A stretch of 64,000 bases of DNA from Octopus vulgaris (Eukaryota). The stretch covers positions 111,786,001-111,850,000 of the forward strand of contig OX597814.1 of assembly GCA_951406725.2 (NCBI GenBank). The letters are read 5' to 3'. Position 1 is the stretch's first letter. Each line of letters begins with the position of its first letter. The notes beneath the pieces were generated by a model, which saw only the letters and a program-made list of their open reading frames with translations, ran no database searches and was not told the origin of the DNA. This document shows, piece by piece, positions 1 through 64,000 of the stretch. The position numbers were made by a program, and so were the translations under genes.

Positions 1-153
1 TTTTTCGTCGAATGAATCAACCCCAGTAATTATTTTTTTAAAAAGGCTGGTGCTTATCTGGTCGTTCTCTTTTGCTGAAACGCTTACTTCGGGGACATAA
101 ACAGACCAGCGTCAGTTGTTAAGTGGTGGTGGGAGACAAACACAGACACAAGG

Positions 154-226
<73 letters not shown>

Positions 227-373
227 TGACGGGCTTATTTCAATTTCCGTCTACCAAATCCATTCACAAGGCTTTGGTCGGCCCGAGGCTATAGCAGAAA
301 ACTCTCGTCCAAGATACCACGCAGTGACCGAACCCGGAACCACGTGGTTGGGAAGCAAACTTCTTACCACATA
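1..373 (-). mobile_element. tRNA-derived SINE family B (tRNA-like head, internal microsatellite, 3' body), cut by window edge
   Basis: Matches the repeated consensus gtggtaag..cttgcttcccaaccac..ggttccgggttc.gtc..actgcgtgg seen in many copies in the window; internal (CA)n. Confidence 0.85.
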
Positions 374-1629
374 GTTCTTAATGATTGAATTATGCAACGA
401 ACGTCCGTGAACATTTTTGGTACAAAGATCAATGTCTTGTTTACTAATCTGTTCTGAAGTGGTTTTAAGTTATGTTGTGTGATGTAGTCCAAGGCAGTTG
501 ACGCTTGTAACTACGTCGAGAATCGTTGTGCAAGTATCGTACATGTATGGCCAATATAGTGTTTGTTTGGAGTTGTGATGTTTACAACTCGTTCCGTCCA
601 AGGAATAGGGAATATACGCAAACCGGCCTTAGGAGCCTATGACTCAGGAAGGATCTTTGATCCTGTTTTTGATATATGTGTGTGTTTGTCTGTGTGTGTG
701 TGTGAAAGAATGTATGTATATGTCAACCCACATAAGATGGTAAATAACAATGGCTTAAATTACTATTGTCTTCTGGAGATCTGGCGTTTTTGCGTAACGA
801 TTTTGTCACAGTATATTAGTATTCGCAAGTGGAACACGTGTAAAGATGATGTGATTTATAATATCATGATAAAAAGACAAACCAATCTCAAATTACTGGT
901 ACATGTCAAAGTTTCTACTAATTAACTTCACACAGAATTACCTGCTTATACTTGGCGAAAAGGAATCGATCATGCAACCGGCATAAGTTGTTCGAAACTT
1001 TTGCGTGGTGTGGGACAATGTGAAGCGTGTCGGGAAGAGAATGTGGTGATTATCTTTTAGATTTGAAGAGAAGTCACACATTATTGGCCAAGAGAGTAAA
1101 GTGTATTTCGAGTGTTTGTGTAGGTGTGTTGTATATAAATGTGAGATATTGGTGCGGGGTGATACAGGGTTCATGAGTATATTATCTGTCAATGACTGCT
1201 TGGTGGGAATAACTGATAACGGTCAAGTGGCTCCATTGATCATTATTTCAAGTGTGGAGGAAAAGATCGCTTTTAATCAGGCCGGAAAATAAAGTCATTG
1301 TCCTTTTACAATTTATTATTTGATAATTAATGAAGCCGGTGAGCAGGTAGAACAGTTAGCACACTTAACAAATGTTTTGTGGAACTTCATCTGTCTTAAC
1401 GTTCTGAGTTCAAATTTGCTTTTCGTTACTTAAGGGTCGATGAAATAAAGTATCAGTTGAGCACTGGGGTCGATGTAACTAACAGATTTCAGGCCTTGTC
1501 CCTATAGTAGAAAGGATTATTAATGAATTAATGTGAGCTGTGGTAGTTAGCACGGAGCAGGTGTAATGACAGGTGTATTTAGAGTAAGGACTGACCATAA
1601 AAAAGAATAAAATAGACTTAGGACTTACT

Positions 1630-1892
1630 AGAACTCATATGGATTGAGCTTCATCCAGATTCCATGGGGCACAAACGACTGGGATTCCAACAATCCTTCA
1701 TGGATGGGATGCCAGTCTATCACAGGGTTAACGTCCCACCTATTGCTGGAACTCATTTGCGGCTGAATGAATTGGAGCAATGTGAAATAAAGTATTTTGC
1801 TCAAGGCCAAAACGCACCGTTTGTTCCGGGAATTGAAACTAAAATGTTTCGATCGTGAGCGTAACACTCTAACCACTAGGACAAGCATGGTG
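1630..1892 (-). mobile_element. tRNA-derived SINE (related to 34622-34830)
   Basis: Minus strand tagtggttagagtgttacgctcacgatcgaaac..gtttcaattccc gives an A/B-box-like head followed by the ttgagcaaaatacttt body. Confidence 0.6.
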
Positions 1893-2142
1893 CGTGACTT
1901 GGTGGTTATGGGGGTTGGACAAAAATATATGAGAAGAAAAAGGAAAATAAAAATGAAATATAGAAAAAATAGAAGGAAAACGTAGACTTTCAGAACTGCA
2001 ACAATGAAAGATTAATTCAATTCAATTTCCCCCTTTTCGTACTACATAACTAAATAATCTTAGACAATTGAAACCGGTTGTAATATTTTCATAAAGATGC
2101 AAATACTTTCCTCCTTTTATTCAAGTTCTCAAAACATTTTCT

Positions 2143-2213
<71 letters not shown>

Positions 2214-2216
2214 CGT

Positions 2217-2264
<48 letters not shown>

Positions 2265-2279
2265 CTGTATGTCTATACA

Positions 2280-2585
2280 TTTCTTGCCTTAAAGCTGTCT
2301 CATAGCCGTAAGGCCTTTATTTTGTATGTATATTTACATTTGTGCTAACTATCTGTGTTATTTGACTGTTTCCGTCACCGTCCTTTACTTTCGCTCACTT
2401 ATTCCCAGCAACATTTTGCTGTTGACGCCATGAAAATGAACAATCTTATCATTAAAGGCGTGAAACTCTTATGATTTTTGGACAATAACTGATGAAGGAA
2501 GAGCATGTCTACGTCTTCCTTGTGTTCTTTTGTTGTGCTTCTGTACAATTTCTGAATCGTGTATATATTGTTATATATATTTTTA
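2280..2585 (+). mobile_element. Non-coding retroelement fragment carrying a decayed permuted-hammerhead motif
   Basis: Similar to 54551-54790 (minus): cgctca.ttattccca.ca..ttttgctgtt..gcca...ttaaaggc.tGAAAct...ggac.ataa.TGA.GA; flanked by microsatellites. Confidence 0.55.
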
Positions 2586-2587
2586 TA

Positions 2588-2681
<94 letters not shown>

Positions 2682-3713
2682 CACACACTCTCTCTCTCAC
2701 ACACACACACACACTCACACACACACACTCTCTCTTTCACACACACACATATATACATATATATACACACATACACACACATATGTGCACACGTACATGC
2801 ATAAATACATATATACACGCGCACATGTATATGCACACACATATGTTTGTGCGCGCGTGTGTGTATTCTAGTTGTTTACATCCAGGTCAGTATTTACCCA
2901 GTAAACCTATGATCAAAGACAATCCAGTCATGACCATTCCGTCATTTTGTAAAGCAGAAACTATACTGTCCTATACGTCATGTTTTAAAAAAGAGAATAA
3001 TAGATGACTGATACTCATAGTAGGTCATGTGATTGCAACAAAACTTCCTCATTGGCTCGTGTGTATGTGTGTGTGTATGCGTTTGTGAGCGTGTATGCGT
3101 GTGTGTGTGTGTACGGATGTGTGTGTGCGTGCTTGACTAATGGCTTATGTTAGTATAGTTAACAATTTGACGATCGCAATCACGTGATTTCTCCTATGAA
3201 CGTTTGTCCTTCATAGATTAACCTGCAAAGATTTAAGCTGCGCATCAGCTGCATAAATGTTGCCATTAAGGAAAAGGTCATGGGCACTGCCCCGCCATCC
3301 CATAATAACATATTTATTTAATAGGCCTGAAGTCTGTCTAGCTGTTGAAGATATTGAAGCATTGAAGGTTACCATGTTGAGATAAACACACGTACACATA
3401 CATACATACGTATAAATACAAACACATACACGCAATTATACTCCCATGCATATCTCTGGTATCTGTATGTAAGGTGTATGTGTGTGTGCCTGTACGTGTG
3501 TGTATGCGTGAGTGAGAGAGAGAGTGTGTTTGTGTGTGTTTGTTTGTGTTTGTGTGTGTGTGTGTCTAGTTCAATTCTGTTACGTAGTACTGAAATCGTT
3601 TCAAGACTATTAAGTTTATTGATATACTTGAATACACACCCGCACATCGTGACAAGCAAATGGCAAAGTTGAATATGAAATATGCTTACAGATTTCTAGA
3701 CAGATTCATAAGC

Positions 3714-3771
<58 letters not shown>

Positions 3772-3806
3772 TGAATGTATATATATATATACATATATAC
3801 ATGTGC

Positions 3807-3866
<60 letters not shown>

Positions 3867-3954
3867 ATGTGTGTGTGTGTGTGGCCATATCTAACTTAAT
3901 TGCACCACATAAAAAAAAATGCATATATTTGCTCGACGAAAGGCGGTGCTCCAT

Positions 3955-4132
3955 CAAAACAAAAAAAAAACGAAGAACAAACACAAAAGAAAAAAACAAC
4001 GCAAGGACGTGGTACATGTAAAATATTAGTAGACGCACAGGGAAAGAAAGATGGTATAACGGCTCGAGCAGAGCTCTTCTTCAGAAACAGAGGAAAGACC
4101 AATAGAAAAGGAAGACGGAGGAGGAAATCGCC
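3955..4132 (-). mobile_element. Penelope-like non-autonomous repeat end with decayed minimal hammerhead (4055-4087)
   Basis: Minus strand ttt-CTGAAGA-A-GAGC-tct-GCTC-GAGC(for GAAA)-CGTT; same family as 32210-32378. Confidence 0.55.
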
Positions 4133-4151
4133 AACACACACACACACACAC

Positions 4152-4192
<41 letters not shown>

Positions 4193-4496
4193 AAGGGTAA
4201 AGACCCCCTTCGGTCATGAATGACCGTGGGATTGCACCTAGAAAGTTACCCTCCTAGACACAAGTCCGGGCAAGGTTGTATATGGAAGACCAGCAACGCC
4301 CATGCATACCCCTCTCCACGCCACCAGTGTTATCCAAGGGAAAGACAAAGGTCGATACAGCTTGGCACCAGTGACGTCGCAACTCATTTCTACATTATAT
4401 ATATATAATTATTAATATTTGAGGGAATAAAATCCAAAACTTACAAGGGAAAAAATTTAATTTAGAAATACTAAATCAAATTTCACACAATATAAT

Positions 4497-4830
4497 ATAT
4501 ATATAAAAAATTAGAAAAAAACAACTTTTATCAATTTAAAATGAACTATTAAATTACACCATCTAGAAAATTACATATAATAGAAATATTAACATTAAAA
4601 TAACAATAATATACCAATGATTAAGTAAATTGCAAAAAAAAATAATAATAACTTATATAAATTGTATATAAGTTATTATTATAATGTTTTTTGCAATTTA
4701 CTTAATCTTTGACATTTTATTGTTATTCTAATTTTAATATTTCTATCATATGTAATTTTCTAGATGGTGTAATTTAATTGTTAATTTTGAATTGATAGAA
4801 GGTAGGTTTTTTCTAAGTTTATATATATAT
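4497..4830. repeat. AT-rich fold-back inverted repeat, arms about 160 bp, centre near 4661
   Basis: aattacaccatctagaaaattacata... is mirrored by ...tatgtaattttctagatggtgtaatt; the arms carry scattered mismatches. Confidence 0.85.
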
Positions 4831-4849
4831 ATGTATATATATATATATA

Positions 4850-5060
4850 ACGGGAAGCTTTATGAAAATAAACAAAAGACGCAGGCAGGTGGAATACAAA
4901 CAAACAATTGTATTAGTATGGCGCTCAGGAATATAAATAAAACAAGTCTTTTACGTTTCGAGCCTACGCTCTTGAACAGAAAGATACACAGAAAAGAAAC
5001 ACGGAGAGAAACAAGGAGAGAAAAAAATGCGCGCAGAAGCTAGCGAATCAACATGGCGAT
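4850..5060 (-). mobile_element. Penelope-like non-autonomous repeat with hammerhead-like motif (4948-4983)
   Basis: Same family as 13268-13465 and 60775-60960; minus strand cttt-CTGTTCA-A-GAGC-gtag-GCTC-GAAA-CG-TA-aaag. Confidence 0.6.
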
Positions 5061-5074
5061 CTGTATATATATGG

Positions 5075-5170
<96 letters not shown>

Positions 5171-6253
5171 CCAATTCGAGGATGTCAGGTCCTCATTCGG
5201 GAGGTTAATCGCTATCATATAAGGAAAAAGTCTCGGGGATATGTTAGGGATTATTGTAGTAATACATATTTACTCTTTAACTCTTTTACTTGTTGCAGTC
5301 ATCTGACTTCGGCCATGATGGAGCACCGCCTTTCGTCGAGCAAATCCTGCGCCTGTTAAAAAGCGGAAACTGAAAGAAGTATTTTGTGTGTGTGTGTGTG
5401 TGTATGTCTGTGTGTACACACACACACACATATATATACATACACACACATATACATATACACACACATACACACACACACACACATATATATATACACA
5501 TACATATATATACACACACATACATAGTGTATATATGGTGAGATAGAGAAAATATATAATATACATTGCATACATATAATATGTGCTTGTGTGTGAGTTT
5601 GTGTGTGTGTGTATGTGTGAGTTTGAGTGTGTACGTGTGTAGTATGTGTATATGTGTGCGGCAGGGTTAGGGCAGAAAAATACGCGGTTAAAAGAAAAAA
5701 ATCCTTTTCTCTCAATTCCTGTCTATTTTCTTTCGTGTACTTTAAGGTTCAGTGTGTGTATGTGTGTGTTATTTTGTGTATATGTATGTGTGTGTGTGTG
5801 TGTGTGTTTTATTTCATGTGCTTGTCTGTATGAATGTATCTGTCTACGCGTGTGTATGTATATGTTTGTGTGTAATTGCGTATATGTGTGTGTTTGTGTG
5901 TGTGTGTATGTGTATGTGTGCTTGAATGTATATAGATATGTGTCTAGAGATGTATTTAAGTTTCCTTGTATATATTTTTGTGTTTTGGGATGCGTATGCG
6001 CGCGCGCTCGCGCGTGTGTGTGTGTTTAATTATATCCAGCACAAGAATATAAAATTAGAAAAACAAATATATGAAAATGAAAATAAATGATTAGAAGAGA
6101 GAGAGAGAGAGAGAGAGAGAACGGCAGAGAGAGAAAGAGAGAGAAGAACTAGGATACATAGAAAGAAAGAAGCAATAGCGGAAATATACAGAAAAAATGG
6201 AGACGGTTATTTTTCCAGTTTCAACATAGAGACTATCTAGGTATTAGATGAGG

Positions 6254-6364
6254 ATGATAATAATAACAATAATAAATAATAACAATATTAATAATAATAA
6301 TAATAATAACAACAACAACAACAATGACAATAACAAATGCAATTGCAACAATAGTAACAATGTC

Positions 6365-6427
<63 letters not shown>

Positions 6428-6535
6428 TAATGATAACACTGATGAAGATGATGTTGATCAATAATGATGGTGATAATAACAATAAGGAACAACAAAAACA
6501 ACAACAAAAACACCACCAACAACAACAACTACGAC

Positions 6536-6582
<47 letters not shown>

Positions 6583-6620
6583 TAATAATCATAAAAATAA
6601 TAATAATAATGATAATAATG
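6254..6620. repeat. Compound (AAT)n/(AAC)n microsatellite
   Basis: Directly visible. Confidence 0.95.
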
Positions 6621-6872
6621 TAGAAAATGATATCCAGAATGTGTAACAAAAAGAAAATCGGATGGAATGGGTGATGTTTTTGTATTGGTAGCTGCAGGCG
6701 ATACTAGAGGCCGAGAATGTTTAATGGCGAAGTATAAACAACGTGATATTGCCTTCAGATTGGTTCTATTGATTCTGGAGGCGAAAATCCCTTCGTTCGT
6801 TCTCCATTTAGACAAGGCCTGAATACATATGTATAACGGTGTTTTTGTGTGGGAATGTGTGTGTGCGTGCGT

Positions 6873-6904
<32 letters not shown>

Positions 6905-6977
6905 CTGTGTGTGTGTCAGTGTGTGTGTGTGTGAATGTGTAAATGAATGTTTGTACGAGTGGAAGGGGGTGATATAG

Positions 6978-7012
<35 letters not shown>

Positions 7013-7084
7013 ATAAACAACCACATACATACATACGTACACACACACACACACACACACAAACACACGCACATATATATATAA

Positions 7085-7119
7085 TGCGTACACTTGTACA
7101 TAGGAACCTCATCTTTATA

Positions 7120-7158
<39 letters not shown>

Positions 7159-7186
7159 ATGAGGTTCCTATGTACAAGTGTACGCA
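7085..7186. repeat. Perfect 32-bp inverted repeat around (TA)n
   Basis: tgcgtacacttgtacataggaacctcatcttt (7085-7116) and its reverse complement (7155-7186). Confidence 0.95.
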
Positions 7187-7256
7187 CTATATTGTGTTTC
7201 GATGTATGAAATTATACATACACACAAACACACACATTCGCACACAGATACATACA

Positions 7257-7319
<63 letters not shown>

Positions 7320-7688
7320 TTTATGTATGTATGCATGTATGTGCGTATGTATGTATGTATGTATGTATGTATGTATGTATGTATGTATGTATGTATGTAT
7401 GTATGTGTATATCACATTGTGATTGTGCTTCATTTTCACTTCTCATTTATTTTTGAAGCTCTACAAGTATAAGTCCTACACACGTATGAGCACGCACGTG
7501 TTTCTGAGTGTGTATGAGTGTATGTGTTAATGCTAGTTTAATTAATTTTGCAAAGGAGTTAGGGCGGTAACCATGTTCTTAGTTAAACTGTCGAAGTATA
7601 TGTTAGCACCAGGTCAACCCTGATCGCATAGAATTATGATCAAAAGCGTTCCAGTCGTGACCAGTCCATCATTATTTAATGCGTCATA

Positions 7689-8064
7689 GGTGGCGAGCTG
7701 GCAGAATCGTTAGCATGCCGGGCGAAATGCTTAGTGCTATTTCGTTTGCCGTTATGTTCTGAGTTCAAATTCTGCCCGGGTTGACTTTGCCTTTCATCCT
7801 TTCGGGTTCAATTAAATAAGTACCAGTTACGCACTGGGGTCGATATAATCGACTTAATCCGTTTGTATGTCCTTGTTTGTCTACTCTGTGTGTAGCCCCT
7901 TGTGGGCAATAAAGAAATAGGTATTTCGTCTGTCTTTACGTTCTCAGTTCAAATTCAGCCGAGATTGACTTTGCCTTTCATCCTTTCGGATTGCGTACTG
8001 GGGTCGATCTAATCGACTGGCCCCCTACCCCAAAATTTCGGGCCTTGTGCCTAGAGTGGAAAAG
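7689..8064 (+). mobile_element. tRNA-derived SINE family A, dimeric
   Basis: ggcgagctggcagaatcgttagca head, gagttcaaattc B-box, two body units; probable TSD attatttaatg(c/t)gt at 7671-7684 and 8065-8078. Confidence 0.9.
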
Positions 8065-8618
8065 ATTATTTAATGTGTTTTTCACTTTTTTAAAGATAGT
8101 AGTGTGCAATTTTGGTAAGATGTGGATGCTGTTTCTAACAGCTTGAGTGACTCCATAGTCGCTCACGCATACCAGCCTCCCTTTTCCACGTCACCGATTA
8201 TATCCAAGGGAAAAAGAAAAGACCGAAACAGCTTGGCACCAGTGACGTCACAACTCATTTCTACAGCTGAGTGAACTGGAGTAACGTGAAATAATGAACA
8301 CACGCACTATATTATTCGCTATTCACTCGTTTATTATTGGTCTTATTTTATCTTATGTCCATTGTCTGGAAATCTTTCGTCACACAGCAACTCTTCCATC
8401 CCACATGTCTCCACCTGTTCTGTTTAGTCAATTCTGGGACAGAAATACCGCCCCGAAATATAACAATGTCTGTTTCAACACACGATTTCACATCAGGAAT
8501 CTTGCAACACAAATTCATAATCGTATATAGATATATGGATAGACAGACAGATAAAAAGATAGATAGGCAGACAGTTAGATACATACATACATAATACATA
8601 CATACATACATACATACA

Positions 8619-8730
<112 letters not shown>

Positions 8731-8748
8731 CATACATACATGCATACA

Positions 8749-8783
<35 letters not shown>

Positions 8784-9755
8784 GCATACATGCATATATA
8801 TATATATCCTATGAAGATGAAGAATATTATTTTTGCAATTCTTTTGTAGGCACTGACTGACATCGGAAGCCTAGGAAAGGGCTTTAATGCGTTCCCAGAG
8901 TATATAGAAGATAAGAGGAAATACTAATAAGGTTTGTATACTAAAATCGTGAAATATGTTACGTAATAACAGGCTAATCAGATATGAGATAATAACAATT
9001 CAAAGTAAGTCACTCTGAAAAGGACTTTGGTGCGTTCTCAGAGAATATTATCCTGAGGAGTGCTAGTGTTGTTATATTCGTGAATAAGTCACTAACCGAA
9101 ATAAGTGGATCTATTGTTTAGGAAAATACTGTTTACTTTTTCAAGGGTTGTACTGGATAAATTGCTAAAATAACTCTAACAGTTCAAATACTAAGAAATA
9201 AGCATACTCAATTTCATTTTTACCAAATAATTTAGGAACATGAATGGGTTATTTCCCTTGGCTATATATAAGGATCCATTCCAGGGACGAATGGGTTATT
9301 TCCCTTGGCTTTTGAAATAAAGTATACTAGATATATATAAGGATCCCTTCCAGGGACCCTATTATCGATTTTTTTTTTCAATAATCTGAGAATGCCATGA
9401 GGTTTCCAGACATGAGTTCTACTCACGTGTCAAGTTTCATGAAAATCTATAAAACGATGTAGGTGGAGTTAGCTAACAACTCCACAAACACATCAACAGA
9501 CAGAATTTCCCACATATTCGGTGCGAATGGTTTTGTTAAGCGGTGTCCAGTTTTACAATTCTGCAAATAACAATGGTATTTTTTAACCGAAATACCTAGC
9601 GTCATAGCATCATAATTTTGAAATATCTACAAAACCATCAAAAGCTTGTTTTTTATGTTTTTGTTTATTTATTATTAGTGTTGCTTCATATGTTTTGCTA
9701 AAATTGCTGTTTCTTTTCAGATATCATCAGAAAAAGGTAATTAAAATACATTAAA

Positions 9756-10772
9756 ATGACAGATCTATTGAACTTTCAAAGAGATCAAATTGTTCGTGTT
9801 CGTATGGCAGGCGCTAGCATAACGAAAACTACTGAAATGTTCGGTGTATCAAGAAATACTGTTTCGAAAGTAATGACAGCCTTTGAGAAAGATGGAAAAA
9901 CATTCTCGTCGAAACAAAAGTCCGGAAGAAAACCAAAACTTTCAGATAGGGACCGTCGGACTTTTACGCGAATTGTTAGAAAGGATTACAAAAGTACAGC
10001 TCCCCAAATTACTGCAGAACTTAATGACCACCTTGAGAACCCAATTTCGACAAAAACTGTTCGTCGAGAGCTGCACAAAGCTGGATTTCACGGGAGGGCT
10101 GCAATCAGAAAACCACTGCTTTCAAAAACAAACGCTGCAAAGCATTTAGAGTGGTGTAAAAACCTACAGAATTGGTTCTAAGAGCAGTGGAAGAATGTTA
10201 TGTTCTCGGAAGATTCATCCTTTACCTTATTTCCTACAACTGGTCGAGTATACGTGTGGAGACAGCCAAAAGAAGCATTTGTCCCAGACTACCTTCTTCC
10301 AACTGTTAAACATAGAAGAGGATCTGTGATGATCTGGTGTGTGTGTGGGGCTATATCTTGGAAATCCGTCGGCCCAATGGTTTCCCTTCATGGCAGAATT
10401 AAGCATTTTATCTGATCAAGTTCATCCTATGGTTGCGGAACTATTTCCGGAGGGAAACAATCTTTCAGGATGTCAATGCACCAATTCACACAGCTAAAGT
10501 TGTTATTGAATAGCACAATGAACATGCTAATGAAGTTGAACATCTGGCCACCACAGCCCTCAGATCTCAATATTACTGAAGATTTATGGCGAGTTTTAGA
10601 AAAACAATTAAGGAATCGATATCCTCCACCATCATCACTACAAGAACTGGAAACTGTTTTAGCTGAAGAATGGAGAAAAATGTCTTTGGAAACAATTTAG
10701 AGTTTGTACGAGTCCATACCTCGTAGAATTCAAGCTGTAATTACTGCCAAAGGCGGTCCTACCCCATATTAA
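9756..10772 (+). pseudogene. Tc1-family DD34E-type transposase pseudogene
   Basis: HTH (GASITKTTEMFGVSRNTV), GRKPKLS, MFSEDSSF, FQDVNAPIHTAK, WPPQPSDLNITEDLW, C-terminal IQAVITAKGGPTPY*; stops and frameshifts; right TIR-like aggtgtcttcattattttgtccaac near 10795-10819. Confidence 0.93.
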
Positions 10773-10832
10773 AATAAATTTGTTTGAAATTTGAAGGTGT
10801 CTTCATTATTTTGTCCAACTTATGTGCGTATG

Positions 10833-10882
<50 letters not shown>

Positions 10883-11136
10883 AAAAAACCCCAGTTTATT
10901 GTTCCACTATTAGTACGATCAGCAGAAAAAAGTACATTCCATCTACTGCGAAATAAATATTTAATGTATTAATGTGCACAGGATTTAAAATAAAAGCCAC
11001 TAATAGTTTCTTGTGATACAGCACGAAGATTTCTTGGAGACACAAGGCACGTTACATAAATCTGCCTAATACCAGTGTCTCGATGACAAAAAAACAATTA
11101 GCAGCTCTTATAATTACTGTGTACAGTAAAAAATAT

Positions 11137-11239
<103 letters not shown>

Positions 11240-11440
11240 CACACGAGGATTAACGAAATGTTCCTGGCTTTGAGTATAAGAAAATACAGGAAAATCAGTA
11301 AATTCCCCTCTCAGAATCACAAACTTATTGCAGTTTTTGTAAGTCCAGTAAAAAAAAAAACTTGAAATGGGCCTCCAACCAGGCTTTTCGCGACATCCTT
11401 AAAGCCGGGAACTTTTCAGTACCACTTTGTACACATACAC

Positions 11441-11518
<78 letters not shown>

Positions 11519-11850
11519 ACACACACATACATATATGCGCGCGCGCGCGCGCGTGTGTGTGTGTGCTGTTTTAATTATCCCACTTAGTTGTTAGCTGTCG
11601 TAATGGAGGTTTGCCACAAAGTATTTTATAGACTGAAATGGTGGGAAAAGGGAATTTTTATTACACAAAGTATTACATTTCAACATTATATTATATAATT
11701 AAATAAAGAATTTTATTACCACAACGACAAACCTACTGGTTATGGGATACTACAGACGAAGTGAAGTGATACAGTTCTATATTTAAGAGATGAGGAATTA
11801 TATATATTATTTACATTTGACGGATATTTGTCCTCATCTTGTTTGTTGTT

Positions 11851-11896
11851 AACACAACGTTTCGGCTGATATACCCTCCAGCCTTCATCAGGTGTC
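11851..11896 (-). ncRNA. Minimal type I hammerhead ribozyme motif (Penelope-associated type)
   Basis: Minus strand gacac-CUGAUGA-A-GGCUG-gagggtatat-CAGCC-GAAA-CG-UU-guguu: stem I 5 bp, stem II 5 bp, palindromic AACGUU stem III. Confidence 0.8.
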
Positions 11897-11912
11897 TTGG
11901 GGAAATTTCGAA

Positions 11913-12080
11913 CCTGGAATCGAACTCGGAATCTTAGGGTTAGTAGTCCGTGCTCTTAACAACTACGCCACATGCCCAGTAGTTATAATAAACATTCACA
12001 ACGCCCGGTCTGGGAATCAAAACAGCGTTCCAATGATCATGAGTCCGCTGCCCTAACCACTGGGTTATTGCGCCTCCACA
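11913..12080 (-). mobile_element. Two truncated tRNA-derived SINE heads (11913-11977 and 11990-12080)
   Basis: gtggcgtagttgttaagagcacgg...gagttcgattcc, and tggaggcgcaataacccagtggttagggcagcgg (family C head, compare 31180-31553). Confidence 0.7.
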
Positions 12081-12465
12081 TCTGTGAATATATATACATT
12101 TCTGTATACCTGTAAAATTTATTATTATCTCCTTTAAACCCACTAGTTTTTTTTGAATCTTTTCCAAAAATATACAAAATATATATCGTTTCAACAATTG
12201 TTTTTCTGCTACTATCTCACAAGTTTTATCAGATAAAACAACGCGATAAAACCCCTTCCCCCAATATTAATCGGTTGTTCACCCGTCAAGGACAAGCTGC
12301 AATGCGACTGCAACTCTACTTGCAGAAATAAACGCAATAATCTGTCATTTATGCAATATGTGAGAACAGATTTCAAGATAAGTTTGCCGGTCAACTACCT
12401 ACTTGAAGTGATACATAACATAACGAGAAATACAGGGAGATGCAAATGTAGAATGCAAAGAACAA

Positions 12466-12870
12466 ACTCTCTTTTACTCTTTTACTTGATTCAGTCAGTT
12501 GACTGTGGCCATGCTGGAGCACCGCCTTTAGTCGAGCAAATCGACCCCAGGACTAATTCATTGTAAGCCTAGTACTTATTCTATCGGTCTCTTTTGCCGA
12601 ACCGCTCAGTTACGGGAACGTAAACACAAGAGATGTTGGGTGGGTTGGGGGGGACAAATACAGACACACAAACACATACACACACATACATATATATATG
12701 CATATATACAATGGGCTTCTTTCAGTTTCCGTCCACCAAATCCACTCACAAGGCTTAGGTCGACCCGAGGCTATAGTAGAAGACACTTGCCCAAGGTGCC
12801 ACGCAGTGGGACTGAACCCGGAACTATGTGGTTGGTAAGTAAGCTACTTACCACACAGCCACTCCTACGC
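12466..12870 (-). mobile_element. SINE family B, full length
   Basis: Complete consensus with head, microsatellite and gtaaaaga-repeat tail. Confidence 0.9.
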
Positions 12871-13205
12871 CTATTAGATTCACGGCATAAATGATACACG
12901 AGCTCTTGCTATGTTTTACACAAGTTTTATGCACGTTGTACACGATGACACACACACACTCACACACACACTCACACACACATGTATAATGAAAATCACA
13001 TCTTTAAATGTAGAATTCACCTTACAAAGCCGACAATTATTTCCGTTGTATCAATATATTTAGATATAGACCAAATCAGAATTTTTTTTAATATTTCCGA
13101 AAATACATGTTACCACAACGTTTGAAGGCGATCCAAAACTACGTAATATGTGTATGTGACTTTGAGTTTGTGCGCTTCCCCACTATGTATGTATGTATGT
13201 ATGTA

Positions 13206-13267
<62 letters not shown>

Positions 13268-13270
<3 letters not shown>

Positions 13271-13465
13271 GGGAGAGTTCACGAAAAAAACAAAAGACGA
13301 AGACAAGTGGTGTAGAAAACAAACAGATGTATTACTATAACGCTCAGGAACAGAAAAAAGTCTTTTACGTTTCGAGCCTACGCTCTTCTACAGAAAGGGG
13401 CACAGAAATAAACAAGGAGAGAAACAAGGAGAGAAAAAATGCGTGTAGTGGCTACCGATCTATCA
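13268..13465 (-). mobile_element. Penelope-like non-autonomous repeat with hammerhead-like motif (13362-13397)
   Basis: Minus strand cttt-CTGTAGA-A-GAGC-gtag-GCTC-GAAA-CG-TA-aaag; lies within (TATG)n. Confidence 0.65.
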
Positions 13466-13809
13466 TGTATGTATATATATGGATGGATGGATGGATGGAT
13501 GGATGGATGGATGGATGGATGATGGATGGATGGAGGAAGCAGGTTAAGGAGGCGGTCAATACTTTTGAAAGAGCAGGTATTCAGCATGAAGAACTTAAGC
13601 ATGCTGCTCGAAAGTGCACTGCTGGCGTAGTAATGGGGAAAGCTTGGTTTGCAATGTTTGCAGTCGTGTATACTTGTCAAGAGCAGGACTCATTAACCAC
13701 CAACGCAGCCGAAAATGCAGGATATATGTTAGTCCTAGAGCGTGCAATGTTCCTGAAGGTCAGCAATGATCTTCCTTGGTCACGAGTGGACGGCCATCAT
13801 CATTATGGA

Positions 13810-14950
13810 TCACGAATAATGTTGGACCGGCTGCAGATATATGTGGCTAATGAGATTCTTCCTGAATCACAGAGTGGATCATGCTGACATGATCTTCTCT
13901 GCACGGCAGTTACAGGAAAAGCGTGTGGAACAGCAAATATGACTTTATCAGGTATCCATTGATCTTACTAAGGCTTTTGTCTCTGTCAATCGAACTACCT
14001 TGTGGGAGATCTTGAGGATACTTGGATGCCCGGTAAAGTTTCTAACTATTCTGAAGCAGTTTCATGATGGCATGGAAGTAAGGATCAATACTGGTGGAAA
14101 ACCCTCGGAGCCTATCTCTGTCACGAATGGGGTAAAACAAGGGGACATGCTAGCACCCACTCTCTTCTCCATCTATTTTACTATAGTTTTTTATTGGCTT
14201 TCAAAGGCTCCTATGAAGGCATATCTATATCAGATATCGCACAACAGGAAAACTCTTTAACATCAGAAGACTGTCAGCTACGTTAAGGACGTCCTCAACT
14301 TTTATTAGAGACCTCCTCTATGCAGATGATTGTGGTATTGTCACTATTACTGAGGAGGAAATGCAAAACCTTATGAATGCAATTTCAGTGGCTCGTGAGC
14401 CACATGGCTTAACCATAAATCTAATCAAAACTGTTGTCATGTTTCAACCAGCACCAGGAATGTTTGTGGGTGACGATGAGGTGCTTCGAAGAAGGAAATA
14501 CTTCAGTGTTGAAGCTTTGTTATTGCAGTACAAACTGAGATGGAGCGAACACTTAGTCAGAATGACAGACAACAGAATGCCTAAACAACTTTTTTTACGG
14601 AGAACTGGTGACAGGTAAGCGTTTATCTCACAAATGAGGTACAAAGATTGTCTCAAGTCGGGATTGAATAAGATAGATGTTCCAATTGACAACTAGGAAG
14701 ATTTAGCGCATTGCCGCGAAAAATGAAAAAAAGGTGTGTATGAAGGCAAAAATGAATTTGAAATGAAGAGAATGGAGCATGCAAAGATCAAAAGAAAGAT
14801 AAGAAAAAGTGACAGGAATGATGTTCTAACAAGCATTAATGAACGTGATGATCTTACATGGGATGAATGTTGAGGAAAGAGCTCGGCTAAAGAACCATAT
14901 GAAATCACACATTGCACAATCGCACATTGATTATAGATGGACAGATGATT
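13810..14950 (+). pseudogene. RTE/BovB-like LINE reverse transcriptase, decayed and internally deleted
   Basis: [77 protein letters not shown]; a second RTE C-terminal remnant lies at about 13530-13720. Confidence 0.9.
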
Positions 14951-15551
14951 TCGAATGCATACTTTGTCATAAAGTATGCAGATGAAAAAGTGGCTTGAAA
15001 AGGCAAAGTTCATGGAGTTGTAAGCTATACAATCAACAAACTTTCTTGCATTAATTGTCAAAAAGCATGCAAGTCTTTGGCAGGCCTCAGAAGCCATGTT
15101 CGTGCAGCTCATCGATGATATTCTGGGGCATAAAGAAATCAGGCAATGGTCCTACTCGAAATCTAGTTGGCAACCATCATCATGTATGTATGTATGTATG
15201 TATGTATGTATGTATGTATGTATGTATGTATGTATGTATGTATGTATGTATGTATGTATGTATGTGTGTATGTTTGTATGTTGGAAAGCTATAAATTGCA
15301 CACTGAAGCTGTAGAGAAGGCCAGATAGTGAAAAATAGTACAGACCAGTGGTTTGCTGCTATTGGGATGCAAGCTGAGACTTGTTCAACCTCAGCTGGGT
15401 CAACTAGGTGCGGGTGTCTCATATTGAAAGACCCAAAACCCTCTGATACCTCAGGAACGTCTCTGACGATGCGTCCCAGAACATTCGCAAGATGTATCTT
15501 AAAACTAAATATTGTGTTGAGTCAATTATTTGCAATATTTTGTCAAGTCTA

Positions 15552-15888
15552 GGCGGCGAGCTGGCAGAAACGTTAGCACGTCGGGCGAAATGCGTAGCCG
15601 TGTTTCGTCTGCCGTTACGTTCTGAGTTCAGATTCCGCCGAGGTCGACTTTGCTTTCATCCTTTCGGGGTCGATAAATTAAGTACCAGTTACGCACTGGG
15701 GTCGATGTAATCGACTTAATCCGTTTCTCTGTTCTTGTTCGTCCCCTCTGTGTTTAGCCCCTTGTGGGTAGTAAAGAAATAGGTATTTCGTCTGCCTTCA
15801 CGTTCTGAGTTAAAATTCCGCCGATGTCGACTTTGCCTTTCATTCTCGATAAATTAAGTACCAGTTGCGTACTGGGGTCGATCTAATT
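15552..15888 (+). mobile_element. SINE family A, dimeric
   Basis: Same consensus as 7689-8064. Confidence 0.9.
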
Positions 15889-15959
15889 GTGGTGTTGCTT
15901 TGCACTTATAATAAAATAAATATATACAAGTTATAAAAATAATAAAATAATATACAGGT

Positions 15960-16014
15960 GCAGGTGTGGCTGTGTGGTAAGAAGCTTGCTTCCCAACCAC
16001 ATGGTCGTATGGTC

Positions 16015-16061
<47 letters not shown>

Positions 16062-16303
16062 TATATACACATGTATATATATTTGTTTGTGTTTCTGTGT
16101 TTGTGCCCCCACCATCGCTTGACAACCGATGCTGGTTTGCTTATGTCCCCGAAACTTAGCGGTTCGGCAAAATTGACCGATAGAATAAGTACTAGGCTTA
16201 CAAAGGATATTTCCTGCGGTCGATTTGTTCGACTAAAGGCGGTGCTCTAGCATGGCCACAGTCAAATGACTGAAACGTGTAAAAAAGTAAAAAAAAAGTA
16301 AGA
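15960..16303 (+). mobile_element. SINE family B, internally deleted
   Basis: Head fragment, (TA)n and complete 3' body. Confidence 0.8.
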
Positions 16304-16572
16304 GAACAGTATTGATTCTACTTTGCGGATCTTCACCTACCGCTGGGGTTGGGGGTGGCGGTTTGGAACGTAACATCCGCGAGAGTCGAGGAATTACTGT
16401 AAAGTAAAGAAGTTACCAAAATATTGCAAAGTTTTGATTCAACGCAATCCATATAAAATCTGTTACTTTATGTTCTTCTCAAGACTCGTAAGCACCATTT
16501 ACATTTTCGTAAAATGTATAATACGTGTTGTAACAACAGGGTTTGAGGTGAAGAATCGAAAGTGAATATTCG

Positions 16573-16966
16573 TTTCTACTCTAAGCACAAGATCCAAAAT
16601 TTTGGGGGAAGGGGCCAGTCGATTAGATCGACTTCAGTACGCAACTGGCACTTAATTTATCGACCCCGAAAGGATGAAAGGCAAAGTTGACCTCGGCGGA
16701 ATTTGAACTCAGAACGTAAAGACAAACGAAATACCTATTTCTTTACTACCCACAAGGGGCTAAACACAGAGAGGACAAACAAGGACAGACAAACGGATTA
16801 AGTTGATTACATCGACCCCAGTGCGTAACTGGTACTTATTTAATCGATCCCGAAAGGATGAAAGGCAAAGTCGACCTCGGCGGAATCTGAATTCAAAACG
16901 TAACGGCAGACGAAATACGGCTACGCATTTCGCCCGGCGTGCTAACCTCTCTGCCACTTCGCCACC
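16573..16966 (-). mobile_element. SINE family A, dimeric
   Basis: Reverse complement of the family A consensus. Confidence 0.9.
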
Positions 16967-17573
16967 TTATCGAGAGTGAATATTGATGCTTGGGTATAAT
17001 GTTAATCGATGTATGTAGAACATTAATTAATGTGTTAACTGTTGTAGTGAACATAAATGAAGGATAAGTTAACAAGTTGAACATACATGCTGATGTAGAT
17101 ATAAACCAATCTATAGAATGTTAAAGGGCGTGGCTCAGAGAGAAAGAGAGAGAGTGAGTGAGAATGGGAGAGAGAGAGAAAGTGAAAGAGTAGAAAGCCG
17201 AGAGAATGAGAGAGAAAGGAGAAAGAAATAGAGGGAGTAAGCCTACAGTGACTACACATAATGATGCTGATGTGTGAAATTTATTCAAATGTTGAGAAAT
17301 GATAACTGTTGAGAGGAAGGTGCAAATATCGATGTAGTTGTGTTCTGCATTGAATACAAGAGTGGAATGTGTTGAGTGATGCGTGACGCATAAAAGGGAA
17401 ACGGTTTTATGAATCTATTTACCCATCCATCCATTCATTCATCTATCTATCTATCTATCTGCCTGCTTGTCTGTCTGTCTGCCAGCCTGCCTGCCTGTCT
17501 GCCTGTCTGCCAGTCTGCCTGGTTGCCTGCCTGCCTGCCTGCCTGTCTATCTATCTATCTGTCTGTCTGCTTG

Positions 17574-17638
<65 letters not shown>

Positions 17639-17658
17639 TTATCTGCCAGCCTGCCTGC

Positions 17659-17745
<87 letters not shown>

Positions 17746-17749
17746 ATTA

Positions 17750-18310
17750 GGAGACAAACACTTTCCTCTCTGGTCAATCTCTCATCAACTTCTTCAAGTA
17801 CCACTTGAAAAGGAAAGTGAGAGTAGAGAGGCAAGTTTTGTCTAGCGAATGTTTTAAAAAAAGATGGGTGAATGTAGCAAGAATGGCACGTATGAATGAC
17901 GAAGCCACCTTGAGCATAGTCCTATGAACCCAGAAATCGAAAACAGAGAGTTGCTTATTTGCAAAAAAAAAAAAAAAAAAAGAAATATAAAATGTGACTT
18001 CATTGACCGAGGTTACCGTGGTCTTTTCCGTAGGCTTTTCTTTCCACGGGTAAACTTCACCTGTCCTCCCCTTTACACTTCATATTGACATTTCTGTGAT
18101 AACGATCCCTATTGATCAATTTTTTCTTTTCCTCTCCCCCTTTTTTTTTAACCCCCTTTTTTTTGTCCTCTTTCTCTCCTTTTACGATCCCTTTTGATCG
18201 TAACTCCCCCTTCCTTTTTTTTTTTTTTTTTTTTTAAACCTTCAAAAGAAAAGCTCTACCTTGTAATTTGTTCTATCTGTGTGCAGCCCTGTGTGGCTAA
18301 TAAAGAAACA
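17750..18310 (+). mobile_element. Tx1/L1-clade LINE, short 5'-truncated copy within (TATC)n
   Basis: Closely matches 52566-53205 (ORF2 end ...EATLSIVL* plus 3' UTR ending gccctgtgtggctaataaagaaac); (TATC)n on both sides. Confidence 0.88.
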
Positions 18311-18566
18311 TATCTATCTATCTATCTATCTAGCTGTCTGTTTACTTATATGTCTGTCTGTTTGTCTATCTATCAATTTTATACTTGTTTTAATCATTGA
18401 CAGTGGTCATGCTGGAGCACTGCTTTGAATGTTTTAGTCGAGCAGATCGATTTCAGGATCTTTTTTAAAAATTAGGTACCGTAAGACACCCCCCCCCACA
18501 CAAGTGTAACAAAAGGGAGATAACTGAAGGGTGTCTAGAGCTTTTAGTTGAACAAGAAACGCGAAT

Positions 18567-19161
18567 ACAATAATCCCTCTACTCCCGCGGGTGTTACAGT
18601 CCAAACCCATCCCCCGCGATAAGTGAAAATCCGCGAAGAAGAAACAGTACTGTACTGCATATTTTTAACCCCCACCTTAGCGAAGGTATTGTTTTCAGTC
18701 GCGTTTGTTTGTTTTTCCGTGGACAAGATATATTAAGAACCACAGGATGGATTCGGTTGAAACTTTCAGGGATGTTTGGCCTCGTGACTGGCACGAGCTG
18801 ATTAGATTTTGGGATCAATCCGGTACCGGAAAAGGATTCTGGATTATTTTTTCTGTTTTTTTTTTGTTTTTTGTTTTTTTACTTAATTTTTGAGAGCGGT
18901 CGGGTTCATTTTTAGTATTCTCGTTTGTGAGAGCAGTCGAGTTTATTTCATTTTAAAAGTCATCTCTGGCTAATCGTTGAGGGGACGTTGGTGTTGCCTT
19001 GGCGGAGGTTTGCACTCTTTGAGTGTTCTTGTTTATTATTATTTTTATAATTTCTATATATTAATTTTATTATAAATGCAAAACAACACCACGGAGGACT
19101 CGACGTAAGCTTAGCTAATAAAGCGCGATAAGTGAACCGCGATATGGCGCAGGACTACTGC
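18567..19161 (+). mobile_element. Tigger/pogo-like MITE interrupted by a Helentron-type element
   Basis: Ends caataatccctc...cgcgggtgttac and gaaccgcgatatggcgcaggactactg; related end on the minus strand at about 16307-16400. Confidence 0.55.
18661..19035 (+). mobile_element. DINE-1/HINE-like non-autonomous Helentron
   Basis: T-rich start, gtttgtttgt microsatellite, subterminal ccttggcggaggt, 3' hairpin gcactctttgagtgt; second copy at 59370-59690. Confidence 0.7.
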
Positions 19162-19189
19162 AATGCTATGTCAAATACCATATCTTTTA

Positions 19190-19416
19190 TCTTGTTTATA
19201 ATTGTTTCAGTCAGTAGACTGCGGCCATGTTGGGGCACCGCCTTCAAGGATTTTTAGTCGAATAGATCGACTCCAGTACTTATTTTTTATCTTAAGCCTG
19301 TTACTTATTTATTCAGTAATTTTTTATTCGGATCGCGGAGTTACAGGGACGTAAACAAACCAATACCTGTTGTCAAGCGGTGGTATATGACAAACACAAG
19401 ACTCAAAGACACACGT

Positions 19417-19459
<43 letters not shown>

Positions 19460-19650
19460 TACACACCTACACACATGCGTACGTATACAATGGGTTTCTT
19501 TCAGTTTCCGTCTAGCAAATCCACTCACAAGGCTTTGGTCGGCCTGAAGCTGTAGTAGAAGTCACTTGCCCAATGTGTCACATAGTGGGACTGAACCCGG
19601 AACCATGTAGCTGGGAAACAAACTTCTTACGACACCGACACGCCTCAGCC
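19190..19650 (-). mobile_element. SINE family B
   Basis: Consensus match. Confidence 0.85.
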
Positions 19651-20199
19651 TACAAGATAAATCCCTCGCTACTTCAAGAAACAATGGAACAATCGCTTCA
19701 TGGTGTTTGAAGAATCATGAATTCTCTAAAACCGACATGCCATTAAGTAACAAACAGTCTGATTGTTTGGAGGCTAAAGGACAGTCATGGATTCATGACG
19801 CAGCTTCAATAGGTATCATCTGTACAATACACACATATATACACCTATATCGATATAGCTATATATACATACATACATTAATACACGCACACACACAATG
19901 ATACGTATGCATGTATGTATGTATGTATGTATGTATGTATGTATGTATGTATGTATGTGAATGTTAGTTTTTAAGTCAAGTCGTAATAAAAGTTATTTTA
20001 TATTAAACTGAACAAAAAAGCGGTAAGATGGCGGAATCGTTTGCACACCGGATAGAATGCTTAGACATTTCGTCCGGCTTCGGGTTTTGAGTTCAAAATA
20101 AATACCTTATAACTGAAAGGCTCCGACTTCCAGTACACGGAGTTGCTCGCTTCCGATCATCGGCTGGTAAATCGATCCTGTTTTTCTTTTGAAATATTC

Positions 20200-20755
20200 A
20201 ACTCTTTTACTTGTTTCAGTCATTTTGCTGTAGCCATGCTGGAGCACCGCCTTTAGTCGAGCAAATCGATCCCAGGAATTATTCTTTCTAAGCATAGTAC
20301 TTATTCTATTAGTCTTTTTTGCCGAACCGCTAAGTTACGGAGACGTACACACACCAGCATCTGTTATCAAGCGATGTTGGGGAGACAAACACAGACACAC
20401 AAACATATACACACATGTATGCATTTGTCTGTGTTTGTCCCCTCAACATTGACAACCATTGCTGGTGTGTTTACGTCCCCGTAACTTAGTGGTTCGGCTA
20501 AAGAGACCGATAGAATAAGTACTAGGCTTACAAAGAATAAGTCCTGGGGTAGATTTGCTCAACTAAAGGTGGTGCTCCAGCATGGCCACAGTCAAATGCC
20601 TGAAACAAATAAAAGTATATATATAGTCTTTAATTTTCCGTCTACCAAATCCACTCATAAGGTTTTGATCGGCCCGAGGCGATAGTAGAAGACACTTTCC
20701 AAAGTTGCCACGCTGTACTGACTCAACCCAGAGCCATGTGGTTGGGAAGCAAGCT
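20200..20755 (-). mobile_element. SINE family B (minus) with an inverted family B 3' half (20424-20615, plus) in its microsatellite; its head continues at 22747-22783
   Basis: Consensus matches on both strands; head split by the HAL1-like insertion. Confidence 0.85.
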
Positions 20756-22746
20756 CCTTTATTTTATTAAATTTGCCACAAGGGCAGCACACAGAGAGAA
20801 GCTTGAGGGCTAGACAGAGACATTAATGGGATGAATGATGATGTTATATGGATGATAAGGATGGGAGAAGACGAAAAGCGCCTGCCAACTTTCGCTTCTC
20901 TAAAACATTGTTCTTTATTTTTAAAAATAAACCTCTTACACAGTTCAAAATTAAAAATAAAACACAAACACGAGGCAATAATCCTCTCACTTTTTACATT
21001 TTTAGTCTCTTTTTGAGGTAATACGCCTCTTCAATTTTTCCGCCCGGCCAGGCTCCTCGCTTCATCGAAGCACCTGGTCCGTTCCGAACTTAAAGGTTTC
21101 AACATAAATCTGAAGGTGTCCTTCGGTAAGGAGTTCGTTATCTTCCATAGATCGTTCTCCCATATGACCTCCGCAGCCACCTGCGAAGGCCACTCAGGGT
21201 CCTCCGTGTAGACAGAAGCCCCTGCCACCGGCACTTCCTTTCAATTTTTTAAATTTCATTTTGCAAGGTTCCTCCCTTGTGGAAGAGGACCAAAAATTCC
21301 TTCCCCAGCAGCACACCCGCCAAAGGAGAATCGGGACACGCCGGCAGCGTGTCACAACCTGCCGGCAGCGTGTCACAACCTGCCGGCAATGTTCCGTTTT
21401 TCTTTTTTCTTTTCTTTTTCCCTTGGGCTGCGGGAGGGTGGTGTTCCCTTGCTGTGTTCAGTAGGTCCTCCTTTTCTCCCGCAGCTCTCGGGTTCTTCGG
21501 TGGGCGGTTGCCCACCTTTCGCTTTCGTTCTTTTTGAGGAGGTGGAAACCTCCTCGACATCCTCCTCCTTCTCTCCCTCCATTGAGTGGTTCCTCTGTTA
21601 ACTGCTCCAGGATCCTATTTTGGTCCTTGGGGCAGTTTTTCTTGATGTGGCCAGTCTCCAGGCACAGGTGACACTTGGGGGGGGGGGGGGGCGTCCCTCG
21701 AGCATCACCGGATACCTAGATCCGGCCATCCTCAAAATGTCTGGGAAAACCAGACTTTCGACTGATTGGGTCCATAAGGTCAACACAGCTTTTGACCCCT
21801 CCCAATCAGCCGCAGGCAAAATTTTTACGTTGAGCAGCTTGGTACTGCTACCACCCAGACCCCGGCAGATAGAGTCCTCTATCCACTCGGGCTCAACTCC
21901 GGGTGGCAAACCGCAGATCCAAGCTTTCAATAATTTCTGTCCACAGTAGCTTGGAAGAAACATTATTTCCTTCCCCTCGAGGGGCCGGCTTGCAAAATCG
22001 CAAGCTTTTTGGGGGAGTCAAATAGCAACCAGACCGTTGCAAATTTGACTCCCCGTGAAATAAATTTAATAGCTGGCATGTATTCTGCCAGCTCTTTCAA
22101 AATTGTGGCTTTCGGGAAGACGGTTATGGTATCGAGCAATTTTGAATAAGTCCTCAACACCACCATCTTCCTTTCGAGCTCTTTTCCTTTGCCATTTTTT
22201 TAAAATAAAAAGTTCAAATATAGTTCGTCAATACGTTTTCAAATAAAGAAAGATACACAAAAAAAGAAAGAAGACACAACAGAAGGGAAGAAAAAATAAA
22301 AATAACAATTCAAATAAAGTTCTTTTTTTTTTTTTTAAATAAATGATAGCTGTGAAAAGAGAGTTCAAATCCAGGCAAAGAAATAAATTTTCGGCCGAAA
22401 GGTACTCCTGGCCAATTCTTTTAATCCACGTGGGCACAAAAAATTTCAAATACAATTTCTCACAATTATGTGAGACAACACACACGTCACCACCGCCAGG
22501 CAGACAAAAAGCTTCGAAATACAGTAAGGACTCCCTGCCTGTTCAAAAAAAATAAATAAAACCAACAGGCAACAAATCCTACCGGACTCAAAAAGCAAAA
22601 AGTCTTACCTTACAGCGCTTTTCAGTTCAGCTTTCGCCAGCTGCATACCAGCGTGACGACTTTTAACAGGTGCGTGAAGAACACTGTTTTTGTTCTTTTT
22701 TCTTTTTAGGACGGAGCTCAAAGCTACACGTCCTCACTGTTCAACC
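20756..22746 (-). mobile_element. ORF1-only non-autonomous L1/Tx1-like element (HAL1-like), about 2 kb
   Basis: 11-bp TSD ggaagcaagct (20745-20755 and 22747-22757); L1-like 5' end ggacgtgtagctttgagctcc; single decayed ORF1; 3' tail ctgtgtgctgcccttgtggcaaatttaataaaataaa; no ORF2 seen. Confidence 0.75.
21031..22195 (-). pseudogene. Gag-like ORF1 of a Tx1/L1-type element with a CCHC zinc knuckle
   Basis: Fragments ...WICGLPPGVEPEWIE...YPVMLEGRPP, then frameshifted KCHLCLETGHIKKNCPK (CX2CX4HX4C, about 21673-21632); 21-bp tandem repeat at 21340-21388; several frameshifts. Confidence 0.8.
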
Positions 22747-23194
22747 GGAAGCAAGCTTCTTACCACACAGCCACTCCCGCGCCTTTGTCTAACTATTTTT
22801 TAACAGTTATCCTGACGCTTTATTTTATTGTCTCTATTCAATGGTGTTCATTTAGACATTTTACGCTTCGAACGCATAGGCGTAGTAAGACCGAATGGTT
22901 CACAAGGTCGCATCACAGCGACGTGGTTTCTGGTTCGATCTTACTGAGTGATATCTCGAGTAAATGTCAGTTTTTATAGCCTTGAGCTAACTCTTACCTT
23001 GTGAATGAAATTGTGTAGATGGAAACTGTACAGAATCCTGACGTGTCATTCAAAAGGATACGGCCATGCTATACACTGTATCATGCTGATTCTTGTTAAG
23101 GATTGCATTATTGGATATTATTGTCTGAAGAATACTCAGCCAGGCATAGGCTGATTTATGTTCAAGAAATTTAGTTAATTGAACAACACAGGTG

Positions 23195-23560
23195 AAGGCG
23201 TGGATGTGTGGTAAAGAAGTTTGTTTTTTAGCCACATGGATCCAGGTTCTCTTCTACTACGTGGCACCTTGGGCAAGTGTCTTCTACTATAGCTAAGTGC
23301 CGATCAAAGTGGTAGACGGAAACTGAAAGAAGACCCCCCGCACACACAAATACATATATATCCATGTGTGTGTGCGTGTGTGTGTGTTCGTCACCACTGC
23401 TTGAGAACCGGTACTGCTGTGTTTACATGCCCGCAACTTATCGCTTCGGCAAAAGGGACCGATAGAATAAGCACCAGGTTTGAAAAAAAAACAAGTACTT
23501 CAAGGTGCTGCCCCAGAATGGCTGTAATTTGATGACGGAAACGAGTAAAAGATAAAAGAA
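23195..23560 (+). mobile_element. SINE family B, diverged
   Basis: Consensus match. Confidence 0.8.
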
Positions 23561-23778
23561 AAGATGAAAGATAAACCGAATCCTCATAGTGATACGACGG
23601 AGATCCGCTGCCGCTGGCACCACCACCACCACCGGCACCAGCAGCACCACCTCCACTTTTATCATAATTAGAACCTTCATCGTGGGTACTGCCTCTCTGC
23701 TTGTCTGTCTGTGCTCCATCAGCGTATGTCTCTTTGTCTCTCTCTATCTGTCTGTCTGTATGTCTATTTAGTAGTCTC

Positions 23779-23930
23779 TTCTTCTTTTTCTTCTTCTTCT
23801 TCTTCTTCTTCTTCTTCTTCTTCTTCTTCTTCTTCTTCTTCTTCTTCTTCTTCTTCTTCTTCTTCTTCTTCTTCTTCTTCTTCTTTTTCTTCTTCTTCTT
23901 CTTCTTCTTCTTCTTCTTCTTCTTCTTCTT
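23779..23930. repeat. (TTC)n microsatellite
   Basis: Directly visible. Confidence 0.95.
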
Positions 23931-24310
23931 TTTTCTCTTTTCCCCTTTTATCCGTCGTTCCGCACGTTTTCCAATCTACACATGTATTACTATATCAAAG
24001 TAACGTAGCAAAAACGAACACGTGTTCAAAACAGAACCTACACACACACACATACATGCGCGCGCAAACAATTACGTTTACACAAACACACACATTATTC
24101 ATCTCTGTTCTTTCTTGTTAGGTAATACTTAAAGGGCTGTTCTGCGTGTTTCTTTAACACTAGTAGAACACAAGGACCTCCCGTTGTATTCAGCTACTTA
24201 AAACTTCAGAGTGGGGTGATAAGGGGATTTCTATGGACTTCCTGCCACCAGTTTTGAGGGTTTTACATAATATGTGTATTATTTAGACATACACTATGTC
24301 GCTCTTCCTT

Positions 24311-24352
<42 letters not shown>

Positions 24353-24353
<1 letters not shown>

Positions 24354-25238
24354 GTGGTCTGATCAATAAGTACCCGCACTGTTGCCATAGTAACGAAGCT
24401 AAAGAACGCAGAATAACGCTTGACACACATTGACCTTGAACTCTTCTGTGCTTGCGCATGATGTGAGTTCTAGCTCACTTCCGCAGTCTACAGCAGTGCT
24501 TGAAAGGAAGGTGTGTAGCGTATGATCGTCGCATTGACGTTGACAGAGAAAGTTGAGCAGAGAATCTGCATCAAATTTTGCCAAAAGCTTGGCGATACCT
24601 TCTCAGAGGCCTATGCAAAGTTTTCAAAAAGTGTTTATCGTTCTCGACACAATGAAGGAGATCTTGTGAAACTGAAACCCAAATGTCTTTTTGGTCAACT
24701 GAAAGCAGTTTTGGCACAAACTTGGCTGACATGCGTCTCATACCCAAATCTTCAGTAATAATGGACTGAACTGAACCGTAACTAATCTGCATATCCTCTA
24801 ATAACTCTCGGGCGGTGATTCGACGATTGCCCCCACAGCTGCACGCACATCTACGATGTTTTTCTCAGTTCTGCTCGTTGCGGGTCTCCCAGAATGTTCG
24901 ACAATATCGACATTTTTCGACCATCTTGGAAACAGTTAAGCCTCTCGTACACATGTGTGCGGCTCATCCACTCCTCTCCATACACTTTCCGCAACTTTGC
25001 GTAGGCCTCTGAGCAGGTATCGTCATGATAACTTTCTCTGCCATGGTCAATGCGACGATTACACGCTACACACATTCCTCCCAAGCACTGTTGTAAACAG
25101 CGAAAGTGAGCTAGAACGTTAACACATAATGCACATGCACAGCAGCGTTCAAGGTCAATGTGTGTCAAGCGGTTTCGCTCTATGTGCTTTAGCTTCATTA
25201 CTATGGCAACAGTCCGGATACTTATTGATCAGACCTCG
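24353..25238 (-). mobile_element. Non-autonomous mariner derivative made of two inverted 5' ends
   Basis: TA-flanked ends cg(t/a)ggtctgatcaataagta; inverted arms of about 270 bp; minus-strand transposase N-terminus (AYAKLRKVYGEEWMSRTHVYE...ISYGSVQSIITEDLGMRRMSAKFVPKLL) with no catalytic domain. Confidence 0.85.
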
Positions 25239-25270
<32 letters not shown>

Positions 25271-25344
25271 CGTACGTGTGCGTGTATACAGGTATATATG
25301 TATATGTGTGTGTACACCTCGACCCCTGGATCTTACATTTATAT

Positions 25345-25411
<67 letters not shown>

Positions 25412-25554
25412 TGTATATATACATATGTATATGCACACACATATATATACATATATAAATGCACACACACATACATATGCATGCACACACACACACACGC
25501 ACGCATGCACACACACATACACACACACAAACACACACACACACGCACACATAT

Positions 25555-25900
25555 ACAACGGGCATCTTTCAGTTACCCTCTACCAAATCCACTCCCAAGG
25601 CTTTTGTACGGCCCGAGGCTAAAGTAGAAAACACTTGCGCAATTTGCCACGTAGTAGGACTGAACCCGGAATCATGTGGTTGGGAAGAAACCTTTTTACC
25701 ACACAGCCACGCCGCGCCCGTCTTATTTCTTTTATCCGTTGCTTCTTTCAATGATTGGACTCCAGCCATCCCGGGGCACCGCTTTCAAAAATTTATTTAT
25801 TTTTTTGCTTAAGCCTGGTACTTATTTTATCAGTTAATTTAGCTGAACCGCTAAGTTATAGGGACGTCAACACATCAACACCAGTGATAGGCATACACAC
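25555..25900 (-). mobile_element. Two SINE family B fragments
   Basis: Head 25555-25718 and 3' body 25740-25900. Confidence 0.7.
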
Positions 25901-25946
25901 AGACATGCACACACACATAGATACACTTGTGCTAACGGGTAATCAC

Positions 25947-26010
<64 letters not shown>

Positions 26011-26062
26011 GTGTTTGTGTATATTTGTATATGTGTGTGTATATGTGTACATATATTGGCAT

Positions 26063-26556
<494 letters not shown>

Positions 26557-27039
26557 TACACACACACATACACTCATATATATCTGGTATCTACTGTATA
26601 TATCATATACACACGCACATATGTGTGTAGCTATAGTTGGCTTCCCGCTCTCGTTAAAAAGTATGGGGATGAGGCGATTGAGTTGGACAACATCACTAAA
26701 AATACCCCGATAAAGGATGAGATGTTTTTTGTTGGTTTTGTTTTACTGTGTTTGTAACATTACACCTAATTCTAAGTTCTTTTCATCTTATCTGCTTGCA
26801 TTTTTTCACTCTATTTGTTGATTAAACTTATATTTATTCTCTTTCATTTGTCCTTCTGTCTGTATGTCCCCCTCTGTTTCTGTATCTGACTTTTTAAAAA
26901 TTTTTATTTGCTAAGACAACCACTCATTGGCGTTGTGTCACGAATTACGAAATGATTCGGCGTTGGATGAAGGAAGAATGAAGACGTGGATACGACACCG
27001 ATTTGAGAAGTAATATCTCAACTAATTACACACACACAC

Positions 27040-27093
<54 letters not shown>

Positions 27094-28444
27094 GCATGCA
27101 CGCTCGGAGAACGCACACCTATTCTGTGTATGTGTGTATGAAACTGTAATTAGTATGATAATCTTTATAGTACATATACATGTTTCAGAAAATCGACTGT
27201 CGTTATTATGCAAAGTCATTAATCTTATACTGTAATATTACCGATCCTCCTCCCTAGCATTCGCAACACACTTCTATAGTACACTACACATATATACAAA
27301 CATAAATATACACACGCACATACACACACACACACACACATACACATTTATGTAGGTATGTTTATATGCGCTCGACGCGTGAAAATTAAGCCACATAGGT
27401 TTTGGCTCCAGTGTTAATCTCGTTACACTCCCACCGACGCATGTACACACAGGTTATCCGTATTGGACGGTGGGATAGGGCGTAATACAAAGGGGACAAC
27501 AATAATCCTTGCTACCAAAGGCACAAGGCCTGAAATTTAGGGGAAGAGGCCAGTCGATTACATCTACCCTCGGTACTTATTTAATCGCCCCCGAAAGGAT
27601 GAAAGGCAAAGTCGATCTCGACGGAATTTGAACCAGAAGGTAACGACATAAATATATATATGCTACGGGCTTCTTTCAGTTTCCATCTATCAAATCCACT
27701 TATAAGGCTTTGGTCAGCCCGAGGCTATAATAGGCACCACATAGTGGGACTGAACCCGGAACCATGTGGTTTGGAAGCGAGCTTCTTACCACGCAGCAAC
27801 TCCTGCGCCTGGATTGAGGGAGTGGAACGTGTAAAATGCTCGCTACATATGTTTCTTCTTTAGCTGAAGTAATAGTTATACGACGAGTAATGCTCAACAT
27901 GGATAATCATCAGGCTGTGATTAGCGAAATGAAGTGACGGTTACATTGTCGCTCGGACAACGTTTCATATCCTACATCGTCCACGTTTTGTCCGCTATAC
28001 TTTCCACTCACTGCCTGATACTTACTGACTTTCAACACTCGGATCCTTGGGGTGTATTCCCCGCCCCCATACACACACAAACGCACGCGCACACACATGT
28101 GGGGCGAGAGAATGTGTGACAGAGTTAGACAGATCAATACATACACACGAATTATTTTTTAAAATCTCAGTTGTTTATGTAAATCAAACGATCAGTACAC
28201 CATAAAGAATTTGCTTTTACAGAGCTGTTGACCCTACTTACTGAAAGCCCCATGAACTGAGTAAGGGCGCTTCCTACTGTTATGTAGGCCTCTACAGTAT
28301 ATTTTACGCTTTCCAAATAAGTTGGGGTGTTAAACGTTGATCAATATGTCGCCCGCTCTTATTTTTATCATGTATTAACCCGTTAGTATTCATATTACTC
28401 TATCGTATGAAAGCTTTGTTTAGTTACATTGTTTTAAATTAACC

Positions 28445-28848
28445 TATTTCTTTACTACCCACAAGGGGCTAAACACAGAGGGGACAAACAAGGACAGACA
28501 AACGGATTAAGTCGATTATATCGACCCCAGTGCGTAACTGGCACTTATTTAATCGACCCCGAAAGGATGAAAGGGAAAGTCGACCTCGGCGGAATTTGAA
28601 CTCACAACGTAAAAACAGAAGAAATACCTATTTCTTTATTACCCACAAGAGGCTAAACATAGAGGGGACAAACAAGGACAGACATAGGTATTAAGTCGAT
28701 TACATCGACCCCAGTGCGTAACTGGTACTTAATTTATCGACCCCGAAAGGATGAAAGGTAAAGTCGACTTCGGCGGAATTTGAACTCAGAACGTAACGGC
28801 AGACGAAATACGGCTAAGCATTTCGCCCGGCGTGCTAACGTTTCTGCC
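28445..28848 (-). mobile_element. SINE family A dimer ending in the Tx1-like tail
   Basis: TSD taaattaacc at 28435-28444 and 28849-28858. Confidence 0.9.
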
Positions 28849-30569
28849 TAAATTAACCGTGTATTATTTGGCAATTTGGCGATTCCGATGATGTAACTGT
28901 TTATTTTTAAGAATGACATTGTAGGGCAGGCGTGAAAGACCAAATTTTCCCCGTTTGAACATAAAGCATATAGAATATTTGGGCCTGACATGGGCGGTCT
29001 AAATGCTAAAGGGTTATGTCCAGTCCAATTCAATGACCCGTCACAAATGTTTGTTTACTTCCATCGCCTCAGCCTTAACGTTGAGTGTTTTATGAAGTCA
29101 GCTGAGGTCGTCTGCTGATAATAATACCACCATCATAATATTATTTTACGTTAAAATTATATCGCTGCATCTTCTTACCGGGATTGAATGTTTAGCGATG
29201 ATTTCGAACGATGCTGGTTACAATATCGATCATAATTAACTATTGATGACGATCGGCTGCTTCATGAAGTTTAGTCTTTCGCGACGGAATTTTATTTTAA
29301 TGAGCCAATACGTTTCTATTTTCTATTTTATTATTTTTATTAAAACATATTTCTCCGTTTTTGTATTTGAACCAAGCGATAATCTAAAGGAACAAACGTT
29401 TCATTAATTTAATGAGACATTCCTTGAATAAAAATATCCAAATTTAAAATTTACATTGTAACTACTTTAATATCAATATTAATGAAGAGGAAAAGTTTCT
29501 GTTTTGTCGGATTGTTTTCGTATTTTGTTTTTGTTTTGCTTCTTTAATTTTAGACTTGAATCACAGACGGAGAAGTGAATAGATATCGCAGCTCGCTGCT
29601 TTAATGGCTAAAGACTGATCTCATCGCAAAAAAACAAACTGGCTCTACCTGATCTGGAATAATTTAAGATTTTATTTTTCAATATTCATGTTATTGATGA
29701 ATATTTTCTGACGGTGTCGCATGCATTAACATTTTAAATTCGTTGAAAGCGTTTTAAACCGAATTTTCCCCTTCCATGCGATGAATCATACGTAAAAAGT
29801 CGCGGCAAAGTGCGGCGTTATTTATCTGTGGCGAAACGAAAAAACAGAAAAGATAAAACAAAGTAGTTATCTACCCTTGCAACTGGTAACCCGTCTCGTG
29901 ACAATTTGACCAACATATGATAAATTCTGTAACGGCAGCAAATAGTTTAGCCTTAAACATTATCACTTGAAAGTGAATAAATATTAAATAGTGAATAAAT
30001 TGTTTATTGGATAGATACATGGAGACCATTTATAGACGAGTGGGCGGCTGCTTTCAGTTTTGTCAGCGAAACTAAAACTGAAACATAAAATATATTTAAA
30101 GTAAATATACAAAATAAAATGTAAACTTCTTTAAGGGATTAACTTAAGACTGACCTCGTGTAATCTATAGCAAAGTGACTGATTCTAATAATCAGTTTGA
30201 CCTGCTGTGGCCTAAAGGGGCATTGACTACATGTAATCACCCAGATAGTGGAGATAAAAGAAAAGAGAGAATAAGTAGGTTTCGCAAATAATTTGACTTA
30301 TTTTGAAGAAAACGTCTGACCTTTGTAATAAGATTTATTTTGACAAGCAGATAGATCCATGCACTTGTTGTTGATAAAGAAGATTTTGTGAGTGAACTGC
30401 AGCAGAATCTTGCAGAATCTACTTTTAGGTCACTGGTTTATCTCAACTAATTTGCAGAATTATTAAGACTTGCTGTGTTAGCTATTAAAGAGCTTCTTTC
30501 ATTTTTAATTGCTTTTCACTAAGGATCATTGAAAAATTTCAATGAAAGACACACACACACGCACACAGA

Positions 30570-30653
<84 letters not shown>

Positions 30654-30946
30654 TGCATGCGTCTATGTATGTGTTTGCATGAATGAATGTATGTTTGCAT
30701 GTATGTCTGCATGTATGTGTGTATGTATGTATGTTTTGGACACAATATTGACTTATAAAGCCTTTAATATACATAGTAGTATATTATGGTCGAATAACGA
30801 AACACGGTGTTCTTATGCATGCATACATACATACATACATACATACATGCATGCATACATACATACATACATACATACATACATACATACATACATACAT
30901 ACATACATACATACATACATACATACATACATACATACATACATAC

Positions 30947-31740
30947 AAATCTGGAATACATGCCCAAAGAAGTCGCACGACTCTACCGCAACGTTTTAAC
31001 AGATGAAAGAATGAGCCTATATGAGCAGAAGAAAATGCATGGATATGTTAGTAGAAAGCTCCGTAATGATAGTAACATCGATCATCAAAGCAGTTTATCA
31101 TGGACGAATAGCCGGATTACTACCTCCCACTTTGAAGGATATGAGTTTGTAATCCAGGAACAGGAAGTATCAACCAAATGGTGGAAGCACTCCGTCGGTT
31201 ACGACGATGAGGGTTCCGGTTGATCCGAATCAACGGAACAGCCTGCTCGTGAAATTAACGCGCAAGTGCCTGAGCACTCCACAGACACGTGCACCCTTAA
31301 CGTAGTTCTCGGGGATATTCAGCGTGACACAGAGAGTGACAAGGCCGGCCCCTTGAAATACAGGTACAACAGAAACAGGAAGTAAGAGTGAGAGAAAGAG
31401 TATAGCAGGGATCACCACCATCCCCTGCCGGAGCCTCGTGGAGCTTTTGGGTGTTTTCGCTCAATAAACACTCACAACGCCCGGTCTGGGAATCGAAACC
31501 GCGATCCTATGACCGCGAGTCCGCTGCCCTAACCACTGGGCCATTGCGCCTCCATCAACCAAATACCTGATGCACAAAAGGGATAGAGATGCAGCAGTAA
31601 AATGTGACAACCAATGCAGACTTTGTGGAGTTCACACCGAAGATATCATCCACATCAAAGCAGTTGGTCCGAAAATATCATCACAGTTTATCTACCGATG
31701 AGACATGATGTTGTAGCTAGGACGCCCTATAATGAGGTTT
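30947..31740 (+). pseudogene. R4/Dong-like (RLE-clade) non-LTR retrotransposon fragment, split by a SINE
   Basis: KKMHGYV...FEGYEFVIQEQEVSTK|YLMHKR...CRLCGVHTEDIIHI...MRHDVVAR (zinc knuckle plus RHD motif). Confidence 0.82.
31180..31553 (-). mobile_element. tRNA-derived SINE family C, full length
   Basis: Head ggaggcgcaatggcccagtggttagggcagcgg...gtttcgattccc; TSD atcaaccaaat at 31169-31179 and 31554-31564. Confidence 0.92.
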
Positions 31741-31763
31741 ATCATTCGAATATATATGAACTG

Positions 31764-32192
<429 letters not shown>

Positions 32193-32316
32193 TGGCAACT
32201 CTTATAGTTAATGAAAAAAAAAACGAAGGAAAACACAATAAGAAAAAACAACAGCGACGCGAAGACGTGGTAGATGGAAAGTATTAAAAGACGCTCAGGG
32301 AAGGAAAGAAAGGGTG

Positions 32317-32349
32317 TTTAACGTTTCGAACAAAGTTCTTCATCAGAAA
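32317..32349 (-). ncRNA. Minimal type I hammerhead motif in a Penelope-like repeat (32210-32378)
   Basis: Minus strand uuu-CUGAUGA-A-GAAC-uuu-GUUC-GAAA-CG-UU-aaa. Confidence 0.7.
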
Positions 32350-32376
32350 GTTCTTTCTCAGATAAGAGAGTGTAAG

Positions 32377-32459
<83 letters not shown>

Positions 32460-32590
32460 CATACATATATATACATACATACATATATATACATACATAC
32501 ATATATATACATATATATATATATATATACATAGATACATATATATATATATACATATATGCATATATACATATATATATGCATACATAC

Positions 32591-32634
<44 letters not shown>

Positions 32635-32635
<1 letters not shown>

Positions 32636-33013
32636 CTTTTACTCGTTTCAGTTATTAGACAGCGACCATGCTGGGGTATTGTCAGAATCTATAGTAGATT
32701 TTACTTATTCTATCAGTCGCTTTTGTTAAGCCGCTAAGTTACGAGAACCAACTGGGAGGACAAACATACACACACACACAGATATGCACACGCGCGCACA
32801 CATCTACACAGGCACATAAACACACACTCACGCGCACACACACACACACACACACACGACGAGCTTCTTTCAATTTCCGTCTGTCAGATCCACTCACAAA
32901 GCTTAGGTCGGTCCAAAGCTATAGGAGAAGACACTTGCCCAAGGTGCCACCACACAGTGGAGCTGAACCCGGAACCATGTGGTTGGCAAGCTAGCTTCTT
33001 ACCACACAGCCAC
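32635..33013 (-). mobile_element. SINE family B, diverged
   Basis: Consensus match. Confidence 0.8.
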
Positions 33014-33477
33014 CTTAGCGTCCAAGAATGTCATTTTCTCAAACCATAGGTTTCATAAGGCCGACTACCCAGTTTTCATGGCGACAGGTGACTGAGATCA
33101 AAGCTGATTTATTACTGGGTCCAAGGCTAGCCTTTTTGAGGAGAGGGGCGATTTGTTTACAACGATCTCAATACTTGACTGAAGCTTTATTTTATCGACC
33201 CCGATGGAATGAAAGGCAAAGTTAAATTCTGAGATTTGAACTCAGAATGTAAAGCGCCGAACAAACGTTACTAAGTATTTTGTCTGACGTCCAAACCATT
33301 CTAAGAGCCGGCCACCTTTTATGAATACACACACACATACACACATATGCAAAAACACACACGCACAGACACGCACACACACGCACGCGCACACACACGC
33401 GCACACACAAAGATACAATAACACATAGAGTAACACAAACACACACACGCACGCACACACGCACGCACACACGCACG

Positions 33478-33533
<56 letters not shown>

Positions 33534-33933
33534 TTTTATTTTACCCTTTGCTCTTGTCAGTTTGTTCTCCACACTCCATAATTTCAGTCTATATTTAGTT
33601 CAGAATCAACAGGCTTCGGTGTTCGTAGTGATAACCTGTAAGTTTCAATAATTCAGCGGTTCTACCATGGGTAGAAGCTCGGTTGCAGATAAGACACTTG
33701 GTTGTTTCCAGGAGGGCCCCAGGAATTTTTCGAAGGAAGAGCACAAGGTCAGAAGGGAATACAATTGCGGGAGAAAAGGGCCTAATAGCATTATTTAAAA
33801 TGGCATACTTCTTTTCTTGAGGCGGGGCACGTGCCCCTCAGGATCCCCCTTGGCTCCGCCTCTGGTTTCTGAGCATTCACATTCAAAGACTTGGTGCTAG
33901 GATTTGGTAGACGGAAACTGAAAGAAGCCCGTC

Positions 33934-33994
<61 letters not shown>

Positions 33995-34081
33995 GTGTGT
34001 ATATATATTCGACTCTCGAAAAAATGTCTGGGCGGAAAGTCGCCTCACCGGCGAACGCACAACCTAGGGTTGTTTTTATAG

Positions 34082-34280
34082 ATGACTAGCTGTTGCCCAT
34101 GTCACCGACGTTACCCAAGGGAAAGGCAAAGGGGCCGATACAGCTTGGCACCACGGACGTTGCAACTCATTTCTACAGCTGAGTAAACTGGACCATCGTA
34201 AAAAAGTTCTCGGTGCAGGAATCGAACTCACAACCTCACGATCGTAAGCTCGACGTGCTAACCACTGAGCCATGTGCCTT
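34082..34280 (-). mobile_element. tRNA-derived SINE (family D)
   Basis: Head tggctcagtggttagcacgtcgagcttacgatcgtgaggttgtgagttcgattcc; body shared with 4300-4393 and 8165-8290. Confidence 0.7.
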
Positions 34281-34371
34281 ATATATATATATATATATAT
34301 GGGGGGGGGGCATATATGTATGTATGTATGTATGTATGTAGCTATGTATATATGTATGTATGTATGCATGT

Positions 34372-34830
34372 GCTTGTGTATCTGTTTGTCCCCCCACCAT
34401 CGTTTGACAACAGATGTTGGTATGTTTACGTTCCCGTAACTTAGCGGTTCGGCAAAACAGACCGAGAGAATAAGTACTAGGCTTACAAAGAATAAGTCCT
34501 GGGGGCGATTTGTTCGACCAAAGGCAGTGCTCCAGCATGGCCGCGGTCAAATGACTGAAACAGGTAAAAGAATAAAAGAAAATGTCCCTCAGCACAAATA
34601 GACTCATCCACAATATCAGACGTGGAGGCGCGTGATTTAGTGGTTAGGGTGTTGGACTCATGATATTAAGACTGTGGTTTCGATTCCTGGACCGTGTGAC
34701 GCGTTGCGCTCTTGAACAAAACACTTCATTTCAGTTTACTCCAGTCCACTCAGCTGGCAAAATGGGAGTGACCCAGCGGTGGACCCTCATCCTGTCCAGG
34801 GAGGGACATATACGCCAGAGTAACCGAGAA
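34372..34830 (+). mobile_element. SINE family B 3' body followed by another tRNA-derived SINE (34622-34830)
   Basis: Consensus matches; head tagtggttagggtgttggactcatg...gtttcgattcc. Confidence 0.7.
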
Positions 34831-35652
34831 ACCGACCCTATGCTCCTTAAGGAATAATGTGGAAGATATTAAATTTCAAATTCTCTGCTGAAGCCACCAA
34901 ATCTTATTCCCGAGCAGAAATCTTAGGCCTGGCTAAGTGGTTAAGAAGTTCGCTTTGTTTGCAACCATGTAGTTTTGGGTTCAGTCTCACTGTGCGGCGT
35001 CTTGGGACAAATATCTTCTGCTATAGCCCCAAGCCGACCAATCCTTCGAGAGTGAATTTGGTGGATGAAATTATGTGGAACCCAGTCATATATAAATCTA
35101 TGTGCGTGTGCTTATGTTTGTTTCTCAACCGTTGGGAACCGGTGTTTTTTTTTTTACATCCCCGGAACTCAGCAGTTTGACGAAAGAAACCGATATCACG
35201 TTTGTGTTACACTGCTTCATGTAAACGGCAACGAGCTTACGAGAGAGTATATCGCTTAAAGTTCTTAAATAGTCTCGCAACTTGCCTTTTGTCTTGAAGG
35301 CCAGACAGTGTCGCAAGCTTTACTCCTCTCTTTTAACAAGGGGTCAGTCCAATATCTACCAGAGTTTTCTGTATTTGGTCCCTCGAGGGGAATGAGAAAA
35401 ACAACCCCTTTTGCCTCTCCCGTACTTGGATAAAAATACCAGTCTGAAAGAAATAAGTACTGGAGTTGATCTGTTTGACCAAAATCTTTCAAGGAAGTGT
35501 CCCAACATGGCTGCAGGTCAAGGCAGTGTCCAACATGGCGGCATTCAAGTAAAAGGTAAAATACATCGAACTTGTAACACATCTAGAGTGAAAAAATGAA
35601 AGTATATTTGCCTCCAGTCCGAGTAACAAACTGTCTTTTTTCTTCCTCTTCG

Positions 35653-35687
35653 CTGTCAGACGAAAAGCAGTGTTCGAAACGTTGTAG
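35653..35687 (+). ncRNA. Decayed minimal type I hammerhead motif
   Basis: ctgt-CAGACGA-A-aagc-agt-gttc-GAAA-CG-TT-gtag; one core substitution and a weak stem II. Confidence 0.4.
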
Positions 35688-37347
35688 TCTGCATATTTCC
35701 ATTAAATTTCTTCTAAAACCTATCATTTTATCAGACTCAAAGACAAAGTAACAGAAATGTGCAGTGCAGGGACTGAGTCGAATGAACCGATGTAATGTCT
35801 GACATTTAATTTAGAAATTCTTAGAGACATTACAGTAAAATTCAACTTGTGGTAACGTTGCCTTTATTAGGGTCACTAAGGAAGATTACTCTGTGATGAT
35901 TAGATGGGCCATTGAAGGGGTGAGGTGCTACTGTTAGTGATGTGACTGACCAATAGTGGCCTAAATACCAGGCAAACCAGCTTGTGTTTCAAACCCTCCA
36001 CTCACCCTTGCGCCCACAAAACTTTAAGTCATCTGGAACTGAGTGAAACTGTTACTAAATATATGTAACTCCAACCAAATGTATTGAGTGCTACTTGTTT
36101 TAGCCTGTTCATGCACACAATGTGACACTGAGACAATAACTCCCACAACTCTGTAGTGTTTGACATTTATTTTAAAATAAAACCCTGGAAACTGGGGTCG
36201 GTTGCTCTCCGCACATTCTCTTCTCCTCGGTTTCACCGGTTCTTCAAAGCAAAATGCCTTTTAGTAACTCTCACTACCATAGTTTTAACATGTGGGTTTT
36301 ATGCCCTATACCGTATGTCCCATAGCTTCTATTTCAGTACTCACGACGAAACACTTGCTTTGTGCTCTTCAGAAATTGCTTTGTGGTCTTCAGAAATCTA
36401 TTTGCAAGTCTATGCTAACCTTTCTAGATTACATGTCGCTCCTCGTTATTTGTATACTTGTACCCACTGGCATTGCTCTATAAAGTCAACAACAAACAAA
36501 TGATCCATTCTATTTTCTCTGCCTTTGTCACTTTTGTGTTACGCTGCTCCATGAACTTACGGGAGGATACATCGTTTAAGATCCTTACGTAGCCCAGCAA
36601 CTTGCTCTCGGCCTTGATGTCCGGACGGCCGTAAGCTTTACCCTTTTGTTTTAATAAGGTATCAGTCCAGGTATCTATCAGGGTTTCCCATATTTGGTCC
36701 ATTTTGCTATCTCCCGCTCCTGGATAATATCCTCGGTTAAGGGGAAAGTTTTTTTGACATATACTCACCACAACTCTGTTCTGGACTGTGATTTGTGCAT
36801 GCTCAAATAATGAAGGCAATTTTAGTACACCGTCTTCATTTGTGCATTCATCGCTCGGCAAAAGACGATATTTATGTGTGCGAATGTTTGTGTTGTTGCC
36901 AATAAAGTCGCTAATAATGTTCACACTTGTAGCATTGTTGATGGAAATGCCATTAAGTTTCCTTTTTCTTTTAAAATGTGTCTCTTTTATACATTAACAA
37001 TGTTTTCTTGTTCATCTGTTTTTCTTTCTTTGTTTGATTGTCTTCATTTCTATTTTGTCTTTTCTTTTAAGAAAGTGGCTGTGGTTGCTATTTCTTGTAG
37101 TTATTTTGCCCATCTATGCGAGTAAAGAAAGAAAAATGTAATTTGTCTTAATAAAAAAAAAAAAGAAGAAAAATGAACCTTATTCCTTCGTCTGAACACT
37201 GCAAGTGTAGACTTGCAAATTCAGGTTTTTTTTTGTGTATGAATAAATAAATAAAAAAAAAAAGAAAAATATTTCATACGGTTCATACGAGGTAGAATAC
37301 AATGTTTTGAAGAGTAACTTGAAAACGCATCTAAGTAGGTGAGCAGC

Positions 37348-38078
<731 letters not shown>

Positions 38079-38879
38079 GGCTCTTTCTAATTTTAGCACA
38101 AAGCCAGTAATTTTAGACAGAGGAGAGTAGTCATTACCATCGACCTCAGTACATTTGTAGTACTTTATTTTATCGACCCCGAAAAGTTGAAAGGCAAAGT
38201 CGATCTCGGCGGCATTTGAACTTAGAACGTAAACAACGCGAAGAAACGCCGCTAAGCATTTTGTCCAACAATGACGACGATAACAACTACGGATGCAAAT
38301 AGCCAACAAACAAGCGGAATGTGTTATTATTACGTCGGGGTTTATTTAAAAGAAGCATACTCTCATGTATTCTTAATAACGTTTATCTTTCATTAAAGTT
38401 TTCTTGTCAAAGAAATGATAAAAAGCTCGACTAATTTGAAAATAGCCATAAATCAGAGATAAACACTTTACGAATCTAAGCCATTTACTGGATGAAGGAA
38501 AATGGTGGCTATGATGGCGGCGATTCGGGAGAGGAATTGCGCTTAGAAGAACAAATGTTAAATAAATAAAATACAAAATATTTTAAAACTAAAACATATC
38601 TAATTATATCCGGACAGTTTTTAATTTAAACACCCATTATTTATTGCTGATGTTGTTGTGGCTATGACTAAGCAGACCAATCTTTGATCATAGCTCTTCC
38701 AGTGGCAACCATCCCATCATATCTTTTATTTTACCGTTTTACTTGTTTCGGTCATTGGACTGCGGCCATGCTGGGGGCACCGTCATGGGGAGTTTTTGTC
38801 GGACAAATCAACTCCAGTACTTATTAAAAAAAATCAGGTATCAATTCTATCGGTCTGCTTGTCTGGTTTCAGAAATCAG

Positions 38880-40480
38880 TAACTGATCCAATGGGCCCCG
38901 ATGAGTGCGTAAGATCCCCCACACAAGCATTTTCGCCAATGATTATGGGTTAGAGTTAGGGTTAATGATTTTAGTCTTTGTCTTCAAGCGGTTTATTGAA
39001 AGACCGACTCCAATGGCAGCCGATTCCAGTTTTGTGAGGAGAGTTTGAACATTTGTGCGTATGTGAGACGAGTTCGAAGTCGCGGTGAGTGAGATGCTGG
39101 ATGATGTGAGCCTTGGTGGGGACGGAGTCATGTCCAGTTCAGATACCACAGAATGCCGTAGTACACAGCCTGAAACTATAATCTTTTCTACTTTTGGCAC
39201 AAGGCCCGAAATGTTTGGGGAGGGGGGCAGTCGTACTTAATTTATCGACCCCCGAAAGGGTGAAAGACAAAGTCGATCTCGGTGGAATTTGAACTCAGAA
39301 CATAACGACATACGAAATACTTATTTCTTTACTACCCACAAGGGGCTAAACACAAGAGGATAAACAAGGACAGACAAACGGATTAAGTCGATTATATCGA
39401 CCCCAGTGCGTAGATGGTACTTATTTAATCGACCCCGAAAGGATAAAAGGCAAAGTTGACCTCGGTGGAATTTGAACTCAGAACGTAACGGCAGACGAAA
39501 TACCTATTTCTTTACTACCCACAAGGGGCTAAACACAGAGAGGACAAACAAGGACAGGCAAACGGATTAAGTCGATTATATCGACTCCAGTGCGTAACTG
39601 GCTCTTAATTTATCGACCCTGAAAGGATGACAGACAAAGTCGACTTTGGTGGAATTTGAACTCAGAACGTAGCGGAGGACGAAATACGGCTACGGATTTC
39701 GCCCGGCGTGCTAACGATTCTGCCAGCTCGCCGCCCTAGCCTGAAACTATAATGAAAAAGAAAGGAAGTAAGGTGTTCCATTGGAGAAATGTGTTGACTC
39801 CGAATATGTAGGTGTCTCCGTCTGGGATGCATGCGCTATCATTGCATTCTGCATAGATAGGGAGGATGGCATTTACAACTTCATTTGGTATGAGAATCTA
39901 AAACACCCACACGGTAGCCGGAGTCAAAAGCTTTGATGAAATCCACAAAAACGGCGCATAAAGTCATGCCTTTCTTTCCTGAGATCGTTTCAATAAGTCG
40001 GTTTACATTTAAAGTAGGCAGAGCGGCCTTTGCGGAAGTCGTTTTAGTTTGATCAGAGGAATATTTTGAACACAGAACTGGATGCGACGCGGAAGTTCAA
40101 TATCTGGATACAGGTAAGGGCTGGAAACCGCTACACTCTACGGTAGCTGACACTGTTAACGGTGGCGTTGGTCTTCTGCACTTCCTTAGAATCCGTGGCA
40201 ACCATATATCAACGTGTCCTCGTCTCCACATTTTCCAGCAGTAAGAAATTTCAAAAGCGATGACCTAAACTAGCTATCATCGTTTGCTTTTCAAAGTACA
40301 GCGAAAGAAGAACATGTAAACATCTTCTGTGATGACATACAGCGAGCAATCGATACCCTTGGACGAAACTCTCTTCAAGCAATTTTCAGTACCTGGAATA
40401 CAGGTCTAAAAACCGCGCCACAAAATCCATGGGCATTTTCAGACAAACCAAACAGAAACTCTTATGGTTTCTCAGACTTT
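38880..40480 (-). pseudogene. Old RTE-like LINE reverse transcriptase fragment, interrupted by SINE A
   Basis: FVDFIKAFDS (about 39950-39920), TLLPFFFIIVSGCVLR, LLTKLESAAIGVGLSINRLKTK; upstream boundary uncertain. Confidence 0.75.
39183..39737 (-). mobile_element. SINE family A trimer
   Basis: One head plus three body units; 16-bp TSD agcctgaaactataat at 39167-39182 and 39738-39753. Confidence 0.93.
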
Positions 40481-41192
40481 CTGCCTGCGGTCGCACTCTT
40501 CTCTGCAAACACAGCTTCCCGCAAGGGCCATCGTTAAATTTGTGTTAGCATGTCTAATGTAGAAGCATCAAATCTCTAAGTTAAAATTTTTAGTCAAAGC
40601 AAATCGTTATAGTTTAAGGAAATCTGCTGCTTGGTGTATGTATCCGAAACGCGAACTCAGGACTCGTGGGACAAATGACAGGGAAGGAATCTCGTCTACC
40701 TTTTAGCGTAAAGCTGTTGCACCTTTCGCGTTTGATAAATATGGCCGATTGAAGAATAAATAAATAAATGAATAAATAAATAAGGTTAACAAATTGATTT
40801 ACTGTGTAAACACATCAAACAATATTCTAAACGTAAGTTCTGAAATAAATGTTTATTTAACACATTTTAGTCGATGTTTTACGAGAGTAATTAAAACAGA
40901 GAAACTGAAGCGGTTACCGGAGAAGGGAGAGGAGAGTTAGAAGAGAGAGGAGAGAGAGAGACATAGAGAGGAGAAAGCGAGAGAGAGATGGCAATATGGA
41001 AGCTAGACCGGTTATCGGAAGTCAAAGATGGCGTTCTTTTTATCGAAAACCACAACATATCTAATTGTCGGCGTTGTGTGTCATATCTGTTGAATCAGGG
41101 ACGACCATAGATTTTATAACGGGTGCACAAACACCGGTAGTTACTAAACACCTATTCATCAATAAAGTCTCCTCTTCTCTCCTCTGTCTTTA

Positions 41193-41242
<50 letters not shown>

Positions 41243-41721
41243 CTTCTTTCACTATATTCACCAACGTCAAGTTGTGCAGCATCCATGAACAGATTCGAAA
41301 AAAAACCTTCTGATCCGTTTTCGCACGTCTGCCTTCCTGCGCCTTATGGCGTGTGGCTTTTTTTTTAAACACGCAGACTTATTACTTACGCTAAATCATT
41401 AACACCAACACTAACTCTATTGTCGGCAGCGCGTGAGTGTGCGCACGCGAGTCTATATATGAGAATGCATGCATGCATGTATGTATGTATTTGTTGGTAT
41501 CCGTGTAGATACGTAGGAGGGTGTGTTTCTAGGTAAGCTACACGTGCTTACGTGTGTGACAGTGCGTACGTACCAGTTGTCTAATTAGGCTACACACACA
41601 CAAACAAATAATACATACATATTTATGTCTACATACATGTTTATATATATCTATATATATAAATAAATAAATAGTATAAAGTTTATATATATATACACAT
41701 ACATATATAGATACATACATT

Positions 41722-41791
<70 letters not shown>

Positions 41792-41931
41792 CATGTATAT
41801 ATACATGTATATATTCAAAAGAGAATGACTCTTCCCAGACACAACAGAATACACACACACACACACACACACACGCATATATATGTTTATTTTTATCTGT
41901 CTAGTTATACACACACACACACACATACACA

Positions 41932-41972
<41 letters not shown>

Positions 41973-42463
41973 GTGGTTGTATTCAATCCCAATACAAGGA
42001 AGAAGACCCCTTGTGCCTTTATTTAAACTTCAGACTAAAAACCCAGCCCAGCAGTAGTTAAAAATTTGCGGTGCGTCGCGCTCGAATGAGCAGCAAAGCC
42101 ACTCACTCATGGCTCGATAGCTTTCTAATCTCGTTTATCTTCTTTCTCCGATGGTTTCACACAAGCGAAGGTGGCCGACGATAAGTGGTTTTATTGCTGG
42201 ATTTATGCTGAGTGTATCGGCAAAGTTAAAATGCTTTTACGGTCTTCTCTGACTTCCTGATTAGTATTTCAGCGCAAGTCTAAACTGCACCACATAAGTG
42301 CCATTATTCTCGTTGCGGCTGCCTTGTGCAGACTTCCGGAAATCTAAGCTCGTTGCTATTACAACCGGTCGATAAGCACTTCGCCCCAAGTTATTATATT
42401 TTTAAGTATATCGCCATCCTTCTTTCCTTTCATCTTTGCGGTCTCACTTCGACATTAGTTGCG

Positions 42464-42478
42464 CTACTACTACTGCTG

Positions 42479-42536
<58 letters not shown>

Positions 42537-42544
42537 CGCTGCTT

Positions 42545-42613
<69 letters not shown>

Positions 42614-42955
42614 GATGCCATTGTCATCATTTCAGTCATCGTCGTTGCTGCCTGGTTGTGGTCGTCACCATCATCAACGGCATGACCATCGATATCCTCA
42701 CCACCACCACCACCACCACCACCACCACCACCACCACCACCATCACCACCACCACCACCACCACCACCATAAACGACATTAATAGCACCGCTATTACAAT
42801 CACGGTCACAGCTACCAACTTCACCAATATCATCATAATCATCATCACTATTACTATCATCACCAACTCCGCCACCATCACTACCACAATCAATACAACT
42901 ACCCTCGTCATTATCATCATCATCATCATCATCATCAACAACAACAACAACAACC
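42464..42955. repeat. Compound (CTA)n/(CAC)n/(CAT)n microsatellite
   Basis: Directly visible. Confidence 0.9.
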
Positions 42956-43029
42956 TCAGCGCTGCCTCCATCACTACTTTTGATAGTCCGAAAAAAAGCC
43001 TGTGTGATATCCAGTAGATCTAATCACGA

Positions 43030-43315
43030 CAACCTCTCCCGAATGTTATAGTTAAGTAGAGAGGTGAGTCATGAAGTTGGCCCCAGGTGGGGATTTGATC
43101 CATTTAGATCAACCTGAAGCTTTCGATCGGATCCGACATCGTTATTTGGCGGTTAACCTTAGAATAACCAGTTTCGGCCGCGTTTCTCGAAGTTGGACCT
43201 CGTCAGTGTACATCGTTATCGGTTTGCTGTTTCAATTAAATGGTCAATTACCGGAACTTGCTCAGTTCGCATTCTCTGAATGTCAAGGATGTCCTCTCTT
43301 GTTTCTCCTGTACTT
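43030..43315 (+). pseudogene. Tx1/L1-like reverse transcriptase fragment
   Basis: LIHLDQPEAFDRIRHRYL...FGR...W...LNGQL...CQGCPL. Confidence 0.7.
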
Positions 43316-43321
43316 TTTGCC

Positions 43322-43680
43322 CTTTTATTTGTTTCAGTCATTAGGCTGCGGCCATGCTGGGGCACCGCCTTGAGGAATTTCTAGTTGAACAAATCAGCTC
43401 CAGTACTTACTGTTTTAAAAGCCTGGTACTTATGCTATCGGTCTCTTTTACGGGGACGTGACCATACCAGCACCGGTTGTCAAGCGGTGGTGAGGAGAAA
43501 GACAGAGAGACGCACACAGACACACACACACACACACACATATGAAGGGCTTCTTTCAGTTTCCGTCTACCAAATCCATTCACAAGACCTTGGTCGACCT
43601 GAGATTATAGTAGAAGACACTTGCCCAAGGTGCCACGCAGTGAGACTGAACCCGGAAGCTTCTTACTGCACAGCCACACT
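43322..43680 (-). mobile_element. SINE family B
   Basis: Consensus match. Confidence 0.82.
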
Positions 43681-43757
43681 GGTTGTAGCTTCTCAACGAT
43701 TGCTGTGAGAGCCAGAAGTATCGAAGAAAATACCACTAGAACTGGGACGGTATACAA

Positions 43758-44586
43758 CAGGGATTTTCTCAACCATTATTTTTGTACCTATGGACCCCTT
43801 TTTTTCCCTCTGTTACTCGAGTGGACCCTCATAGTCATATGATGTTTGAAAAATCCTAGGCTGTGTGGTAAGTAGCTTGCTTACCAACCACATGGTTCCA
43901 GGTTCAGTCCCATTGCGTTGCACGTTGGGCAAGTATCTTCTACTATTGCCTCGGGTCGACCAAAGCCTTGTGAATGAATTTGATAGACGGAAACTGAAAG
44001 AAGCCCGTCGTATATGTGTGTGTGTGTGTGTGTTTGTGTGTCTGTGTTTGTCCCCACCCCATCGCTTGATAACCGATGTCGGTGTGTTTACGTCCCCGTA
44101 ACTTAGCGGTTCGGCAAAAGAGACCCACAGAATAAGTACTAGGCTTTCTAAGAATAAGTCCTGGGGTCGATTTGATCGATTAAAGGCGGTACTCCAGCAT
44201 GGCCGCAGTCAAATGACTAAAACAAGTAAAACAGTAATTTTTTTTGGTTAATATTATTAGGAATTGTAAAGAAAAAAATTAAAATAGTTTGCGTAATGTA
44301 GAATTATTTCTTTTCTACTCTAGGCACAAGGCCCGACATTTTTGGGGATCAGATCGACCCCAGTACGCAGCTGATACTTTATTTATCGATTCCAAAAGGA
44401 TGAAAGGCTAAGTCGGCCTCGGCGGAATTTGAACTCAGAATATAATGACAGACGAATTACCACTAAGCGTTTCGCCCGGTGTGCTAAGGTTTCTGCCAGT
44501 ATAACCTGTTTATTGCACGTGAATTTTAACAGCAAAATCTTATATGTATCCCCGAGGGTCAAATGGGCACCGGTTGAGAACCACTG
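43758..44586 (+). mobile_element. hAT-like MITE containing nested SINE B (43858-44235, plus) and SINE A (44308-44499, minus)
   Basis: Ends cagggattttctcaacc and ggttgagaaccactg; related to 45399-45622 and 59811-60151. Confidence 0.7.
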
Positions 44587-45398
44587 GATACAGAGAATAT
44601 CACCACCCTGCTGTGCGACAAATTGGGAATCCAAGCGGTTAACACCATACTGAAGGAATGCAAGATGTTAACCAGGACAAGTCTGTGAACTGGCAACTCG
44701 TTACCCGGAGAGGCAAGTCCACACTGGTCTGCGTCGTGGTTTACTGTCCCATGCCTTATTAAGAAGCTCTGGTCTAGTTCAGGTCTGATGTCCATGTAGA
44801 TAGAAACTGAGACAAGGTTAGGAGCGGGAAAGTGAATCTCACTCAGAGATGGGCTGAAAGGAAGCTAACTTTCAAAGGTCCATCGTGTCGGTAGATTCTT
44901 ACCAGCCGACTGTTATGTTTTGCTCCAGTTTTTATCAGATCAAATCAGAACGTTTACCATTTGACTTTTCGTAAAAGAGACATGCTTCACTAGTCAGGTG
45001 GTTCATCTGCTTTTTGAACCGGCTATCGAGATGGGTTTTGATGATGCATGTGTTGAGACTGCGGCACCTATAAATATTCTTGGACAGCGAACAAGACATT
45101 TTATCACGGCTTTTATCTTTGCCAGGACATCAGTCATAGATCAAGCGATGTTGTTTGTGCGTCTATCATTTTAAACGTTATGCACCTGATAGGTAATGCA
45201 GCGGGTGGGAAAAATACTTAGCGGCGTTTCATCCATCCTTATGTTCTGAGTTCATATTCCGCCGAGGTCGACTTTCCCTTTCATCCATTCGCGATCGATG
45301 AAATAAGTGCCAGTTCAGTACCGGGGTCAATGTAATTGACTAGCCTCCTCACCCAAAATTCCAGGCCTTGTGCCTTAAGTAGAAAGGATTATATAGAG

Positions 45399-45622
45399 CA
45401 GTGGTTTACAACCCCACTGATTCCCATTGTACCCTGCGGGAACCCCATGTTAAAAAAATCTTATATTTTTATTATCAATTATTATTGAGAATTGTATATA
45501 GAATGGTTATGAAAATACTTTGTGTATTGTAGAAGTAGGACCAATTTATTGCAGATAAACTTTAACAACAAAATCTTATGTGGAACTCCAAGGTTCTTAT
45601 GGACTCTGGTTGAGAGTTACTG
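45399..45622 (+). mobile_element. hAT/Charlie-like MITE
   Basis: Ends cagtggtttacaacc and ggttgagagttactg; 8-bp flanks atatagag/gtgtagag. Confidence 0.65.
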
Positions 45623-45729
45623 GTGTAGAGGATTAGCAGCGGGTAGAAGTGATGGCGTTTTCGGGGATTCTGAAAGTCAGCGAGAATCACCTGAGATATC
45701 CGCTCCTGAAGAACTCCTTCTGGAGACTA

Positions 45730-46148
45730 CTCTCTTTTACTCCTTTACTTGTTTCAGTCATTTGACTGTGGCCATGCTGGAGCACCGCCTTTAGTCGAGC
45801 AAATCAACCCCAGGACTTTGTAAGCCTAGTACTTATTCTATCGGTCTCTTTTGCCGAACCGCTAAGTTACGGGGACGTAAACATACCAGCATCGGTTGTC
45901 AAGCGATGTTGGGGGGGGGAACAAACGCAGACAAACACACATACACACAAACACACACACACACATATATATATATGCACATATATACGACGGGCTTCTT
46001 TCAGTTTCCGTATACCAAATTCACTCACAAGGCTTTGGTCAGCCCGATGCTATAGTAGAAAACACTTGACCAAGGTGTCACGCATTGGGACTGAACCCGG
46101 AACCATGTGGTTCGTAAGCAAGCTACGTATCACACAGCTACTCCTATG
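45730..46148 (-). mobile_element. SINE family B, full length
   Basis: Consensus match. Confidence 0.9.
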
Positions 46149-46310
46149 CCTATGAACAATTACCAGAAACCCCTGTTTTGGTAGTGTAAACGAAATGCTT
46201 TGTCGGTTCGAAAAGTGCTGTCAGCCATGCCTGGTCGAGATGTTGGCAGGGCAACAAGACTGTTTTGTCGGCCCTCGAGATTTTCTTGAAGTACCATTTA
46301 GAGAGAGAAG

Positions 46311-46341
<31 letters not shown>

Positions 46342-46647
46342 CGAAAGAGAAAGAGAGAAAGAGAGAGAGAACATGCATTTTCCTATTTATTTACTGAAAG
46401 ATTAATGAGAGTGGGAAGTATGGCCCGACCGCATGGGCTTATTCTCAACATGCGCCTGTAGGCTGGGGGAACATCAGCTGGGAGAGCGGGGTTTTCGTAA
46501 TAAAGATAAAGCAATGTCTGTAATCTTAATTATACAAATTATATTAACTGAGGACTGGGGTTGAAGATTCATAGAGCAGGCTGGAGTAGCAATTAATCAG
46601 GTGGGCATTTTAAGGTAACAGTTCTTCAGGTGATCCTTATTATATTT

Positions 46648-46687
<40 letters not shown>

Positions 46688-46817
46688 CTCTTCTTCTTCT
46701 TCTTCTTCTTCTTCTTCTTCTTCTTCTTCTTCTTCTTCTTCTTCTTCTTCTTCTTCTTCTTCTTCTTCTTCTTCTTCTTCTTCTTCTTCTTCTTCTTCTT
46801 CTTCTTCTTCTTCTTCT
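46648..46817. repeat. (ATC)n plus (TTC)n microsatellite
   Basis: Directly visible. Confidence 0.95.
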
Positions 46818-47044
46818 TTTAATTCTAATTCTGTTTCCATTTCTATAACGCACTGTATACATTGGTAGGCCATTAAAATAAACATACCGGACTTTTCATT
46901 TACAAAGTCAAGTTATGTGATATATAAAAAAAAGGGAAGAAAAAAAGAAGAAAGAAAAGAAACAAAAGATAAAAAATAGTAAAAAGAAGTAGAAAAAGTA
47001 AAACAGAAAACAAAGAAAATAAAGAGAGAAAAAAAGGAAAGAAA

Positions 47045-47395
47045 ATTCACAATAATTTTCAGTTCCTTTTTTGATCATTCCAAGTGATCCTATAATCACT
47101 GGTATCGTAACTGTCTTAAGATGTTACATTTTTTTATTTCAATCAGTAAATTTTTATATTTTCTGAGGTCATCAAATTCTTTTGTCGAAGTATTATGATC
47201 ACAAGGAATGCTCATGTCAATCAATAAACAGATTTTATCGTTTTGTTCTTTCGCAATAATATCTCGTTTATTAGCCTTGATGGCTCTATCTGTAAGTACT
47301 GGAAAGTCCCAAAGAATCGTTACATTTTCTCCCTCAGTTACAGCCTAAGGGTGGTGCCTGTATCCGCTGTCAGCAGTTTTGATTTTATAAATTTC
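47045..47395 (-). pseudogene. R4/Dong-like restriction-like endonuclease fragment 1
   Basis: ENVTILWDFPVLTDRAIKANKRDII...CLLIDMSIPCD...KYKNLLIEIKKM...TIPVIIGSLGMIKKG. Confidence 0.85.
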
Positions 47396-47399
47396 CTTC

Positions 47400-48300
<901 letters not shown>

Positions 48301-48324
48301 ATCTTATTTATTTATTCATTTATT

Positions 48325-49260
<936 letters not shown>

Positions 49261-49264
49261 CTAA

Positions 49265-49450
49265 GGCGGCGGGCTGGCAGAATCATTAGCACGCCGGGCG
49301 AAATGTTTAGCGGTATTTCATCTGCTGTTACGTTCCGAGTTCAAATTCAGCCGAGGTCGACTTCGCCTTTCATCCTTTCAGGGTCGATTAAATAAATACC
49401 AGTTACGCACTGAGGTTGATGTAATCGACTTAATCCTTTTGTCTGTCCTT
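49265..49450 (+). mobile_element. SINE family A monomer, 3'-truncated
   Basis: Consensus match. Confidence 0.85.
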
Positions 49451-49914
49451 ATATTTTATTGTATTGTGTTGCCGTCTTCGCAGCTTCTTTCTCTTCTCCT
49501 CTGTCAGATGAAATCAGAATTGCTTCCAACATACTCTTCCATATTACGTTTTGCATCTCTTTACTGTCTTCTACTGGCATCAGTCCTCTCCCACCTCCTT
49601 CCGTGGCAGGTATATTCTATTGGCACTGTCCCTGGGATTATGTATTTACAAATCAATGCGGATAAAGAAAGTTAGCTTATCAGATCATTAGAATATCATG
49701 ATTACATTAATTCTTCAACGCTGACATGCACTGATTTGTAAATATACAATTTTATTGATAATGCGTAGTATGCGTATTAGTGCGTACATATAAAATAATT
49801 TGTTATATACTGAACCTATTACATGATGAAGGTTGCGAAACGGGTGTAATCCTGCGGATGTAAAACGGTTAAATAAATATATTCACTTCTCATACCCACA
49901 GAATTTTTATGATT

Positions 49915-50230
49915 TCTGTGTGTACATTGGTGCAACTGAAGACACCATGAAAAATCGTCTGCGTAACCCTCTCACGTCATTTTTTCAATGGAAACGAAAG
50001 GCATTGCTCATCATTATCTAACATCATCTGGAGGCTCAAACGGAATGGGGTGGAATATACAACTAACTGGTCTATAATAAAAAGTGCTAGACCATCCAAT
50101 AGAACATTGTGGGGTGTGTAACTTATGTCTAGAGGAAACTGGGGATCATCACAGTCAGGGAACACATAATGAAGAAGCGTTCCGAAGTAATTGTATCATG
50201 CGAACATAAGATCAAAGAATCCATCCTAGA
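49915..50230 (+). pseudogene. Penelope-like element GIY-YIG endonuclease fragment
   Basis: VYIGATEDTMKNRLRN..TSF...LSNIIWRLKRNGVEYTTNWSIIKSARP...CNLCLEE...KKRSEVIVSCEH; preceded by decayed hammerhead-like attac-ATGATGA-A..GAAA..gtaat (49818-49850) and AATAAA. Confidence 0.85.
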
Positions 50231-50887
50231 ATTCGAAGAGAACATTACAAAACAGAGAAATACCAAGCATCATTAGCATCTAACTGAACAAGAGAAGAAC
50301 TTATAAACGAACTAAACAAAACAAACATAAAAAACATTGTATTTCTGTTATATCATTGTACCATCAGAAGTAATTAAAAGGACCCTTTAAGAGAACATCA
50401 TTTGTTAACTCAGACAAAACAGTTTGCTTTCTGGCCGTATAACATCAGAATTCGTTGAGGAAGTGCCTGCTGTGACTAAGGTCATAACCAATGACCTATA
50501 CTACATAACCCAACATGTACACACACAAATATCAAAACAAGTCTAGCCTCACGAACTCTAGCGAACCCTGGCTATCGCTCAGGGTGCCGGGTGATCGCGA
50601 CTGAGGGTTAGTCAACCAGTTCGAAACTGATTCTCTCTCGCGATCCCGTTGTCTGCTAGAGGATGGTAGGGGGGGTTAGCTCCCCCACCCTCACTAGCAA
50701 TATATAGAGTATATAAAGGGTGCAGCGTCGACCGATAATCAACTAGAGGAAGATCTGCCTGGGGTTAAACTAATAGTAACCTGGAACTGTCACTTTCACA
50801 TGGCGATTGACTTGTTTGTATTCTTACTACTCTGATCTCTTCTTGAGATTTTACAATTAGCTATTTTGCTTATATATACATACAGGA

Positions 50888-50927
<40 letters not shown>

Positions 50928-51545
50928 CCAAGTAAGTTTTATCTTAATAATTACGATGCGCACTCTTATTCTATCTCTTTTCTGTCTATCTATCTCCCTC
51001 TCTTGTTCTTCCTTTCTGTTTTTCTCTTCCACCCTTCCCCTATTCTCTTCCTCTCCTTTTCACCGTTCCCTCTCTCTCTTTCTCTTTCACTCTTGCTCCT
51101 TGACTCTCTCGTTGCTCACACGTGACCAACAGCCATTCTCTCTTTCTTCTACTTCCTTCCTAAAGACAAGACGTGTTTTTATCTGTCTCTTCTCAAAGCT
51201 CGTTTTTCCAGCTTTCACCACTTCACATCTTCTTGGCTTAACAGCCCTCACCGTTTTTCTTTACTGTTTTGTTCTCATTATCCTGTTTTTGTCACCACTT
51301 TCACTCTCCTCAAAAAATCTTGAAGGACTCTTTTAACGAAGTTACGTCTTTTTCTTACCTTCGAAAACGCGGAGTAGATAAAACAGGGGACAACTGACGA
51401 AGGGAATGTTCTTTATGTTACCTGTCACGTTTCTCTGTTTGTTCTTTTCGTTCGAAAAAAGTTCGTTTTCTGTTTTTGTTCATTATGTTCTCGTTTTTCA
51501 TTCTGTCCACATTTTTGATGTCCTGTACCCATATATGCATGTATA
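50928..51545 (+). mobile_element. Non-coding retroelement (CT-rich body, cacgtgacc motif, decayed permuted hammerhead)
   Basis: Same layout as the 61756-62548 unit; 3' end tcctgtaccca..tatgca shared with 60340-60440; TA-microsatellite flanks. Confidence 0.6.
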
Positions 51546-51939
51546 TATACATATATATGTAGGTATGTGCATATATGTATGTATATATGCATATATTTAT
51601 ATATTATTTATATCATTATATACATATACATATATAGTTATGGTATTTTCTGTAAAGAACGTAGCAGAGCACAGTAGAGAGATCGTACACCTTCAGATTT
51701 ACCCTGTGCTATCCACATGTAGTATTACACGTACTTGCAGGTTTGCGTTTGGGCATCTGTCGTGTGTGAATAAGTAATTGAAGAAATTGGAGTTAACAAG
51801 AAGGAATACGGTTGGACATTTATTTTTTAATCACTACAATTGTTTCGGCGCAGTGTAGATCTCCAGGTGTATAGGTACTTGATTATATATATCTGCACTT
51901 AATTATATGTATACTTAATTATATATAAGTATATATGTG

Positions 51940-52026
<87 letters not shown>

Positions 52027-53204
52027 AATGGCACCGCGAGTGTCGCGTTGCTCTCAAGCAACTCTACCGCCCTGGGTCGACCTTGAGTGACTTCAACACA
52101 ACCAAAACATTCTATAGGGGATTAGTGGAGGGGAGGTACGACGACGAGCTCGGGGCGAACCTGGACGTCGACGAGGAGTACCTGACCCGCCTGTTCAGGA
52201 CGACTTTCGGGCCAGGGCCCATGGACAACTTCCAGAAATCCCTGGCCTGGCAGTGTTACCAAGAAGCGCTACCCGTTCGGGATAAGCTCTACAGACACGG
52301 CTCGAGAAACACGGGGCCGACCTGCCCGAGATGCGGTCAGAGCGACGAAACCGTTCTGCACGCACTCGTGCAGTGTCCAACAATTTCCGACCTGTGGGTT
52401 TGTGTCGAACAACTGCTGTCACGTGTGGGACGAGTCGGTTTATCAGCTGAGTCTATCGTCAATATTGTCACGCCTCCTTCCTTCAAACGAGAAGGAAGAG
52501 CTATTTTTATCATCCTTGTGGCTATGGCGAAAGAATGTATCTGGTGGACGCGTCTGAAAGGATTGGAGACAAACACTTTCCTCTCTGTTCAATCTCTCAT
52601 CAACTTCTTCAAGTACCACTTGAAAAGGAAAGTGAGAGTAGAGAGGCAAGTTTTGTCTAGCGAATGTTTTAAAAAAAGATGGGTGAATGTAGCAAGGATG
52701 GCACGTATGAATGACGAAGCCACCTTGAGCATAATCCTATGAACCCAGAAATTGAAAACAGAGGGTTACCCACTTGCAAACAAATGTGGTAACATATAAC
52801 AATATTGACCAAGGTTACCGTGGTCTTTTTCGTAGGCTTTTCTTCCCACGGTTAAACCTTACTTGCTTTCCCCTTTACACCATATATCATAACACTGTGA
52901 TACACGATCCCTATTGATCGTTCTTTTTTTTTTTTCCTCTTCCCCCTTTTTCCCCTTTTTTCTTCTTTTTTCATTTCTCTTTTTTTTTGTTCCTTTTCCT
53001 TTTCTTTTTCTTTTTTTTTATTCTTTTTATTTTTTCTTTTTCTTTTTTTTGTTCTTTTCTTCCCTTTTACGATCCCTCTTGATCGAAAACCTACGCCACC
53101 CCTTTTTTTTTCTTTTGTTTTTTGTTTTTTCATCCCCCAAAAGAAAAGCTCTACCTTGTAACTTGTCCCATCTGTGTGCAGCCCTGTGTGGCCAATAAAG
53201 AAAC

Positions 53205-53205
<1 letters not shown>
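52027..53205 (+). mobile_element. Tx1/L1-clade LINE 3' fragment inserted in (TATC)n
   Basis: Open ORF2 C-terminus, T-rich 3' UTR, tail gccctgtgtggccaataaagaaac; (TATC)n on both sides. Confidence 0.9.
52083..52742 (+). pseudogene. C-terminal zinc-binding (zf-RVT-like) part of LINE ORF2; frame open but 5'-truncated
   Basis: AWQCYQEALPVRDKL...CPRCGQSDETVLHALVQCP...LW...AKECIWWTR. Confidence 0.88.
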
Positions 53206-53293
<88 letters not shown>

Positions 53294-53305
53294 ATCTATC
53301 TATCC

Positions 53306-53375
<70 letters not shown>

Positions 53376-53415
53376 ATATCTGTCTATCTATCTTATCTGT
53401 CTGTCTGTCTATTTG

Positions 53416-53506
<91 letters not shown>

Positions 53507-53551
53507 GTATAAACACATACATATATACATACGCACACACACTCACAGATA

Positions 53552-54470
53552 TTGTGTAATTCCATAAATAATGCAGTTTTTTCCATTGCATAAACTAAAA
53601 GTAGTTGGACGATGGGATAAACTACCTGCATCAAATTGCTATAAAAACAGGCAGTAATTTTACCTTGTCCTTATTCTTAGTGCAAGTTTTGAAGAGTGCA
53701 GTCCGATTTTAAGAGTTATTTTTTCAAAGCTATATTGGAAGTGACAAAGGAGCATATTTAGTATATTTTGCTTTATGAGTTCAATAAAGGCAACAACGCA
53801 ACGGAAAGTGCGAGGAATATTAATGCAGTATATGGGGATCAGACAATAAGTGTAAGTCAGTGTCAACGGTTGTTCCAGAAATTCCGAGCGGGAAACTACA
53901 GCGTAGAAGACGAGCCTCGTCCTGGAAGATCTGTGGAGCTCAATGAGGATTTCCTGCAAACCCTGGTGGAACAAAATCCCATTGTAACTGTTGAGGAACT
54001 TGCAGAGAAGCTTGTTTCGGTCATTCAACCAGTCATCGACACCTACGCTAGAAAAAAAAGGGACCATCTTTGGTTTCAAGACGAAAGGCGTTATTTCATC
54101 AGGATAATGCTCGCCCACATACGGCGAGGATGACATTCCAAAGGCTGGAGTAGTTTGAATGGGAAATGATACCCCATCCATCATATTCGCCCGACATTGC
54201 CCCATCTGATTATCATTTATTCTGCAGTCTTCAAAATCATTTGGACAGAAAAATATGAATTCTGTAGACGAAGTCAGAACAGTTTTGGAGAAGTAATTTT
54301 CGTCACAGACAAATGAATTTTGGAAGAGGGGCCTTGCAAGTCTACCAGATAGATAGAAGAGCATTGTTGAAAATGAAGGAGAATATATTTTAGATCCAAA
54401 AGAAAACTTTATCTTAATTTTTAAAAATAAAAAAAAAGTATAAAGAACCTGCATTATTTATCGGGATGAC

Positions 54471-54474
<4 letters not shown>
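53552..54474 (+). mobile_element. Mariner (DD34D) element, internally deleted
   Basis: TA-flanked imperfect TIRs ttgtgtaattccataaataatgcag / ctgcattatttatcgggatgacccaa; LYEFNKGNNATESARNINAVYG, EDEPRPGR, HQDNARPH, HPSYSPDIAPSDYHLF. Confidence 0.9.
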
Positions 54475-54550
<76 letters not shown>

Positions 54551-54554
<4 letters not shown>

Positions 54555-55745
54555 AACGGAAGCATGATAAAGGAACGAACGGAAAATTCATACACAAGAC
54601 ATGGACTCTTTTCTCGTCAATTATCGTCCTAAGAATCATTGCAGTTTCATGCCTTTAACCATAATATTTTAAAGTTTTGGTGGCTTTAACAGCAAAAAGC
54701 TGTTGGGAATAATGAGCGAACGTGGAGGGGAGTGACAAAAACAAACACGACACATGTAGTGAGTACGGATATAAATATATAAGCAAAATAAAGACCGTGC
54801 AGCTGTAAGACAGTGATAGGACGTGACGAGTGTAGAAGTAATGCAATGGAAAATGATGTCCTTTGAGACTGGAAAAGGAAAGTGGAAAGATAAAGAGATA
54901 GAACAGGATGTGGAACAACGAAAAAATCAACAACAAAAACAAATTCCGGGTTGAAAGTGGAGGAGAAAGCGAGAGGCCAGGTGAAGGGTGACAAGTCAGT
55001 GGTCAAGCGAAAAGAGAATGTCGGAAGGAGAAAAGGGGATGGTCACAGGTCACATGATAGCGGGACAAGGGGGAGAAGGAGAAAAAGTTATGAAGGGCAG
55101 AGAAAAAGGCTGAGAAGGAGTAGATATATTTCTTTATTGCCCACAAGGGGCTAAACATAGAGGGGACAAACAAGGACAGACAAAGGGATTAAGTCGATTA
55201 AATCGACCCCAGTGCGAAACTGGTACTTTATTTATCGACCCCGAAAGGATGAAAGGCAAAATCGATCTCGGCGGAATTTGAACTCATAACGTAACGACAG
55301 ACGAAATACCTATTTCTTTATTACCCACAAGGGGCTAAACATAGAGGGGACAAACAAGGACAGACATAGGTATTAAGTCGATTACATCGACCCCAGTGCG
55401 TAACTGGTACTTAATTTATCGACCCCGAAAGGATGAAAGGCAAAGTCGACCTCAGCGGAATTTGAACTCACAACATAACGGCAGACGAAATACGGCTACG
55501 CATTTCGCCCGGCCTGAGAAGATGGGTAGATAGAAAGGAAGGCTGATAGACGGGATAGTTGAGAGAAAGGGAATGAGGGAGGGGTGCGCAAAAAGAGAGG
55601 AGGAAGGTGAATAATAAAGATGAATAATAAAGTGAAGCGGGTAGACAGAATAGTAAAGTGAAGCGGGTAGACAGAAAAATCAACAGAGGTGGTGAGAGAG
55701 GGAAGAGAAAGAAAAGGCAATGTAAAACGAAATTGACAGCATTTG
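54551..55745 (-). mobile_element. Non-coding retroelement (relative of 2280-2585) with a SINE A inserted
   Basis: CT-rich body on the minus strand, catgtgacc motif, decayed permuted hammerhead at 54614-54686; distal boundary uncertain. Confidence 0.55.
55127..55513 (-). mobile_element. SINE family A dimer, 5'-truncated, ending in the Tx1-like tail
   Basis: Imperfect TSD ctgagaag..gtagata (55110-55126 and 55514-55532). Confidence 0.88.
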
Positions 55746-56626
55746 GTTTTCCCAATGCGGACACCCAAACAAAACACTAACGTTTTCACACTTTGGGGCA
55801 CTATTCTTCCACTACGACCGTTACGACCCTTGATGTTATGTAAACGAAAGTCCGTCTTAGATGTGTTGTGAGGGAAGTGGAACCTCGCCAGGTTTTAAAC
55901 ATTCTATCACAAAGTATGTGATTCGTGTAAGGTCGTATAAATCCAATATTGAACTAAATTGACATTTATCTGAAGGAAGGACCCAATAATTTCACATAGC
56001 CTTTTCTTCAAGATTAGAAAGCATTAAATTCTAAATAAAACCAAGTAAAGAAAACTGTTCGTTTTTACTATGGCAATGTCAAATTTGCTTTCTCTCTCTC
56101 GCTTTTCTTTTTTAAAGTAATTCATACATTAAAAAGAAAAAAGAAATAACACATAAAACCTCAAATATAATTTAAAATAGAATAAAATAGAAGCAGATTT
56201 TCTCCTCTGCTGAGAACATGGGAAAGCGAACCGGATGTAAAAATGTCTACGAGATAAGCTGTATTAATTATGGTACGCTAATGACAAACAGCTGCACATG
56301 GAAACTGCTGATTGGCTGAACGCCGTGCAAGTTTATATAATAAGCTCAATTCAGCTTTAGACAGAAAACTCCACGTTTTATATTATTTTATACTGGTTCG
56401 GTTTAATCTTTCAGCGAATAAAGAAGTAAAAATTATAAGCGAGGCTTCATTTCAAAGAGAACGTGCTAGATGCAACCAAGTGGCTATAAAGTGTATACAG
56501 ATGAAAACATGCATGTATTTTGTAAGGATGGCCACATATATGTACATGCATGCATACATACATACATACAAACTTACAAATACAAACATACGTATATAGA
56601 TATATACACACAAACGTACATAGATA

Positions 56627-56705
<79 letters not shown>

Positions 56706-56989
56706 TACTTTATCGGTAAGTATATTGGTGCATATATACATAGATAAGTATATTGGCAAATTCATACACACACACATTCACGCACACACACTCACACACA
56801 CATTTCATGTACACTATACGTTCGTATATACAATCTTGCGTATATACAACCATCCATACATATGTACATTAGATATTGGTGAATCCATCCATTCATATAT
56901 ACGTATGCATATATGTATATATGCATATATATGTATGTATATATATATGTATGTATATATATGTATTATATACGCACATATATACACAT

Positions 56990-57026
<37 letters not shown>

Positions 57027-57153
57027 CACACACACAGGCATATTTATATATGTCTTTTCAATATATATGTATGTATAAACAACCTATAAATGTATATGCA
57101 TATATCCTTCATAGTATATATGTACTCAAGTGAGTTTATGTAAATGCTTATGC

Positions 57154-57193
<40 letters not shown>

Positions 57194-57374
57194 AAGCAAG
57201 AAGCCACATCCACCGAGGTCATTAAAACCAAGTAATTATGTAAGCAGCGTAGAGCTAAACAAGCGAATAATGAGAAACACATAAAAAAAAGATACTTGGA
57301 GAAAAACTCGTCTGTGTATGTATTAGCTGCTATTCGTACATGTACATACACACATCCATACATCCATACACACC

Positions 57375-57420
<46 letters not shown>

Positions 57421-57701
57421 CATACATGTTTATACCTACATATATGTATATATGTATATTTGTATGAATATAGATAGATATATGTGTGTATGCATATATA
57501 TGTTTTATATATATATATGTAAATACATGTATGTATGTATATGTATGTACATACATACATACAGACATACATTACGGCGATAAGATATGCGTGTGTGAGT
57601 GTGTGTATGTGTGTATATGTGCATTTATGTATACATATATATATGTGTGTAGGTGTGTGTAGGTGGGTATGTATATAAATATATATATGTATGTATAAAT
57701 G

Positions 57702-57752
<51 letters not shown>

Positions 57753-57850
57753 AAATGTATATATATATATATATAATGTTTATGAATTTGCATGTATGTG
57801 TGTGTATATATATATATATAAATATATATGTATATGCATATCTGTATGTG

Positions 57851-57906
<56 letters not shown>

Positions 57907-57950
57907 TATATATATATGTATATATGTATATATGTATATACTTATATGTA

Positions 57951-57997
<47 letters not shown>

Positions 57998-59034
57998 CGA
58001 TGATAATAAGGCATGACGAACGCCGTGTTGCGATTTGATAACATAAGCATCTTACATTTAATATTAACACATCACACTTTCTTCTTCTTCTTCCACCACC
58101 ACCTCCTCCTCCTCTCCATCCTCTCCACCCTCTCCCTCTTCTCCATCCTCTCCCCCTCATCTTATTTATAGCAAAAAGCTACGTAATGTCACACAGACAA
58201 GACTGTCTACCGCCATTCCATTTTCCATTAACAAACACCAGCGAATGTTACATCCACCGTCACTTTCTTTCTTTTATTTATCATCAGGTATTTTATTTTA
58301 TGCAGTTGAACATCGATTCAGCGATAGAATACATTTCGATCTATGATCGATATATCTATAAAATAATGTTATAATATATATCCTGAATAAGAAGCGATTT
58401 TTGCCGTTTATACTATGGCTAAAAAAGCTGTTGTCTTAGCAAATATAATATTTTCAACGTAACTCAAAATTGTATCAAATTTATCTTTGCACATTTTTTT
58501 AAGGATTGAACATCAGCCATCTTAGGGTCCCACTTTGAAGGACTTAGTCAAGCAAATCAGCCCCAGTACTTATTTCTTTTTGACTGTGGTGCTTGTTCTA
58601 TCGTTCTTCTTTTGCCGAATTGCTAAGTTACAGGAATATAAACCAACTCTGGTTATCAAGTAGTGATGGGTAACAACAACCAATCACACTACATCCATAC
58701 ATACACACATACACACATTACATGTCCAGATATGCAACTATATGCATGAGAATACACACATAAAACATACAAATCTGCACATACATACATACATACATAC
58801 ATACATACATACATCATGTCTAGATATGCAACTATATGCAAGAGGATGCATATATAAAACAAAACATACAAATCTGCACATATACATACAAAAATAACCT
58901 TTTGATGTTTTTGAAATACCAATGAAGGAGTCCTGGATCTAGTTAGAAACCGGTTCCTTCTCTATTGGCAAGAAATCTTGAAATAAAACTGAATAATGAC
59001 ACATACACACACACACACACTCACACACACACAC

Positions 59035-59070
<36 letters not shown>

Positions 59071-59369
59071 TCACACACTCTCTCACACACACACTCTCAC
59101 ACACACATGAATAGAACAGATAAACACCCATATATACCCATGTGCTAAGAGGTAAACTAACAGGCCGTTCCTTAGAACGGTTCATGGCAGTTCAAAACAT
59201 TAATTCTGTTACAGAATGTAGTAACTCAATGCATATTTACAGAATAACCAAGGAAGTATAAAACAGTTGAAAAGAACAGATAACATGGTACTGTAGGCTG
59301 CAGGTAGCAAGCCCGCTGTGCATACAAGACTCCAAGAATTTCAACAAAACCTCAGTTAATAATAACAAC

Positions 59370-59690
59370 GATAAGCCGGAGATGACTTTTAAGATGGGAA
59401 TATCTGAAATTAACTCGACTGCTCTCACAAACGTGAATACTAAAAATGAACTCGACTACTCTCAAAAATTAAATAAAAAAACTGGAAAAATAATCCAGAA
59501 TCCTTGTCCGGTACCGGATCGATCCCAAAATCTAGTAAGTTCGTGCCAGTCACAAGGCCAAACATCCCTGAAAGTTTCATTTGAATCCATCCAGCGGTTC
59601 TTGAGATATCTTGTCCACGGACAAACAAACAAACAAGCAAACACGACTGAAAACAATACCTCCGCCTTTGTTAAGACGGAGGCAATAATT
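59370..59690 (-). mobile_element. DINE-1/HINE-like element, second copy
   Basis: Reverse complement of most of 18661-18960. Confidence 0.75.
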
Positions 59691-59810
59691 ATAAAAGTAA
59701 ATGATAAAATAGGTTTATCAAAGAAATTAGCTTCAAAGGAAGATATGTGTGCTCTGACAGAATCATTTTCTAAAGAGAAATAGGTTGACCATTCCAGTAT
59801 TAATTTAGAT

Positions 59811-60151
59811 CAGGAATTCTCAACTATTTTTTTTTATCTTTGATTACTATCCTATTCTGGGGGACCTCCATAGCCATTCGATGTTTAAAAACTAGTTTTA
59901 TAGCAATTTATTTCAAAATTTCTATTTTTTCTTTTTTTTTTCACTCATTAACTTGTATAGGTTGAACTATGTAAAATGTTAGAGAAAGAAACCCGGCTGT
60001 TTCTAGCAATACATACATCTAAAGCAAAATTTTTTCAGGGGCTCCTTAAAATACTGTTGTGGATCCCCAATTAACTATTTTGTTGTGTTGATCCCCCAAA
60101 AACTTATATGGACCATGAGGGGTCCATATGAACCCCAGTAGAGAACCACTG
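59811..60151 (+). mobile_element. hAT/Charlie-like MITE
   Basis: Ends caggaattctcaact and agtagagaaccactg; 8-bp TSD atttagat/atttcgat. Confidence 0.75.
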
Positions 60152-60258
60152 ATTTCGATGAGTAAAAGAATAAATGAATTCTATGACCAGTTGGGAGAGA
60201 CCTAAAGGGAGAACAAAATAAGGTTTAGAAACAGAAATGATGGCTTCCCTATTACTGC

Positions 60259-60313
<55 letters not shown>

Positions 60314-60439
60314 TGCTTTCAAATTTTGTGTCACTTGTCTGTTTTCCATTTTTTTCTCTCGTTGTTTGCGTACTCACTTCATGTGTTTCGTACTTAATGT
60401 TATTTACAGTTGGTGACGTCCTGTACCCATTTATGCATA

Positions 60440-60480
<41 letters not shown>

Positions 60481-60639
60481 TTAAGGGTTTAGCAACAAGT
60501 TGCTTCACCACATACCGAAAATTTAGAAATAGCACCCAAAGACAGCTAATTCCTTTTAACTACAAATATGACTCCACAGGCAACAATATTTGTAACTCAC
60601 ATAGGCAAAAAGAAGGAAAACTAACAAAATCAAACAGTC

Positions 60640-60775
<136 letters not shown>

Positions 60776-61000
60776 GGTGGAAATTTGGAGAAAAAAAAGA
60801 CGAAGACGGGTGTGTGAATAACAAGCAGGTATATTAGTTTGACGCTCGGGAAAAATGAAAAAGGTATTTTTTGTTTCGAGCCTACGCTCTTTAACAAAAA
60901 AGGAATAAGAGAAAATAAACAGGCAGAGAATGAAAAACACTTGTAAATTTCAGCGGTCCGACATTGTGAATGTATGTATGTATGTATGTATGTATGTATG

Positions 61001-61031
<31 letters not shown>

Positions 61032-61302
61032 TATGCGTGTGTGTATGTGTATGTACATGTGTGTGTCTGTGTATGTATCTGTATTGTTTATTCTTTCACA
61101 CACACACACATGTACATACACATACACACACGCATATTACGCTCACACTTATACACACATCACACACATAAAGGTGGAGGAGCTTGCTTCCCAGTCACAT
61201 GGTTCTGGGTTCAGTCCCACTACGTAGCACCTTGGGCCTATACTCGGCCCGACTAAAGCCTTGTGAGTGGATTTGGTAGACGGAAACTGAAAGAAGCCTG
61301 TC

Positions 61303-61343
<41 letters not shown>

Positions 61344-61581
61344 TATACATATACATATATATATATATATACATATATATATATGTATATACACAGATAT
61401 ACATATACATACATACACACACGCACACACCGTTATTGTTTTTACGTTTTTGTATTCTTATTGTTGTCACGTATTCTGTATTTTTGTTCGTGTACTTCGT
61501 TCGTTTTCCGTCCTCGTGTTGTATACATTCGAAGCTTTCTTCCAGGGGATCTAATGCACTTGGCTTAGATTTCCCGTGGCG

Positions 61582-61654
61582 GGCTGGCCATATCGGAGCA
61601 ATCTCAAGATTAATCAGCCGAAATTGCTAAGATGATCTGGTTCTTGACTGATGA
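61582..61654 (+). ncRNA. Hammerhead ribozyme motif with non-canonical (pseudoknotted) strand order, copy 1
   Basis: GGCUG...AGCAA-U-C-UCAAGA..CAGCC-GAAA-UUGCU...UCUUGA-CUGAUGA: stems I (6 bp), II (5 bp) and III (6 bp) all in hammerhead register. Confidence 0.7.
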
Positions 61655-62374
61655 CTGAGGACTTCGAATGTCCCGTCCTGTGGTTCTTGTGTCGTCTCTG
61701 TGGCGTTTCATGTTCTTGTCCATGTCTGTAATTATTTTTACTGTTTACCTATATAATCGGCGGCTACGTATCCACAATTGTCCTTATACGATAAGTATAT
61801 TTTTTTCTCAAGCATTGATACGACTCTTAATCTTTCTTTCCTTCCTTTCTTTTCTCTCTCTCTCCTCCCTTATTCCCCCTCCTTTCTTTCCCTCTCCATC
61901 CGTTTCCCCCCCTTCTACGTTTCTCTATCTCTCTCACCTCCAGCCCCCTCGATCTGTCTCTTTCTTCTCCTCCCTCGTCCACCTTCTCTCTCTTTTCATC
62001 TGTCCCTTTCTCTTGTCTTTTGTTCTCACGTGACCGCTAGCCGCTGTTGAACGCTCTTTTCGTTCCAGCAGCCGTTGAAGCAACACGTACTTGTTCGTCT
62101 CCCTGTGGCCATTAGGCACAACTTCATAAGCTAGCCCCATGCTCAATTCGTCCTGTCGAAAGACCCTTGTCCTACGTCCTGGTTTTGTTTTGTTGTTTAT
62201 TATTTTTTATACTTTATTTTTACCGTTATTGTTTTTACGTTTTTGTATTCTTATTGTTGTCACGTATTCTGTATTTTTGTTCGTGTACTTCGTTCGTTTT
62301 CCGTCCTCGTGTTGTATACATTCGAAGCTTTCTTCCAGGGGATCTAATGCACTTGGCTTAGATTTCCCGTGGCG

Positions 62375-62447
62375 GGCTGGCCATATCGGAGCAATCTCAA
62401 GATTAATCAGCCGAAATTGCTAAGATGATCTGGTTCTTGACTGATGA
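62375..62447 (+). ncRNA. Hammerhead ribozyme motif with non-canonical strand order, copy 2
   Basis: Same sequence as 61582-61654. Confidence 0.7.
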
Positions 62448-62540
62448 CTGAGGGCTTCGAATGTCCCGTCCTGTGGTTCTTGTGTCGTCTCTGTGGCGTT
62501 TCATGTTCTTGTCCATGTCTGTAATTATTTTTACTGTTTA

Positions 62541-62584
<44 letters not shown>

Positions 62585-63379
62585 TATATATATATAAATA
62601 TATATATACACGCATATGTTTGTGTGTCTGTGTTTCCCCCACCATCGCTTGACAACCGATGTTGGTGTGTTTACGTCTCCGTAACTTAGCGGTTCGGCAA
62701 AAGAAACCGATAGAATAAAAACTAGGCTTGCAAAGAATAAGTTTTGGGTTCTATTTGTTCGACCAAAAGCGGTGCTCCAGCATGGCCGCAGTCAAATCAC
62801 TGAAACAAAAGAATAAAAAAGTACATGCGCAGACAAAACAAACGCACACAGAAAGACATACACACACACATATGTAAACACACGCGTTTACACACACCGC
62901 ACACAAACGCATATACTCAAACATACAAACACCCGCGCACACATACATACGTAATGCATGTCCATTGTCCATGTTCCATCTCATTCTGCCCTGTCCAACT
63001 CCCCTTCCTCCTACCGCCATTGCGTCTCTCCTAAAACAACACACCTCCCACTGCTCACCTTCTTTGTTTCTCTCTCTCAAACAATATATCTTTCAATCTC
63101 TTTTTTCTTTCTCTCTCTCTCTTCTCTAGACACATCCCCACCACCATTATTGTCTCATCTGTTTGCAATCACAACAAAACTTTCACTTTCTTATTAACCT
63201 ACTGTTTGCTATTCTGTCATCTAGTCTCTCTCTCCCCTCTCTCTCTCCTTCTTTTTCTCTCCTCTCCTCTCCTCTCTGTTTCTTCTCTACTCTTTGTCTC
63301 TCTCCTCCACTCTCCCTATTTCATCTCTTTTCACCTCTCGCTTCACCGCTTGAAGAATCAACATTATTGTACTTCGAAA

Positions 63380-63492
63380 GATCCTTTAGGGGTCGTTAAA
63401 TTAAGTACCAGTTGAGTACTGAGGTCAGTCTGATCGACTGGCCCACTCCCCCTCCAAATTTCAGGCCTTGTGCCTATATAAGAAAGGATTAT
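63380..63492 (+). mobile_element. SINE family A 3' fragment
   Basis: ggggtcg..aaattaagtaccag...aggccttgtgccta..agaaaggattatt. Confidence 0.7.
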
Positions 63493-64000
63493 TGTTTTTC
63501 GGAAGATAATGAAAAGTCTAAGTTTTACTAAAGAAACCCAATAAGACCATAACATGTCCGGAGTTGCCTCCCCTATGCTTATCGTAGAAAATGGCTCAAC
63601 TCAAGCTAACTCAAATAATTTAATTTAGCTGCCTTCTTGATTGGCAACATCTAATCTGCGGAGATCAAGAAAAACTGATTCCAGTCACGGATCTGCATCT
63701 TGTAAATACATTCGTTTTACTCATACTTCGAAGACACTGACAGACTGTCTGACGGAGGCGAGCAACCTGAAATTTTGAAGTCACTGTTAAACTTTTTTTT
63801 TCTGTAGTTTCATCTCAGAGCTGCGGCCATGCTGATGCACCGCCGTTGAATTTTAAAACATGTACTCTACTAAATTGTAAGGCTATATTATTTTTTAATA
63901 TTCTATATAACATGACATAAAACCCAACATTAATATATACGTTGGGGAGCTGAAAAGATCCTGGTTTAAGGGTATCGTGAAAGGCCTGATTGGAGGTCCA

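What the first reader, a model, noticed from the sequence alone, without database searches (positions are those of the whole stretch)
61582..61654. Complete hammerhead-ribozyme core wired in a non-canonical, pseudoknotted strand order
Seen: every conserved hammerhead nucleotide is present and in exact register with perfect helices. Cleavage strand AGCAA-U-C-UCAAGA (61597-61609, AUC triplet, predicted cut after 61603). CAGCC-GAAA-UUGCU (61615-61628) forms a 6-bp stem III with 61597-61602. UCUUGA-CUGAUGA (61642-61654) forms a 6-bp stem I with 61604-61609. GGCUG (61582-61586) pairs with CAGCC as stem II, with the usual G-C closing pair next to GAAA. Established: type I/II/III hammerheads are circular permutations of the order substrate, CUGANGA, GAAA. 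Here the order is stem-II strand, substrate, GAAA, CUGAUGA, which is not such a permutation, and A9 is not linked to the stem II 5' strand. Inference: stems I and II lie side by side in the hammerhead fold, so the 5-nt I-to-II and 13-nt III-to-I linkers are plausible for a compact pseudoknotted ribozyme that standard motif searches would miss. An alternative stem II is CUGA after the core pairing with UCAG. I do not know of this topology being described but cannot check the literature.
Basis: partly seen in the sequence, partly recalled or inferred. Interest (0 to 1): 0.9.

Follow-up and report, generated by a model that had tools for sequence, protein, structure and literature searches.

The report
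Rewired hammerhead ribozyme of Naiad retrotransposons
This stretch holds a complete hammerhead self-cutting RNA motif wired in a scrambled strand order, repeated over ten thousand times in this animal genome and also sitting at the tail of many Naiad jumping genes that were reported to lack such a motif; it likely cuts the element's RNA, though cutting has not been tested in a tube.

Summary
It is one unit of a non-coding, (TA)n-inserted tandem retroelement; a core pattern hits 13,418 sites against 284 for the reversed control. All stems covary across 35 copies.

The strand order (cleavage strand, GAAA, CUGAUGA) is the 'type SGC' order of Eckert et al. 2023, so that part is known. What I did not find in print is that the A9–G10.1 link is opened. 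A9 leads into a 15-bp stem IV, then hairpin V, then stem II.

The same architecture, or its CSG rotation, follows the ORF in 11 of 80 Naiad-like Penelope loci found by protein, and by eye in at least 16 of 54 published Naiad consensus sequences, a clade described as lacking canonical hammerheads.

5' ends of genomic copies pile up about 14-fold just 3' of the predicted cut, indirect evidence of cleavage in vivo. Verdict: new variant of the hammerhead, likely active.

The parts
61429..62548 (+). Whole insertion: 1.41 units of a non-coding tandem retroelement (subfamily A of 'family 1'), 5'-truncated, between microsatellites, ending in (TA)n
   Evidence: fixed 3' end in the 12 subfamily-A loci printed, variable 5' ends
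61429..61755 (+). First direct repeat (partial unit, pLTR-like), carries ribozyme copy 1
62222..62548 (+). Second direct repeat, carries ribozyme copy 2 (62318-62464); has the majority G at the position of 61661
61604..62396 (+). Predicted cut-to-cut monomer RNA, 793 nt (744-793 nt in 10 subfamily-A loci, 843-861 nt in subfamily B)
   Evidence: cleavage inferred
61525..61539 (+). Stem IV 5' strand (pairs 61657-61671, 15 bp; one C-A mismatch in copy 1, C-G in copy 2)
61542..61579 (+). Hairpin V, ends 2 nt before G10.1
61582..61586 (+). Stem II 5' strand, G10.1 = 61582, displaced from A9 to the 5' end of the core
61587..61595 (+). Stem I-II bridging helix, 5' strand (pairs 61633-61641, 8 of 9 positions)
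   Evidence: 89.6% of cells paired, 4 of 8 pairs with two-sided change
61597..61609 (+). Block S: stem III strand 61597-602, C17 = 61603 (AUC triplet, predicted cut 61603|61604), stem I strand 61604-609
61615..61628 (+). Block G: stem II 3' strand 61615-19, G12-A13-A14-A15.1 61620-23, stem III strand 61623-28
61633..61641 (+). Stem I-II bridging helix, 3' strand
61642..61654 (+). Half of block C: stem I strand 61642-47 and C3-A9 core 61648-54; N7 varies among subfamilies
61657..61671 (+). Stem IV 3' strand, starts 2 nt after A9
61750..61755 (+). Internal TATATA at which insertions end and merge with the (TA)n target (62543-48 in copy 2); likely priming site of reverse transcription, about 150 nt 3' of the cut
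   Evidence: role inferred

Best explanation
This is a hammerhead motif in the reverse (SGC/CSG-class) strand order with the A9-G10.1 link opened by two extra helices, carried by a non-coding tandem retroelement likely derived from a Naiad Penelope-like element, and it likely cuts the element's RNA after C61603. Shown: the core nucleotides, five covarying or conserved helices around them, the copy number, and the same architecture behind Naiad ORFs. Inferred fold: stem II stays stacked on the A9-G12 pair through the unbroken C11.1-G12 strand, while stem IV and hairpin V stack on each other, making a four-way junction at A9/G10.1; a 8-9 bp helix ties the far ends of stems I and II and does the job of the usual loop-loop contact. 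Inferred chemistry, from established hammerhead work: G12 base, G8 2'-OH acid, 2',3'-cyclic phosphate and 5'-OH products. Inferred life cycle: transcripts of tandem copies are cut into about 790-nt monomers. A Penelope-type RT/endonuclease, supplied in trans, nicks (TA)n and primes at an internal UAUAUA about 150 nt 3' of the cut. A linear cut RNA gives short inserts that stop at the cut; a circularised monomer gives tandem inserts such as this one.
For: Covariation on a sequence-only alignment of 35 copies: 91.8% of 873 cells paired, 14 of 25 pairs with two-sided changes, 0 of 500 shuffles as high, slid controls 17-44%. Two further families in the genome keep the topology with unrelated stem sequences. 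Unbiased set found by protein: 11 of 80 Naiad-like loci have a hammerhead 3' of the ORF, all in reverse order (7 split, 4 CSG, 0 type I/II/III); controls gave 0 in 192,717 nt of ORF region, 1 antisense, 1 in 30 shuffles. These loci cluster on the RT tree with this genome's Naiad remnants. The stem IV/hairpin V junction reaches p<=0.05 in 12 of 18 representatives and is present in 39 of 41 family-1 copies. 5' ends: 29 of 93 copies begin in the 12 nt at or 3' of the cut (7 exactly at it) against 14 in the next 84 nt upstream, p about 1e-16. Units within a tandem array differ by 1 substitution in 8 comparisons, against a mean of 3.15 in 97 between-array comparisons.
Against: No cleavage assay and no raw RNA reads. 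An intact block C is assumed necessary in Eckert 2023, and no tested hammerhead with a junction at A9/G10.1 turned up in my searches. Within family 1 the two-sided changes in stem II come from one copy (L070); the wider support comes from other families whose stems were read with a descriptor that demands pairing. 69 of 80 Naiad-like loci show no motif, including loci with long 3' flanks inside the ribozyme-bearing clade (L291, L337). No DNA homology was found between the window's monomer and Naiad or Neptune loci of this genome, so Naiad descent rests on topology, position and target site. Only Neptune-like PLEs were found intact. The junction test was partly post hoc and failed in 6 of 18. 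One of 41 aligned copies has G at position 17. For another PLE, ribozyme cleavage was not needed for insertion in vitro and no reads ended at the cut (Frangieh 2024).
Confidence: 0.8

Rival explanations
1. The core is catalytic but works as a strand-swapped dimer, or between neighbouring repeat units, because the bridging helix cannot span from the tips of stems I and II to the tip of stem III in one molecule.
For: Linkers between the bridging helix and stem III are only 1 and 4 nt in the window and short in most families. Eckert et al. flagged the same geometric puzzle for SGC ribozymes. Many PLE hammerheads act as dimers (Cervera 2014).
Against: All stems are long enough to form in one chain; there is no short palindromic stem III. 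Core length is kept at 68-79 nt in 16 of 18 representatives with unrelated sequence. Tandem partners are about 790 nt apart.
Confidence: 0.1
2. The fold is kept as a protein-recognition or RT-stop signal and no longer cleaves; the pile-up of 5' ends is RT falling off inside a stable structure.
For: Ends are spread over 12 nt, not only at the cut. Ends 3' of G12 could not be seen because the search pattern needed GAAA and CUGANGA. Cleavage was dispensable for another PLE in vitro.
Against: The step in end density falls at the predicted scissile bond (3.0 per nt just 3' of it, 0.5 then 0.12 just 5'), after RT has already unwound the 3' strand of every core helix. All 11 protein-found motifs keep an NUH triplet and the full core while stems change.
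Confidence: 0.07
3. An ordinary contiguous type-SGC hammerhead whose stem II is CUGA (after A9) paired with UCAG, leaving two unpaired C before G12.
For: The four pairs can form in the window copy.
Against: 72.9% of cells paired, no better than shuffles (198 of 500), 1 two-sided change. Those same bases belong to stem IV. Contiguous stem II is 3 bp or less in 17 of 18 representatives; the exception is stem IV of L334.
Confidence: 0.02
4. On origin only: the element is not a Naiad derivative but a Neptune-mobilised repeat that captured or independently evolved this ribozyme.
For: No homology to Naiad 3' UTRs outside the motif. The intact PLEs found are Neptune-like and also end in (TA)n. Subfamily A is young (99% identical) while the Naiad ORFs found are decayed.
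Against: The split form was seen elsewhere only behind Naiad ORFs, at the same position near the 3' end. One cnidarian Naiad record shares the bridging-strand word GCCAUAUC and a similar stem I-to-II linker with the window (by eye).
Confidence: 0.3

Closest known systems
Type-SGC hammerheads (HRIMA-1 and variants; Eckert et al. 2023, PMC10085705)
   Same: Order S, G, C; short linker from stem I to stem II; a helix joining the other sides of stems I and II; full canonical core.
   Different: In SGC, A9 runs into stem II (0-1 nt) and the bridging strand follows at the 3' end. Here stem II and the bridging strand are moved to the 5' end and A9 leads into stem IV. [quoted passage not shown]
Type-CSG hammerheads (same paper; two sequences from metagenomes, both cleave)
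   Same: Same cyclic order and same bridging helix; the split form is a rotation of CSG opened inside block C. CSG itself follows the ORF in 4 Naiad-like loci and in 6 nematode Naiad records (by eye).
   Different: CSG keeps block C whole and has its ends between stem III and the bridging helix; no stem IV or V.
Naiad Penelope-like elements (Craig et al. 2021, PMC8557442)
   Same: (TA)n targets, 5' truncation, partial tandem repeats, and the same ribozyme near the 3' end in a subset of families.
   Different: The window's element has no ORF and no detected homology to a Naiad beyond the motif. The paper reports no canonical hammerhead in Naiads and only notes 'HHR_core' or 'HHR_half_core' words.
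Non-LTR retrozymes of animals (Cervera and de la Pena 2020, PMC7229834; Li et al. 2026, 10.64898/2026.07.22.740005)
   Same: Non-coding tandem repeats with one hammerhead per unit, likely spread by PLE proteins through cut and circularised monomers.
   Different: Those carry type I hammerheads in about 170-400 nt units; here the unit is 744-861 nt and the ribozyme is in reverse order. Circles are not shown here.
PK hammerhead (Zhan et al. 2024, PMC11300833) and hammerheads with one extra base after A9 (Cervera 2014, PMC4209133)
   Same: Show that the region at and beyond G10.1-C11.1 can be rewired or carry a bulge while the core stays the same.
   Different: In both, A9 is still joined to G10.1 directly or through one base, and the strand order is canonical.

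Membership tests
Hammerhead ribozyme | Core C3 U4 G5 A6 N7 G8 A9, G12 A13 A14, A15.1-U16.1, H17 | tested here: met
   all 11 protein-found loci
Hammerhead ribozyme | Stems I, II, III in register with the core and supported by covariation; G10.1-C11.1 closing pair | tested here: met
   (97.1%, 95.4%, 86.2% of cells paired; 33 of 35 G-C at 10.1-11.1)
Hammerhead ribozyme | Tertiary link between stems I and II | tested here: met
   bridging helix, 4 of 8 pairs with two-sided changes; 3D contact itself inferred
Hammerhead ribozyme | Self-cleavage 3' of H17 | not testable with these tools
   only indirect: 5'-end pile-up
Hammerhead types I, II, III | Circular permutation of the order C, G, S | tested here: not met
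   order is stem II strand, S, G, C; no Rfam match
Type-SGC hammerhead (Eckert 2023) | Block order S, G, C with a short stem I-to-stem II linker and an interaction helix | tested here: met
Type-SGC hammerhead (Eckert 2023) | Block C uninterrupted: CUGAUGA(U)G followed directly by stem II | tested here: not met
   descriptor text
Non-LTR retrozyme | Non-coding tandem units, each with a hammerhead | tested here: met
   no ordinary ORF of 150 codons in the element
Non-LTR retrozyme | Type I hammerhead, unit about 170-400 nt | tested here: not met
   reverse-order motif, 744-861 nt units (definition)
Non-LTR retrozyme | Expressed as linear and circular monomers | not testable with these tools
   only assembled contigs were served
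Naiad PLE | ORF with N-terminal GIY-YIG, CxC, DKA and C-terminal RT | tested here: not met
   no ORF in the window's element; met for the relatives of family 3
Naiad PLE | (TA)n insertion bias, 5' truncation, partial tandem repeats | tested here: met
   not unique to Naiads
Naiad PLE | Sequence homology to a Naiad terminal repeat | tested here: inconclusive
   no blastn hit of subfamily A or B monomers to 62 own-genome PLE loci; same ribozyme architecture; published Naiads compared by eye only

The most novel reading that the evidence does not exclude
[quoted passage not shown] The reverse-order hammerheads (split form and CSG) are then a widespread, ancient genomic class, not a rarity of metatranscriptomes, and this genome hosts over ten thousand copies in a new kind of long circular-RNA retrozyme whose insertion ends record cleavage in vivo.
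Probability: 0.7. Interest if true: 0.9.

Novelty: new variant of a known kind. Interest (0 to 1): 0.82.

Why it matters
It breaks the rule that a hammerhead is three unbreakable blocks in six possible orders (Eckert 2023): block C can be opened and can carry a branch. That gives ribozyme searches a new descriptor and gives RNA engineering a natural insertion point next to the core. It offers a testable answer to why Naiads, among the most abundant Penelope-like elements in invertebrates, seemed to lack the ribozyme other Penelope clades have. It moves non-circular RNA permutations from metatranscriptome contigs into animal genomes, at high copy number. The pile-up of insertion ends at the predicted cut bears on an open question, whether PLE hammerheads cut in vivo and what template PLE reverse transcriptases use.

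Tried and rejected
Rfam: no hammerhead among the 150 listed of 187 weak matches in 56000-64000, nearly all microsatellite hairpins; none at gathering score. Folding 61560-61700 without pseudoknots was uninformative (z 0.75); the full 158-nt unit gives z -2.51 and recovers stem IV.

A conventional type I reading from CUGAUGA onward fails by inspection: no GAAA, no stem I partner. A stem IV paired to the bases just upstream of G10.1 was my first guess; it was not general and was replaced by the IV/V junction.

Search for the autonomous partner: the GIY-YIG search found intact Neptune-like PLEs of 781 and 753 aa without this motif or homology to it; a DKA-motif pattern gave 32 hits and no ORF in the 30 loci read; the Naiad RT query gave decayed copies only among 150 listed matches. 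No Naiad relative in viral contigs.

Sequencing runs: no RNA holder on record; 14 holders are guessed RNA, all as contigs. Laying 4 runs showed summed depth rising near the cut more steeply in three guessed-RNA runs than in the DNA-like run, but contig depth cannot rank parts and no listed contig bridged the cut with 31 letters on both sides, so this is not used.

The first 5'-end scripts were confounded by TA runs and were redone. The careful tree did not finish; the quick tree is cited. Earlier scan findings: nothing by sequence or by the specific words; eight loosely related notes did not bear on this.

Full report
Observation. The motif occurs twice, 793 nt apart, inside a 327-nt direct repeat with one difference. 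A descriptor for this order found 0 hits at matching stem lengths in 60 shuffles of the window. Rfam has no match.

The carrier. The window is part of a 2.8-Gb animal assembly. A DNA search gave 2,029 candidates, of which the 40 scored were 99-100% identical. Copies share a fixed 3' end that merges into (TA)n, have variable 5' ends, and often form arrays of 2-4 units. A core pattern hits 13,418 places against 284 for the reversed control. A second pattern exposed family 2, with unrelated stems and the same topology (6,402 hits against 1,914). No ordinary ORF of 150 codons lies in the element.

The fold. On a MAFFT alignment of 35 family-1 copies (37 found; one near-duplicate and one truncated copy left out; 20 of the fetched regions were chosen for being variant), stems I, II, III and a fourth helix (61587-95 with 61633-41) pair in 91.8% of cells, with two-sided changes at 14 of 25 pairs and 0 of 500 shuffles as high. 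The tool warns that relatedness alone can beat this shuffle, and stem II's two-sided changes come from one copy. The stronger support is that families 2 and 3 and six metagenome motifs have entirely different stem II sequences that still pair with a strand 5' of the cleavage strand. The alternative stem II fails. Outside the flagged span, A9 is followed after 2 nt by a 15-bp stem IV (61525-39 with 61657-71), and a hairpin V (61542-79) ends 2 nt before G10.1. These pair in 85% of cells in 41 copies, only slightly above the shuffle mean of 83%, with 17 two-sided cells against 8. A junction score reached p<=0.05 in 12 of 18 representatives, including 5 of 6 metagenome motifs with gaps of 0-1 nt; I formed this idea after seeing some of them. 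Read together, A9/G10.1 is opened into a four-way junction. That geometry is my inference.

What is known. Eckert et al. 2023 (parts 1-6 of 8 read, plus supplement parts 1 and 8) define blocks S, G and C, assume they cannot be interrupted, and show that types SGC and CSG cleave. SGC has the same short I-to-II linker and the same interaction helix. Their descriptors require stem II right after CUGAUGA(U)G, so they would miss this form. [quoted passage not shown] Zhan et al. 2024 (parts 1-2 read) give the core chemistry and a differently rewired hammerhead with A9 still joined to G10.1. Perreault 2011, Cervera 2014, Cervera 2020, Frangieh 2024, Forgia 2023 and PMC13725137 were read as passages; Li 2026 as part 1 and passages; DasGupta 2021 as abstract and outline. 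PMC13725137 mentions hammerheads with 'additional helices' and cites three papers; I checked two of them and did not trace the third. Ten searches of the open library showed no paper describing a split at A9/G10.1 or a Naiad ribozyme. Subscription papers and bioRxiv supplements were not visible.

The Naiad link. Craig et al. 2021 (passages and supplement) report that Naiads lack canonical hammerheads and flag unexplained core words. Reading the consensus 3' ends by eye, I count the split form in 10 records (a ctenophore with only 2 bp of stem I, a hydrozoan, three Acropora, two octopus, and three records assigned by file order to a box jelly, an acanthocephalan and a clam shrimp) and intact CSG in 6 nematode records. 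That is 16 of 54, a lower bound, since line breaks hide words and CUGACGA hits were seen only to part 19. The octopus Naiad 3' end is family 3 in this genome (378 hits, control 0); the descriptor was met in 6 of 20 loci, and two loci join it to a decayed RT (L237, L258) whose closest full-length proteins have an N-terminal GIY-YIG. For an unbiased test I fetched 80 metagenome loci by a Naiad protein alignment. Eleven carry a hammerhead 3' of the ORF: 7 split (L334 was first scored SGC; inspection shows the split form) and 4 CSG, none of types I-III. Controls were 0 in ORF regions, 1 antisense, 1 in 30 shuffles. The other 69 have none; 14 of the 80 have under 300 nt of 3' flank. On a quick RT tree, 7 of 9 split rows, all 4 CSG rows and this genome's Naiad remnants fall in one clade of 20 (SH-aLRT 99), so the motif marks a subset of Naiads.

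Evidence for cutting. Among 93 distinct contexts from the first 100 pattern hits on contig C1, 29 begin within the 12 nt at or 3' of the predicted cut, 7 exactly at it, 14 in the next 84 nt upstream, and 50 run further (five junctions were assigned to the cut because the three bases before it belong to a TA run). One search shows the same junctions directly. The simplest reading is reverse transcription of RNA already cut at C17. The limit is that ends 3' of G12 were invisible to the pattern. Units within an array are near-identical while arrays differ (on loci chosen for an identical ribozyme), as expected from copying around one circular monomer, though local duplication would look alike. 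Frangieh 2024 shows internal initiation for a PLE RT, which fits a fixed end 150 nt into the monomer, but also that cleavage was dispensable in vitro. Public runs gave contigs only and settled nothing.

Open points. The mobilising protein is unknown: the intact PLEs found are Neptune-like, without homology to the element. Descent of families 1 and 2 from a Naiad is inferred. Monomer versus dimer is unresolved.

Verdict. Real, conserved and most likely catalytic. It works like a hammerhead and belongs to the reverse-order class, but it is not a type SGC member by that paper's definition. New variant of a known kind; interest 0.82.

Noticed in passing
L273, L274, L275, L306 (3' of the ORF); nematode Naiad records in the PMC8557442 supplement: Intact type-CSG hammerheads with the interaction helix. 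The type was described from two metagenome sequences; these suggest it is the ribozyme of one Naiad subclade (one branch, SH-aLRT 99).
   Followed up: partly
L121, L125, L129, L134, L135, L139 (G000 family 2): A second abundant repeat family with the split hammerhead, GUA or GUC triplets and a gap-free IV/V junction in L135; unit structure and partner not worked out.
   Followed up: partly
L191 2745-5090 and L263 (G000): Two intact, multi-copy Neptune-like PLE families (781 and 753 aa, RT then GIY-YIG), ending in (TA)n. Their 3' ends hold type-I-like hammerhead words with U3 and A8 in place of C3 and G8, read by eye. Candidates for the trans-acting protein.
   Followed up: partly
L096, L104, L386, L102: Family-1 copies whose 5' part is replaced by an inverted piece of the same element, switching near the cut site, like the inverted 5' structures of PLE insertions.
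   Followed up: no
L028 45-990: A subfamily-A array inserted at the (TA)n tail of a subfamily-B copy, so the elements target each other's tails.
   Followed up: no
L136, L362, L420: Older family-1 copies with G at position 17, which a hammerhead should not cut; a possible inactive lineage or separate mutations.
   Followed up: no
PMC8557442 supplement, near part 17: One arthropod Naiad record (spider by file order) seems to hold S, G, C with 8-bp stems I and III, long linkers and an unclear stem II (by eye).
   Followed up: no
window 55127-55493: Two tandem copies of a 184-nt repeat, 93% alike; looks like an ordinary interspersed repeat.
   Followed up: no
window about 52029-52740 (+): A 237-codon open frame resembling the C-terminal zinc-binding region of a LINE ORF2, judged by eye.
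   Followed up: no
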